A stretch of 53,818 nt of DNA from Alphaproteobacteria bacterium (lineage in GTDB: Bacteria > Pseudomonadota > Alphaproteobacteria > GCA-2731375), in assembly GCA_028824965.1 (NCBI GenBank), contig JAPKBD010000002.1, forward strand, positions 1 through 53,818, written 5' to 3'. Shown piece after piece: positions 1 to 53,818 of the stretch. Position 1 is the first letter of the stretch. Each line of letters starts with the position of its first letter. The notes below the pieces were generated by a model. It ran no database searches. It was not told the origin of the DNA and worked only from the letters and a program-made list of their open reading frames with translations. Position numbers and translations under genes: made by a program.

Positions 1-141
1 ATAGCGCGGGAAGCCGGTGCCATGGTGACCCGTACTGATGGTGGTGGAGAGCCGATGTACAAAGGCGATGTCCTGGCCGCGAATGAGGCGATCCATGGCC
101 GTATGTTACGACTGATTCGCCACGCCCGCCGCCCAGCCTAA
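1..141 (+). CDS. C-terminal fragment of an inositol-monophosphatase (SuhB/HisN-like) family protein; 5' end lies outside the window
   Basis: Frame 1 is open from base 1 to TAA at 139-141. The tail IAREAGAMVTRTDGGGEPMYKGDVLAANEAIHGRMLRLI fits the C-terminal REAGG-x-V-x-D..G...(A)GN..H..L pattern of IMPase-family enzymes. Only 46 aa are visible. Confidence 0.4.
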   Translation: MAREAGAMVTRTDGGGEPMYKGDVLAANEAIHGRMLRLIRHARRPA

Positions 142-360
142 AAATCGCCGTTGTCAGACCCCGCCGGGAACTTCCAATTGAATAGCTGTCCACGGCCATA
201 ATTTCGCCAAGATTGTGCGGTCTCATAAGGCTGCGCTGGTATTTCTTGGACAAGGCGGGATCAACCAATTGAGAACAATAGACAAATTCGCCGCCCGCAG
301 TTGCCCGAACCCACGTCCTGGTCTATCGTGCCGACCACGAAGCGTAATATGGAAAAGCCG

Positions 361-510
361 AGAGCAATTCCTAAGAGTTAGGGGCATTTCCTCATCGGAA
401 ATGCTCTAGAGCAATTTTCAATTAATTGGGGTCGCTCTCGCGACCCAAGTGATTGGTTCAATTGCTCTTTCTTTAAGAGTTTGAGCATGTTTATTGTAAA
501 CATGCTCTAG
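361..510. repeat. Composite intergenic palindromic repeat. The core element (408-468) is bounded by AGAGCAATT/AATTGCTCT and flanked by two GAGCAT-type hairpins.
   Basis: Read directly. There is an 8-bp stem GCATTTCC/GGAAATGC (384-404). The terminal inverted repeat is AGAGCAATT (408-416) versus AATTGCTCT (460-468), with an inner hairpin GGGTCGC-tctc-GCGACCC (429-446). An 11-bp stem GAGCATGTTTA/TAAACATGCTC lies at 483-507. Related copies are at 8434-8503, 20443-20507, 40953-41079 and 43268-43382. Confidence 0.8.
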
Positions 511-566
511 TGTGAGAATTTTGGTGCACGATTTTTATTTGCCGCGAGACGCAACCGCGAAAGCCC

Positions 567-1916
567 ATGATAGCAAAATTTAAGCCATTCAAACCCTCCC
601 CGCAAAACCAACGCAGCGCACCCGCCGCCACATGTGGGCCATTAGTGCGGCAATTGGGGCGCCCGCTGGCACGATTTGCCACCATTCCCGGCATCGTACT
701 TCTGTCATTACTGGGAACATCGGCGCTGGGGACATTGGCACTGGGGACATCGGCACTGGCCCAACAAACCGTCTATCTTGGCGGTCAGGGAACGGCCGGG
801 GTTACAATCAATCTAAGCGCCATTTATGGCAGCCCCAGCGCATCCTATGTCGCACCTGCGCCATCAATGCAGCCAAATTTGCTGCCCGGACCGGGAACGC
901 TAGGTGGGCGCAAACTGTTGATCCCGAACTTGCGTCGCACCGCACCAATTCGGCCCCGCGCGCCCGTACATGCAAAGGCGTATGCCCCCGTTCGGGCGCA
1001 CCAACCGCCCAACCTGCAAATGCCCCGTGCTGCAAGGACGCCCATCGTGGCAACCAGAACGCCTGTAGCCGCGCCGCCTGCCCGACCCGCCCTGGCGAAA
1101 CGTACGGCGAAATTGCCCATGGCCAGGCTGCCTGCGCCCACAACGTCCTCACCGTCAACTGCGCCCCCGCGCAATACCCTCGCCCCACGGAGCCCAGCCC
1201 CACGAAGCGTCGTGAGCCCACCGCCACCACCTGCACCGGCGTCCATGGCGCCCGTAAAAGCGCCAGCAATAGCACCCATGAAGGCACCGGCAATACCGGC
1301 CCCGACCAAGCTGGCCCGACTGGCACCGCCACCGCCGCCCCCTCCGGCAGTGAAAGCACCATCTTTAAATGCGCCGCCGCCGCCAAGGGCGCCATTACCC
1401 AAAGCGCCTGAAATACAGCAACCTAAACCCATGGCTTCGGCACCTGCGGTACCTAAGGCACCTTCGGCTACGTCATTGGCCCCACCACCGCCACCACCGA
1501 CGGTCGTATCGAAGCAGTCCATCGCAAAATCCAGCCCATCATCCAGTACACCGGGGGCCAAGCCTTCGCAAACCCGTCAGCGTGTGGCGTCATTGACGCC
1601 GTCTGGCGATGATCTGTTGCAAGTGCGCTTTCGCGCCGGCAGTTCTGTTCTGACCCGGGACGTTGAAAGCCAGCTGAAGGCCATGGCAGTAAAGATCGAA
1701 CCAACAAACGCCCGCCTGCAACTCAAAGCCTACGCAGAAAGCAGTGGCAACGACACATCCAAGGCCCGTCGGTTGTCCCTGTCCCGGGCGTTGGCCGTGC
1801 GATCCTTTTTAATAGAGAACGGGTTGCGCAGTACGCGCATCGATGTTCGCGCACTCGGCATCGCGCGTGATGGCGGCGCACCGGACCGTGTAGATATTCT
1901 GCTGCTTGATCGGTAG
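567..1916 (+). CDS. Secreted or membrane-anchored Pro/Ala-rich protein with a C-terminal OmpA-like peptidoglycan-binding domain
   Basis: 449-aa ORF. It has an N-terminal hydrophobic segment (IPGIVLLSLLGTSALGTLALGTSALA) and about 300 aa of Pro/Ala-rich low complexity (PPPPPP runs). The C-terminus is OmpA-like (LQLKAYAESSGNDTSKARRLSLSRALAVRSFLIENGL...DRVDILL). The exact start is uncertain. Confidence 0.65.
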   Translation: MIAKFKPFKPSPQNQRSAPAATCGPLVRQLGRPLARFATIPGIVLLSLLGTSALGTLALGTSALAQQTVYLGGQGTAGVTINLSAIYGSPSASYVAPAPSMQPNLLPGPGTLGGRKLLIPNLRRTAPIRPRAPVHAKAYAPVRAHQPPNLQMPRAARTPIVATRTPVAAPPARPALAKRTAKLPMARLPAPTTSSPSTAPPRNTLAPRSPAPRSVVSPPPPPAPASMAPVKAPAIAPMKAPAIPAPTKLARLAPPPPPPPAVKAPSLNAPPPPRAPLPKAPEIQQPKPMASAPAVPKAPSATSLAPPPPPPTVVSKQSIAKSSPSSSTPGAKPSQTRQRVASLTPSGDDLLQVRFRAGSSVLTRDVESQLKAMAVKIEPTNARLQLKAYAESSGNDTSKARRLSLSRALAVRSFLIENGLRSTRIDVRALGIARDGGAPDRVDILLLDR

Positions 1917-1987
1917 GCAAGAACAAAAAGGGGTGGGCAAATGGCACAAACGGAACATTACAGGGCAGGCATTTGTAAGGTCGCGGC

Positions 1988-3139
1988 ATGACGAAGCCTG
2001 ATCGCTATCTGGTTCGCATGGTGATCTTCCTGGTCCTGGTGGCAGGTGCCGCCCTTTTGCTTTACCGCCCCCTTATCCAGGCATTTCAGGCCAATGCCGT
2101 GCTTAACGGATTGATCCTGGGCACCCTGCTTTTTGGCATTATCTACGCTTTTCGCCAGGTCCTGATGTTGCGTCCCGAAGTCGAATGGGTTGAAACCTTT
2201 CGCCGCTCTGACCCCGGACTATCCGTACAACGGGAACCGACCTTACTGGCCCCCATGGCGACTATGCTGGGGGAACGCACAGGTGCGACGGCGGGAGGGC
2301 GCATGTCCCTATCTGCGCTGTCCATGCGCTCCATGCTGGATTCTATTCATTCCCGCCTGGATGAAAATCGGGATATGTCGCGTTATCTCATTGGCCTGTT
2401 GATCTTTTTGGGTCTATTGGGGACTTTCTGGGGTTTGTTGGAGACGGTCGGTGCCGTCGGTAAAACCATTGGCAGCCTATCAGTTGCCGCGGGTGATTTC
2501 GGGACCATATTCTCAGACTTGAAAGACGGCCTGCAATCCCCCCTGAATGGCATGTCTATTGCGTTTTCATCCTCGTTGTTCGGCCTGGCCGGCAGTTTGG
2601 TACTGGGCTTTTTGGAACTTCAGGCCAGCCAGGCGCAAAACCGTTTTTACAATGACCTGGAAGAATGGCTGTCCAGCTACACCCGCCTGTCCAGTGGCGG
2701 TGGCTTAGGCGAAGGTGACCAGTCCGTCCCGGCCTATGTCCAGGCCCTGTTGGAACAAACCGCCGACAGCCTGGAAAACCTGCAGCGGACCATTTCCCGA
2801 TCTGAAGATGGCCGTGGCTCGGCCCAGAATACGATGATGGCCCTGGTCGATAAATTGTCGATCCTGACGGACCAGATGAAGGCGGAACAAGGCCTGATGG
2901 TCAAGCTGGCGGAAAATCAGATGGAAATCCGCCCCGTTTTGCAAAGCCTGTCGAACCATCTGGACGGCCAGGAGTTTGGCCTTGATGAAGCCTCCCGCAC
3001 CCATTTGCGCAATTTGGATGTCTACGTCATGCGCTTGTTGGAGGAAATGAGCGAGGGCCGCAATCAAACGGTCGCGGAACTACGCAGTGAAATAAAATTG
3101 TTGGCGCGGACCATCGCGGCAATGACGGACAATCGATAA
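1988..3139 (+). CDS. MotA/TolQ/ExbB-family proton-channel subunit with a ~170-aa C-terminal coiled-coil tail
   Basis: 383 aa with four hydrophobic helices. Family-typical segments are LGLLGTFWGLLETVGAVG and MSIAFSSSLFGLAGSLVLGFLEL. The region after the last TM is heptad-rich (LLEQTADSLENLQRTI..., LVDKLSILTDQMKAEQGLMVKLAENQ...). Confidence 0.75.
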   Translation: MTKPDRYLVRMVIFLVLVAGAALLLYRPLIQAFQANAVLNGLILGTLLFGIIYAFRQVLMLRPEVEWVETFRRSDPGLSVQREPTLLAPMATMLGERTGATAGGRMSLSALSMRSMLDSIHSRLDENRDMSRYLIGLLIFLGLLGTFWGLLETVGAVGKTIGSLSVAAGDFGTIFSDLKDGLQSPLNGMSIAFSSSLFGLAGSLVLGFLELQASQAQNRFYNDLEEWLSSYTRLSSGGGLGEGDQSVPAYVQALLEQTADSLENLQRTISRSEDGRGSAQNTMMALVDKLSILTDQMKAEQGLMVKLAENQMEIRPVLQSLSNHLDGQEFGLDEASRTHLRNLDVYVMRLLEEMSEGRNQTVAELRSEIKLLARTIAAMTDNR

Positions 3140-3172
3140 CCTCAAAACGACAAAGGGCAGCTGAACCTCGCA

Positions 3173-4492
3173 ATGGCCAGACGACGCAATAGTTCCGCCA
3201 ATTCAGCCAATATCTGGCCGGGATTCGTTGATGCGCTGGCCGCATTGTTGTTGGTCATTATCTTTTTATTGGTGGTCTTTGTGCTGGCCCAGGTGCTGTT
3301 GACCCAGGCTATTTCCGGCAAGGATGAGGCCTTGGACAGGCTAAACCGCCAGGTCAATGAATTAGCGGACCTGCTGGACCTGGAACGGCAGGCGAACGCA
3401 GACCTGCGCCTTAACATCGCGCAATTGTCATCCTCCCTACAAACCACAGTGGCGGGTCGTGACCAACTGCAGGTGCAATTGCGGCAGATGAGAAACCGCG
3501 CTGAAAGTGCGGAAGTAGCCCTGGCCGCAGCAAAAAACCGGGCCCAAACCAGCCGTGAAGAAACAGAACGGCATTTGCTGGAGCTGGAGAGTCTGCGCCG
3601 GGACGTGGAGGCATTGCGCAAATTGCGGGGCACGCTGGAGGCGCAAGTCGGCACCTTGGCGCAAAAACTGGCGGCGCGGGAAGTCGAACTAGGCACCCTG
3701 CGCGATCGCAGCAAGGCCCTGCAGGCGGAACTGTCTAAGGAACACGAGCGCACCCTGTTGGCGCAACAGGAGATTGAGGAGCGGAAGATCCGGCTATCTG
3801 AATTGCTGGACCTCTACACCCAACTGGAAGAAGATTATAAGACGGAGCGGGCCTTGAGCACGGAGCAGAAAAGCCAGGTTGGCCTTTTGAACCAGCAGAT
3901 CTTGGCCCTGCGTCGGGAAATCCAGATGCTGAACGCCGCCCTTGAAGCATCGGAGACGAAGGATCGCAAGGACGAGGCGACCATATCCGACCTTGGCAAA
4001 CGCCTGAACCGGGCCTTGGCAAGCAAGGTGCAGGAACTGACCCGCTATCGATCAGAATTCTTTGGCCGGCTGCGTGAGGTGCTGGGACAACGCCAGGGCG
4101 TGCGCATAGTTGGTGACCGCTTTGTCTTCCAGTCCGAAGTGCTATTCACCTCCGGTTCCGCCCTCCTTGGTGTCGCCGGCCAGGGTCAGATCGCCCAGTT
4201 GGCGGCCACCTTGGTGGAAATCTCCCATCAGATCCCGAAAGAGATTAATTGGGTCCTGCGTGTCGATGGCCATACGGACGCGATCCCCATAAAGACGTTG
4301 AAATTCCCCTCCAACTGGGAGCTGTCGTCGGCCCGCGCCATCGCCGTGGTGAAGTTCCTGGTGGAACAAGGCGTGCCTGCCAATCGTTTGGCCGCAACAG
4401 GCTTTGGAGAATTTCAGCCCCTGGATGCCCGCGCAGGCGAAATCGCCAACCGCCGAAACCGGCGCATAGAATTCAAACTGACCCAGCGCTAG
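3173..4492 (+). CDS. MotB-like subunit: single TM with a conserved Asp, ~250-aa coiled coil, and a C-terminal OmpA-type peptidoglycan anchor
   Basis: 439 aa. The N-terminal WPGFVDALAALLLVIIFLL matches the MotB/ZorB-type TM with its Asp. Residues ~45-300 are continuous L/E/Q/R/A heptads. The C-terminus VDGHTDAIP...NWELSSARAIAVVKFL...GFGEFQP...NRRNRRIEFKL is OmpA_C-like. Confidence 0.75.
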   Translation: MARRRNSSANSANIWPGFVDALAALLLVIIFLLVVFVLAQVLLTQAISGKDEALDRLNRQVNELADLLDLERQANADLRLNIAQLSSSLQTTVAGRDQLQVQLRQMRNRAESAEVALAAAKNRAQTSREETERHLLELESLRRDVEALRKLRGTLEAQVGTLAQKLAAREVELGTLRDRSKALQAELSKEHERTLLAQQEIEERKIRLSELLDLYTQLEEDYKTERALSTEQKSQVGLLNQQILALRREIQMLNAALEASETKDRKDEATISDLGKRLNRALASKVQELTRYRSEFFGRLREVLGQRQGVRIVGDRFVFQSEVLFTSGSALLGVAGQGQIAQLAATLVEISHQIPKEINWVLRVDGHTDAIPIKTLKFPSNWELSSARAIAVVKFLVEQGVPANRLAATGFGEFQPLDARAGEIANRRNRRIEFKLTQR

Positions 4493-4495
4493 GCT

Positions 4496-5845
4496 TCAGC
4501 TCGTAGTCGGAAAGAACTGGTTCTCCGGGCGGGGCAGCCCGAGATTTTCGCGCAAAGTCGCGCCCTCATATTCACGGCGAAACAGCCCCCGGCGCTGTAA
4601 TTCGGGGACCACTTTGTCGACGAAATCGTCCAGGCCACCTGGCAGATAGGGGAACATGACGTTGAAGCCGTCACAGCCGTCTTCCATCAACCATTCCTCC
4701 ATCTGATCGGCAATCATGGCGGGCGTACCAACCATGGCCAGGCCGGAATAGCCACCCAGACGCCCGGCCAGTTGGCGCACCGACAGCCCTTCGCGTGCGG
4801 CGAGGCGTAGTACCCGTTCGCGACCGCTTTTGGAATCATTACTTTCCGGAATATCCGGCAATGGCCCATCAGGATTGAAACCGGAGGCATCCGTCCCCAA
4901 CGCAATGGAAAGGGAGGCAATACCACTGTCGTAATGCACTAGGCTATCCAACAGGGCGCGTTTTTCCTTTGCCTCCTCCACCGTATCGCCAACCACGACG
5001 AAGGCACCAGGTAGCACCTTTAAATGATCGCGGGGACGGTCCAGTTTATCCATGCGGCCCTTGACGTCGGCATAGAACGCCTTGCCATCCGCCAGGGTCG
5101 GTGTGGCGGCAAAGATTACCTCTGCCGTTTCCGCTGCCAATTGACGTCCCGCCTCGGACGCCCCCGCTTGAACGATGACGGGCCAACCCTGGATCGGCCG
5201 GGCAATATTCAAAGGTCCGCGAACGGACAAATATTCGCCCTTGTGGTCGAGCACATGCATCTTGTCCGTATCAAAATAAATCCCAGCATCGGGATCACGA
5301 ATGAAGGCATCGTCGGCCCAGCTGTCCCACAAACCCGTCACCACATCCACGTACTCCCGCGCCCGGGCATAGCGGTCGCCGTGGTCCATATGCGCTTCCA
5401 TACCAAAGTTCAGGGCCGCATCCGGGTTCGAGGTGGTGACCATGTTCCACGCCGCCCGGCCACCACTAATATGATCGAGGGAGGCAAAACGCCGGGCTAC
5501 AGTATAGGCGGGCTCAAACGTTGTTGAGGCGGTGGCGATCAGGCCCAAATGCTCCGTCACCATAGCCAGGGCGGGCAACAGGGTCAGGGGATCGAACGAG
5601 GTGACCGTGGCGCTGCGTTTAAGGGCATCCATGGGCATGTTCAAAACTGCCAGATGATCGGCCATGAAAAACGCGTCGAAGCGTCCCCGCTCCAATGTTT
5701 GGGCAAACTTTGTGATGGCCTTCAGATTGAAATTCGCATCGGGCGTGCCGCCGGGATAGCGCCAGGCGGCGGTATGGATGCTGACCGGGCGCATAAACGC
5801 GCCCAACCTTAGTTGACGTTTGCGGGATTGTGGTTGGCTGCTCAT
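4496..5845 (-). CDS. LLM-class flavin-dependent monooxygenase (NtaA/SnaA/DszA family)
   Basis: 449 aa. The N-terminus LRLGAFMRPVSIHTAAWRYPG...FDAFFMADHLAV and the overall length are typical of nitrilotriacetate-monooxygenase component A-type enzymes. Its start overlaps the stop of the upstream gene by 4 nt. Confidence 0.8.
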   Translation of the reverse strand: MSSQPQSRKRQLRLGAFMRPVSIHTAAWRYPGGTPDANFNLKAITKFAQTLERGRFDAFFMADHLAVLNMPMDALKRSATVTSFDPLTLLPALAMVTEHLGLIATASTTFEPAYTVARRFASLDHISGGRAAWNMVTTSNPDAALNFGMEAHMDHGDRYARAREYVDVVTGLWDSWADDAFIRDPDAGIYFDTDKMHVLDHKGEYLSVRGPLNIARPIQGWPVIVQAGASEAGRQLAAETAEVIFAATPTLADGKAFYADVKGRMDKLDRPRDHLKVLPGAFVVVGDTVEEAKEKRALLDSLVHYDSGIASLSIALGTDASGFNPDGPLPDIPESNDSKSGRERVLRLAAREGLSVRQLAGRLGGYSGLAMVGTPAMIADQMEEWLMEDGCDGFNVMFPYLPGGLDDFVDKVVPELQRRGLFRREYEGATLRENLGLPRPENQFFPTTS

Positions 5846-6447
5846 TTTTGTCTTTCAATCTCTGCTTCCACATCGGACAGGCGGTCTTTGCCAAAGAATA
5901 TCTCATCACCCACATAGAAGGTCGGGCTGCCGAAAGTCCCTCGTTCGACCGAAGCCTTGGTGTTGGCCAGCAACTCATCCTTCACTGACTGGTCCTGAAT
6001 GCCTGCCAGAATCTCTGCGCCATCAAAGCCGGATTGCCCAAGGGCGGCGGCAATGACATCTGCATCATCCATTTTCTTCGGCTCCTCCCACATATGGCCG
6101 TATACGGCGTCCACATAGTCCGCCAGTCGGTCCATCCGTTGGGCCAGAACGGCACCACGCATAATTTGCACCGTATTGACGGGGAAATGGGGATTGCGGT
6201 TATATGCAGTCAAATCGTGTTTACGGACAAATCGGTCCATCTCCAGTCGGCCATATTCGTTTTTGTTTTTGATGCCGTGAAATTGTTCCATTGGCGATTT
6301 GTTGTTGGTCAGTTTAAAAACACCCCCCAGTAACATCGGAACGTAAGTACAGGCCACACCCGTGCGCTTGACCAGGTCCGGCAGGACCTTGTGACAGAAA
6401 TAAGCGTTGGGACTTCCGAAATCGAAATGAAATTCAAAATTGGGCAC
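5842..6447 (-). CDS. 2-hydroxychromene-2-carboxylate isomerase / DsbA-like thioredoxin-fold protein
   Basis: Motifs FEFHFDFGSPNAYF and GTFGSPTFYVGDEIFFGKDRL. I place the start at GTG 6447, preceded by GGAA 8 nt upstream. The ORF-track start at 6531 would overlap the divergent MFS gene start and adds an atypical 28-aa extension. Confidence 0.7.
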   Translation of the reverse strand: MPNFEFHFDFGSPNAYFCHKVLPDLVKRTGVACTYVPMLLGGVFKLTNNKSPMEQFHGIKNKNEYGRLEMDRFVRKHDLTAYNRNPHFPVNTVQIMRGAVLAQRMDRLADYVDAVYGHMWEEPKKMDDADVIAAALGQSGFDGAEILAGIQDQSVKDELLANTKASVERGTFGSPTFYVGDEIFFGKDRLSDVEAEIERQK

Positions 6448-6529
6448 GATGTATATTCCTATGTCGCAATTACTGCAGTTGTTCTTGAGGGCTTTGGACG
6501 AATGATATCCGTCGGCTTGGAATTTAGCC

Positions 6530-7753
6530 ATGCATGAAACCGATACCTCACTGTGGCGTGATTATCGCGCCCTGTCCTTTGTCATCTGGCTATCCATCGC
6601 CCAGACCGTGTCATGGGGCATCATGTTCTATGGCTTTGCCGTCTTCATCAAACCCCTGACGACAGAGTTTGGTTGGAGCAAAGCGGAGATCACCGGCGCC
6701 TTTACTTTGTCTTTGTTTGTGGTCGGCCTCGCCTCCATCAGCGCGGGCAGTATTCTGGACCGTTTCGGTGGACGTACATTGATGACGGGGGCATCCGCCT
6801 TGGGCGCCGTTTTGATGGTCGCAGCGGGGCAGATTGAGGGGCTGGCGGCCTATTATGTGGTCTGGGTCGGTTTAGGGCTGGCCATGTCGGCGACATTATA
6901 TCCATCAGGCTTTGCCGTCGTCGTCGCCACCCTGGGCAGTCGTGCACGCCAGGGCATTACCGTCATGACGTTGATCGCCGGTTTCGCCAGCACGGTCTTT
7001 ATCCCTCTGATCAGCTTCATGGTCGATCATATCGGCTGGCGCGACAGCTTTTCATGGCTGGGCGTAATATTGTTGGTGGTTTGTGTGCCGATCCATTTGG
7101 TTGTCCTGCGTCTGGAACGGGTGCCGGGCGCGGGTCAGACGGAGCGACCACGCATATTTTCCATCGATACAAAATCGGGGCCAGTTGCTGCTGGTTTGCG
7201 CAATCCGGCTTTTTGGTGGATCGGTGTGTGCCTGACCGCGAACTCGTTCGTCATGGCGGGCGTTACCGTGCATATCATTCCCCTGATGTTGGAGCGCGGC
7301 TTTGCCATGGCGACGATAGTTGGCACCATTGCCATGATCGGCCCCATGCAGGTCGCAGGCCGCGTCGTGGTCACGGTTTTCGAAAGATGGCTGGACTTCC
7401 GCAAGGCGGGCCTTGTTTCAGGTATATTTCTGTTGATCGGCTTTGCCCTGCTGGCCCAGGTTCAGCCTGACAACTATTTCAATTATCTGTTTCCCATCTT
7501 CTATGGCGGATCGTTGGGCATCATCACCATTGTTCGCGGCATCGCGGTGCCGGAGCTGATCGGCCCGGAAGCCTATGGTGCCCTGAACGGCATAATCGGC
7601 CTGGCCTCCGCCTTGGCGCTGGCGGCGGCACCAGTGCTGTTATCCTGGGTTTGGTTGATCGGAGGATCCTATACCGCGCCCTTGATCCTGCTGTTCGCCG
7701 TCGCCTTGCTTTCATTGCTGAGTTTTCTTGTCGCAGCGCGACGAAAGATCTAA
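6530..7753 (+). CDS. MFS transporter
   Basis: 407 aa with about 12 hydrophobic helices. It carries an MFS-type loop (ILDRFGGR). Confidence 0.75.
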   Translation: MHETDTSLWRDYRALSFVIWLSIAQTVSWGIMFYGFAVFIKPLTTEFGWSKAEITGAFTLSLFVVGLASISAGSILDRFGGRTLMTGASALGAVLMVAAGQIEGLAAYYVVWVGLGLAMSATLYPSGFAVVVATLGSRARQGITVMTLIAGFASTVFIPLISFMVDHIGWRDSFSWLGVILLVVCVPIHLVVLRLERVPGAGQTERPRIFSIDTKSGPVAAGLRNPAFWWIGVCLTANSFVMAGVTVHIIPLMLERGFAMATIVGTIAMIGPMQVAGRVVVTVFERWLDFRKAGLVSGIFLLIGFALLAQVQPDNYFNYLFPIFYGGSLGIITIVRGIAVPELIGPEAYGALNGIIGLASALALAAAPVLLSWVWLIGGSYTAPLILLFAVALLSLLSFLVAARRKI

Positions 7754-7799
7754 TACCAACGTGCCGTGATAATGACCATATGGGAAAAGGGGTTCTGGT

Positions 7800-8435
7800 T
7801 TGGCGCAGGAAGAACGCAGGCTGGCAGCGGTCGTGCAAGCTGACGTGGTGGATTATTCCCGCCTGATCGGCCTGGATGAGGACGGTACCCGCGTTCGGTT
7901 GCAGGCCCACCGGGCCGAATGGATTGACCCCAAAATTGCCGAACATGGTGGCCGCATCGTCAAGACTATGGGTGACGGCCTGTTGCTGGAATTTGCCTCC
8001 GCCGTTAATGCCACCCACTGCGCCATAGACATTCAATCCGGCATGATCTATCGAAACGCCGGGTTGGACGACGATCAGGCGATCAGGTTCCGCATTGGCG
8101 TTAATCTAGGTGACGTCGTCGTCGACGGCGATGATATCTATGGCGACGGGGTCAATGTCGCAGCCCACCTGGTGGCCTTGGCAGAACCCGGCAACATCTA
8201 TCTTAGCCGGGCGGCCCGTGATCAAGTGTTGGACCGCATAGACCTCCCCCTAGAAGAAGCGGGCGAGGTCGAAGTGGAGAATATCGCCCAGCCCGTACAG
8301 ATCTTTCGAATAACCTTGAAAATCGCATTAAAACCCAGCATCACAGGGGGCCTGACGCGTTCTCACCGCTACGGCCTCGCCGCCGTGATTGCTATACTGG
8401 TCGCCTATTACTCCTACGATATCTGGTACGGCTAG
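7800..8435 (+). CDS. Class III adenylate/guanylate cyclase domain protein with a C-terminal TM helix
   Basis: Motifs RRLAAVVQADVVDYSRL...GGRIVKTMGDGLLLEFASAVNA...RIGVNLGDVVVDGDDIYGDGVNVAA. TTG start with AAGGGG 8 nt upstream. The hydrophobic tail is YGLAAVIAILVAYYSYDIW. The TAG stop lies inside the repeat terminus. Confidence 0.75.
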   Translation: MAQEERRLAAVVQADVVDYSRLIGLDEDGTRVRLQAHRAEWIDPKIAEHGGRIVKTMGDGLLLEFASAVNATHCAIDIQSGMIYRNAGLDDDQAIRFRIGVNLGDVVVDGDDIYGDGVNVAAHLVALAEPGNIYLSRAARDQVLDRIDLPLEEAGEVEVENIAQPVQIFRITLKIALKPSITGGLTRSHRYGLAAVIAILVAYYSYDIWYG

Positions 8436-8503
8436 AGCAATTCCGATCAATTGTGCATCGCCCAAAGCATTGGTGCGTATTTATGTGATTGGAAAAAATG
8501 CCG
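8434..8503 (-). repeat. Copy of the AGAGCAATT-bounded core element (reverse orientation relative to the 43310-43380 copy)
   Basis: The reverse complement CGGCATTTTTTCCAATCACATAAATACGCACCAATGCTTTGGGCGATGCACAATTGATCGGAATTGCTCT aligns along its whole length with 43310-43380 (AGAGCAATTTTTCCAATCACTTGG...GGGCGAT...TTGATCGGAATTGCTCT). Confidence 0.75.
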
Positions 8504-8539
8504 AAAAAATGGCCGGACACATATTTCATGTATCCGGCC
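8491..8539 (-). terminator. Rho-independent terminator for the P460-like gene
   Basis: On the minus strand, a GGCCGGA...TCCGGCC stem with an inner ACAT/ATGT extension (8511-8539) is followed by AUUUUUUCGGCAUUUUUUCC. Confidence 0.55.
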
Positions 8540-8581
8540 AAGTGTGGAGACGAGACAACAGGTAGGCTGCTACAGGAACAC

Positions 8582-9619
8582 TTAGGGTACGCGGTACTCA
8601 TCGGGTAGGAACATCAGGCTGTCTTGTTCGTCTGCCACGGCCATGTGGCATTCGTAACAAAATTTCACCTTGGCCGAACCAGTGCCGTTTGTGGTGCCAA
8701 AGACCTGGCCGTTTGGCAGCACCATGACGTAACGCCAGTTGCCGGATTCTTTGTTGAAATTCGAGGACATTTTTTCCATGAGGAATAGCGGCCCTGGCCC
8801 AACCTTACCCTGGGCCGAAACCGTGAAGCTGTCTTTGGCCAGCTTTGCACCAACAGGCATCCGACCCACGGCCTCATACTTGCCGTACCTCCCCGCTAAT
8901 GAATTGCCGTAATTATTGACGAAACGGCCACCATGGGTGTCTGAAACATAGGGTTGGGTGGTGTAGTTTTTCCAATCCTTGTAGTGGCTGGCGACCGCCA
9001 TTCCGGATTTTGAATAGCCGGCGACCAGGTCTTTGATGATGCTGGCATAAGCTTTGCGCGCCTGTCCCGCCGTCAGCTCTGGCGCCTCGGCACCGCCACA
9101 GGGATTACAGGCACCGCAGGCGTTCTTTGCCGCACAGGGGTTACATGGGTTGCATACGCCACATCCGGTCTTCTTCGCTGCACAGGGATTACATGCGCTA
9201 CATCCCTTCTTGGCGGCGCAGGGGTTGCAAGCACCGCAGCCTTTTTTGGCAGCGCACGGGTTACATGCGCCACAACCCTTTTTGGTAGCGCAGGGATTGC
9301 AGGCACCACAACCGGACTTCTTCGCCGCACATGGATTGCAGCCGCCGCAGCGCGCCTTTTGACCACCACACGGTGTACAGGCGGCAAGCTTTAAGGGGGC
9401 CCAAGGTGCCTGAGGGGCAGGAACGGCAGGCCCATTGGGCAACTGCCCCCTGGCCACCGCAGTTGGGTTTACATTAGCTGAAGCGGCGGACCCGCTCGGC
9501 GCAATTGCGCGGGCGAATGCCACGTCAGCCAGGGAAATTGAGGCACCAGCTGTCAGGGCGGCACCCATAACCACGTGCAAGACGGATATCTTGGTGAGTT
9601 TGTTTTTTCGTTGTTCCAC
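8582..9619 (-). CDS. Secreted Cys-repeat protein with a C-terminal cytochrome-P460-like haem domain
   Basis: The best start is GTG 9619, with GGAGG 7 nt upstream. This gives a Sec-type signal (EQRKNKLTKISVLHVVMGAALTAGASISLADVAFA). Next come seven CGACNPCAAKKG-type repeats. The C-terminal domain carries YKDWKNY...GNWRYVMV...KFCYECHMAV (CxxCH), similar to cytochrome P460 / c'-beta proteins. Confidence 0.6.
   Translation of the reverse strand: MEQRKNKLTKISVLHVVMGAALTAGASISLADVAFARAIAPSGSAASANVNPTAVARGQLPNGPAVPAPQAPWAPLKLAACTPCGGQKARCGGCNPCAAKKSGCGACNPCATKKGCGACNPCAAKKGCGACNPCAAKKGCSACNPCAAKKTGCGVCNPCNPCAAKNACGACNPCGGAEAPELTAGQARKAYASIIKDLVAGYSKSGMAVASHYKDWKNYTTQPYVSDTHGGRFVNNYGNSLAGRYGKYEAVGRMPVGAKLAKDSFTVSAQGKVGPGPLFLMEKMSSNFNKESGNWRYVMVLPNGQVFGTTNGTGSAKVKFCYECHMAVADEQDSLMFLPDEYRVP
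9095..9379 (-). repeat. In-frame tandem 36-39 nt coding repeats (7 units, 24 Cys in 95 aa) inside the P460-like gene
   Basis: Units are CGGCNPCAAKKSG, CGACNPCATKKG, CGACNPCAAKKG (x2), CSACNPCAAKKTG, CGVCNPCNPCAAKNA and CGACNPCGG. The two identical peptide units differ at 9 of 12 codons, all synonymous. Confidence 0.9.
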
Positions 9620-9789
9620 GATGCAGCCTCCGGGCATTTGCGATTTGTTGATGTTGTTTTCCATATTCAATCTGCTCTCAACCTGGCTGCTTAACGAGTC
9701 ACATCGCCTCAAACTTCCGTGATGCTCCCTTTGATAAAGCCTGTCCTGCGTATAAATTCAGGTTCGGCTTCGAGAGGGAGGACATAATT

Positions 9790-10674
9790 GTGCGATCAGT
9801 TGTGCGATCGTTAGGCATCATGAGCACCATGGCCACCATGATCATCGGCCTTTGGGTTTACAGTGTCCATGCTGGCACTCTCTTGCTTCCGCAAACCATC
9901 ACGGTCCCCGCCGGGACATTCATTGCCGGATCAGACAGGGCGGAACGGGATGCCGCCTATGACCTGGACCAGGCGGCCTATGGTCACGACCGGACCCGGC
10001 AGTGGGGTTGGTACGATGACGAACGACCGCGAAGTCAACTGCACATGGCCGCATTCGTTATCACCCGGACCCTGATCACCAATGTTCAATACGCGGCCTT
10101 TATCGCAGCCACCGGGCATTCCGCCCCGGATGTGGACGTACAAACCTGGCGCAGTTACGGCCTTATCCATCCCTACATTCGGACCCGGCGGCATGCCTGG
10201 GTGGCCGGCAAGCCCCCTACTGGTCGCGGGGATCATCCGGTGGTTTTAGTTTCGCACCATGATGCGATGTCCTATGCGGCGTGGCTAAACACCTATGGCA
10301 AAGGCCACTGGCGACTACCAAGAGAGCTGGAATGGGAAAAGGCGGCCCGGGGTCGGAATGGACACTATTTCCCCTGGGGCAACAAATTCGACGCCGCGCG
10401 CCTGAACAGCCACGATGTCGGGCCATTTGATACCATTGCGGTAGGTGCTTTTCCTGACGGTGCCAGCCCTTATGGCTTGGTTGATGCCGCAGGTCAGGTG
10501 TTCGAGTGGACGGCAACGCCTGCGAAAAATTCGAAGCCGAGCAAAATCCGATATCTGGTCAAGGGCGGTTCATGGGACGACAAGGGTTGTGGCGTCTGCC
10601 GGCCCGCCGCGCGCCATGGCCGGCCTGCGGCGATAAAGCACATACTGATCGGCTTTCGGCTGATCCGGGAATGA
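9790..10674 (+). CDS. Secreted formylglycine-generating-enzyme (SUMF1/FGE-sulfatase) family protein
   Basis: GTG start with GGGAGG 8 nt upstream and an N-terminal hydrophobic signal. Motifs: HPVVLVSHHDAMSYAAWL, WRLPRELEWEKAARG, PWGN, SPYGLVDAAGQVFEWT, VKGGSWDDKGCGVCRPAARHGR, IGFRL. Confidence 0.75.
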   Translation: MRSVVRSLGIMSTMATMIIGLWVYSVHAGTLLLPQTITVPAGTFIAGSDRAERDAAYDLDQAAYGHDRTRQWGWYDDERPRSQLHMAAFVITRTLITNVQYAAFIAATGHSAPDVDVQTWRSYGLIHPYIRTRRHAWVAGKPPTGRGDHPVVLVSHHDAMSYAAWLNTYGKGHWRLPRELEWEKAARGRNGHYFPWGNKFDAARLNSHDVGPFDTIAVGAFPDGASPYGLVDAAGQVFEWTATPAKNSKPSKIRYLVKGGSWDDKGCGVCRPAARHGRPAAIKHILIGFRLIRE

Positions 10675-10708
10675 TGCAGAATGGGCCACGAACATAAGGA
10701 TTTCCATC

Positions 10709-11413
10709 ATGAGTCTGTTTGATAACCTGTCCCAGGAGCGGCTGGAAAAAATGGCTGCCGCAGGGACAGAGGTTCTGGAATGCTATCGGGTTCTGGAAAA
10801 GACCTCCGCCAATGTGGTCGGCCACATCATTGAACACAGCGGCACCTTTTATGAATGGGACCATTACCCAGAAGGTGATGTCTATGACCACGAAACCTAT
10901 GGCCAGTATTATTATCATTCCCACCGCCCGGAAGCTGGTGAACACGGCCATTTCCATCTGTTCATGCGCCGCGAAGGCATCCCCGACCGCATGCAGATAA
11001 AGCCGTTTGCAGGCACCGGGGAGTGGCCCGAAAACGACGATATCATCTGTCATCTGATCGCCATTGTCATGGAGCCCAAGGGCTACCCCACCCATCTGTT
11101 CACCACCAACCGCTGGGTCACAGGTGAATATTGGTATGGCGCCGAAGACGTAACAGCCTTGCTGGACAATTATGCCATCGACCACACATTTCCATCCTGG
11201 GCCGCCAACCGCTGGATCACGGCCATGGTGGCGCTGTACCACCCCCAGATTGCACAATTGCTGTTGCAGCGGGATGTCGCCATACAGAATTGGTCGGACA
11301 GCCACGACGGCGATGTGTTGGAGGACCGGGAGTTGGAGGTCACCTCAAAAATCTCCCTGGACATCAAGCATCAGATCAAGCAAATCAATAAGGCATTAAA
11401 GAAATTCAAATAG
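10709..11413 (+). CDS. Conserved hypothetical protein with a His-rich, cupin-like metal motif
   Basis: 234-aa ORF with AAGGA upstream. It contains the segment YYYHSHRPEAGEHGHFHLF. I recognise no characterised family with confidence. Confidence 0.55.
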   Translation: MSLFDNLSQERLEKMAAAGTEVLECYRVLEKTSANVVGHIIEHSGTFYEWDHYPEGDVYDHETYGQYYYHSHRPEAGEHGHFHLFMRREGIPDRMQIKPFAGTGEWPENDDIICHLIAIVMEPKGYPTHLFTTNRWVTGEYWYGAEDVTALLDNYAIDHTFPSWAANRWITAMVALYHPQIAQLLLQRDVAIQNWSDSHDGDVLEDRELEVTSKISLDIKHQIKQINKALKKFK

Positions 11414-11424
11414 ACGCCAATAAA

Positions 11425-11838
11425 ATGGGAAATGGGGACATGGATAAAATCAGCAAGACCGAGGCCGAGTGGCGGGAACAGTTAAGCCCGGAAGAATATC
11501 ACGTGGCCCGGGAAAAAGGCACAGAACGCCCCTTTGGCCCCGGCTACAACAGCAGCTATGAGCTGGGCACCTATGCCTGTATTTGCTGTGGGTTGGAGTT
11601 GTTTACCTCTGAGACGAAGTTCGATTCCGGTACCGGCTGGCCCAGTTTCCACACTCCAATCGCAGCGGAAAATGTTATCGAAGAAGACGACACCTCCCTG
11701 TTCATGAAACGCACCGAAGTTATGTGCGCCCGCTGCGACGGCCATCTGGGTCATCTGTTCCCCGACGGCCCGGCCCCCACGGGCCTGCGATATTGTTTGA
11801 ATTCAGCCTCTTTGCGGCTGATCGAAGAAGATAAATAA
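11425..11838 (+). CDS. msrB: Peptide-methionine (R)-S-oxide reductase
   Basis: Motifs GTYACICCGLELFTSETKFDSGTGWPSF and CARCDGHLGHLFPDGP..TGLRYCLNS (two CxxC pairs and the catalytic RYC). Confidence 0.9.
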   Translation: MGNGDMDKISKTEAEWREQLSPEEYHVAREKGTERPFGPGYNSSYELGTYACICCGLELFTSETKFDSGTGWPSFHTPIAAENVIEEDDTSLFMKRTEVMCARCDGHLGHLFPDGPAPTGLRYCLNSASLRLIEEDK

Positions 11839-11851
11839 GGACCAAATCAGT

Positions 11852-12520
11852 ATGAGTAATCAAACGAGCCCAAATAGCGATATTAGGGCGGTGTTGTGGG
11901 ATTTCGGCGGTGTCTTCACCACGTCGCCGTTTGAGGCATTTACGACGTTCGAGGCGGACCGCGGCCTGCCAAAAGATTTCATCCGCAGCATCAATGCGAC
12001 AAATCCCGACGACAACGCCTGGGCAAAGATGGAACGCAATGATGTCACCAAGGCGGAATTCGGCGACCTGTTCGAAGTCGAATCCCGGGCCGCCGGGCAC
12101 GCCATCAACGGCAGCGAAATCCTGCCCCTGTTATCGGGCCGCATACAGCCCGAAATGGTCACCGCCCTAAGCATCGTCGCCAAACATTACAAGACCGCCT
12201 GCCTGACCAACAACATGCAGACGGGCCACGGCCCGTCCATGACCGGGGACGCGGACAAGGCGGCGGATATCGCCAAGATCATGGAAATATTTGAGCTGGT
12301 GGTCGAATCCAGCAAAATCGGCGTCCGCAAGCCGGAACCAAAGTTCTATCAAACCGCCTGCGAAATGCTGGGTGTGGAGCCGTCCCAGGCAGTCTTTATG
12401 GATGATCTGGGCGTCAACCTGAAACCGGCCAAGGCCATGGGGATGACCACAATCAAGGTGCTGTCAGCGGGCCAGGCCATCGAAGACCTGGAAGCGATCC
12501 TGGGTATTTCCCTGCGATAG
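11852..12520 (+). CDS. HAD-superfamily hydrolase (subfamily IA)
   Basis: Motif I VLWDFGGV and a distal DDLGVNLKPAKAMGM motif; 222 aa. Confidence 0.75.
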   Translation: MSNQTSPNSDIRAVLWDFGGVFTTSPFEAFTTFEADRGLPKDFIRSINATNPDDNAWAKMERNDVTKAEFGDLFEVESRAAGHAINGSEILPLLSGRIQPEMVTALSIVAKHYKTACLTNNMQTGHGPSMTGDADKAADIAKIMEIFELVVESSKIGVRKPEPKFYQTACEMLGVEPSQAVFMDDLGVNLKPAKAMGMTTIKVLSAGQAIEDLEAILGISLR

Positions 12521-12555
12521 CCCTTTCCCTGCAATAGCCCGTTCCTTGCGATAAA

Positions 12556-13818
12556 TTATTTGGGCTGCCGCTTTGGGTTTTGGTCCATCCAGTCCCGTGC
12601 CCGGCCCTGCGCCTCTGTTATCTGTTCCGGGGTCATTTTCTTGGCGACGATGACCCGGTTGACGATGGCCTTTTTCAGGCCGGTGACGTTAGCCACGCTG
12701 AACCATTTGTGCGCTTCGACATAATCCTGGGCGACACCGTAGCCAAGGAAATACATAGCGCCCAAATTGTATTGCGCGCCTACATGGCCACGGGCGGCGG
12801 CTTTGAGGAACCACAAAACAGCTACGGGGCGATCTTGTGGTACGTCGTGGCCGATCTCGTACATCATGCCCAGGGTGAACAGTGCATGGCCGTCTTCGTT
12901 GCGGGCGGTGCGGCGGATCCATTTCACTGCCTCCGCCTCATCCAAGGCCACTGCCTGGCCGTGTTGCGCCATCCATGTACGCGCCAGGGCTTGCGCCTCG
13001 GCGATCTGTTGTTTTGACAATGTCTCGGCCAGGGCATCCCGCAATCGATGGGCTGCTTTGTTTTCATGGGCACCTGATAGGTTCAACCACATATGGGCAC
13101 GAACCATGTCCCAGGGCAGGCCGTGCCCCTCCTGATACAGGGTGCCAAGATTTTGTTGCGCGATCCCATCGCCCTGTAGGGCCGCCAGAGCGTACCAATG
13201 CGCAGCCTTCGCGCCATCCACTTTAGCGTCCCGGCCGGTGTCATACATGACACCAAGATTGCGTTGCGCCTGACCATGACCTTGATCAGCGGCCTGGCGA
13301 TACCATTTTCTGGCTGCGGTAAAATCCTGGGCCAGGCCATCACCGTCATCATACTTCAATCCAAGGCTGTATTGCGCCCCGGCGTCACCTGCGGTTGCTG
13401 CAATCCGATCAGCCTCGGTCGCCGCAGTCACGGCCCGGCCAAAACGCGCCATCCAATCCTGGGCCAATGCTTGGGCCGTCGCGATTTGCGTTTGGTCCAA
13501 AAGCTTCGACAGCCGGTCCCGCAGCCGCCGCGCCTCCCCATTGCCATGGGCCCCAGACAGGTTCAGCCATTTATGGGCCTGCAACAGATCCTTGTCTAAG
13601 CCCTGGCCGTCTTCGTACATGATGCCTAGTACCAACTGGGCCCTGTCATCACCGGCCTGGGCCAAGGGACGCCACAGACGGATCGCTGTTGTGTAGTCCC
13701 CAGCCTCATAGGCCCATGTAGCGTCCTGAAATGTATCTGCTATAGCGAAACGAGGCTGGACGATGGCGAACACGATAGCCAATATCGTTCCGGAAACGGT
13801 CCAACGTATGGTTCTCAT
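12556..13818 (-). CDS. Secreted Sel1-repeat (SLR/TPR-like) protein
   Basis: Repeated units of the type AQxNLGxMYxxGxGVxQDxxxAxxWF. The signal peptide is MRTIRWTVSGTILAIVFAIV. I chose the ATG at 13818, 7 nt after the GST stop, over the 13836 start. Confidence 0.8.
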   Translation of the reverse strand: MRTIRWTVSGTILAIVFAIVQPRFAIADTFQDATWAYEAGDYTTAIRLWRPLAQAGDDRAQLVLGIMYEDGQGLDKDLLQAHKWLNLSGAHGNGEARRLRDRLSKLLDQTQIATAQALAQDWMARFGRAVTAATEADRIAATAGDAGAQYSLGLKYDDGDGLAQDFTAARKWYRQAADQGHGQAQRNLGVMYDTGRDAKVDGAKAAHWYALAALQGDGIAQQNLGTLYQEGHGLPWDMVRAHMWLNLSGAHENKAAHRLRDALAETLSKQQIAEAQALARTWMAQHGQAVALDEAEAVKWIRRTARNEDGHALFTLGMMYEIGHDVPQDRPVAVLWFLKAAARGHVGAQYNLGAMYFLGYGVAQDYVEAHKWFSVANVTGLKKAIVNRVIVAKKMTPEQITEAQGRARDWMDQNPKRQPK

Positions 13819-13825
13819 GACCGCA

Positions 13826-14749
13826 TCATGACACATTCACCCGATACCCCAGACGGGGGAAATGTACACAAACCCGCCCCGCCTGATCATCCTGGCGCAT
13901 CAACGCCAGATGGTTGGCAGACAAACTGTGCAAAACACCTGCAACGGCAGGCCCGCCACTGGCCGGTTCAACGCTAATCTCGTCGCCGATATTCAGGCCC
14001 AGTGGATCGCCCGGATCTGCTTGTTCGGGCGTTTGCGGCGTGGCCTTTTTGGCGATTTCAAGGGCGGCCAGGTCACTCAAATCTGATGGTGTGCCGTGGC
14101 CGATGGCTTTGACCCGGCTCTCCCACGCCTCCAGATTCTCAAACTGTGCCAAAAATGCCTCTCCCGCTGCCATTCGGTCCCGCAGGAACCAGATCAGATA
14201 ATAGGCCAAGGCATCAGGCAGGCCGGGTTGGTCGCCCAGCATAAAATCCCGGACCTGCACCCGTTCATCCATCCAGCCGAATTGCGCCCGAATATTTGCC
14301 AGACATTCCAAATAACGCGCCTTGATATCATCCAGGGTAAAATCAGCGCCAAAATATAACGGCCCCCGATCAGCCAGAAACTCCGGCGGCATGTTCGGGC
14401 TCATTTCCACCAGGGCAACAGCGATCACATCTTGAAACAGGGGCCCATCCGTCCATTGCCCGACGCCCCACGCCAACCCGGCCGCACCGCCGGGAAATAA
14501 CGTCGGCTTAGGAAAACGACGTTCCAATTCCCGTATAATGCATTTGGTATCGCAATAAATATCTGCACCGATTTGCATCACCGGTGTAAGGCGATAGCCC
14601 CCCGTCAACGGCATCAAATTCGGTTTTGGCGGCAGGCGGGGAATTTCGACCGACCGCCAAGCCAATCCCTTAATGCCAAACACCACCCGAACCTTTTCAC
14701 TGACCGGGGATTGAGGGTAGTGATGAAATATAATTTGATCGTCGGGCAT
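13826..14749 (-). CDS. Glutathione S-transferase family protein
   Basis: The N-terminal thioredoxin-like segment is [28 protein letters not shown]...[25 protein letters not shown]; 307 aa. Confidence 0.7.
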
Positions 14750-14841
14750 TTAAGTTCCTTTACGGGGTCTGTTATGTTCGTATCGATTGCTACGATACCT
14801 TAGAAGAACTATGCCGGGGCAAGGCAAATTTTGGTGATCCG

Positions 14842-15183
14842 ATGCAGATGACAATTATTCCGACCATGGCCATCTACCTGGGCGCTGCCCTAGCAAAAAT
14901 CGGCGGTTGTTTCGCCTTCTGGGCCTGGCTGCGCCTGGGCAAATCCCCGTGGTGGATTGCACCCGGCATTGCCAGCCTGATTTTGTTTGCTTATCTGCTG
15001 ACAAAGGTCGATGTCACTTTTGCCGGACGGGCCTATGCCGCCTATGGCGGGGTTTATATCACGACGTCATTGCTTTGGCTGTGGGTGGTGGAAATGCACC
15101 GGCCTGACCGTTGGGACCTGATCGGTGCCCTGATTTGTCTCATTGGTGCAGGCATCATACTATTCGGACCCAGAGGGGCGTAA
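14842..15183 (+). CDS. ynfA: YnfA/UPF0060 family small membrane protein
   Basis: 113 aa with 4 TM helices. The segment [21 protein letters not shown] is typical of YnfA. Confidence 0.65.
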
Positions 15184-15905
15184 TGGACGATCTGTTGGTC
15201 GTCGTTGGCCATGGCACGGGCTCAACCCAGGGCGACGCCCCTTTGCATGATCTGGTCTCGGCCTTATCCGAATTGGGTTTGTTCGAGGAGGTGCGGGCTG
15301 CTCTATTGAACGGCAGGCCCAGCCTGGCAGATGCGGTTAGTGGATTTGCGAATGGCGCGGTGCATCTGCTGCCATTCCTGATGAGTGGCGGCGTCACCTT
15401 TCAACGACGTCTGGCAGACGCAATGACAAATGTCACTTGGCAACAAAGGCCGCTGCTGTATCAACCGCTTGGTTTTAATCCTGCGATGGCGGCGCTTTTG
15501 GCAGGCTTCGGAAAATCGACCGCGATAGATTTATCTTGGGACGTCGCGGCCTGTCATTTACTCTTGATCGGCCATGGCACTTTGCGGGACCCAACATCGG
15601 CCCAGGCCGCCCGCCTGCATCAACAGCGCATTGCCGCACAGAACATTTTTGCCCGCGTCGACGTCGCCTTTCTGGATCAACCGCCGCGCCTGGACAATGT
15701 CTTGGCAGACCACATCAATTCACGGGCCCCGCTTTTGGGCATCGGACTTTTCGCTGGTGCCGGCCGACACGGTGGCCAGGATATGACGACGGCCTTTGCC
15801 CAGGTACCGCGCAGGGCGCATTATTGCGGTGCCATCGGCGCCCATCCGGAACTGGCCACACTGGCCCAAATCCACCTAAAGCAAGTACCGCTGCCCGTCG
15901 GCTGA
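15183..15905 (+). CDS. CbiX/SirB-like (sirohydrochlorin chelatase fold) protein
   Basis: Two half-domains each begin with a hydrophobic strand plus GHGT (LLVVVGHGTGS; LLLIGHGTLRD). The ATG overlaps the ynfA stop (TAATG). Confidence 0.5.
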   Translation: MDDLLVVVGHGTGSTQGDAPLHDLVSALSELGLFEEVRAALLNGRPSLADAVSGFANGAVHLLPFLMSGGVTFQRRLADAMTNVTWQQRPLLYQPLGFNPAMAALLAGFGKSTAIDLSWDVAACHLLLIGHGTLRDPTSAQAARLHQQRIAAQNIFARVDVAFLDQPPRLDNVLADHINSRAPLLGIGLFAGAGRHGGQDMTTAFAQVPRRAHYCGAIGAHPELATLAQIHLKQVPLPVG

Positions 15906-15940
15906 CAAATCCGGTCTTTAGCAAAAACCCCTTGAGAATT

Positions 15941-16513
15941 TTAATCAGGGACGCCGAAGCCTATATCAACGTAGTGGAATGATTGGGCAAGTGGAACAGG
16001 CGGGCGCTCAATCTCCGTTGGCTCCGCCGCAGTACCCAGATTGCTGATGGCACAATATATTCGCAATGGTTGGCCTTCTTCCGTAGGCCAGACAGGCAGT
16101 AACAAGGTTCTTATTTCATTGCGCAGGCCGCGCTCACTCAGCACATTTACAATACCGATAGAGCCGCAGGGCGTGCTGATAATACTATCGGTGCGCCTAA
16201 TCCGCTCCACACGTTCTGCCTCAACGGTGAAATCCAAAAGGTTTTGGCCCTTTAACTCCCGGCCAAAAATTTCGCCGTAAAGCTCTCCAACCAACCGATA
16301 GACCAACTTGTCAGGCGCATGGCATTCTATGACCGCCATCCCTGCAAGGCTGCGGCCAAGCATTTCAGGCCGCACCATACGGGCCGACGGTATTGTCTCT
16401 GCGCCGCGCCAGATTTGCCATGCCTTAAACAACGCAAGACAATTATGGGCATCCGACAAGGCCGCCTCGCATCCGGAAATATCGTACACGCCTAATACCG
16501 TCCATTCGCACAA
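15941..16513 (-). CDS. PAS-like (PAS_5-type) domain protein, function unknown
   Basis: 190 aa. The segment MAVIECHAPDKLVYRLVGELYGEIFGRELKGQNLLDF resembles the stand-alone PAS_5 proteins common in Alphaproteobacteria. Confidence 0.45.
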   Translation of the reverse strand: MCEWTVLGVYDISGCEAALSDAHNCLALFKAWQIWRGAETIPSARMVRPEMLGRSLAGMAVIECHAPDKLVYRLVGELYGEIFGRELKGQNLLDFTVEAERVERIRRTDSIISTPCGSIGIVNVLSERGLRNEIRTLLLPVWPTEEGQPLRIYCAISNLGTAAEPTEIERPPVPLAQSFHYVDIGFGVPD

Positions 16514-16567
16514 ACTTTACGGGATGTAAGTCTATACCAATCTATTCCCGAAAGTCTTGACCCAAGT

Positions 16568-17881
16568 TTACAGAATAAACTTCGACAGATCGGCGTTTTT
16601 AGCCAGGTCACCCATATGGTCGCGTACGAAATCCGCATCGATGGTGATGGTTTCGCCTGGTCGGTCCGTGGCGGTGAAGCTGATGTCGTCCAACACACGT
16701 TCCAATATAGTGTGTAGACGGCGGGCGCCGATATTTTCCACGTTCTGGTTGACCTCCGCTGCGACGGCGGCAATCTCGTCGATGGCATCGTCGGCAAAAT
16801 CCAGGGTCACGCCTTCCGTATCCAGCAGTGCCACATACTGTTTGATCAAAGAAAACTCGGGCTCCAACAAGATGCGTTTAAAATCATCCGCACCCAGGGC
16901 CGACAGCTCCACCCGGATCGGCAGACGGCCTTGTAGTTCGGGCAACAGATCAGACGGTTTCGCCAGATGGAATGCGCCCGACGCGATAAACAGGATGTGG
17001 TCGGTCTTTATGGAGCCATATTTGGTCGATACGGTCGTGCCTTCCAACAGGGGCAGCAGATCGCGCTGCACCCCTTCCCGGCTGACATCACCGCCCGAAC
17101 GTTCGGAACGCGCCGTGACTTTGTCAATTTCGTCCAGAAAGACGATGCCGTTTTCTTCCGCGGCCGCCAAGGCGTCGCGCACCAAAGCTTCTTCATCCAA
17201 CAGCTTGTCAGATTCTTCCGCCACCAAGACTTCGTAACTTTCTTCAACGGTCAGACGCCGGCGCTTTGTCCGATCCCCGCCCAGGGCCTTGCCCAGCATA
17301 TCGTTCAGGTTCAGCATGCCCATTTGCGCACCGGGCATGCCCGGCACCTCAAACGTCGGCAGACCGCCACCGCCCGTATCGGCCAGGTCCAGCTCTATCT
17401 CTTTATCGGCCAACTCCCCCTCGCGCAATTTTTTGCGAAAGGCCTGCCGCGTACTTTCAGAGGAACTGTCGCCCACAAGCGCGTCCAGAACGCGTTCCTC
17501 GGCCGCCAATTCCGCTTTGGCCTGCACGGTTTCCCGGCGCTTGTCCCGCATCATGGTCAGGGCGATTTCCACCAGGTCGCGGATGATTTGTTCCACATCC
17601 CGGCCCACATAACCGACTTCGGTAAACTTCGTCGCTTCAACCTTCACAAAGGGTGCACCGGCCAGGCGGGCCAGGCGGCGGGCGATCTCTGTCTTGCCGA
17701 CACCCGTGGGGCCGATCATCAGAATGTTTTTTGGCATCACCTCTTCGCGCATGTTGCCTTCCAGCTGCATACGCCGCCAGCGGTTGCGCAGGGCGATGGC
17801 GACGGCGCGTTTGGCATCGTTCTGGCCGACGATATAGCGATCTAGTTCGGAAACAATTTCCCGGGGGCTGAATTCTGTCAT
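16568..17881 (-). CDS. hslU: ATP-dependent protease ATPase subunit HslU
   Basis: Segments [33 protein letters not shown], the Walker A motif [15 protein letters not shown], and a C-terminal ...DLSKFIL. Confidence 0.95.
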
Positions 17882-18450
17882 TTTGCCGGGTCCTGCTGGC
17901 TTAATGTTTCTAACGTGACGTTTTCATTGGTGTAGACACAGATGCCGGCAGCGATATGCATGGCCTTCCGGGCGATATCCTCCGCTGCCATATCATCCAG
18001 GTCAATCAAAGCGCGGGCCGCAGACAGGGCGTATGATCCGCCGGAGCCGATGCCGATCAGGCCGTCCTCAGGCTCCAACACATCGCCGGTGCCGGTCAGA
18101 ACCAGGGATGTATCCACATCCGCCACGGCCATCATCGCCTCTAATCGGCGGAGGTAACGATCCGTGCGCCAATCCTTGGCCATTTCCACCGCTGCCCGGG
18201 TCAAATTTCCGGGATGTTGTTCCAACTTGCCTTCCAACCGTTCAAACAACGTAAAGGCATCTGCCGTGGCACCGGCGAAGCCGGCAATAATTTTACCCTC
18301 CGATCCCAAACGGCGCACTTTGCGTGCATTCGACTTGATCACGGTCTGGCCCAGGCTGACCTGGCCATCGCCGGCCATGACAACCGTATCGCCCTTGCGG
18401 ACACATAATATGGTCGTGCCGTACCAAGTTCTCTCGTTTGAATGATCCAC
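17878..18450 (-). CDS. hslV: ATP-dependent protease subunit HslV
   Basis: [24 protein letters not shown] contains the catalytic Thr. The start is set at GTG 18450, with AAGGATAGAGAG upstream. The ORF-track start at 18555 adds 35 atypical residues. Confidence 0.9.
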
Positions 18451-18672
18451 GGGCTCTCTATCCTTTATCTTCCAGCCTTTGATGTATGGCGAAACGCGCC
18501 CGTATACAAGACCCGCGAATTCCAGGCGCGGGATACACAAGATCCGCGAAGTCAAAACCAGAGATCCCGCACTGGCGAATACTGCGCCGGACTGCTATAC
18601 CGCCTTCAACCAATGGATAGATTATAGACCGTAGCGGATTATCCCACCGCCACGATCGAGGAGCGACAGGCC

Positions 18673-19272
18673 ATGCGCCAGGCCAAAGTAGAACGCAACA
18701 CCAAGGAAACCCAGATCACCGTCGCGGTGGATCTGGACGGCACGGGCAGCTATGACGTGCAGACCGGCCTGGGTTTTCTGGACCATATGCTGGAACAATT
18801 ATCCCGCCACAGCCTGATTGACCTAACGGTGCGCGCCAAGGGTGATTTGCACATCGACGGCCATCACACCACGGAAGATACCGGCTTGGCCATTGGCGAG
18901 GCGATCCGCCAGGCCCTGGGCCCACGCACGGGCATTGTCCGCTATGGCAACGCCGTGGTGCCGATGGATGAAACTCTGACCCGGGTCGCCCTGGATCTGT
19001 CAGACCGGCCCTATCTGATTTGGAAAGTTGCTTTCAACCGGCCAAAACTGGGTGATATGGACACCGAATTGTTCCGGGAATGGTTCCAGGCGCTGTCACA
19101 GGCGGCGGGCATCACCCTGCATGTGGAGGTCCTGTACGGCCAGAACAATCATCACATGATCGAAAGCTGTTTCAAGGCCCTGGCCCGCAGCCTGCGCCAG
19201 GCGGTGGAAATCGATCCGCGCCGGGCCGATGCGGTGCCATCGACCAAAGGCGTCCTCGGCGGCAGTCTTTAG
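18673..19272 (+). CDS. hisB: Imidazoleglycerol-phosphate dehydratase
   Basis: Segments [44 protein letters not shown] and [12 protein letters not shown]. Confidence 0.95.
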
Positions 19273-19285
19273 AGGGGAAGCAGCC

Positions 19286-19792
19286 ATGCGCCTCTATACG
19301 GTGCACCACAGACCTAACGTCGATGAGCGGGCTGCGACCACAGACCCAGACGTGGTCTTCGTCAAAGAAGGCTTTTGCTGGCCCGCCTTGTTCGTGCCGC
19401 TATTGTGGCTGGTCTATCGCAAACAGGTCTGGGGCCTACTGGCCTTTCTGGCGGTGACGGCAATCCTTTCCGCTGCGACCTTCGTCAGTGGCTTAGACGC
19501 CATAACTACGTCATTGTTGTCCGTGGCGCTGTCTCTTTACATCGCGGCACAAGCCAATGACTGGCGGCGTTGGCGCCTGGCGGCAGATGGCTACGCGCTG
19601 GTCACGGTTGTCGGGGCCAACAATCTTCGCCGGGCCGAGGAAGTTTATTTCTACGATCGTTGGCAGGCACAACCCATTCCGGGGCCAGTTGTGCCAGTTG
19701 TTGGGCCGGCGCAGAATTTCGCGCCCCTGCCGACCAGGCGGCCGCCCGCCAGTCGGCTGACGCCTTTCGCAACACCCTTTGATCCGGCGTAG
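19286..19792 (+). CDS. DUF2628-like membrane protein (commonly found between hisB and hisH in Alphaproteobacteria)
   Basis: ATG 19286 follows GAGGGGA. The N-terminus is MRLYTVHH...VVFVKEGFCWPALFVPLLWLVYRKQVWGLLAF, and there are two TM helices. Confidence 0.6.
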   Translation: MRLYTVHHRPNVDERAATTDPDVVFVKEGFCWPALFVPLLWLVYRKQVWGLLAFLAVTAILSAATFVSGLDAITTSLLSVALSLYIAAQANDWRRWRLAADGYALVTVVGANNLRRAEEVYFYDRWQAQPIPGPVVPVVGPAQNFAPLPTRRPPASRLTPFATPFDPA

Positions 19793-19800
19793 AGAACATC

Positions 19801-20445
19801 ATGCGTATCGCAATTGTAGATTACGGTTCCGGCAACCTTCGTTCCGCCGCCAAGGCGTTTGAGCGGGCCGGTGCTGATCATAAAGACGCTGTCGAAGTCG
19901 TCGTGACCTCACGGGCAGACGTTGTTGCCAGTGCGGACCGCGTCGTGCTGCCGGGCGTCGGAGCCTTCGCCGATTGCCGGGCCGGATTGGGCGCTGTCGA
20001 CGGCATGGTCGATGCCCTGGATGAATTTGTCCGCGACAAAGGGCGGCCCTTTCTGGGCATCTGCGTCGGCATGCAATTACTGGCGGACGTTGGGTTGGAA
20101 TATGGGGAACATGCCGGCCTGGGGTGGATCGGTGGTGAAGTACGCGCGATTGATCCAGGCGATGTGCGCAAAAAGGTGCCGCACATGGGCTGGAACGCCC
20201 TGCGCATCACGGAAAGCCCTGCCAATCTGTTCGCCGGCATTGATCCCGGTGCCCACGTCTATTTCGTCCATTCCTATGGTTTTGCGCCCACCGATGATGG
20301 CTGCATTCTGGCAGAGGTCGACTACGGCCCCCCGATTGTATCCGCCGTTGCCAAGGGCAACATCGCCGGCACACAATTCCATCCGGAAAAAAGCCAGGCC
20401 GTCGGCCTGCGCTTTATCGCCAACTTCCTGTCCTGGTCTCCCTAG
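19801..20445 (+). CDS. hisH: Imidazole glycerol phosphate synthase, glutaminase subunit
   Basis: Segments MRIAIVDYGSGNLRSAAKAFE, GICVGMQLL and FHPEKS. Confidence 0.95.
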   Translation: MRIAIVDYGSGNLRSAAKAFERAGADHKDAVEVVVTSRADVVASADRVVLPGVGAFADCRAGLGAVDGMVDALDEFVRDKGRPFLGICVGMQLLADVGLEYGEHAGLGWIGGEVRAIDPGDVRKKVPHMGWNALRITESPANLFAGIDPGAHVYFVHSYGFAPTDDGCILAEVDYGPPIVSAVAKGNIAGTQFHPEKSQAVGLRFIANFLSWSP

Positions 20446-20507
20446 AGCATGCCTTTCAAGCATTCTCTAACTTTAGAAGAACGAGAAATTGAAAATTTCT
20501 CTAGAGT
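20443..20507. repeat. Variant copy of the GAGCAT-hairpin repeat family, in the hisH-hisA spacer
   Basis: TAGAGCATGC-ctttcaa-GCATTCTCT forms an 8-bp stem with 1 mismatch (20444-20468). GAGAAAT-tgaaa-ATTTCTC lies at 20483-20501 and is followed by TAGAG. The hisH TAG stop is part of the first TAGAGCA motif. Confidence 0.65.
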
Positions 20508-20516
20508 ATCGACATC

Positions 20517-21248
20517 ATGAACCTTTATCCTGCCATTGATCTAAAGGGCGGCGACTGTGTCCGCCTGTTGCGCGGTGAAATGGATGCCGCGACGGTCTTT
20601 AACAATGATCCCGCCGCCCAGGCACGATCATTTCAGGATGCGGGCTGTCAATGGCTGCATCTGGTGGACCTGAACGGCGCCATCGAAGGCCGCCCCGTCA
20701 ATGGCGACGCTGTTGGCGCGATCCTTGAGGCGCTGAAAATTCCGGTGCAGCTGGGCGGTGGTATTCGTGACGAGGAAACGGCCCTGGCCTGGTTGGAAGC
20801 AGGCATCAATAGGGTCATCATCGGCACCTTCGCCCTGCGCCAACCAGACCTAGTGGCAGATCTTTGCCGCCGTCATCCGGGCCGCATCGCCATCGGCATC
20901 GATGGCCGGGATGGCCGGGTTGCGGTGGAAGGCTGGGTCGAGCAATCGGATGTTTCTGTGGCTGATCTGGCCCGTCATTTCGAAGGCGCGGGTGCCGCCG
21001 CCATTATCTATACGGACATTGACCGCGACGGTGCCATGCAGGGCCACAACGTGGCCGCAACGTCTGCTCTGGCGGAGGCGATCTCGACACCGGTCATAGC
21101 ATCGGGCGGGGTTACGAACCTGGATGATCTGACGGCATTGAAAGCGGCGTCTGCAACAGGGATTGAAGGGGTGATCGTCGGACGGGCCTTGTATGACGGT
21201 GCTTTCGACGTCGCATCTGCCCTGGTGGCCTTGGGAGGCGAAGGATAA
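20517..21248 (+). CDS. hisA: 1-(5-phosphoribosyl)-5-[(5-phosphoribosylamino)methylideneamino]imidazole-4-carboxamide isomerase
   Basis: Segments [23 protein letters not shown] and GGGIRD...[10 protein letters not shown]. Confidence 0.95.
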
Positions 21249-22012
21249 TGCTGACGAAGCGTGTCATTCCCTGCCTCGACGTGAAAGATGGTCGCGTGGT
21301 CAAGGGCGTCAACTTCGTTGATTTGATCGATGCCGGCGACCCGGTGGAACAGGCCAAAATCTATGATAAAGCCGGCGCGGACGAACTAACCTTCCTGGAC
21401 ATTACCGCATCATCGGACAACCGGGACATCATCTTTGACGTGGTCAGCGCCACGGCTGAACAATGCTTTATGCCGTTGACGGTGGGTGGTGGCGTTCGTG
21501 TGGTCGAGGATGTGCGCAAGCTGCTGCTGGCAGGGGCCGATAAAGTCTCCATCAACACGGCGGCTGTGAACCGGCCCGAATTTGTCGCCGAGGCGGCCTT
21601 AAAATTCGGCAATCAGTGCATCGTTGTCGCTATTGATGCCAAGCGGGACGGGCGCGGGGGTTTTGAAGTTTTCACCCATGGCGGGCGCAACCCAACAGGT
21701 ATCGAGGTGATTGCCTGGGCCCGGCGCATGGCCGAATTGGGCGCGGGGGAAATCCTGCTGACCTCCATGGACCGGGACGGCACCAAGTCAGGCTTTGATA
21801 ATGAGTTGACCCGGTTGGTCGCCGATGCGGTCAGTGTGCCCGTCGTTGCATCGGGGGGCGTTGGCACCTTGGATCATATGGTTGATGGCATCGTCGAAGG
21901 GCACGCGGATGCGGTTTTGGCCGCCTCCATCTTTCACTTTGGCGAATATTCCATTGCCGAGGCGAAAACGGCCATGCGGGCCGCCGGGTTGCCGGTCAGG
22001 CTGGAGCAATAG
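21248..22012 (+). CDS. hisF: Imidazole glycerol phosphate synthase, cyclase subunit
   Basis: Segments [20 protein letters not shown] and [14 protein letters not shown]. The start overlaps the hisA stop (TAATG). Confidence 0.95.
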
Positions 22013-22013
22013 C

Positions 22014-22541
22014 ATGCCAGCCCTGTATCTATTGCGCCACGGGGACGCCGATGCAGGCACGCCGGATCAGGGTGACCTTGGCCGTATTCTGAACGCCCGT
22101 GGTAACAATGAAGCCGCATTGATTGGCCGCTATCTGGCGGAAAAATCTGCGCACCCAGTCCGGCATTTGGACCTGGTTCTATGTTCTGCGGCGCAGCGCA
22201 CGCAACAAACCTGGGCGCTGGTCGCGGGACATCTGACCAATCCGCCAAAGGCACAAGTTGAACAGGACTTGTATCTATGTTCCGCATCTGGCCTGGATAA
22301 ACGGGTGCGCAGTTTACCCGATGACGCAGAGAACGTCCTGATCATCGGCCATAATCCCGGCCTGCACGAGGCGGCGATTTACTACGCCGATGTCAGCGAT
22401 GGCCCTATAATGCGGCGACTGTATTCGGAATTTCCGTCCGCTACATTAGTCGCGTTTCAATTCAGTCAGGCTTGGTCGGGCATTAGCCAGCACACCGGTC
22501 GACTGAAACTATTTGTCACACCCAAAGATCTGACCCCATAA
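22014..22541 (+). CDS. Histidine phosphatase family protein (SixA-like)
   Basis: ATG 22014 lies directly after the hisF stop. Segments MPALYLLRHGDA...RGNNEA and IIGHNPGL. Confidence 0.6.
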   Translation: MPALYLLRHGDADAGTPDQGDLGRILNARGNNEAALIGRYLAEKSAHPVRHLDLVLCSAAQRTQQTWALVAGHLTNPPKAQVEQDLYLCSASGLDKRVRSLPDDAENVLIIGHNPGLHEAAIYYADVSDGPIMRRLYSEFPSATLVAFQFSQAWSGISQHTGRLKLFVTPKDLTP

Positions 22542-22579
22542 ATTCTCGCTGTCATCATCTAAAACGAAAGTCTGTAACT

Positions 22580-22945
22580 ATGTCAGAGCAAGCAATTCCG
22601 GAAGCCGCACAGGGCGCAGAGATCCTGGGCCAGCTGTACGAGGTTATTGAACAACGCCGGCACGCCGATCCGTCCGAGTCCTGGACCGCCCGCTTGATGG
22701 CCAAGGGTTTGCCAAAGATCAGTCAAAAAGTCGGCGAAGAAGCGACGGAAGTCGTGATTGCCGCCCTGGCGGAAACCCATCAGGATTTGTTGGAGGAAAG
22801 CGCGGACCTGCTGTATCACCTGCTGGTTTTGTGGTCTGCAAAGGGCGTGAAGCCCGACGAAGTTTACAATGTTCTGTACCAACGACGCATCGGTGATGGT
22901 GATGTAAAAAAGAAGAAAAAGCACAAAAACGACGACGCGAAATAG
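22580..22945 (+). CDS. hisE: Phosphoribosyl-ATP pyrophosphatase
   Basis: Segments LGQLYEVIEQRR...SWTARLMAKGLPKISQKVGEEATEVVIAA and ESADLLYHLLVLW. It ends in an unusual Lys-rich tail, GDGDVKKKKKHKNDDAK. Confidence 0.9.
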   Translation: MSEQAIPEAAQGAEILGQLYEVIEQRRHADPSESWTARLMAKGLPKISQKVGEEATEVVIAALAETHQDLLEESADLLYHLLVLWSAKGVKPDEVYNVLYQRRIGDGDVKKKKKHKNDDAK

Positions 22946-22984
22946 TCGTATAGCCAATTGCCCAAAGGAAAGCCCCAGCGCACC

Positions 22985-23353
22985 ATGGCCTATGATCAGA
23001 ACAATATATTTGCCCGCATTCTACGCGGCGAGATCCCCTGCAAAAAAGTTTACGAAAACGACCATGCCCTGGCGTTCCATGATGTCAGCCCGCAGATGCC
23101 CGTACATGTCCTGGTCATTCCTAAAGGCTCGTACACGAACCTGGAAGAATTCCACGCCGGTGCCAGCGTGGAGGAAATGGGTGCCTTCATGCAGGCCGTG
23201 GCCGAAACTGCGAAGCTGTCAGGTGTTACCGAAAGCGGCTACCGTCTGGTTGCCAACAATGGTGAGGACGCCCATCAGGAAGTGCCCCATTTCCACATGC
23301 ATATCTTCGGTGGCCAGCCCATCATGGGCCGAATGATTAAGGCCCAGGATTAG
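22985..23353 (+). CDS. HIT-family nucleotide hydrolase/transferase
   Basis: Segment IFARILRGEIPCKKVYENDHALAFHDVSPQMPVHVLVIPK and the histidine triad HFHMHIFGG. Confidence 0.85.
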   Translation: MAYDQNNIFARILRGEIPCKKVYENDHALAFHDVSPQMPVHVLVIPKGSYTNLEEFHAGASVEEMGAFMQAVAETAKLSGVTESGYRLVANNGEDAHQEVPHFHMHIFGGQPIMGRMIKAQD

Positions 23354-23406
23354 AGCGGATAAAGAGGCGATGTGCAGCGGGCCTACTTTGATGCGTGTCG
23401 CCGTGG

Positions 23407-23439
23407 ATGCCCGGATCAAGTCCGGGCATGACATTTTTG
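23407..23439 (+). terminator. REP-type hairpin acting as a likely intrinsic terminator of the hisE-HIT transcript
   Basis: A perfect 9-bp stem ATGCCCGGA-tcaag-TCCGGGCAT (23407-23429) is followed by GACATTTTTGG. Confidence 0.5.
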
Positions 23440-23473
23440 GCATTTATCGGCCATTTTTCCTTCAAATTTCGTC

Positions 23474-23496
23474 ATTGCCGGGCTTGACCCGGCAAT
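23474..23496. repeat. Second REP-type hairpin, same family in opposite orientation
   Basis: Perfect 9-bp stem ATTGCCGGG-cttga-CCCGGCAAT within GTCATTGCCGGGCTTGACCCGGCAATC. Confidence 0.7.
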
Positions 23497-23534
23497 CTAT
23501 TTTGACGCCATCTTCAGGTTAGAAAACAGTGGTT

Positions 23535-24569
23535 CTACCGGGCGGATTGAAAGCCGCTTAAGAACGCCAGCAGATTATCCGGCATTTCGTCGCACAGATA
23601 ACCGCCCTCTTGCACGATCAGGGTCGGCAGGCCCAAGGCGTAGATCGCAGCGGCCATGCGCCCGAAACCTTCCGTGGTGATCGACAGAATGCCTAAAGGG
23701 TCATTTTCCTGGGCATCAAGACCTAACGAGATCAAAAGATAACCCGGTGCGAAATTTTTGATCGCCTGCAGGGCCGGGTCCATGGCTTGTAGATAGGCAT
23801 CATCACCCATGCCCTGCGCCAGCGGCAGGTTCAGATTGAAACCCTCCCCCGCGCCTGCGCCACGTTCATCCCCATAGCCCGCATAGTAGGGATAGAACAC
23901 CGATGGATCCCCGTGCAATGAGCAGAACAAAACATCGGCCCGGTCATAGAAAATGCCCTGGGTACCGTTGCCGTGATGGACATCCACATCCAGGATCGCC
24001 ACACGATCTGTTTGCCCACGCATATATTGCGCCGCAATGGCGACATTGTTGAGGAAGCAAAAGCCACCGGCCTGATCGCCATAGGCATGATGGCCCGGTG
24101 GGCGGCACAAGGCATAGGCCGCATCGTCACCGCCCAAAACCAAATCAGCCGCCGTCAGCGCGACTTGTGCTGCAACTTCTGCTGCACCCCAGGTTCCCGG
24201 CCCGATGGGACAGGCCGTATCCGCCATATAATACCCGGCTTTACCAACGATAGCTTGTGGTCGTCCCTGCATATGGCGACCGGGATGCATATTAGGCATC
24301 ATGGACGGACCGGCATTGGGCAGCCTTTGCCATTCGGCCAAACCGTTTTGCAGAAAATCCAGATAGTCGGCGGGATGCACCGCCGCGATGGCGTCCATAC
24401 CATGATCCGCGGGGGCCAGAATTTCATAGCCGGCGGCTTCCACCGCGGCGAACAGGTGATGGGCCCGTTCGGGACATTCCGGCGACGGCGCTAAACGGCC
24501 CGCACTGATAAAACTTTCGGGGTCATGGCCAATATGGTCCGGGCTGTGAACAATACGCATGGGCCGCAT
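23535..24569 (-). CDS. Histone deacetylase / acetylpolyamine amidohydrolase family protein
   Basis: Segments RPPGHHA and LDVDVHHGNGTQ...EGGY. The start is either ATG 24569 (TGATG overlap with the SDR stop) or ATG 24560. The 24635 start is unlikely because it lies inside the SDR gene. Confidence 0.8.
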   Translation of the reverse strand: MRPMRIVHSPDHIGHDPESFISAGRLAPSPECPERAHHLFAAVEAAGYEILAPADHGMDAIAAVHPADYLDFLQNGLAEWQRLPNAGPSMMPNMHPGRHMQGRPQAIVGKAGYYMADTACPIGPGTWGAAEVAAQVALTAADLVLGGDDAAYALCRPPGHHAYGDQAGGFCFLNNVAIAAQYMRGQTDRVAILDVDVHHGNGTQGIFYDRADVLFCSLHGDPSVFYPYYAGYGDERGAGAGEGFNLNLPLAQGMGDDAYLQAMDPALQAIKNFAPGYLLISLGLDAQENDPLGILSITTEGFGRMAAAIYALGLPTLIVQEGGYLCDEMPDNLLAFLSGFQSAR

Positions 24570-25339
24570 CAAACGTGCTGACCACCGTTGATGTGGATTT
24601 CCGCGCCGTTGACATAGCTGGATTGTTCCGTGCACAGGAAATAGATCGTCTTGGCGACCTCCTCCGGCGTACCCAGGCGGCGCATGGGTATAGTTGGCGC
24701 CAACAGCGCCTCCGTATCCGGGGACAGAATTTCGGTCTTAATCTCACCCGGCGCAATGGCGTTGACCCGCACGCCCTGGGGCGCGAAATCCGCCGCCATC
24801 TCTCGGGTCAATGAGGCCAGGGCCGCTTTCGAGGTGGAATAGGCGGAGCCTGCGAACATATGCACCCGGCTGCCGGCGATGGAAGTGACGTTGACAACAG
24901 AACCCTTGGCCACCCGCAATTCATCCAGCAGGCCACGCGCCAGCATGATCGGCGCATAGAAATTCACTTGCGTCACTTGACGCCAGGTATCCATGTCCGT
25001 GGTCAGACTGGATAGACGGCCGCCGTCGGCTGCTTTTGGTGAAATGCCCGCATTGTTGACCAGCGCATGCAGCGGGCCGCCGCCCAGGCGTTTTTTCAGT
25101 TCGGCGATCCCCGTCTCAATATCGGCTGGGTCCGACAAATCCACCTGCAAATGATCCTCCGGCCCCGCCTCCCACGGGCAATCTTCGGGAAAGGCCTGGC
25201 GGGAGCAGGTAATGACACGCCACCCGGCGGATGAAAACCGCTTCACCGTGGCATGGCCAATACCCCTGCTGGCCCCGGTCAGGACCAGTGTGCGGCGGCT
25301 ATTCGCTGATGTTTCATTCATGACCTTACTATCTATCAC
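24569..25339 (-). CDS. SDR-family oxidoreductase
   Basis: TGASRGIGHA cofactor motif, NNAG, and the catalytic YSTSKAAL. Confidence 0.85.
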   Translation of the reverse strand: MIDSKVMNETSANSRRTLVLTGASRGIGHATVKRFSSAGWRVITCSRQAFPEDCPWEAGPEDHLQVDLSDPADIETGIAELKKRLGGGPLHALVNNAGISPKAADGGRLSSLTTDMDTWRQVTQVNFYAPIMLARGLLDELRVAKGSVVNVTSIAGSRVHMFAGSAYSTSKAALASLTREMAADFAPQGVRVNAIAPGEIKTEILSPDTEALLAPTIPMRRLGTPEEVAKTIYFLCTEQSSYVNGAEIHINGGQHV

Positions 25340-25417
25340 CTTTGGCGAATAATACCAGAACTACCAATTTGCCCTACTTGGTGTAAGCTTATTATGCAAA
25401 AAGGGGAGGTTGATATC

Positions 25418-26365
25418 ATGGCGGTTATCAAAGTGCAGGACTTGGCCTATGGCCGTCTGCGGTCACCTGATCTGGACAGAATGGAAGAATTTCTGACCCA
25501 TTTCGGCATGACCCGCGCGGACCGTACCAAGGACGCCCTTTATATGCGGGGCACGGACCCAAACCATCACATTCACATCACCGAAAAAGGCGACCCGGCT
25601 TTTGTCGGCTTTGCCTATCAGGCCGGAAGTCTGGATGATCTGGAACGGCTGTCCGACACACCCGATGCTTCCGCCGTTGAAGACATTGATGAACCAGGCG
25701 GCGGCAAACGGGTGCGCCTGACCGAACCCAACGGCTATCAGATTGAGGTCGTCCATGGCATCGCGCCGTTGCCCGCCATTGAGGTGAATTGGGGCCTGAC
25801 CAACAGTGGCGCCGAACCCTTGCGCCGGGCCGGCGAACCTTTACGACTGGCAAAATCACCATCCCCCGTGAAGCGCATCGGCCATGGTGTTCTGGCCACG
25901 CCAAAAGTCACCGAGACGGCGCAATGGTTTCAAAACACCCTGGGCTTCATTTGTTCCGACGATGTTTATGCGGGTGAAGAAGACAACATTATCGGATCTT
26001 TTAATCGCTGCGACCTGGGCGACGATTATACCGACCATCACACCCTATTCTGCATCCGGAATGACCAAGCAGGCCTTAATCACATATCATTCGAAATCCC
26101 GGATATTGATGCGGTGTTCATGGATCACGAATACCTGACAGACCTGGACAAGTACGAACATATGTGGGGCATCGGACGCCACGTTTTGGGCAGCCAGGTG
26201 TTCGACTATTGGTGTGACCCCTGGGGCCGGGTGCACGAACGCTGGGCGGATACGGACCGCATGAATGCGGCCTATGGCTCCAATCTTGTATCGGCAGAGG
26301 AAGGCCTCGGCAGCCAATGGGGGATCGGTGCGCCGGAAAAATTCGTCACCAAGGTCAGTCCTTGA
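25418..26365 (+). CDS. VOC-superfamily protein, extradiol ring-cleavage dioxygenase-like (two glyoxalase-fold modules)
   Basis: ATG 25418 lies 8 nt after AAAGGGGAGG. The two half-domains are ...HHIHITEKGD...GYQIEVVHG and ...GHGVL...LNHISFEIPD. The substrate is unknown. Confidence 0.6.
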   Translation: MAVIKVQDLAYGRLRSPDLDRMEEFLTHFGMTRADRTKDALYMRGTDPNHHIHITEKGDPAFVGFAYQAGSLDDLERLSDTPDASAVEDIDEPGGGKRVRLTEPNGYQIEVVHGIAPLPAIEVNWGLTNSGAEPLRRAGEPLRLAKSPSPVKRIGHGVLATPKVTETAQWFQNTLGFICSDDVYAGEEDNIIGSFNRCDLGDDYTDHHTLFCIRNDQAGLNHISFEIPDIDAVFMDHEYLTDLDKYEHMWGIGRHVLGSQVFDYWCDPWGRVHERWADTDRMNAAYGSNLVSAEEGLGSQWGIGAPEKFVTKVSP

Positions 26366-26397
26366 AACGAACGCAGACCACGTTAACTGTACGTGCT

Positions 26398-27630
26398 TTA
26401 CGATGCCACTGGAGTGATCTGTGCCATGCGAATTTGCCGACTGTAAAGAAACGCAATAACAACAAGGTTCACAAGATTGAAGCAGACCCCGACCAGGAAA
26501 GCATCGGAATAACTGCCCGTGTAGTCAAAGATGGCGCCACCCAGCCAACCACCCAAAGCCATACCAAGGGCGGCAAATAGATATTGCGCCGCGATCCGCC
26601 AACCCGCCTGATGGACCGGAAAATACAGCCGGATCAGCAAAGCGTAACAGGGCATGATGCCTGAAAATCCAAGGCCAAACATAAAGGCCGCGATGTACAG
26701 ACCGCTCAAGGTATCGACCTGCGAGAAGACCAACAGCATCACCGCCTGACAGCTGGAGCCAATCAGCAATGTCCGAACCCCGCCAATACGGTCCGCCAAC
26801 ATGCCAAAGCCCAGGCGGCTGAAAAACGCGGCCCCGAACAGTACTGATAACAGTTCCGCCGCCCGCACCGGCGCAAAACCCAGGTCCGTGGCATAGCTGA
26901 ACAGGTGCACATTGGGCATGGCCATGGCGGCACAACAGCCGACAACGGCGATCCACATAGAAATTTGTACTGTGTTCGATGAAAGACCCAGCACTTGATG
27001 GGTTTGGCTGACGTTACCTGTGGCCGGGCCCAATGCAGCAGCTGGAGGCTTCGGCCTTAAAAACAAGGCCAATGGCACCATGGTGACGAGGGCGAAGATG
27101 CCATAATATTGATAGACATCCCGCCAACCGCCAGCATCATTCAGGTACCGCACCACAGGCGGCCAGATCACGCCTGCCACACCCTGGCCGGAGGCGATAA
27201 GGGCAATGGCCAGGCCCCGGCGACGGTCAAACCAACGTGTCGCATTGGCTACCAGAGGCGCGATCATCGCCGCCTTGCCCAACAATCCGATCAGGACACC
27301 ATTGGCCAGATACAGGCTCCATTTCCCCTCAGACTGCGCAGCCAGGAAGGAGCCCAGGGCAATCATCACAGCACCGAACAACACCGGCTGCATCACACCG
27401 CGTTTGTCCAGCCACCAGCCCATCCCGATGCCGCCAATACCCGTGCCCACCATCAACAGGGAATAGGCGAACGAGGGCACTGCGCGCGCCGTGCCCAGGT
27501 CTTCAGCAATAGGCTTCAAGGTGACAAACAGAATGTTCGGGGCACCAAGGCCGATGGTATGAATGATGAGGGAGACGAACAGGATCACCCAGCCATAGCG
27601 GACTTCTATACTGGTATCTTGCACGGACAT
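26398..27630 (-). CDS. MFS transporter
   Basis: 410 aa with about 12 TM helices. It carries an MFS loop (WLDKRG). Confidence 0.8.
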   Translation of the reverse strand: MSVQDTSIEVRYGWVILFVSLIIHTIGLGAPNILFVTLKPIAEDLGTARAVPSFAYSLLMVGTGIGGIGMGWWLDKRGVMQPVLFGAVMIALGSFLAAQSEGKWSLYLANGVLIGLLGKAAMIAPLVANATRWFDRRRGLAIALIASGQGVAGVIWPPVVRYLNDAGGWRDVYQYYGIFALVTMVPLALFLRPKPPAAALGPATGNVSQTHQVLGLSSNTVQISMWIAVVGCCAAMAMPNVHLFSYATDLGFAPVRAAELLSVLFGAAFFSRLGFGMLADRIGGVRTLLIGSSCQAVMLLVFSQVDTLSGLYIAAFMFGLGFSGIMPCYALLIRLYFPVHQAGWRIAAQYLFAALGMALGGWLGGAIFDYTGSYSDAFLVGVCFNLVNLVVIAFLYSRQIRMAQITPVAS

Positions 27631-27725
27631 ATTTTGGGGTATGACAATCTAAAAGGCGTTGCAGGTGCAGCCCTTGTCCTACACCGCCCCATCGACTGTC
27701 AAGCGGGCGGGGTAACGGCGCGGGT

Positions 27726-29342
27726 CTAAAGTTTCTTTTGGATGAGCGAGAGGATCTCGGCCAGCTTTTGATCCAAAGGCAGGGCCGCATCAATACGCTG
27801 CCATTCAATTGATCCTGCACCCGACGCTACCTGACGCGCCATCACCGCAGCATCTGCATCGGATGCATCAGATCCATTCCACTGGCGGTCCGCTATACGA
27901 CGGGCCATCAGATCGCGGTCGGCTTCCAGCCAGATCCCAATGAAGGGTACGCCGCATCGATCCGCCAGTGCTGCCAGATCGGCCCGCGATTGGCGATGGT
28001 TGTGGACAGCGTCGGCGATAACGCTATGGCCCGACGACAAGGCCTGTTCCGCCCGATCCCGCAGCTGGGCGTAGACCTTGGCGCTGATCTTGCTTTTATA
28101 AGCGCGCGGGCCCAGGGGGGTTTCAGGGTCCTGCCCCATCATCACCTTGCGCAATTCATCGCTGCGCAAATATACGGCACCGGGAACCGCGCCCAGCAAC
28201 GGCGCCAGGGCGGAGGCCAGATAGGATTTGCCGGAGCCGGAATAGCCGCCAACCGCTACCAATACCGGGGGCGGCGTCTCAAGAACAGTTAGGCCCAAGT
28301 CCAGATACTGCACCGCCTGGCCTCGCAGGTGCCGGTCATTGTCCTGGCCCGCCGCCCCAGTGGCCATGGTGGCCATGGTGGCGGTGACTTGGGTTCGGAT
28401 ACCCGCACGTAGAGATAAAAACAGGGGCAGCGCCGCCAATCCGCCCAGATCACCCGTACGCAGCAGATAGCGGTTAAAGACCTGGTTCGCCTGCCCCCGC
28501 AAGCCACGATGCCACAGGTCCATCAACAGAAAGGCCAGGTCGTAGAGAATATCATTCTGCGCCAGCCGATCATCGAATTCGATGGCGTCGAACAACCTTG
28601 GTTCACCCTCATCGAGATAAATATTGGCAAGGTGCAGATCACCATGGCCGTGGCGCACAAATCCCTTGGCGCGCCGGTCTTCCAACAATGCCCGTTGCAC
28701 CTCAACCGCCGCCAGCGTCCCCTTTGCCAAGGCCTTGGCCCGGGCCGGTTCGAACAGGTCGGGGATATAGCGGGCGATGGTTTTGGCATCACCACGGGCA
28801 ATACGCGCCAGCTCATCCGCCCCGCCCCAGGCGCTGGAAACCTCCGCCCCGTCATGAAAGGCCGCGATGGTATCTGCCAGGGCATGGACGACCTTCGGCG
28901 TGAAGGCATCATCTTCAACCACCCGGCTTAACAAAGCCTCATCGGGGAAGCGGCGCATTTTGACCAGCCACTCGACCACCTCGTTTGCGGCTGCATCGGA
29001 GGTCAAGCGAAGGTTGCCATCATCATCGCGGCGTACGGCCACAATTCCCAAATAAAGATTGGGGGCGGTGCGCCGGTTCAGGCGGATTTCGTTTACACAA
29101 ACCAAACGACGTTTTTCCAAGGTGGAAAAATCGAGATACGGCAACAGCACCTGCCGCTTCATCTTATAGGCGTGATCATCGGTTAGAAAAATAATCGCGC
29201 CATGGGTTTCAACACAGCGCACCATATCTGTGCTGGTGCCGGAACTGGGGTTGTTCGGCCTGTAACTTTCCGGGCGTTTGAGGAAATCAATGACGTCCTC
29301 TTGCCCTGGCTCCTGCCTCACTATTGCAGGTCCGGGTGCCAT
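27726..29342 (-). CDS. Bifunctional phosphotransferase-fold (APH-like) / P-loop kinase (AAA_33-like) protein
   Basis: The N-terminal half has a kinase-like HGDLHLANIYLD...FDAIEF motif. The C-terminal half has the Walker A motif GGYSGSGKSYLA. It overlaps the upstream CDF gene by 22 nt. Confidence 0.65.
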   Translation of the reverse strand: MAPGPAIVRQEPGQEDVIDFLKRPESYRPNNPSSGTSTDMVRCVETHGAIIFLTDDHAYKMKRQVLLPYLDFSTLEKRRLVCVNEIRLNRRTAPNLYLGIVAVRRDDDGNLRLTSDAAANEVVEWLVKMRRFPDEALLSRVVEDDAFTPKVVHALADTIAAFHDGAEVSSAWGGADELARIARGDAKTIARYIPDLFEPARAKALAKGTLAAVEVQRALLEDRRAKGFVRHGHGDLHLANIYLDEGEPRLFDAIEFDDRLAQNDILYDLAFLLMDLWHRGLRGQANQVFNRYLLRTGDLGGLAALPLFLSLRAGIRTQVTATMATMATGAAGQDNDRHLRGQAVQYLDLGLTVLETPPPVLVAVGGYSGSGKSYLASALAPLLGAVPGAVYLRSDELRKVMMGQDPETPLGPRAYKSKISAKVYAQLRDRAEQALSSGHSVIADAVHNHRQSRADLAALADRCGVPFIGIWLEADRDLMARRIADRQWNGSDASDADAAVMARQVASGAGSIEWQRIDAALPLDQKLAEILSLIQKKL

Positions 29343-30322
29343 TCTTCCAAACCTGCCGGGTCTTGATGGATAATGACTTCCGCATCGGGAAACGCGGCCT
29401 GGATTGCGGCCTCCACCTGATCGGCGATTTCGTGGGATTGCAACAAAGTCAGGGCGCCATCCAATTCCATATGCAACTGAATAAAGCTCTGGATGCCCGA
29501 TGACCGTGTCCGCATGTCATGGACATTTTCCACGCTGTCATGGGCCATGGCGATTTGTCGAATTTGTTGGCGCTGATCATCCGGCAATTCCCGGTCCATT
29601 AATTGGTCCAGGGCACTACGGATAATGCCCCAGGCACCGAACAGGATATAGCCGGCCACGATCAAGGCGATGATCGCATCCGCATAAATCCAGCCAAATC
29701 GGCCGGCCATAATCAAGGCAATGATAACCCCAATGTTGGCAACAATATCACCACGGTAATGGACGGAGTCAGCGGCAATAGCGATGGATTTGGTTTTCCT
29801 GACCACATGGCGCTGAAACAACACCAGGGCGATGGTCAACACCAATGACAACACCATGACCGCGATACCAATGTCATCACGGGCGATAGCGCGCGGTTCG
29901 ATCAGGCGTTGCACCGCCTCAGCCACCAAAAATAAGGCGGACCCGGAAATAAACGCCGTTTGAGCCAGGCCGGCCAAGGCCTCCGCCTTGCCATGACCAA
30001 AGCGATGTTCCCGATCCGCCGGCGTTAGCGCATGGGCGACCGCATACATATTGACCAGGGATGCCCCCACATCCAGGACCGAGTCCATCAAAGAGCTTAA
30101 AATGGCGACCGAATCCGTCATGAACCAAGCGCCAAGCTTGGCCACAATCAAGGTTCCCGCCACAGCCACCGCGGCATAGGTGGCAAGCCGCAATAACCGC
30201 GCATTAGGACTATTGGCACCAGTCATGGGACCGGTCTTGGGACCAGCTGCCGTGCCAGATACAGTCTTGGCATGTTCAGAAGCTTGATTTTCGCTGTTCA
30301 CAGCATTTTCGGCCTTATTCAC
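29321..30322 (-). CDS. Cation diffusion facilitator (FieF-like) metal efflux transporter
   Basis: Segments SVAILSSLMDSVLDVGASLVN and ADSVHYRGDIVANIGVIIAL, plus a C-terminal cytoplasmic domain. Confidence 0.85.
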   Translation of the reverse strand: MNKAENAVNSENQASEHAKTVSGTAAGPKTGPMTGANSPNARLLRLATYAAVAVAGTLIVAKLGAWFMTDSVAILSSLMDSVLDVGASLVNMYAVAHALTPADREHRFGHGKAEALAGLAQTAFISGSALFLVAEAVQRLIEPRAIARDDIGIAVMVLSLVLTIALVLFQRHVVRKTKSIAIAADSVHYRGDIVANIGVIIALIMAGRFGWIYADAIIALIVAGYILFGAWGIIRSALDQLMDRELPDDQRQQIRQIAMAHDSVENVHDMRTRSSGIQSFIQLHMELDGALTLLQSHEIADQVEAAIQAAFPDAEVIIHQDPAGLEEWHPDLQ

Positions 30323-30499
30323 GTTTGATTGCGATCTTCAAATTAGAGATTCTACGCTAGTGGTCTGGTATGTTCGTCCTATATATATGACATCTAGACA
30401 TCATCTTCATGCGGCGCGGTGTCGCAAAGTAATATTTTTTGGTCTACGGCTATAATATCACCATTGATTTCTAGCCTGTGGCTAAATCATCGCTGTTGA

Positions 30500-31000
30500 A
30501 TGGATACGAACATGATACGAAACGCACGTTATATCGCAACGGGGCTGATGGCCCTCTTCCTCTCCGTGGCCCTGTCCGCCTGTCAGACGGGCGGCGAAAA
30601 ACAAACCCTGGGCACATTGCTGGGTGCCGTCGGCGGTGCTGTCGTGGGCAGCCAGATCGGCAGCGGCAGTGGCACTATCGTCGCTGTGGCCGCAGGTACA
30701 TTACTGGGCGCATATGCGGGCAGCAAAATAGGCAAGTCATTGGACAGTGCTGATCGCCTCGCCATGCAGCAAACGACACATAAATCTTTGGAGAATACAC
30801 CATCGGGCAATGCGGTCAGTTGGCGTAATCCAGATAGTGGCCATTCAGGCACCGTCACACCGCAACCGTCCTACAAAAACGCCACCGGCCAATATTGCCG
30901 GGAGTATGAACAGACGATCACTGTGGATGGACGGACAGAGACGGCCTATGGCACAGCCTGCCGTCAGGCGGATGGAAGTTGGAAAATCATCAACAGCTAG
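30500..31000 (+). CDS. Outer-membrane lipoprotein with a glycine-zipper (17-kDa surface antigen-like) N-terminus and a SH3-like C-terminus
   Basis: Lipobox LSAC, the glycine zipper LGAVGGAVVGSQIGSGSGTIVAVAAGTLLGAYAGSKIG, and then WRNPDSGHSGTVTP...YCREYEQTI. Confidence 0.7.
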   Translation: MDTNMIRNARYIATGLMALFLSVALSACQTGGEKQTLGTLLGAVGGAVVGSQIGSGSGTIVAVAAGTLLGAYAGSKIGKSLDSADRLAMQQTTHKSLENTPSGNAVSWRNPDSGHSGTVTPQPSYKNATGQYCREYEQTITVDGRTETAYGTACRQADGSWKIINS

Positions 31001-31031
31001 GCGCTGGCAATTTATCCAGTATGGGACCGTA

Positions 31032-32420
31032 ATGCGCATGAAGCAGGGCCGGGCGCGGTCCATGGCCAGCGCACCGTGGGTTTCATTGGGCATTTCGTTG
31101 TGTGCTGTCTTGTGGCTGTCGCCTTTTGCCCCCGCCAAAGCGCAGAGCCAAGACCCGGCCACAATAGCGCCAACCGAAACACCCGCCCAATCCTTTGACG
31201 CGGGTGTGAAGGCCTATGACGGTGGGGAGTACAAGGCTGCCCATGATATCTGGTTGCCCTGGGCCCATCGGGGCGACCCAGCCGCCCAACGCAATCTGGC
31301 CCATTTGTATCGTATGGGTCTGGGCGTGCCGCAAAACTTCGTCCAGGCCGCTTCCTGGTACCGCCTGGCAGCAGATAGCGGCCTGGCACGGGCCCAGGCG
31401 AACCTGGCAACAATGTATCTGCGTGGCCAAGGGGTTGCCCAAGACCCGAAAGAAGCCGCGTTCTGGTTTACCTCCGCCGCCACCAATGGCCATGCCCTGG
31501 CGCAGTTTAATCTTGCCCTGCTGTATCTTCGCGGTGAAGGGGTGGAACGGTCGGAGCCAAAGGCGGCAGGCTGGCTGTATCTGGCGACGAAGGCTGGGTA
31601 CGAGCCGGCGATCCGCGCTTTGGCAAAACTGGTACCAAATATTTCCGGCCCGGCCGGACCACCCAATCCGCCACCTAAAATCCTGGCCAAAAACCCGACT
31701 AAAAATCTTGCTAAACCCCAGGCGAAAAAGCTGCCCCCCGCAACTGAGCCAACCGCTCCAACCGCCCCAAAGGTTCCGGCAACTCCGGCAGCCCCCACCG
31801 CCAGTGTCACAGACACCGCTAAAGTAGATGAGGCCCTGATCAAGGACCCTGAGCCGGTAAAGGTTGCTTTAGGCGAAAATACACCGATGGTCCCCGTTGC
31901 AACGAAGCTGCCCATGGAAACGCCAAAGCAACCTACAGCCCAGATCACAGGGCAAACAGTGGGCAAGGTTGAAAAAATTGCTACATCGCCGCCCGAGAGC
32001 GAAGCCGTCATATCCCTGGACGCTATATTGTCCTTTTTTGACACCTCCCAGGATTCGGAGTTAAGCGGCGATCATGACGTCACCCTGAACGGACACAGAG
32101 CAGAGGTTAACCAACGCAATTTAACCGCTGGACTGATCGCCTTCCACGCGGCCAATTACGCCATCGCCCGGGATCGTTGGCTGCCTTTGGCGGAGAATGG
32201 CCATGCGGAGGCGCAGTTTCAGTTGGGCAAGCTGTATCTTCACAACGGCTTTGTAGAAGCGAACCGGCCGTGGGGATATTATTGGTTGTCCCAAGCAGCA
32301 GTCCAAGAACATCCCGGCGCCGCTGCACAAAAGACCACCTTGGCCAAATCCATGACAGATGATGAACGCGAGGCGGCACAAAAACTGATTGAGGAGGTGC
32401 GGATAGAAAAGGCGGAATGA
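31032..32420 (+). CDS. Secreted Sel1-repeat protein with a Pro/Ala/Lys-rich linker
   Basis: ATG 31032 gives the signal peptide MRMKQGRARSMASAPWVSLGISLCAVLWLSPFAPAKA. Sel1 units follow (AQRNLAHLYRMGLGVPQNFVQAASWY...). The upstream part of ORF 30747 overlaps the lipoprotein gene and is rejected. Confidence 0.75.
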   Translation: MRMKQGRARSMASAPWVSLGISLCAVLWLSPFAPAKAQSQDPATIAPTETPAQSFDAGVKAYDGGEYKAAHDIWLPWAHRGDPAAQRNLAHLYRMGLGVPQNFVQAASWYRLAADSGLARAQANLATMYLRGQGVAQDPKEAAFWFTSAATNGHALAQFNLALLYLRGEGVERSEPKAAGWLYLATKAGYEPAIRALAKLVPNISGPAGPPNPPPKILAKNPTKNLAKPQAKKLPPATEPTAPTAPKVPATPAAPTASVTDTAKVDEALIKDPEPVKVALGENTPMVPVATKLPMETPKQPTAQITGQTVGKVEKIATSPPESEAVISLDAILSFFDTSQDSELSGDHDVTLNGHRAEVNQRNLTAGLIAFHAANYAIARDRWLPLAENGHAEAQFQLGKLYLHNGFVEANRPWGYYWLSQAAVQEHPGAAAQKTTLAKSMTDDEREAAQKLIEEVRIEKAE

Positions 32421-32603
32421 TCAGGACGGATCATTGGGGCATTGGGGCAAAAAATATGTGGCATTTTTGCATCATATATTTCCTCTTACTCTGTTAACCC
32501 ATCTCTATCGTAACCATATTAATGTAGGAGCGCGCCTGCTGACGCGCTATATGCTTGTCTAATTGGTTCTGAATCCGAGTTTTTTGTTTGGGAATGGGTG
32601 ATT

Positions 32604-33587
32604 ATGCGTGATCCTTACTCTGTCTTGGGCGTACCCGCCACGGCCAGCGATGGCGAGGTCAAAAAAGCCTATCATCGTCTGGCAAAAGAGTTACATCCGG
32701 ATTTAAACCCAGACGATTCCGTCGTTGCCGAACGCTTTAAGGAGGTTTCAGCCGCCTATTCCCTGGTTGGTGATGCTGCCCAACGCAGACGCTTTGACAG
32801 CGGTGAAATCGATGCCGGTGGTCAAGACAAAGCCCGCTATCGCTATGAATATGCTGGCGGGCCCGGTGGCCGTGGGGGCCAGGGCGGACCCGGTGCCGGC
32901 TTTGGCGGTGGCTTTAATTCCGAAGATATCTTCGGCGAATTCTTCTCCAACATGCGCGGCGGTGACCCCAGAGGTCGGGGCGGCCAGGCCAGACAACAAA
33001 AAGGCCCGGATCGATCCTATAAAATCACCGTTGATTTTCTGGATGCCGCAAAGGGTTCAACCCGTCGCATTACCCTGCCTGACGGCCGAATGCTGGACGT
33101 TCGCATTCCCGCGGGCATAGAGGACGGCAAGCAAATCCGCCTGCGCGGCCAGGGTGACCCTGGACCTGCGGGTGCCGGCGATGCTCTGGTCGAAGTCAGC
33201 GTACGCAAACACAAACAATTCCGGCGCGAGGGGTTGGATGTTCACCTCGACCTAGCCCTGGATCTGGCCAGCGCCGTCCTGGGCGGCAAGATAGAAGTGC
33301 CGACCATCGACGGTGCCGTCACCATGAAAATTCCAAAAGGCACCAACAGTGGCAAAACCCTGCGCCTAAAGGGCAAGGGCATATTGCCGCCAAGGGCCGA
33401 CACTGCCGGCAACCAATATGTGCACTTACAAGTCACCTTGCCTGACCCGCCGGACCCTGAATTGACCGCCCTGTTGGAAAGCTGGGCGCAAGACCAGGCT
33501 GAAAAATTGGAACCCAGTCCCGAGGACCCCGACATCGCGGCAACGGGCAGCGCCGCTACCGACAGCACCAAAACGGATAGCGAATAA
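32604..33587 (+). CDS. J-domain co-chaperone lacking the zinc finger (CbpA/DnaJ-C-terminal type)
   Basis: The J domain is DPYSVLGVPATASDGEVKKAYHRLAKELHPDLNP. It is followed by a G-rich linker and DnaJ_C beta-domains (ITVDFLDAAKGSTRRITL...). There is no CxxCxGxG repeat. Confidence 0.8.
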   Translation: MRDPYSVLGVPATASDGEVKKAYHRLAKELHPDLNPDDSVVAERFKEVSAAYSLVGDAAQRRRFDSGEIDAGGQDKARYRYEYAGGPGGRGGQGGPGAGFGGGFNSEDIFGEFFSNMRGGDPRGRGGQARQQKGPDRSYKITVDFLDAAKGSTRRITLPDGRMLDVRIPAGIEDGKQIRLRGQGDPGPAGAGDALVEVSVRKHKQFRREGLDVHLDLALDLASAVLGGKIEVPTIDGAVTMKIPKGTNSGKTLRLKGKGILPPRADTAGNQYVHLQVTLPDPPDPELTALLESWAQDQAEKLEPSPEDPDIAATGSAATDSTKTDSE

Positions 33588-33801
33588 TCGAACCTAATGC
33601 GACGAACTGGGCACGGCAGGCCAAGTGAGTGGCGGGCACAATATTGCAGGTGAGGCGTCCGTCTCGCCGACCCAAATCCCGCATAATGCCAGGTAAACAA
33701 GATTTTTGCAGCCACATGGCTACCTTGGTGTAGAATGGGGCAAGCAATTGACAATACGGTAGTTTCGGCCGTTTTAGCGGGCAGTTACAGTGGGGCAAAG
33801 A

Positions 33802-34611
33802 ATGTCTGGAGCAAATTTACTGGCAGGCAAGCGTGGTCTGATCATGGGTGTCGCGAACGAACGTTCGATCGCATGGGGGGTGGCGAAGGCTGCCGCCGAA
33901 CAGGGCGCAGAATTGGCCTTTACCTTTCAGGGGGCGGCGTTGGAAAAGCGCGTGCGCCCCTTGGCAGCGTCCGTGGAATCCGAAATGGTCATGCCCTGCG
34001 ATGTGACGGACGATGCCTCTATGGATGCAGTGTTTGAACAGATCACGGAAAAATGGGGCGGTCTGGATTTTATGGTTCACGCCATCGCCTATGCGGACAA
34101 GGATGAACTGAAAGGCCGCTATGTGGATACCACGGCAGGCAACTTTGCCCGCTCCGTCGATATCTCCTGCTATTCCTTCACGACCCTGTGCCAGCGAGCG
34201 GAAAAATTGATGCCGAACGGTGGCTCCATTGTCACCTTGACCTATTATGGTGCTGAGCGGGTGATGCCCCATTATAACGTCATGGGCGTCGCCAAGGCGG
34301 CGTTGGAGGCGAGCGTGCGCTATCTGGCGGCCGATCTGGGGCCAAACAATATTCGCGTCAACTCCATTTCCGCCGGGCCTATCAAAACACTGGCCGCCTC
34401 AGGCATCGGGGATTTTCGCTATATCCTGAAATGGAACGAATATAATTCACCTATGCGCCGCAACGTCGGGATTGATGAAGTGGGCGGTGCCGCCATGTAT
34501 CTGTTGAGTGATCTGGGCAGCGCCGTCACGGGTGAGACCCATCATGTGGATTGCGGCTATAACGTGGTCGGCATGAAAGCCGTGGACGCGCCCGATATCT
34601 CGACCGTCTAA
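33802..34611 (+). CDS. fabI: Enoyl-[acyl-carrier-protein] reductase (NADH)
   Basis: Segments [24 protein letters not shown] and [19 protein letters not shown]...ISAGPIKT. Confidence 0.9.
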
Positions 34612-34625
34612 GAGTCGGGAATACC

Positions 34626-35696
34626 ATGTCGCACAACAGTTTTGGCCATATGTTTCGGGTTACCACCTGGGGCGAAAGTCACGGACCGGCCATCGGCTGT
34701 GTCATTGACGGCACACCGCCGCTGCTGGATCTAAGCGAAGAAGACATTCAGCCGTGGCTGGACCGACGGCGTCCCGGCACCTCGCGCTTTGTCACCCAGC
34801 GTCAGGAAACAGATCAGGTGCAAATTCTGTCCGGCGTTTACGAGGGGCAGACCACGGGCACGCCGATCAGCCTGATGATCGAGAACGTGGATCAACGTTC
34901 CAAAGATTACAGCGCCATCGCCAACACCTATCGTCCCGGCCATGCGGATTATGCCTATCAAAGCAAATACGGCATTCGCGACCCCCGTGGTGGCGGTCGT
35001 GCCTCGGCCCGGGAAACCGCCTGCCGGGTTGCAGCAGGCGCTGTCGCGCGCAAGGTTCTAGGCCCGGGCATCGTGATCCGCGCTGCGCTGCGCCAGGTTG
35101 GTGAACATAGTGTCGCTGACGAAAACTGGGATTGGGATGCTGTTGGCACAAACGCCTTCAATTGTCCCGACAGCGCCATGGCGAAAATTTGGGAAGATTA
35201 TCTGGACGGCATCCGTAAGGCGGGGTCATCGGTGGGCGCGGTGGTGGAGGTTCATGCATCCGGCGTACCAGCTGGTTGGGGCGCACCTGTGTATGGCAAG
35301 TTGGATACGGATTTGGCCGCTGCAATGATGAGCATCAACGCAGTCAAAGGCGTGGAAATCGGTTCTGGTTTCGCTGCCGCGCGCATGCAGGGGGAAGACG
35401 CGGCGGACGAAATGCTGCCCGGCAACGACGGTCCCAGTTTCACCGCCAACAATAACGGTGGTGTCTTGGGCGGGATATCTTCGGGCCAGGATGTTGTGGT
35501 TCGTTTCGCGGTCAAACCCACGTCATCGATCCTGACACCACGACGCAGTATCGACAAAAGTGGTGCCGCAACTGATGTAGTGACCAAAGGCCGCCATGAC
35601 CCGTGCGTCGGCATTCGCGCCGTCCCCGTGGGAGAGGCCATGATGGCCTGTGTTCTGGCCGACCACATGTTGCGAAATCGTGCGCAGGTCGGTTAG
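34626..35696 (+). CDS. aroC: Chorismate synthase
   Basis: Segments [33 protein letters not shown] and [14 protein letters not shown]. Confidence 0.95.
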
Positions 35697-35705
35697 GCCA
35701 TAGAT

Positions 35706-35894
35706 ATGACCCGACAACAACTGCATGGCATCGCAGCGCTAATGCTCATTGCAGCGGGCGGTCTGTTTCTTTTCACAGACACTGTGCCCCCTGCCTTTGC
35801 CGGCTTGGGCATGATCGTTGCCGCCGCCCTGATCATGGCTTTCGCCTGGTACCAAGATCGAAATGGGGACCGGAATGGGGAACCTGAAGCGTAA
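35706..35894 (+). CDS. Small hypothetical membrane protein (2 TM)
   Basis: 62-aa ORF with two hydrophobic helices. It is supported only by ORF context. Confidence 0.3.
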   Translation: MTRQQLHGIAALMLIAAGGLFLFTDTVPPAFAGLGMIVAAALIMAFAWYQDRNGDRNGEPEA

Positions 35895-35895
35895 C

Positions 35896-36555
35896 TTAAA
35901 AATTTGCCGTCAAAAATTCGCTCATGCTTGACCATGCCTGATTGGCGCAGGTCGGATCATAGATGGTGGCCGTTTCATTAAAGAAGCCATGGGCTGCGTC
36001 ATAGCGGATGACCTCTGCATTCACGCCGGCGCCAGACATAGCCGCCTCTAGCCCATCCACGGCCGCCGGCGTGCACCAGTCATCCTGGTTGGCGAAATGG
36101 CATTGCAGGGGAATGGTGATTTTGGCCGGGTCGGCGACCTCCCCAGGCGGGATGCCATAGAAACAAACCCCCAAAGACACCTCCCGTACATGAACGGCGG
36201 CAGCGATGGTCAGGGCCCCGCCCATGCAGAACCCCATCACACCGACCGGGCCGCCGATATTTTGCAGATGTTGCGCCGCACCGCGAACGTCCTGAACCGT
36301 GGCACCGGCAAAATCCAGGCCGCTCATCATATGGTTGGCCTCGTCCGGTTCCTGCGTCACCCGGCCCTCATACAGATCAGGGGCCAGGGCGTTATAGCCG
36401 GCCCGTGCGAAACGATCCGCCACACCGCAGATCTGGTCATTCAGGCCCCACCATTCCTGAATAACAATCAAAGACGGGCGATCCGCACCTGCGGTCGCCA
36501 AATAACCTTTTGTGCTGCCGCCGTCCGGCCTGGCAAAATCAATCATCGTGCCCAT
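35896..36555 (-). CDS. Dienelactone hydrolase family protein
   Basis: Segment VIQEWWGLN...APDLYEG, the nucleophile elbow GFCMGG, and a C-terminal AAHGFFN. Confidence 0.8.
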   Translation of the reverse strand: MGTMIDFARPDGGSTKGYLATAGADRPSLIVIQEWWGLNDQICGVADRFARAGYNALAPDLYEGRVTQEPDEANHMMSGLDFAGATVQDVRGAAQHLQNIGGPVGVMGFCMGGALTIAAAVHVREVSLGVCFYGIPPGEVADPAKITIPLQCHFANQDDWCTPAAVDGLEAAMSGAGVNAEVIRYDAAHGFFNETATIYDPTCANQAWSSMSEFLTANF

Positions 36556-36577
36556 CTTCAGTCTCCCAATTCCGTCG

Positions 36578-36907
36578 CTATTTTATATTCAGACCCGAGA
36601 GTACCAGAAATACGTGGGAATCCAATTCCAGCCAACGCACCCCAATCTCACCTTCCTTGGTAACGCGTACCACTTCTGCCAGGCAATCACCGGAATTGCC
36701 CAGGCCAATGCCGCTGATATAGCCTTCAAAGGTGTCCCCTACCCGCATGCGTGTGTCTGGCGGTGGCAACAAACAGCCCCCAAGGGACCAATCAATCGCG
36801 CGCACACGACGGTCATGATATTTGACGTACAAAGGCGGCCGGCGATAACGAGCATGTTCCCGACGATCTAACCCAAGGGCGCGGCGAATAAAATTCAGCA
36901 GGGCCAT
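36578..36907 (-). CDS. Stand-alone PilZ-domain protein (putative c-di-GMP receptor)
   Basis: RREHAR (RxxxR) is followed about 20 aa later by IDWSLGG (D/NxSxxG); 109 aa. Confidence 0.6.
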   Translation of the reverse strand: MALLNFIRRALGLDRREHARYRRPPLYVKYHDRRVRAIDWSLGGCLLPPPDTRMRVGDTFEGYISGIGLGNSGDCLAEVVRVTKEGEIGVRWLELDSHVFLVLSGLNIK

Positions 36908-36927
36908 AGGTGCAGTTTAGCGAGGGA

Positions 36928-38172
36928 TCAACGTTGGAAACAAGCCACCAATTCCAAATGTCGGCTCCAGGGAAATTGATCCACCGGGGTCACAGACATC
37001 AGGCGATAGCCGCCCATCTCCAAGGTCAGGGCATCGCGGGCAAAGGTCGCCGGGTTACAGGACACAGCAACCACGGTGGCAACGGTAGAGGCGGCCAGTA
37101 ATTCCACTTGCCGGGCTGCACCGGCGCGGGGGGGATCGAAGATCACCGCCGCATAGGCCGCCAACTCCTCTACCGACAGGGGGCGGCGTTCCAGATCACG
37201 AACCTGGATCTCTATACCGTTGCGGCGGGCAGCATTACGACCTGCGATCAAAGCATCGGTCTGTTCTTCCACGCCTTCTACCGCCAGCACTTCAACGTTT
37301 TTGTTCATGGCAAAGCTGAAGGTTCCGACGCCTGCATAGAGATCCGCCACCGATCGTGCATCACCCACGCTCTGTTGTACAAGTTTGACCAAGGCCTGTT
37401 CGCCGGCTAGGCTGGCTTGCAAGAAACCATTGGGTGGCGGGGTAACCGCGACCCCTGATAACGTGACCGTGGGTGCCCGGCGCACCATCACCACCTCGGG
37501 CCGCAGGCCCGTGGACAGACGGGCCAAATCTGCGTCCTGGGCAAAATCCGCCAAACGCATATCGACCTGGGCGTTGTGGGACAATTTCGCGACCAGCCAT
37601 ACATCCAACCCGTTTTCGGTCTCCGTAACCTGCACATCCGCCTTGCCGCCAGACTTCATCAGGTCGAACAGCACGGCCCGCAGTTCGGGCAGCACATCGA
37701 CAATGGCCGGGCGCAGGATATGGCAGCTATCCAGATTGATGATTTTGTGACTGCCCGGTTCGTTAAAACCCAACAGAACTTTGCCCCCCGTATGTCGCGC
37801 CGAAAACCGCGCCCGGCGGCGGGAGGCGGGGGGTACGGTGACGAAATCTCCCACAACATCTGTTTCCAGATCCCGGTGGCGCAGGGCCTGATACAGGATA
37901 TCCAGCTTCCAACTTTGATAGGGGCCGGTCTGAATATGTTGCATGGCGCAACCGCCACAGACGGTGAAATGTGGGCAGGGTGCGGCCACCCGGTCCCCCC
38001 CTGGCACCAGCACATTATCCAGATGCGCCATGCGGGCGTCACCACGGCGGCCATTGATGGTCACAGCCACCTGATCCCCAGGTGCCGCATATGGAACATA
38101 TATTACGCCATCGTCGTCGCGGGCGATGCCGTCCCCGCGCGCGCCCAGGCTTTCAATATTCAGGTCCACCAT
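36928..38172 (-). CDS. Class I SAM-dependent RNA (uracil-5-)-methyltransferase, RlmD/TrmA family, with TRAM domain and a Cys cluster
   Basis: N-terminal TRAM-like segment (GDGIARDDDGVIYVPYAAPGD), CPHFTVCGGCAMQH, the SAM motif DLYAGVGTFS, and IFDPPRAG. Confidence 0.8.
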   Translation of the reverse strand: MVDLNIESLGARGDGIARDDDGVIYVPYAAPGDQVAVTINGRRGDARMAHLDNVLVPGGDRVAAPCPHFTVCGGCAMQHIQTGPYQSWKLDILYQALRHRDLETDVVGDFVTVPPASRRRARFSARHTGGKVLLGFNEPGSHKIINLDSCHILRPAIVDVLPELRAVLFDLMKSGGKADVQVTETENGLDVWLVAKLSHNAQVDMRLADFAQDADLARLSTGLRPEVVMVRRAPTVTLSGVAVTPPPNGFLQASLAGEQALVKLVQQSVGDARSVADLYAGVGTFSFAMNKNVEVLAVEGVEEQTDALIAGRNAARRNGIEIQVRDLERRPLSVEELAAYAAVIFDPPRAGAARQVELLAASTVATVVAVSCNPATFARDALTLEMGGYRLMSVTPVDQFPWSRHLELVACFQR

Positions 38173-38206
38173 TCACTTTTCCTTACGCTTATTTTTTCGC
38201 CCATTT

Positions 38207-38980
38207 TTACGCTTCGTCTTCCCGGCAGCCAGCCAGCAGAAACTCCACATTGCCCTGCGGCCCCTTGATGGGAGAGGTCCCCGTGCCCAGCACGGACCAG
38301 CCCGATTGTTGATCCAGCCAGGCCGAAATATCCGCCCTGACTTCAGCATGCAAGGCCGGATCGCGGACCACGCCGCCCTTGCCCACCCCGGCCGGTCCCA
38401 CCTCAAACTGTGGCTTGATCAGGGCGATCATCCTGGCACTAGGTGCTGCCAAAGCCATGGGCCCAGGCAATATAGTCCGCAGGCCAATGAAAGAGGCGTC
38501 ACAGACAATCAGGTCTACAGGGTCAGGCACGTCCTCTGCCGTCAGATAGCGGGCGTTCGTACGTTCCAGCACTTTAACACGGTCATCATTGCGCAGGGAC
38601 CAGGCCAATTGCCCATGCCCCACATCGACCGCATAAACCGTTGCCGCTCCGCCTTGTAGTAGAACATCCGTAAAGCCCCCTGTGGAGGCACCTACATCGA
38701 GGCAGATCAAACCCGTCGGATCGATCTGAAATTCCGCCAGACCATGGGCCAGCTTAACCCCGCCGCGAGAGACCCACGGGTGATCCTTGCCCTGCACGGT
38801 TAGTTCCACATCCAGGGGCAGTTCCTGGCCCGCCTTGTCCAGACGGCGGTCCACGCCATGCACCTTGCCCGCCATGATCAAGGCCTGGGCCTTGGTCCGG
38901 CTGTCCGCCAGGCCGCGCTCAACCATCAACAGGTCGAGGCGCATTTTTGATTTCGCCTTATTGCGAGGATGTGACGCCAT
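38207..38980 (-). CDS. tlyA: TlyA-family rRNA (cytidine-2'-O)-methyltransferase
   Basis: S4-like N-terminus RLDLLMVERGLADSRTKAQALIMAGKV and FtsJ-type LDVGASTGGFTDVLL. The start is either ATG 38980 or ATG 38944. Confidence 0.85.
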   Translation of the reverse strand: MASHPRNKAKSKMRLDLLMVERGLADSRTKAQALIMAGKVHGVDRRLDKAGQELPLDVELTVQGKDHPWVSRGGVKLAHGLAEFQIDPTGLICLDVGASTGGFTDVLLQGGAATVYAVDVGHGQLAWSLRNDDRVKVLERTNARYLTAEDVPDPVDLIVCDASFIGLRTILPGPMALAAPSARMIALIKPQFEVGPAGVGKGGVVRDPALHAEVRADISAWLDQQSGWSVLGTGTSPIKGPQGNVEFLLAGCREDEA

Positions 38981-38986
38981 AACTAC

Positions 38987-40930
38987 CTACGCCAGTTTCG
39001 GTGCCCCGGCCTCATTTACTTGGCCCTCAGATGAACCCGCCGACGACAGTGCGGATAGCGCCTTGGCGACAATGTCCGGCGCATTCAAGCCAGCAGTTGC
39101 ATACATATCGCCAGGCGCTCCATGATCTATAAAGCTGTCCGGCAACATCATTGTGCGTATCTTCAGGCCATTATCCAACAATTCATGGCGTTCCAGGCAT
39201 TGCAGCACATGGGCAGCGAAACCGCCGATGGCACCCTCTTCTATGGTGATCAAAACCTGATGATTGCGGGCCAGTTCGCAAACCAGATCTTCATCCAGCG
39301 GCTTGCAAAAACGGGCATCGGCCACAGTGGTGGAATAGCCCTTGGCAGAAAGATCTTCGGCTGCCTTCAGGCTTTCACCCAGGCGCGTCCCCAAAGACAG
39401 GATCGCGACGGTATTGCCGTCCCGGACAATGCGGCCCTTGCCAATCTCCAACGGTTCCGCCGGCAGGGTGATCTCCACGCCCTCGCCCTCACCACGGGGA
39501 TAGCGAAAGGCGCAGGGTCGATCATCGATACGGGCGGCTGTTGCCACCATGCGGGTCAATTCCGCCTCGTCCGCTGCCGCCATGACAACAAAGTTCGGCA
39601 GGCTGGCCAAATAGGTTAAATCAAAGGCGCCCGCATGGGTCGGGCCATCGGCACCAACCAGGCCCGCCCGATCAATGGCGAAGCGTACGGGCAGACTTTG
39701 GATAGCCACATCATGGACCACCTGGTCATAGGCGCGCTGCAGGAATGTCGAATAGATCGCGGCAAAGGGTCGATAGCCTTCCGCCGCCAGACCGGCTGCG
39801 AATGTGACACCGTGCTGTTCCGCGATCCCCACATCAAAACAACGGCTGGGAAAGCGTTTTTGGAACTCAGCCAACCCCGTGCCCGACGGCATGGCGGCCG
39901 TGATGGCAACGATTTTGTCATCCCGCTCCCCTTCGCGGACCAATTGGTCGGAAAAGACAGCCGTATAGCTGGGCGCATTGGGTTTGCTTTTGGCCTGGGC
40001 CCCGGTCACCACATCAAAGCGGGAGACGGCATGGGATTTATCCGCCGCCTGTTCCGCCGGGGCATAGCCCTTGCCTTTTTGCGTCACCACATGCACCAGG
40101 ATCGGGTTGGTGCGCCGGGCCTCGCGGACATTTTTTAATACGGGCAGCAAATGTTCCAGATTATGACCATCGATGGGCCCGACATAGAAAAAGCCCAGTT
40201 CCTCGAACAAGGTGCCGCCCGTAATCAGACCGCGGGCATATTCCTCAGCGCGGCGGGCCGTACGCTCCATAGGTTCGGGCATCTTTGCCGCCAACTGCTT
40301 GGCGAAATGGCGCAGGCCACGATAGGGCCGCGACGATAACAGGCGCGAGAGATAGGCGCTCATGGCACCAACGGGGGGTGCAATGGACATATCATTATCG
40401 TTCAGGATCACGATCATGCGGGTATTCATGGAACCGGCGTTGTTCATGGCTTCAAACGCCATGCCGGCGCTCATGGCACCATCGCCGATCACGGCAACCA
40501 CATTGCTGTCCCGGCCATCTAGGTCACGGGCCACGGCAAAACCGAGGCCGGCGGAGATAGAGGTAGATGAATGCGCCGTGCCGAACGGATCATAGGGACT
40601 TTCTGAACGCTTGGTAAAACCGGACAAACCACCAGCCTGGCGCAAAGTCCGAATGCGATCACGACGCCCGGTCAGAATTTTATGGGGATAAGCCTGATGC
40701 CCGACATCCCAGATCAACACATCATCAGGGGTATCAAAGACGTGATGCAAGGCAACGGTCAATTCAACAACACCCAGGCCGGCACCTAAATGACCACCTG
40801 TCTGTGCCACCGCATCAATGGTTTCCAGTCGCAGCTCATCGGCCAGCTGGCGCAGTTGTTCCACGGACAGGCCACGGGTATCCGCCGGGCTGTCTATGCT
40901 ATCCAATAATGGTGTCTTGCTTTCCGACAC
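38987..40930 (-). CDS. dxs: 1-deoxy-D-xylulose-5-phosphate synthase
   Basis: Segments [35 protein letters not shown] and [15 protein letters not shown]. The start is set at GTG 40930, with GGGGA 6 nt upstream. The ORF-track start at 41011 adds 27 non-homologous residues that run through a repeat element. Confidence 0.95.
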
Positions 40931-40952
40931 GTCGGTCCCCACTACGAATTCA

Positions 40953-41079
40953 CCAGAGCATGAACTATTTAAACATACCCTGGCACTTAAGATAAAGAGC
41001 CATCGAACCAATTACTTGGGTCCGATCAGGGACCTAACTAAAGGAAAATCGCTCTAGCGCAATATAGTATCAATTGCTC
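40953..41079 (+). repeat. Copy of the repeat family in the ispA-dxs spacer (core 40995-41079 plus a degenerate GAGCAT hairpin at 40955-40978)
   Basis: AGAGCCATCGAACCAATTACTTGGG...CAATTGCTC aligns with AGAGCAATTTTTCCAATCACTTGG...AATTGCTCT at 43310-43380. The ispA stop (TGA, 41070-41072) lies inside the terminal GAGCAATTGA. Confidence 0.65.
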
Positions 41080-41957
41080 CGGTTTATAACGAATTCACAC
41101 AAGGCCCGCAAAGCATTAGCTTTCTCACCAAAATGATCCAAGTGTGTCGCCGCCTGGCGCGAAAGAAAAATAGCCCGATCCCGCGCCCCTTCAACCCCTA
41201 ACATAGAGACGATGGTGGCTTTGCCCGCCGTAGCATCCTTGCCCGTGGCCTTACCCACATCCTTTGCATTTCCTTCGGCATCCAACAAATCATCGGTGAT
41301 TTGAAAGGCGAGGCCCAGATCATGGGCGAACATACGCAAGGCCTGGCGCTGTTGCGGGCGAGCCCGTGCCAGGATGGCACCCGCCTCGCCTGAAAAAGCG
41401 ATCATTTCGCCGGTTTTCAGGCGTTGCATACGGACAGTTCCCGCCTCATCCAGTTTGTGCTTTTCAGCCCAGAGGTCGAGGACTTGGCCACCGACCATGC
41501 CATGACCACCCGCCGCCCGTGACAAACCGGCCACCAAGTTCATGCGCACCTCTGGATCGGGGGAGGTTTTGCGATCGGCCAAAACCTCAAACGCCAGGGT
41601 CAACAAGGCATCGCCCGCTAAAACTGCCGTCGCCTCATCAAATTTTACATGCACCGTTGCCTGGCCCCGGCGTAAATCATCATCATCCATGCAGGGCAGA
41701 TCATCATGCACCAGGCTGTAGGCGTGAACCAATTCAACAGCTGCCGCGACCCGAATGCATTCGCTGGGTTCAAGGTCAAAGATCTGACCGCTGGAGATAA
41801 CCAGGAATGGACGCATGCGCTTACCGCCGCCCAGAACCGCATAACGCATGGCCTCAAACAGGTGCTGTTCCAACACCTCTGCACTGGGCAGCAGGCTTTC
41901 CAGCTCCCGATCAACGGCATCGACCACCGTCGCCAATCTGGTTTCGAAATCAATCAT
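41070..41957 (-). CDS. ispA: Farnesyl/geranyl diphosphate synthase (polyprenyl synthetase family)
   Basis: First DDxxD motif LVHDDLPCMDDDDLRRG and second motif FQITDDLLD. Confidence 0.85.
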   Translation of the reverse strand: MIDFETRLATVVDAVDRELESLLPSAEVLEQHLFEAMRYAVLGGGKRMRPFLVISSGQIFDLEPSECIRVAAAVELVHAYSLVHDDLPCMDDDDLRRGQATVHVKFDEATAVLAGDALLTLAFEVLADRKTSPDPEVRMNLVAGLSRAAGGHGMVGGQVLDLWAEKHKLDEAGTVRMQRLKTGEMIAFSGEAGAILARARPQQRQALRMFAHDLGLAFQITDDLLDAEGNAKDVGKATGKDATAGKATIVSMLGVEGARDRAIFLSRQAATHLDHFGEKANALRALCEFVINRSN

Positions 41958-42020
41958 TTAAATCTATCTCTTACTGGCATTTACTTGTTTTACCGGCACT
42001 TAATGGTGCTGTTTAGGACG

Positions 42021-42287
42021 CTATTGAATATCTGCTGGTTCGGTCGTCTGGGCCCGCCCGGAACCGTCTGCGACAATTTTTTCGACCTGTTCGCTGGCCG
42101 CATTCAATTTCGCCTCGCAATGACGTTTCAACATAGCGCCCCGGCTGTACAGCGCGATGGAGGCGTCAAGATCAACCTGCCCACCTTCCAAATTCTGCAC
42201 AATCGTTTCCAGCTCCGCCATCGCGGCTTCAAAGCTCATAGCGGCAACATCATCCGGGATCGCCGCGTTGTCTGCCTGTTTTGCCAT
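42021..42287 (-). CDS. xseB: Exodeoxyribonuclease VII small subunit
   Basis: Segment SFEAAMAELETIVQNLEGGQVDLDASIALYSRG; 88 aa. Confidence 0.9.
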   Translation of the reverse strand: MAKQADNAAIPDDVAAMSFEAAMAELETIVQNLEGGQVDLDASIALYSRGAMLKRHCEAKLNAASEQVEKIVADGSGRAQTTEPADIQ

Positions 42288-42308
42288 TCATTACGTCCCT
42301 TACGACAA

Positions 42309-43235
42309 TTACGTTTCGGTCATCAAAACCCGAACATGGGCTGCCGTTGCGGCTGCCAACGCGGCCAGATCATACCCGCCTTCCAGATAGGAAACCACCC
42401 GGCCTTGGCAATGTCTGTCCGCTAAAGCCAATAATTCTTCACTGACCCAGGAATAGTCCGACGTCTCCAACCGCAATTGCGCCAGGGGGTCATTTTCATG
42501 GGCATCGAAACCGGCGGATATGATCAGCAATTCCGGCTGAAATGCATCCAGGGCCGGCAACAAACCATCTGTGAAGGCATCGCGAAAGGCCACCCCCCCA
42601 GCACCAGCGGGGAGGGGGAAGTTATGGATATTGCCAACGCCCGTTTCAGATGACGCACCGGTACCGGGATAAAAAGGTGCCTGGTGGGTGGAGCCATAGA
42701 ACAGATCCGCATCGTCCCAAAAAGCGGCCTGGGTGCCGTTGCCGTGATGCACATCGAAATCCACCACGGCGACCTTACCCAAGCCATGCGCCCGGCGGGC
42801 ATGTTGGGCCGCGATAGCCACGGAATTAAAGATACAAAACCCCATGGATCGTTCCGGTTCAGCATGATGGCCCGGCGGCCGCGTGGCACAAAACGCCGTC
42901 TTCGCCTCGCCCGCCATGACCGCATCTACAGCGGCACAAGCCGCCCCGACGGCGCGCTGGGCTGCCTCCAATGTGGCTGGGTTCATGGCAGTATCCGGGT
43001 CCAGCTGTACCCGGCCCACGGTGGGCGCTGCAGCGATGACCTGGTCGATATGGGATTGCGTATGCACCAGGGCGATTTGATCCCAATCCGCCAAGGGAGC
43101 TTGCCGCCGCTCCAGGCCCGCGAATTCCGGCTCCGCCAGGGCCTGTTGGACGGCGCGCAGACGGTCCGGGCATTCGGGATGGCCCGGCCCCATGTCGTGT
43201 TCCAGACAGCTGTCGTGTTCGAATATCAAAGTCAT
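42309..43235 (-). CDS. Histone deacetylase / acetoin-utilisation (AcuC-like) family protein
   Basis: Segments RPPGHHA and DFDVHHGNGTQ...LEGGY; 308 aa. Confidence 0.8.
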   Translation of the reverse strand: MTLIFEHDSCLEHDMGPGHPECPDRLRAVQQALAEPEFAGLERRQAPLADWDQIALVHTQSHIDQVIAAAPTVGRVQLDPDTAMNPATLEAAQRAVGAACAAVDAVMAGEAKTAFCATRPPGHHAEPERSMGFCIFNSVAIAAQHARRAHGLGKVAVVDFDVHHGNGTQAAFWDDADLFYGSTHQAPFYPGTGASSETGVGNIHNFPLPAGAGGVAFRDAFTDGLLPALDAFQPELLIISAGFDAHENDPLAQLRLETSDYSWVSEELLALADRHCQGRVVSYLEGGYDLAALAAATAAHVRVLMTET

Positions 43236-43267
43236 ATTTTATCCTGTGTCCCTACGACGATATTGCA

Positions 43268-43382
43268 GTAGAGCATTTCCAACTAGGAAATGCTCTGACT
43301 CTCTAGAATAGAGCAATTTTTCCAATCACTTGGTTTCGCTCAAAGCACTTGGGCGATACTCATTTGATCGGAATTGCTCTAA
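43268..43382 (+). repeat. Best-preserved copy of the repeat family: an 11-bp GAGCAT hairpin (43270-43296) plus a 71-bp core with a 10-bp TIR (43309-43381)
   Basis: AGAGCATTTCC-aacta-GGAAATGCTCT, then TAGAGCAATT...AATTGCTCTA. It lies in the divergent promoter region between the HDAC gene and the NicX-like operon. Confidence 0.8.
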
Positions 43383-43426
43383 CATTGCCATGAAACAAAG
43401 TCAGTGAGGCCCTGAAAGGTTTTGGG

Positions 43427-44473
43427 ATGCTACAAGAACGTATCGAAGGCAAATGGATTGACTGCTTTGCCCGCGTCTTTGCCAAATGCAAGGTGGAACC
43501 GGGTGAAGCGGTGGCAATCCTGTCGGAAAGCCAATCCCGGCCCATCAATGTGCAGTTGGCGGAATTGGCCCTGCACCAATTAGGTGCCCAGGCTTTCCAC
43601 ATTGTGATCCCCACACCGGCGCAATCGGCACCTGTGCCCGTGCGATCAACAGGCGCCTCTGACGTGATCCAGAACATTCGCCCTGTTGTTTCTGCCCTGG
43701 CCAGTGCCGGGCTGGTCGTCGATTGCACAGTCGAGGGGCTGTTGCATGCGCCTGAGTTGCCGGAGATCCTGAAGGGCGGCGCGCGGGTGTTGATGGTCTC
43801 GAATGAGCATCCGGAGGCTTTGGAGCGTCTGGCCCCTGACGATGCCCTGGAGGGCAAGGTGAAGATCGGCATGAAAATGCTGCGTGGGGCCAAAGCCATG
43901 AAAATCACCTCTGCCGCTGGTTCCGATCTGTCCGTTGATCTGACGGGTGCTGTCGCAGGCGGTGGTTGGGGCTGGGTCACACGCCCCGGCATTATGTCCC
44001 ACTGGCCAGGCGGGCTGTGCCTGTGCTTCCCCAATTCCGGCACCGTCAATGGCACCTTGGTCTTGGACCGGGGTGATGTAAACCTGACCTTCAAGCGCTA
44101 TATGGATGCGCCCATAAGTTTGCGGATCGAAGATGATTATGTGGTCGCCATCGAAGGTGACGGCGTGGATGCGGAATTAATGCGCAGTTATTTTGCGGCC
44201 TGGAACGACAAAGACGCCTATGCCACATCCCATATCGGCTGGGGCATGAACCCCGGTGCCCGCTGGGATGCCATGGCCATGTATGACCGGGCCGATTTCA
44301 ACGGCACCGAACTGCGCGCCTTCGCCGGCAACGTGGTTTATTCCACAGGCGCAAACGAAGTGGCGGGTCGGCAGACCCTAGGGCATTTCGACCTGCCCAT
44401 TCGCAACTGCACGGTGGAGTTGGACGGCCACGCCGTTGTCAAAAGCGGTGTCTTACAAGGAGAGCTGGCATGA
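43427..44473 (+). CDS. Aminopeptidase-T (M29)-fold protein of the 2,5-dihydroxypyridine 5,6-dioxygenase (NicX)-like family
   Basis: 348 aa. Segments GTLVLDRGDVNL, SHIGWGMNPGARWDAMAMYDR and GHFDLPIRNCTVELDG resemble NicX-type proteins as I remember them. This has not been verified by search. Confidence 0.5.
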   Translation: MLQERIEGKWIDCFARVFAKCKVEPGEAVAILSESQSRPINVQLAELALHQLGAQAFHIVIPTPAQSAPVPVRSTGASDVIQNIRPVVSALASAGLVVDCTVEGLLHAPELPEILKGGARVLMVSNEHPEALERLAPDDALEGKVKIGMKMLRGAKAMKITSAAGSDLSVDLTGAVAGGGWGWVTRPGIMSHWPGGLCLCFPNSGTVNGTLVLDRGDVNLTFKRYMDAPISLRIEDDYVVAIEGDGVDAELMRSYFAAWNDKDAYATSHIGWGMNPGARWDAMAMYDRADFNGTELRAFAGNVVYSTGANEVAGRQTLGHFDLPIRNCTVELDGHAVVKSGVLQGELA

Positions 44474-45246
44474 GCAACATCCCCCATTTTCAGAGCCATG
44501 GTCAGGATGGTAAACCCGTGTTGTTGTTCCTGCACGGCATCGGCGGCGACAACCATGCCTTTGACGCCCAACTGCCCGCCTTCGCGGATCGTTGGCGCGC
44601 GGTGTCGTGGGACATGCCCGGCTATGGACAAAGCGCCCCCTTGGACGAAATGACATTTCCCGCCCTGGGGGATGCGGTCGCTAGGCTGCTGGACCATCTG
44701 GATGCGCCCACTGCCGCCATTGTGGGCCATTCCATGGGTGGCATGGTCGCCCAGGAATTTATCGCCCTGCATCCCGGTCGCACATCTGCGCTGGTTCTAT
44801 CGGGCACCTCACCCGCATTCGGGAAGCCGGGCAAATGGCGGGATGGTTTTCTAGGCCAGCGCCTGGCACCTCTCGATAAGGGCTTGAGACCCGCTGATTT
44901 CGCAGGCGATCTGGTACCCAACATGATGGGCGATAATCCGACGGCGGAGGCAGTGGCAGCCGCCATGGCGTCCATGTCCGCCCTATCGGCGCAGGCCTAT
45001 CGCGCCGCCCTGCATTGTCTGGTGACCTTCAACCGCCGGGACAATCTGGAAAACATCAACTGCCCCACATTGGCCCTGGCCGCGGAAATGGATGAGGCGG
45101 CACCGGCGGGAATGATGGAAAAGATGGCCGGCAACATCGCCGATTGCCGTTATCACTGCCTGACCGGCGTTGGGCATCTGGCCAATCTGGAAGATCCCGA
45201 AAATTTCAACAAGGCGATCCGAACCTTTTTGGACGAGGTAGCGTAA
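44470..45246 (+). CDS. Alpha/beta-fold hydrolase
   Basis: Segments LLFLHGIGGD and the nucleophile elbow GHSMGG, plus a C-terminal GHLANLEDP. There is a 4-nt ATGA overlap with the upstream gene. Confidence 0.8.
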   Translation: MSNIPHFQSHGQDGKPVLLFLHGIGGDNHAFDAQLPAFADRWRAVSWDMPGYGQSAPLDEMTFPALGDAVARLLDHLDAPTAAIVGHSMGGMVAQEFIALHPGRTSALVLSGTSPAFGKPGKWRDGFLGQRLAPLDKGLRPADFAGDLVPNMMGDNPTAEAVAAAMASMSALSAQAYRAALHCLVTFNRRDNLENINCPTLALAAEMDEAAPAGMMEKMAGNIADCRYHCLTGVGHLANLEDPENFNKAIRTFLDEVA

Positions 45247-45248
45247 CC

Positions 45249-46451
45249 ATGCCGACACAAGCGGAGCTATTGGCCACTGCACAAAAACTGGGGCGGGAAA
45301 AATTTTTACCCCGTGCCGCCATGTATGATCGGGAGGGGCGTTTCCCCACCGAGAATTATGCGGACCTGCGCGAAGCGGGCTTTCTGGGCCTTGTGATCCC
45401 CACGCGTTATGGCGGCATGGGCGTGGATTACGCCCGCTATATGGAAATCTCGGCCGAGATGGGTCGTTGGTGCGGGGCCACGGCCCTGACCTTCAACATG
45501 CATTGCGCCACCATGATGTGGTCATCGCAAATGGCCGATGATCTGGAAATGACCGACGAACAACGGGCAGCGCATGAAAAACGGCGCACCGGCATCTATC
45601 GTATGGTGATCGAAGACGGCACCTTGTTCGCGCAACCATTTTCAGAACCAAACAGTGCGGCAGCCGCCGGCAAAGCGCCATTCGGCACCACCGCGCGCAA
45701 AGTTGACGGCGGCTGGCTGGTCAATGGCCGCAAGCATTTCGCATCGTTGGCGGGATCTGCAGATTTCTACGGTATCTTGTGCACGGAAGCCAAAGAGGAC
45801 GGTGACGCGGACGTTAAGGACACCATTTATCTGGCGGTAGACGGCAAAGCTGAAGGCTTTCACATCAGCGGCGAATGGGATGTTCTGGGCATGCGGGCCA
45901 CGTCATCGAACAATCTCGAATTGATCGATGTCTTTGTGCCCGACGAACATCAGATGATGCCGCGGGGCAAATATTATCAAGCCGCCTTGAACTGGCCTCA
46001 TATGTTCATGACCTTGTGCCCCACCTATATGGGCATCGCCCAGGCCGCGTTCGATTTCACCTGCCAGTATTTGCGGGGCGAGGTTGAGGGGGGACCACCG
46101 GCGGGCAGTGCCCGTCACAGCCCAGCCAAGCAAATGGCCGTGGCGGAAATGCGCCTGAAACTGGAACAGGCCCGCGCGCTGTTTCAGACCGCGATTAGCG
46201 AGGCCGGGGTTAACCCCGCCAAAGACATGCGCCTGCGGGCCTATGCGGCGCAATACACAGTGATGGAATTTTCCAACGACATCTGTCGCCTGGCCCTGCG
46301 CACCTGCGGCGGGCGGGTCATTTTTCGAACCCTGCGGTTGGAGCAGCTATACCGCGACAGCCGCTGTGGCTCCCTCATGCTGCCCTGGACGCCTGAAATC
46401 TGCATGGAACGCCTGGGCCGGGAAAGCCTGTTTGAGCCCGGAGAACGCTAG
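45249..46451 (+). CDS. Acyl-CoA dehydrogenase family protein
   Basis: ATG 45249 lies 3 nt after the upstream stop. The N-terminus is FLPRAAMYDREGRFPTENYADLREAGFLGLVIPTRYGG, and the ~400-aa length is ACAD-like. Confidence 0.7.
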   Translation: MPTQAELLATAQKLGREKFLPRAAMYDREGRFPTENYADLREAGFLGLVIPTRYGGMGVDYARYMEISAEMGRWCGATALTFNMHCATMMWSSQMADDLEMTDEQRAAHEKRRTGIYRMVIEDGTLFAQPFSEPNSAAAAGKAPFGTTARKVDGGWLVNGRKHFASLAGSADFYGILCTEAKEDGDADVKDTIYLAVDGKAEGFHISGEWDVLGMRATSSNNLELIDVFVPDEHQMMPRGKYYQAALNWPHMFMTLCPTYMGIAQAAFDFTCQYLRGEVEGGPPAGSARHSPAKQMAVAEMRLKLEQARALFQTAISEAGVNPAKDMRLRAYAAQYTVMEFSNDICRLALRTCGGRVIFRTLRLEQLYRDSRCGSLMLPWTPEICMERLGRESLFEPGER

Positions 46452-46481
46452 AATGAACGTTCGCGTGAACGTTAGACGCCG

Positions 46482-48002
46482 ATGAACATCTCCCACTGGG
46501 TCAGTCATTGGGCCAACTGGCATGGTGAGAAGACCGCCGTGCATTTTGTAGGCCGGGACATCAGCTATGGGCAGATGGAGGCCAGGATCGGCAATCTAAG
46601 CGCCATGTTGCGGGATCAACTGGGTGTGGGCAAAGGCGACCGGGTGGCGCACCTGGGCTACAACAGCCCGGAATTGTTGGAGCTGTTATTCGCCTGTGCC
46701 AGGATCGGCGCCATTCTGGTGCCGCTGAATTGGCGTCTGGCACCGCCCGAACATGCCTGGATATTGCAGGATTGTGATCCCAAGGCGGTTTTAGTTGAAG
46801 CGGATTTTTTCGCTCATATAGATAGCATTCGGGCTCAGCTGCCGGGCCTGGCCACGGTCGCCTACGGCGCAGCCGACGGTGAATTATGGCGATCTTATGA
46901 TGCACTGCTGGCCGCATCCGGCCAGGATGCGAGCGGTGGCGTGATGGATGACGCCGTTACCATCGTCTATACGTCGGGCACCACGGGTCGGCCCAAGGGT
47001 ACGGTGTTGACCCAGGACGCCCTGTTCCACAATGCGGTCAACGCCATCGCAGCCCAGGATATCACCGCCCAGGATCATGTTCTAACCGTGCTGCCCATGT
47101 TCCATGTGGGGGGTATGAACATTCACACAACGCCGGGTATTCATGCGGGTGCGACAATCACCATACTGGCCCGCTTTGATCCCGCTGAAACTTTGGCGGC
47201 TCTAAATAGTGGCGGGCCAACGATTTTTCTGACCGTGCCCGCTATGGCCATAGCCCTGACAGCCCATCCTGACTGGGCGGATACGGACCTTTCGAACCTG
47301 CGCTTTGTCGGCCTGGGATCATCCGCTGTACCGGCAGCCATATTGCATGCGTTTCTAGATCGAGACATCCCGGCAACGCAAGCTTATGGCCTGACGGAAA
47401 GCGCGCCCGTGGCGATCATGCTGCCCATTGCCAAGGCCTGGTCCAAGATGGGTTCGTGCGGCCTGCCCGCCCTGCATACCCTGGCCCGAATTGTCGATGA
47501 TAATGGGGCAGAGGTTCCCAATGGGGATGCGGGCGAGATTGTTTTGCGCGGGCGAAATCTGTTTCAGGAATATTGGCGCAACGAGGCCGGCACCAAGGAA
47601 GCCTATGCGGGCGGGTGGTTCCACACCGGCGATATCGGGCATAAGGACGAAGACGGCTATTTCTATGTGGATGAACGCAAAAAGGACGTGGTGATATCGG
47701 GGGGTGAGAACATCTACCCGGCGGAGCTGGAAAACATCCTGGCCGATTGCCCGGATCTGGCGGAGGCAGCGGTGATCGGCAGGCCGGATCAACGATGGGG
47801 CGAAATTCCCGTCGCCTGCGTGGTCCGCCAATCTGATAGCGACATTTCCGCCGCTGATATTCTGGCCTTGTTCGAGGGGCGCCTGGCGCGTTTCAAACAT
47901 CCCCGCAGGGTCATATTCATGGAGACCTTGCCGCGCAATGCCATGGGCAAAGTGGAAAAATTCACCCTGCGTGATGAATTGACGGCGAAAGACGAGAAAT
48001 AA
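46482..48002 (+). CDS. AMP-dependent acyl-CoA synthetase/ligase (class I adenylate-forming enzyme)
   Basis: Segments YTSGTTGRPKG, GWFHTGDIG, KDVVISGGENIYPAELE and a C-terminal GKVEK. Confidence 0.85.
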   Translation: MNISHWVSHWANWHGEKTAVHFVGRDISYGQMEARIGNLSAMLRDQLGVGKGDRVAHLGYNSPELLELLFACARIGAILVPLNWRLAPPEHAWILQDCDPKAVLVEADFFAHIDSIRAQLPGLATVAYGAADGELWRSYDALLAASGQDASGGVMDDAVTIVYTSGTTGRPKGTVLTQDALFHNAVNAIAAQDITAQDHVLTVLPMFHVGGMNIHTTPGIHAGATITILARFDPAETLAALNSGGPTIFLTVPAMAIALTAHPDWADTDLSNLRFVGLGSSAVPAAILHAFLDRDIPATQAYGLTESAPVAIMLPIAKAWSKMGSCGLPALHTLARIVDDNGAEVPNGDAGEIVLRGRNLFQEYWRNEAGTKEAYAGGWFHTGDIGHKDEDGYFYVDERKKDVVISGGENIYPAELENILADCPDLAEAAVIGRPDQRWGEIPVACVVRQSDSDISAADILALFEGRLARFKHPRRVIFMETLPRNAMGKVEKFTLRDELTAKDEK

Positions 48003-48076
48003 CGCAAATATTTCTTTTTCAATGGCCCACACCTGCCACAAATTCGCTATATTTCAGCATTAGAAATATTTTCGTC

Positions 48077-48104
48077 GTCATTGCGGGCCTTACCCGTGAA
48101 TGAC
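48077..48104. repeat. Degenerate REP-type hairpin, same family as 23474-23496
   Basis: GTCATTGCGGGCCTTACCCGTGAATGAC, compared with GTCATTGCCGGGCTTGACCCGGCAATC at 23471-23497. Confidence 0.45.
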
Positions 48105-48148
48105 AATGTCACGTTGTTGGTTAGGCTCGCGGTCAGGGGATACGCTGC

Positions 48149-49312
48149 ATGAAGGTCTTTGGTTCACGAATATGGTTGCTGCTGGCAGCCGCCGTTATTT
48201 TCGCCCTACCCAATCTCGCTACCAGCGCGTCGGGGGCGGCATTAATCGAAAGCTCGGCAAAGCAGGCCATCCTGTTGGATCACGAGACGGGGACCGTGCT
48301 GTTTTCTAAAAATCCGGAACAATCCATGCCGCCGTCATCCATGTCCAAGTTGATGACTTTGTATATGTTGTTCGATCGCTTGGCCTCTGGCGGGCTGAAG
48401 ATGGACGATACCTTTCCGGTCTCGAAAAAGGCCTGGAAGATGGGCGGTTCCAAAATGTTTGTCCGGGTCAACACCGATGTTCGTATCGGCGACCTGATCC
48501 GGGGCATTATCATTCAATCCGGCAATGATGCCTGCATCGTGGTCGCAGAAGGCATTGGCGGTGATGAAGCCTCTTTCGCCATGATGATGAATGAAACGGC
48601 CCGGGGACTGGGAATGCTGGACAGCCATTTCGTCAATGCCTCCGGCTGGCCCCACCCCGAACATGTGACAACCGCCAAAGACTTATCCATTCTGGCACGC
48701 CATCTGATCGACAAATTTCCGCAATATTACCCGATCTTCGCGGAACGTAGCTTCACCTTTTCGAAAATCCGCCAAGGCAACCGCAACCCCCTGCTCTATA
48801 AAAACATTGGCGCAGATGGCCTGAAGACCGGCCATACGGAAGCGGCCGGTTATGGCCTTGTCGCCTCGGCAGAGCGTAATGGCAGACGCCTGGATCTGGT
48901 CGTCAACGGCCTGAACAGCGTCAATCAACGAAGCAAGGAATCCCAACGTCTGTTGACCTGGGGCTTTCGCGAGTTCGGCAACTACGCCCTGTTCAAAGCC
49001 GGGGAAAGCGTCGCCGATGCCACCGTCTGGTTGGGTGATACCGGCGTTGTACCCCTGGTGTTGGAAGAACCGCTAACCATTATCATCCCCCGTAAGGCGC
49101 GGCGTGCCATGAAGGTCAGCGTCAACTATCAAGGCCCCCTGCCCGCCCCCATCGCCAAGGGCCAGGCAGTTGCCACCCTGCGCATTGAAGCACCTAATAT
49201 GACGACCATCGAACGTCCTTTGATCGCCGGCGCGGATATCGCCCGGCAAGGCTTTTTTGGCCGTCTGGGCGCCGCGTTGGAGCATCTGCTGTTTGGCGGC
49301 ATCGCCAAATAA
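48149..49312 (+). CDS. dacC: D-alanyl-D-alanine carboxypeptidase (PBP5/6, S11 family)
   Basis: A signal peptide followed by the SMSKLMT (SxxK), SGND and KTGHT motifs. Confidence 0.85.
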   Translation: MKVFGSRIWLLLAAAVIFALPNLATSASGAALIESSAKQAILLDHETGTVLFSKNPEQSMPPSSMSKLMTLYMLFDRLASGGLKMDDTFPVSKKAWKMGGSKMFVRVNTDVRIGDLIRGIIIQSGNDACIVVAEGIGGDEASFAMMMNETARGLGMLDSHFVNASGWPHPEHVTTAKDLSILARHLIDKFPQYYPIFAERSFTFSKIRQGNRNPLLYKNIGADGLKTGHTEAAGYGLVASAERNGRRLDLVVNGLNSVNQRSKESQRLLTWGFREFGNYALFKAGESVADATVWLGDTGVVPLVLEEPLTIIIPRKARRAMKVSVNYQGPLPAPIAKGQAVATLRIEAPNMTTIERPLIAGADIARQGFFGRLGAALEHLLFGGIAK

Positions 49313-50397
49313 TGGCCGACCAGCCCGAAGGTCCCGCAGGGCCCATCGCCACTGCCTCGTTGACCGGGCATAGCGCTGGTGAGCAGGCTTTCCTGGATAC
49401 AGCTGCGGTGCAGCGGATGCCTCATGCCTGGCTGGTATCGGGGCCCCGTGGCATCGGCAAGATGACCCTGGCCTATCGCATGGCCCGCCACCAGCTGTCC
49501 GGGAATGACAGCAGGGGCGATATGTTTGGCGGTCCGGCCAGCCTGTATATGGCCCCCGACGAAGGATTATTTCGGCGCATCCTGGCCGGTGGTCATGGTG
49601 ATCTACAGGTCATTGAACGGACCATGAACCCCAAGACAAAGAAAATGCGCGGCGATATTGTCGTCGATCAGATCCGCGCATTGGGCCGCTTTTTCTCCAT
49701 GACCTCCAGCGAAGGCGGCTGGCGCATTGCCATTATCGATGGGGCGGAGGAAATGAACCCCAACGCCGCCAATGCCCTGTTGAAGTTGTTGGAGGAGCCG
49801 CCCGAGAATTGCCTGCTGATCCTGGTCAGCCACAGCGCGGGCCGATTGCTGCCAACCATCCGATCCCGCTGTCGCCATTTGGTTCTGCGTACCCTGGTTG
49901 AGGCGGACGCCATTACGGTACTGGAAGAACAATTACCCGAATTGGCGGCGGAAGAACGCCTCGGTCTGATCCGCCTGGCAGAGGGTAGCCCCGGGCGCGC
50001 CATGGCCATGGCGGCGGAGGGCGGCCTGCAGGCCTATAGCGAATTGTTGGGCTTGGTCCGTGATCTGCCGCAACTGGATTACGGGGCAGTCCATGCCCTG
50101 GGTGATCGCCTGAACCGCGCCAATGGGGAGGCCGCTTATGGTGTTTGGATCGATCTACTGCGCCTGTGGCTGTCCCGTCTGACCCGAGGTGGGGCCGGGT
50201 TGGAGCAAATGAGTGAGGCGGTGGAGGGTGAAGTTGCCCTGGCCACACGATTGACAGGCTCCGTGGGCCTTGATCGTTGGGTCGAGCTATGGGAAAAGAT
50301 CGGCGGTTTGGCCATGCGGGCCGAACGGGTCAACCTGGAACGAAAGCAGGTGGTGTTAAATGCCTTTATGGCGTTGGAAAGCACCGCCCGCAATTAG
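49312..50397 (+). CDS. holB: DNA polymerase III subunit delta'
   Basis: Segments HAWLVSGPRGIGKMTLA and LKLLEEPPENCLLILVSH...LPTIRSRC. The start overlaps the dacC stop (TAATG). Confidence 0.85.
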   Translation: MADQPEGPAGPIATASLTGHSAGEQAFLDTAAVQRMPHAWLVSGPRGIGKMTLAYRMARHQLSGNDSRGDMFGGPASLYMAPDEGLFRRILAGGHGDLQVIERTMNPKTKKMRGDIVVDQIRALGRFFSMTSSEGGWRIAIIDGAEEMNPNAANALLKLLEEPPENCLLILVSHSAGRLLPTIRSRCRHLVLRTLVEADAITVLEEQLPELAAEERLGLIRLAEGSPGRAMAMAAEGGLQAYSELLGLVRDLPQLDYGAVHALGDRLNRANGEAAYGVWIDLLRLWLSRLTRGGAGLEQMSEAVEGEVALATRLTGSVGLDRWVELWEKIGGLAMRAERVNLERKQVVLNAFMALESTARN

Positions 50398-50434
50398 ATC
50401 TTGAGTTCAGAATTTTTAGGTTAGGAATATAGCG

Positions 50435-52009
50435 ATGGCCGAGGCCGAAGCTTTTTACATCACGACGCCGATTTATTACGTCAACGATAAACCGCACATC
50501 GGCCACGCCTATACCACGTTGGCCTGCGATGTTATCTCGCGGTTCATGCGCCTGGATGGCCGTGATGTGATGTTCATGACCGGCACCGACGAACATGGCC
50601 AAAAGGTAGAAAATTCAGCAGAGGCAGCTGGCGTTGAACCCTTGGCTTTTTGCGATGGGGTCAGCCAGAACTTCCGTGATCTGTCGCCGATGCTGAATTT
50701 CACCAACGATGGCTTTATCCGCACCACCGAAGATCGACACACGGTCGCCTGCCAGGCCATCTGGCAAGCCATGGTGGACAGCGGTGATATCTATCTGGAC
50801 AGCTATGCCGGCTGGTATTCCGTTCGCGATGAAGCCTTTTACGCCGAGGATGAGTTGCAGGACGGTGCCAATGGCGAAAAACTGTCCCCCTTTGGCGCGC
50901 CGGTTGGTTGGGTGGAGGAGCCGAGCTATTTCTTCCGCCTGTCCCAATGGCAGGATCGCCTGTTGGCCTATTACGAGGAAGACCCAAACCGCATCCTGCC
51001 GCAAAGCCGGCGCAACGAGGTTTTAAGTTTCGTCAAAAGCGGCCTGCGGGATCTCTCCATCTCGCGCACCTCATTTAAATGGGGCGTGCCGGTGCCGGGT
51101 GACGATGGCCACATCATGTATGTTTGGGTCGATGCCCTGACCAATTATCTGACCGCCGTCGGCTATCCCGATACGGAGGCGGAGAGTTTCAAAAAATACT
51201 GGCCCGCCGATGTACACATGGTGGGCAAGGATATCCTGCGTTTTCACGCGGTCTATTGGCCGGCCTTTTTGATGTCTGCCGGGCTGGCCCCGCCAAAGCG
51301 TATTTTCGCCCATGGCTGGTGGACCGTGGAAGGGAAAAAGATGTCCAAGTCATTGGGCAACTTTATTCCGCCTCAGGACCTTGTTGATCGCTATGGTCTT
51401 GATCAGGCGCGCTATTTCATGATGCGCGAGCTACCCTTTGGTAACGACGGCAACTTCTCCCACACGGCCATGGTCAATCGTATGAACAGCGATCTGGCCA
51501 ACGATTTTGGCAATCTGGCCCAGCGGGTTTTGTCCATGATCAACAAAAACTGCGACGGCGCAGTGCCAAATCCCGGCTTGTTGACAGTGGACGACAGTGC
51601 CCTGTTGATCCCGGCGCGGGCGCTGTTGGCAAATATGCGTGGTGCCATGGAAAGCCAAACCATCCATCAAGCCTTGATCCAGTTGTGGGAGGTGGTAGGG
51701 GAGGCCAACCGTTATGTGGATAGCCAGGCACCGTGGGCATTGAAAAAGACTGACCCGGCGCGTATGGCGACAGTGCTGTATGTCCTGGCCGAAGTGATCC
51801 GCCATCTGGCCATCCTGGCCCAGCCGGTGGTACCTGACGCAGCCAGCAAAATGCTGGATCAATTAGCCGTCCCAGAGGATCAGCGTAGCTTTGCAGCATT
51901 AAATGATGCCGGTATGTTGGTGCCAGGGACGCCGTTGCCGAAACCCCAGGGCGTCTTCCCCCGCTATAGCGGACCGGAAGAAGGCGATGATGCTAAATCG
52001 GGGGCTTGA
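50435..52009 (+). CDS. metG: Methionine--tRNA ligase (short form)
   Basis: The HIGH-type motif YVNDKPHIGHAYT and the KMSKS motif are present. Confidence 0.95.
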   Translation: MAEAEAFYITTPIYYVNDKPHIGHAYTTLACDVISRFMRLDGRDVMFMTGTDEHGQKVENSAEAAGVEPLAFCDGVSQNFRDLSPMLNFTNDGFIRTTEDRHTVACQAIWQAMVDSGDIYLDSYAGWYSVRDEAFYAEDELQDGANGEKLSPFGAPVGWVEEPSYFFRLSQWQDRLLAYYEEDPNRILPQSRRNEVLSFVKSGLRDLSISRTSFKWGVPVPGDDGHIMYVWVDALTNYLTAVGYPDTEAESFKKYWPADVHMVGKDILRFHAVYWPAFLMSAGLAPPKRIFAHGWWTVEGKKMSKSLGNFIPPQDLVDRYGLDQARYFMMRELPFGNDGNFSHTAMVNRMNSDLANDFGNLAQRVLSMINKNCDGAVPNPGLLTVDDSALLIPARALLANMRGAMESQTIHQALIQLWEVVGEANRYVDSQAPWALKKTDPARMATVLYVLAEVIRHLAILAQPVVPDAASKMLDQLAVPEDQRSFAALNDAGMLVPGTPLPKPQGVFPRYSGPEEGDDAKSGA

Positions 52010-52011
52010 AC

Positions 52012-52794
52012 ATGCTGGTCGATAGCCATTGCCATCTGGATTTCCCGTCCCTGCAAGCAGATATGGACGGCGTCATGGCGCGGGCCGCAGACGCGGGCAT
52101 TGGCACAATGGTGACGATCTGCACCCGTGTTGACGACTTTCCCACCATCCTTGGCATCGCGGAAGCCTATGACCACGTCTATTGCTCGGTCGGGCTGCAC
52201 CCCCACGATGCGGATCAGGAACCGGATTTAAGCACGGCGCAGTTGGTTGATCTAGCGGGGCATGACAAAGTAGTCGGCATTGGCGAGACCGGGTTGGATT
52301 TCCATTATGATCAAAGCCCCCGGGAATTACAGGCCACCTTGTTTCGCCGCCATATTGCAGCCGCGCGAGAAACCGGGCTGCCGCTGATCGTGCACAGCCG
52401 GGCCGCCGATGATGAGATGATTGCAATCCTCAGGGACGAAGCCGACAAGGGTGCTTTTCCAGGTGTTTTGCATTGTTTTTCTTCCGGCCCGGAACTGGCG
52501 CGCGCCGCCCTTGACCTGAATTTCTATATCTCCTTCAGCGGCATTGTGACGTTCAAAAAGGCCGACGAAGTCCGCGCAGTGGCAGCCGAAACGCCCCTGG
52601 ACCGCCTGTTGGTGGAAACCGATGCGCCCTATCTGGCCCCTGTCCCACACAGAGGCAAAGACAACGAACCCGCATTCGTTGCCAACACAGCGGCCAAACT
52701 GGCAGAGATGCGCGGCATGACCGCAGCCGAGATGGCGGGGCAGACCACCGACAATTTCTTTCGCCTGTTCACCAAGGCCCAGAGAGTGACATGA
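52012..52794 (+). CDS. tatD: TatD-family metal-dependent hydrolase
   Basis: Segments MLVDSHCHLDF, GETGLDFHY, IVHSR and ETDAPYL. ATG 52012 lies just after the metG stop. Confidence 0.85.
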   Translation: MLVDSHCHLDFPSLQADMDGVMARAADAGIGTMVTICTRVDDFPTILGIAEAYDHVYCSVGLHPHDADQEPDLSTAQLVDLAGHDKVVGIGETGLDFHYDQSPRELQATLFRRHIAAARETGLPLIVHSRAADDEMIAILRDEADKGAFPGVLHCFSSGPELARAALDLNFYISFSGIVTFKKADEVRAVAAETPLDRLLVETDAPYLAPVPHRGKDNEPAFVANTAAKLAEMRGMTAAEMAGQTTDNFFRLFTKAQRVT

Positions 52795-52843
52795 TGTGCG
52801 CCCCCAGCGCCGATAAGGCCCCCAAATCCCATAGGCACCCGTG

Positions 52844-53599
52844 ATGCGGGCCACAATATTGGGCTGTGGCACTTCAGGCGGGGTGCCACGCATCGGTAAC
52901 GTTTGGGGGGTTTGTGATCCAGCCGAGCCGAAGAACCGACGCCGCCGGTCCTCTATCCTGGTGCAAAGCGACGCCACGACCTTGATCGTGGACACAAGCC
53001 CGGACATGCGCGAACAATGTCTGGACCTGGAATTGGATCACCTTGATGCCGCCATTTACACCCACGACCATGCGGATCATGTAAACGGCATAGACGATTT
53101 GCGCGGGTTTGCCTTGTTACAAAAAACACGCATACCCATTTACGGCGATCGATTTACCATAAAAAGCCTACAGCAGCGTTTCGGCTATATTTTTGCTGAG
53201 GCCAAGAATTACCCGGCGATAGCCACCGCAAACACCATTGATGGACCGTTCAGCCATGGTGATATTGATATTGTGCCGTTCCCGCAGATTCATGGCTCGA
53301 TGCAAAGCCTTGGCTTTCGCTTCGGCAATATGGCCTATTCCACGGATCTAAACGATCTGCCGGAAGCATCCTTCGATTTACTGCAAGACCTGGATGTCTG
53401 GATCGTCGATGCCCTGCGACCGCAACCCCACCCGACCCATACGCACTTGGCCCAAACCCTTGAATGGATTGAGCGTTTGCGCCCCAAGAGAGCCATATTG
53501 ACCCATATGACCTGGGACATGGACTATCAAACCCTGTGCCGTGAACTGCCCCCGGGCGTAGTGCCGGCCTACGATGGAATGACGATTGATTTCGCCTGA
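52844..53599 (+). CDS. MBL-fold metallo-hydrolase (PhnP/GPP-like)
   Basis: Segment ILGCGTSGGVPR, the metal motif YTHDHADHVNGIDDLR, and a distal LTHM. Confidence 0.75.
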   Translation: MRATILGCGTSGGVPRIGNVWGVCDPAEPKNRRRRSSILVQSDATTLIVDTSPDMREQCLDLELDHLDAAIYTHDHADHVNGIDDLRGFALLQKTRIPIYGDRFTIKSLQQRFGYIFAEAKNYPAIATANTIDGPFSHGDIDIVPFPQIHGSMQSLGFRFGNMAYSTDLNDLPEASFDLLQDLDVWIVDALRPQPHPTHTHLAQTLEWIERLRPKRAILTHMTWDMDYQTLCRELPPGVVPAYDGMTIDFA

Positions 53600-53621
53600 T
53601 AGGTGCTGCAAAAATTGCCGA

Positions 53622-53664
53622 AGCCAATAAAGAAAGGGCGCCGCGACTTGTGTCGCGGCGCCCC
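53622..53664 (-). terminator. Strong Rho-independent terminator, minus-strand orientation
   Basis: Perfect 12-bp GC-rich stem GGGCGCCGCGAC-acaa-GUCGCGGCGCCC (53636-53663), followed on the minus strand by UUUCUUUAUU. There is no U-tract on the plus strand. Confidence 0.65.
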
Positions 53665-53790
53665 GTCATGGGCTGTGCCGGAGGAGGAGGGGACCCGGCC
53701 CAGCGGCACCGATCTGGACGGATATGACCGGTGCTGGTTGTTCGCGTGATACGCATCGAACTGACAGCCACACTAACGGGCAGTTCTTAA
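53622..53790 (-). ncRNA. Candidate trans-acting sRNA with a CU-rich anti-Shine-Dalgarno loop (5' end not defined)
   Basis: No credible ORF is present. Minus-strand hairpins: GCACCGGUC-AUAUCCGUCCA-GAUCGGUGC (9 bp), then GCCGG-GUCCCCUCCUCCU-CCGGC with a loop carrying CCUCCUCC, then the terminator above. An AT-rich stretch lies upstream at 53790-53818. Confidence 0.35.
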
Positions 53791-53818
53791 CAATAGGTTA
53801 CTTTGTAATATTTTTATT

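What the first reader, a model, noticed from the sequence alone, without database searches (positions are those of the whole stretch)
9095..9379. Seven CGACNPCAAKKG repeats (24 cysteines in 95 residues) maintained by selection on the peptide rather than on the DNA
After a Sec-type signal peptide, the protein carries seven tandem 12-15 aa units with three Cys each, spaced C-x2-C-x2-C and separated by KK. Units 3 and 4 are identical peptides but differ at 9 of 12 codons, all synonymously. The array is therefore old and under purifying selection, not a recent slippage product. The repeats are fused to a domain with P460/c'-beta-like features and a single CxxCH (KFCYECH). A periplasmic, Lys-flanked poly-CxxCxxC array suggests several roles: high-capacity soft-metal (Cu/Zn/Cd) or persulfide binding, a disulfide/redox relay to the haem, or a multi-site substrate for a modifying enzyme. 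I know of no assigned function for this repeat.
Basis: seen in the sequence. Interest (0 to 1): 0.7.

Follow-up and report, generated by a model that had tools for sequence, protein, structure and literature searches.

The report
Cysteine-repeat arm on a P460 haem protein
A secreted haem protein of a marine bacterium carries a string of Cys-Asn-Pro-Cys repeats that proves to be a widespread, undescribed protein module, found alone or fused to two kinds of haem domain and nearly always encoded beside the same two uncharacterised enzyme-like genes, which points to an unstudied periplasmic thiol system.

Summary
The minus-strand gene 8582-9619 encodes a signal peptide, a Pro/Ala linker, 24 Cys in 95 residues (seven CxxCNPC units) and a C-terminal P460-type haem domain. 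That domain scores above the Pfam cut-off, has a confident model whose only fold matches are P460/c'-beta, and carries an invariant CxxCH and a Lys aligned with the P460 cross-link Lys.

The units in this gene are synonymously saturated. However, alleles with a virtually identical P460 domain carry 5, 6 or 7 units and have lost single Cys or Pro residues. Across relatives the count runs from 0 to 49.

The conserved core is C-N-P-C, not CxxCxxC.

New findings:
- The array is an autonomous module. It also occurs as about 90-residue secreted proteins and on both sides of a SoxA/TsdA-like haem domain.
- It is genomically coupled to a periplasmic FGE-like protein with an invariant CGxC and to the His-rich DUF6969, and often to a cupredoxin-like protein or a class-I cytochrome c. 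In this window the first two sit at 9790-11413.

No family model or paper describes the array. Function is unknown. My best reading is a thiolate capture arm, most likely for Cu(I), serviced by these partners (confidence 0.4).

The parts
8582..9619 (-). Coding sequence of the Cys-repeat/P460-type haem protein (345 aa plus stop). The start is the GTG at 9617-9619.
   Evidence: ORF 8582-9712. A conserved GGAGG-N7-GTG is seen in 11 aligned relatives. The reading frame was checked. The deposited protein P0511 begins MEQRKNK.
9512..9619 (-). Sec-type signal peptide MEQRKNKLTKISVLHVVMGAALTAGASISLADVAFA. Cleavage after AFA is inferred.
   Evidence: Read from the sequence. The same architecture is seen in homologues. 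No signal-peptide predictor was available.
9380..9511 (-). Pro/Ala-rich linker (aa 68-111 of the 376-aa ORF).
9095..9379 (-). Cys-repeat array: 95 aa, 24 Cys, seven CxxCNPC units, with C-N-P-C-A-A-K-K as the core.
8585..9094 (-). P460/c'-beta-fold haem domain (aa 207-376). The Pfam PF16694 match covers 8627-8986.
   Evidence: Pfam E = 3.5e-7 and 31.1 bits. AlphaFold pLDDT 90. Foldseek top 12 hits are all P460/c'-beta, with McP460 at E = 6e-6.
8834..8836 (-). Invariant Lys (ORF aa 293, in AKDSF). It is the candidate haem cross-linking lysine.
   Evidence: K87 is invariant in alignment A1. HMMER aligns it with the Lys of VKE in N. europaea P460. The review lists Lys70/78/106 as the cross-link residues (PMC11928373).
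8645..8659 (-). The single haem c attachment motif, CYECH (aa 352-356).
   Evidence: C146, C149 and H150 are invariant in A1.
8510..8540 (-). Terminator-like hairpin (14-bp stem plus T run) about 40 nt after the stop codon. The gene is probably monocistronic.
9694..9722 (-). Conserved upstream block TCACGGAAGTTTGAGGCGATGTGACTCGT, a candidate promoter or operator.
   Evidence: Alignment of 11 intergenic regions. Its resemblance to an ECF-type GGAAC-N17-CGTT promoter holds only in close relatives.
9790..10674 (+). Divergently transcribed FGE-sulfatase-fold protein with an N-terminal hydrophobic leader and an invariant GGSWDD-GCGxCR motif.
   Evidence: PF03781 E = 8e-42. The motif is invariant in 32 orthologues. 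The gene is found beside arrays in 20 of 49 genome loci and 33 of 80 DUF6969 loci.
10709..11413 (+). DUF6969 protein. It has no leader, an invariant His/Asp/Glu cluster, and no solved structural relative.
   Evidence: PF22308 E = 6e-80. Invariant residues. AlphaFold pLDDT 89.5 with no PDB match at E < 1. Co-occurrence data.

Best explanation
The array is one copy of an autonomous, Sec-exported module. It is polycationic and built from C-N-P-C-A-A-K-K units. I read it as a flexible, multivalent thiolate arm in the periplasm. Its most likely job is high-capacity capture and buffering of a soft ligand, most probably Cu(I) or another thiophilic metal. In this window the arm is tethered to a P460-type, open-coordination haem domain.

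The arm works within a conserved partner set:
- a periplasmic FGE-fold protein with an invariant CGxC pair in the loop where true formylglycine-generating enzymes hold their copper-binding cysteines;
- the cytoplasmic, His-rich DUF6969;
- in many genomes, a cupredoxin-like protein and/or a class-I cytochrome c.

Selection acts on having 'enough' CNPC units, not on an exact fold.

Shown:
- the architecture and the P460 fold;
- the modularity of the array;
- conservation of the motif;
- copy-number polymorphism between close alleles;
- the gene-neighbourhood coupling.

Inferred:
- export and cleavage of the signal peptide;
- the haem-Lys cross-link;
- that the thiols bind metal rather than form disulfides or carry sulfur;
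- that the FGE-like protein and DUF6969 load, modify or protect the arm.
For: 1. Composition is metallothionein-like. Across 265 array proteins it is A 23%, C 21%, P 14%, N 13%, K 12% and G 6%. Aromatic residues plus His are below 1%, and Asp plus Glu are below 1%. The median net charge of the mature small proteins is +9.

2. CxxC is the dominant spacing. 62% of inter-Cys gaps are 2 residues, and Cys sits at -2 of Pro in 85% of 3,773 sites.

3. The trait is capacity-like, not fold-like.
- Alleles with 0-1 changes in the haem domain carry 5-7 units and tolerate C->F and P->S.
- Counts range from 0 to 49 across relatives.
- Cys parity in the small proteins is 64 even against 45 odd, so no obligate all-disulfide architecture is implied.

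4. The module is autonomous.
- About 90-aa proteins consist of a signal peptide plus array.
- Arrays flank a SoxA/TsdA-like haem domain on both sides.
- Array-less P460-like relatives exist.

5. The genomic coupling runs in both directions.
- Of 49 P460-centred genome loci with good flanks, 21 have DUF6969, 20 the FGE-like gene, 18 cytochrome c and 8 a second stand-alone array gene. 35 have at least one.
- Of 80 DUF6969-centred metagenome loci, 38 hold an array ORF, 33 the FGE-like gene and 18 the cupredoxin-like gene.
- Locus L098 is FGE-like / array / DUF6969 with no P460 at all.

6. There is a published parallel. Bufferins are Sec-exported Cys peptides that chelate periplasmic copper. Buf1|Cytochrom_C|FGE-sulfatase chimaeras have been reported (PMC11626156 and PMC12452194).

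7. The CGxC pair of the FGE-like protein is invariant. It lies in the loop after GGSW that aligns with the FGE/SUMF2 active-site loop.
Against: - No metal-binding data exist.
- No copper-resistance genes recur in the neighbourhoods. SCO1/SenC appears once.
- The cupredoxin-like partner has no conserved His or Met copper ligands.
- The near-invariant Asn-Pro between the cysteines is unusual for metallothioneins. It looks more like an enzyme recognition motif.
- Periplasmic CxxC pairs would be expected to be oxidised by DsbA unless protected.
- SoxA/TsdA-like fusion partners, and YeeE-type and DUF302 neighbours in some loci, point to sulfur rather than metal.
- About half of the well-flanked loci lack the FGE-like gene or DUF6969 nearby.
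Confidence: 0.4

Rival explanations
1. The array is a multi-site substrate in a RiPP-like scheme. The cysteines of C-N-P-C would be chemically converted by the FGE-like oxidase in the periplasm, and/or by DUF6969 in the cytoplasm before export. Possible products are formylglycine, another oxidised or cyclised form, or aldehyde-Lys cross-links. The modified array would be the active species. This can coexist with a metal-binding end function.
For: - Non-Cys positions are strongly conserved: Asn 91%, Pro, then A-A-K-K. This is typical of enzyme-recognised core repeats such as the EGKCG repeats of oxazolins.
- C-x-P matches two of the three key positions of the FGE motif C-x-P-x-R.
- The FGE-like protein has a leader peptide and an invariant Cys pair.
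- DUF6969 has an invariant His/Asp/Glu cluster and a confident fold with no known relative.
- Tight gene coupling persists with stand-alone arrays.
- Copy number is variable, as in multi-core precursors.
Against: - The position equivalent to the essential Arg of the FGE motif is Ala, Asn or Gly.
- The best PDB relatives of the FGE-like protein are ToxD, CalU17 and OvsA, not true FGEs, and its Cys spacing is CxxC rather than Cx4C.
- Some arrays are pure NPCAA repeats without Cys at -2.
- No MNIO/DUF692 or DUF2063 genes were seen in the neighbourhoods.
- No chemistry has been tested.
Confidence: 0.2
2. The array is a thiol/disulfide or sulfane-sulfur carrier arm for its haem partner, analogous to SoxY serving SoxAX. 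The array cysteines would be oxidatively coupled to each other, or to sulfide or thiosulfate, at the haem. Electrons would leave via the neighbouring class-I cytochrome c.
For: - Arrays are fused on both sides of a SoxA/TsdA-type domain. PF21342 scores 37.8 bits against a cut-off of 27.
- That domain keeps the CxxCH and a Cys which aligns with the residue I count as Cys114 in Rhodovulum SoxA 1h31. Its role as axial ligand is from my memory of the SoxAX structure.
- Class-I cytochrome c lies next to the array-P460 gene in 18 of 49 loci, and next to DUF6969 in Sneathiella.
- YeeE-type sulfur transporters and DUF302 recur nearby.
- CNPC resembles the CGPC motif of thioredoxin (my knowledge).
Against: - This window has no sulfur-oxidation genes nearby.
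- P460 domains are known for NH2OH/NO chemistry, not sulfur (PMC11928373).
- The YeeE and DUF302 neighbours occur in a minority of loci, some of which are related by descent.
- The scheme gives no role to the FGE-like protein or DUF6969.
Confidence: 0.2
3. The array is a chemically passive low-complexity spacer or tether, perhaps a string of disulfide-locked turns. It would merely position a P460 enzyme that detoxifies hydroxylamine or NO. The gene neighbourhood would then be incidental.
For: - Copy number varies freely, and array-less relatives exist even within Kiloniellales.
- Single Cys losses are tolerated.
- The haem domain is far more conserved than the array.
Against: - C-N-P-C is kept across at least 580 species genomes and in proteins that have no enzyme domain to tether.
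- The module recurs with two unrelated haem domains and with the same partner genes after rearrangement.
- A passive spacer would not need 21% Cys.
Confidence: 0.12

Closest known systems
Cytochrome P460 / cytochrome c'-beta superfamily (Pfam PF16694; NeP460 2je2, McP460 6hiu)
   Same: - C-terminal single CxxCH.
- Mainly beta-sheet fold. The top 12 Foldseek PDB hits are all from this family.
- Pfam hit above the gathering score.
- An invariant Lys aligned with the cross-linking Lys of NeP460.
   Different: - Only about 17-20% identical to solved members. Sequence matches to them are marginal, at E = 0.02-0.04.
- It belongs to a distinct subfamily: 1,094 representatives at 50% identity with E < 1e-3.
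- Most members of this subfamily add an N-terminal C-x-[VI]-P-R-L element and a helix-1 Cys. The window protein lacks both.
- It carries the Cys array, which the 2025 review of the family does not mention.
- Activity is unknown.
Bufferins and oxazolins (MNIO-modified, Sec-exported Cys-peptide copper chelators; Buf_EGKCG repeats)
   Same: - Sec signal peptide on a small Cys-rich product.
- Tandem short Cys motifs with variable copy number.
- A cytoplasmic metalloenzyme-like partner gene.
- ECF sigma/anti-sigma genes next to some loci.
- Reported chimaeras of bufferin with cytochrome c and FGE-sulfatase domains (PMC12452194).
   Different: - No MNIO (DUF692) or DUF2063 genes in any neighbourhood examined.
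- The motif is CNPCAAKK, not EGKCG or DUF2282.
- The partners are DUF6969 and an FGE-fold protein.
- No modification has been demonstrated.
Metallothioneins
   Same: - 21-25% Cys.
- CxxC motifs with neighbouring Lys.
- Virtually no aromatic residues or His.
- Low complexity.
   Different: - No match to any metallothionein family model.
- Exported to the periplasm.
- Strictly periodic, with conserved Asn-Pro.
- Fused to haem domains.
- Metal binding is untested.
Formylglycine-generating enzyme and its C-x-P-x-R substrates
   Same: - The neighbour gene has the complete FGE-sulfatase fold, PF03781 covering positions 3-255 of 255.
- It has two invariant Cys in the active-site loop region.
- The array offers C-x-P in an unfolded context.
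   Different: - There is no Arg at +4 of the substrate motif.
- The Cys pair is CxxC rather than Cx4C (plus my knowledge of FGE).
- It is closer by sequence to ToxD, CalU17 and OvsA than to FGE.
- No sulfatase is encoded nearby.
SoxAX-SoxYZ thiosulfate-oxidising system
   Same: A Cys-bearing flexible arm that serves a His/Cys-type c haem. Some arrays are fused directly to a SoxA/TsdA-like domain.
   Different: - No SoxY fold and no GGCGG arm.
- Dozens of cysteines rather than one.
- The window protein has a P460-type haem, not a SoxA-type haem.

Membership tests
Cytochrome P460 family (PF16694) | Profile match above the curated cut-off | tested here: met
   31.1 bits against a cut-off of 27, E = 3.5e-7, aa 243-362. 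The match is marginal, and several homologues fall below the threshold.
Cytochrome P460 family (PF16694) | P460/c'-beta fold with a C-terminal CxxCH | tested here: met
   AlphaFold pLDDT 90 and pTM 0.87. Foldseek's top 12 PDB hits are all P460 or c'-beta, with TM up to 0.68 normalised to the target. CxxCH is invariant.
Cytochrome P460 proper (as opposed to c'-beta) | Lys at the haem cross-link position (NeP460 Lys70, McP460 Lys78) | tested here: met
   An invariant Lys in AKDSF aligns with the VKE Lys of 2je2/8gar. The defining residues come from PMC11928373. This holds at the level of a weak alignment only. The covalent cross-link itself cannot be tested here.
Cytochrome P460 proper | Distal carboxylate needed for NH2OH oxidation (Glu96/Asp102) | tested here: inconclusive
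   NeP460 Glu96 falls in an insertion that is absent from this subfamily. A mostly conserved Glu in LFLMEKM lies next to that gap.
Cytochrome P460 proper | 460-nm Soret band and NH2OH/NO reactivity | not testable with these tools
   Needs purified protein.
Metallothionein | Cys-rich, aromatic-free, low-complexity sequence | tested here: met
   25% Cys with no aromatic residues or His in the window array.
Metallothionein | Match to a known metallothionein family model | tested here: not met
   Pfam and NCBIfam give only a sub-threshold zf-CXXC hit, 15.1 bits against 26.5.
Metallothionein | Metal-thiolate clusters | not testable with these tools
   Needs ICP-MS or spectroscopy.
Bufferin/oxazolin-type RiPPs | Sec-signal precursor with repeated Cys motif | tested here: met
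   Stand-alone proteins of 85-130 aa consist of a signal peptide plus 4-6 CNPC(NPC)AAKK units.
Bufferin/oxazolin-type RiPPs | MNIO (DUF692) enzyme with a DUF2063 partner in the cluster | tested here: not met
   None appears among the Pfam-annotated neighbours in 13 look-ups.
FGE substrate | C-x-P-x-R core motif | tested here: not met
   C-x-P is present in 85% of sites, but the +4 position is Ala 50%, Asn 37% or Gly 10%.
True formylglycine-generating enzyme (neighbour gene) | Cx4C copper-binding pair and closest similarity to FGE | tested here: not met
   The invariant pair is C-G-x-C. The best PDB sequence relatives are ToxD, CalU17 and OvsA, and FGE matches cover only residues 140-242.

The most novel reading that the evidence does not exclude
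The CNPC-repeat proteins, DUF6969 and the CGxC FGE-fold protein may together form a previously unrecognised periplasmic system. They are often accompanied by a cupredoxin-like protein and an atypical c haem of P460 or SoxA type. In this system ribosomal Cys-repeat arms would be enzymatically converted or loaded by a new enzyme family: DUF6969, a confident fold without solved relatives, and/or an FGE-fold oxidase acting on C-N-P. The product would be a new class of protein-borne chelator or redox cofactor. That would make it a second route to bufferin-like products, independent of MNIO enzymes.
Probability: 0.3. Interest if true: 0.85.

Novelty: new variant of a known kind. Interest (0 to 1): 0.68.

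Why it matters
The module is not a curiosity of one gene.
- Relatives of the array-bearing haem domain occur in at least 580 species-level genomes, mainly marine Alphaproteobacteria.
- DUF6969 has about 4,900 homologues in the protein collection.
- None of the components has an assigned function.

If the arms bind copper or sulfur, this is an abundant and overlooked periplasmic buffering system in ocean bacteria.

If the arms are enzymatically modified, the finding would:
- assign a function to DUF6969;
- give the FGE fold a new substrate class;
- link P460-type and SoxA-type haems to protein-thiol chemistry rather than only to hydroxylamine or thiosulfate.

Cultured carriers exist (Pelagibius litoralis DSM 21314, Sneathiella species), so the question can be tested directly.

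Tried and rejected
- **Family and literature searches for the array.** Pfam and NCBIfam gave nothing except a sub-threshold zf-CXXC hit. Cornifin, CXorf66 and zf-CXXC labels on homologues are composition artefacts. Full-text searches for NPCAAK, DUF6969, and P460 with repeat or Cys-rich terms found nothing.
- **MsrB and HAD genes downstream of DUF6969 (11425-12520).** They are kept only in close relatives: 15-16 of 84 loci, all with at least 58% identity. I treat this as synteny by descent, not as part of the system.
- **Adenylate-cyclase neighbour (7800-8435).** It recurs in a few loci but inconsistently, so I did not pursue it.
- **ECF-type promoter.** The conserved upstream block fits GGAAG-N17-CGTT in the window and four close relatives. 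Overall only 7 of 68 upstream regions fit, against a background of about 4%. I do not claim it.
- **DUF6969 fold search.** The model is confident, but no PDB neighbour has E below 1. This gives no functional lead beyond the invariant His cluster.
- **Cupredoxin-like partner as evidence for copper.** The Pfam hits are weak and the protein has no conserved His or Met ligands. I count it as weak evidence only.
- **Disulfide between the C-x-[VI]-P-R-L element and the helix-1 Cys.** All six proteins that lack the helix Cys also lack the element. However, 22 have the Cys without the element, and some of those are truncated. This is suggestive, not proven.
- **Context of an array-less relative (P0190).** The contig was too short to be informative.
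Full report
**1. What is in the window**

The minus strand holds an ORF at 8582-9712. An alignment of 11 related upstream regions shows a conserved GGAGG followed 7 nt later by GTG. This places the start at 9617-9619. The deposited 345-aa product of this same contig begins there, with MEQRKNK.

The protein has four parts:
- a Sec-type leader ending in AFA;
- a 44-residue Pro/Ala linker;
- the array, at 9095-9379;
- a 170-residue C-terminal domain containing KFCYECH.

A 14-bp hairpin with a T run follows the stop codon, so the gene is probably monocistronic.

Two identical GCGACNPCAAKK units differ at 9 of 12 codons, all synonymously. TRF finds a 36-nt period at 75% identity. Given the array's own codon usage, about 6.7 of 12 differences are expected. 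The units are therefore saturated at synonymous sites, not more diverged than chance.

**2. The haem domain**

- Pfam PF16694 matches at 31.1 bits, above the cut-off of 27.
- An AlphaFold model built on a 20-sequence alignment is confident, with pLDDT 90.
- Its only significant PDB fold matches are cytochromes P460 and c'-beta. There are 12 hits, and McP460 scores E = 6e-6.
- CxxCH is invariant.
- An invariant Lys in AKDSF (window 8834-8836) is aligned by HMMER with the VKE lysine of N. europaea P460. This is the cross-link residue that separates P460 from c'-beta (PMC11928373).

The position of the catalytic carboxylate is unresolved. I therefore file the domain as a divergent P460-type member with untested activity.

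**3. The array across relatives**

The full-length search returned 862 homologues. All of the top 120 have NPC repeats, from 2 to 37 of them, and a CxxCH about 24 residues from the C-terminus. A genome scan found relatives in at least 580 species-level genomes. Most are marine Alphaproteobacteria: Rhodospirillaceae MAGs, Kiloniellaceae, Pelagibius, Sneathiella and Rhodovibrionaceae.

I pooled 265 array proteins containing 3,773 P-C sites.
- Cys is at -2 of Pro in 85% of sites, and Asn is at -1 in 91%.
- The following residues are A-A-K-K or N-P-C.
- 62% of inter-Cys gaps are two residues, and 22% are five.
- Composition is A 23%, C 21%, P 14%, N 13%, K 12% and G 6%.
- Aromatic residues plus His, and acidic residues, are each below 1%.

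The conserved unit is therefore C-N-P-C in a basic Ala/Lys context. The window's CGACNPC is a local variant.

**4. Evolutionary dynamics**

In the window gene, identical 10-residue peptides differ at 71% of codons. This is the highest value among the 73 genes tested. Many relatives, however, contain exact DNA duplicates, and several lie far below expectation (L048: 0.16 against 0.35; L080: 0.24 against 0.56).

The clearest evidence comes from the 90%-identity cluster of the window protein.
- Twelve alleles have 0-1 differences in the 170-residue haem domain.
- Their arrays are 70, 71, 83 or 95 residues long, which is 5, 6 or 7 units and 18-24 Cys.
- They also carry C->F and P->S substitutions in the core motif.

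The motif is thus under long-term selection. Unit number and individual cysteines are not. This fits a capacity or avidity function better than a folded domain.

More distant relatives of the haem domain often have no array. Some of these keep an N-terminal C-x-[VI]-P-R-L element together with a helix-1 Cys, and others have neither. Kiloniella laminariae is a cultured example without an array. In most array-bearing proteins the arrays sit both before this element and between it and helix 1. The window protein lacks both the element and the helix Cys.

**5. The array is an autonomous module**

Searching with the 95-residue array alone gave 267 hits.
- Most are complete proteins of 85-130 residues: a signal peptide, a short linker such as IQLAAC, four to six CNPC(NPC)AAKK units and a Lys-rich C-terminus. 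Several lie on contigs of 0.1-2 Mb.
- Others carry arrays on one or both sides of a mono-haem domain. That domain passes the Pfam cut-off for SoxA/TsdA cytochrome c, at 37.8 bits against 27.
- The domain aligns with Rhodovulum SoxA 1h31. Both the CxxCH histidine and a downstream Cys are conserved. By my count these are His80 and Cys114, and the ligand role of Cys114 is from my memory of that structure.
- At least eight genome loci encode a stand-alone array protein next to the array-P460 gene.

**6. Conserved neighbourhood**

In the window, the array-P460 gene is divergent from three groups of genes:
- an FGE-sulfatase-fold gene at 9790-10674 (PF03781, E = 8e-42, hydrophobic leader);
- DUF6969 at 10709-11413;
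- MsrB and a HAD hydrolase further downstream.

MsrB and HAD persist only in close relatives.

The FGE-like gene and DUF6969 persist at 50-60% identity and survive rearrangements, as in L035, L062, L074 and L080.

| Sample | Loci counted | DUF6969 | FGE-like | Array ORF | Class-I cyt c | Cupredoxin-like | SoxA-like | P460 | Source |
|---|---|---|---|---|---|---|---|---|---|
| P460-centred genome loci with good flanks | 49 | 21 | 20 | 8 (stand-alone) | 18 | not counted | not counted | 49 (by design) | |
| DUF6969-centred metagenome loci | 80 | 80 (by design) | 33 | 38 | 10 | 18 | 14 | 9 | |

- In the first sample, 35 of 49 loci have at least one partner.
- The second sample spans 48-87% identity to the window's DUF6969, and many of its contigs are only 1-5 kb, so its counts are lower bounds.

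The coupling follows the array rather than the P460 domain.
- L098 reads FGE-like / 92-aa array protein / DUF6969, with no P460.
- L089 reads ECF sigma and anti-sigma, then FGE-like, DUF6969, a cupredoxin-like protein and a 110-aa array protein.
- L092 replaces the FGE-like gene with an array-SoxA-like-array protein.

Further recurrent neighbours are DUF302 (12 loci), DUF2336 (13 loci) and YeeE-type sulfur transporters (6 loci). In Sneathiella, DUF6969 sits beside a class-I cytochrome c, away from the array-P460 gene.

**7. The partners**

- The FGE-like proteins share an invariant GGSWDD-GCGxCR motif. It lies in the loop that aligns with the active-site loop of SUMF2, CalU17 and ToxD. True FGEs hold copper with a Cx4C pair there (my knowledge). 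By sequence the protein is closer to ToxD, CalU17 and OvsA than to FGE.
- DUF6969 has no leader peptide. Its invariant residues include H52, D57, D60, H70, H72, E78, H81, H83 and H115. Its model is confident (pLDDT 89.5) and has no PDB neighbour at E below 1.
- The cupredoxin-like protein keeps three Cys but no His or Met ligands.

**8. Interpretation**

The following are shown:
- a P460-fold haem protein with a CNPC array;
- the modularity of the array;
- conservation of the motif, combined with copy-number polymorphism;
- a reciprocal genomic link to DUF6969 and a CGxC FGE-fold protein;
- recurrent association with atypical or class-I c haems.

No paper or family model covers the array.

The nearest described systems are the bufferins and oxazolins. 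These are Sec-exported Cys peptides that buffer periplasmic copper. Chimaeras of bufferin with cytochrome c and FGE-sulfatase domains have been reported. However, their defining MNIO/DUF2063 enzymes are absent here.

I rank a thiolate capture arm, most likely for Cu(I), first at 0.4. It is followed by enzymatic conversion of the cysteines (0.2), a thiol/sulfur relay to the haem (0.2) and a passive spacer (0.12). The first three are not mutually exclusive. The near-invariant Asn-Pro and the enzyme-like partners keep the modification model alive, and the SoxA-like fusions and YeeE neighbours keep the sulfur model alive.

**9. Verdict**

The finding is genuine and more interesting than a single odd fusion, but its chemistry is entirely untested. 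I class it as a new variant of a known kind: a P460-family haem protein carrying an undescribed Cys-repeat module. I put the chance at about 0.3 that the module and its partners form a new kind of periplasmic system.

Noticed in passing
L086:6001-6276, L098:6001-6279, L089:6001-6333 and many P0271-P0390 proteins: A family of stand-alone secreted proteins of about 85-130 aa that consist only of a signal peptide plus CNPC(NPC)AAKK repeats. All are annotated as hypothetical. They are often adjacent to DUF6969 and the FGE-like gene.
   Followed up: yes
L092:3204-4265, L090:5797-6483, L113:7333-8313: CNPC arrays flank a SoxA/TsdA-like mono-haem cytochrome c domain on both sides. The domain keeps a Cys aligned with SoxA Cys114.
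   Followed up: partly
window 10709-11413 (DUF6969): The AlphaFold model is confident (pLDDT 89.5) but has no structural neighbour in the PDB. An invariant cluster of six His plus Asp and Glu suggests a metal site. About 4,900 homologues exist.
   Followed up: partly
L089:5484-5942, L092:5491-5958, L098:4452-4940, L004:4305-4766, L080:7827-8282: A recurrent periplasmic protein of about 155 aa that is weakly cupredoxin-like. Its invariant motifs are CQF, DC..IN, VSGGGL and SCPLN.TPDY. It has three conserved Cys and no His or Met ligands. It is absent from the window.
   Followed up: partly
window 9694-9722 (minus strand): A 29-nt block, TCACGGAAGTTTGAGGCGATGTGACTCGT, is conserved upstream of the gene in relatives. 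It looks like an ECF-type promoter only in the closest ones. It also contains a TCAC...GTGA inverted element.
   Followed up: partly
L089:2057-3321 and L092:1609-2819: An ECF sigma factor and a DUF3379 anti-sigma gene lie immediately upstream of the FGE-like/DUF6969/array operon in two gammaproteobacterial-type loci.
   Followed up: no
window 7800-8435; L003:10217-12328; L094:3922-5703; L099:14446-16692: Adenylate/guanylate-cyclase-domain genes lie near array genes or DUF6969 in several unrelated loci. This may be coincidence in cyclase-rich genomes.
   Followed up: no
P0109 / P0137 (homologues): A LysM domain is inserted within the N-terminal array of some array-P460 proteins. This suggests peptidoglycan anchoring in those species.
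   Followed up: no
P0125, P0218, P0145, P0156 (homologues): Some relatives carry variant arrays without the Asn-Pro core: KCGAC repeats, DPC repeats, or pure NPCAA pentapeptide repeats.
   Followed up: no
window 11425-11838 and 11852-12520: MsrB (SelR) and a HAD hydrolase follow DUF6969 in the window and its close relatives only. A DsbA-like gene (5842-6531) and a luciferase-like monooxygenase (4496-5845) are syntenic on the other side.
   Followed up: partly
Most homologues (e.g. P0003, P0010); absent from window 8582-9619: A conserved C-x-[VI]-P-R-L element splits most arrays in two. It co-occurs with a Cys in helix 1 of the haem domain, which may indicate a disulfide. Array-less relatives keep the element directly before the domain.
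   Followed up: partly
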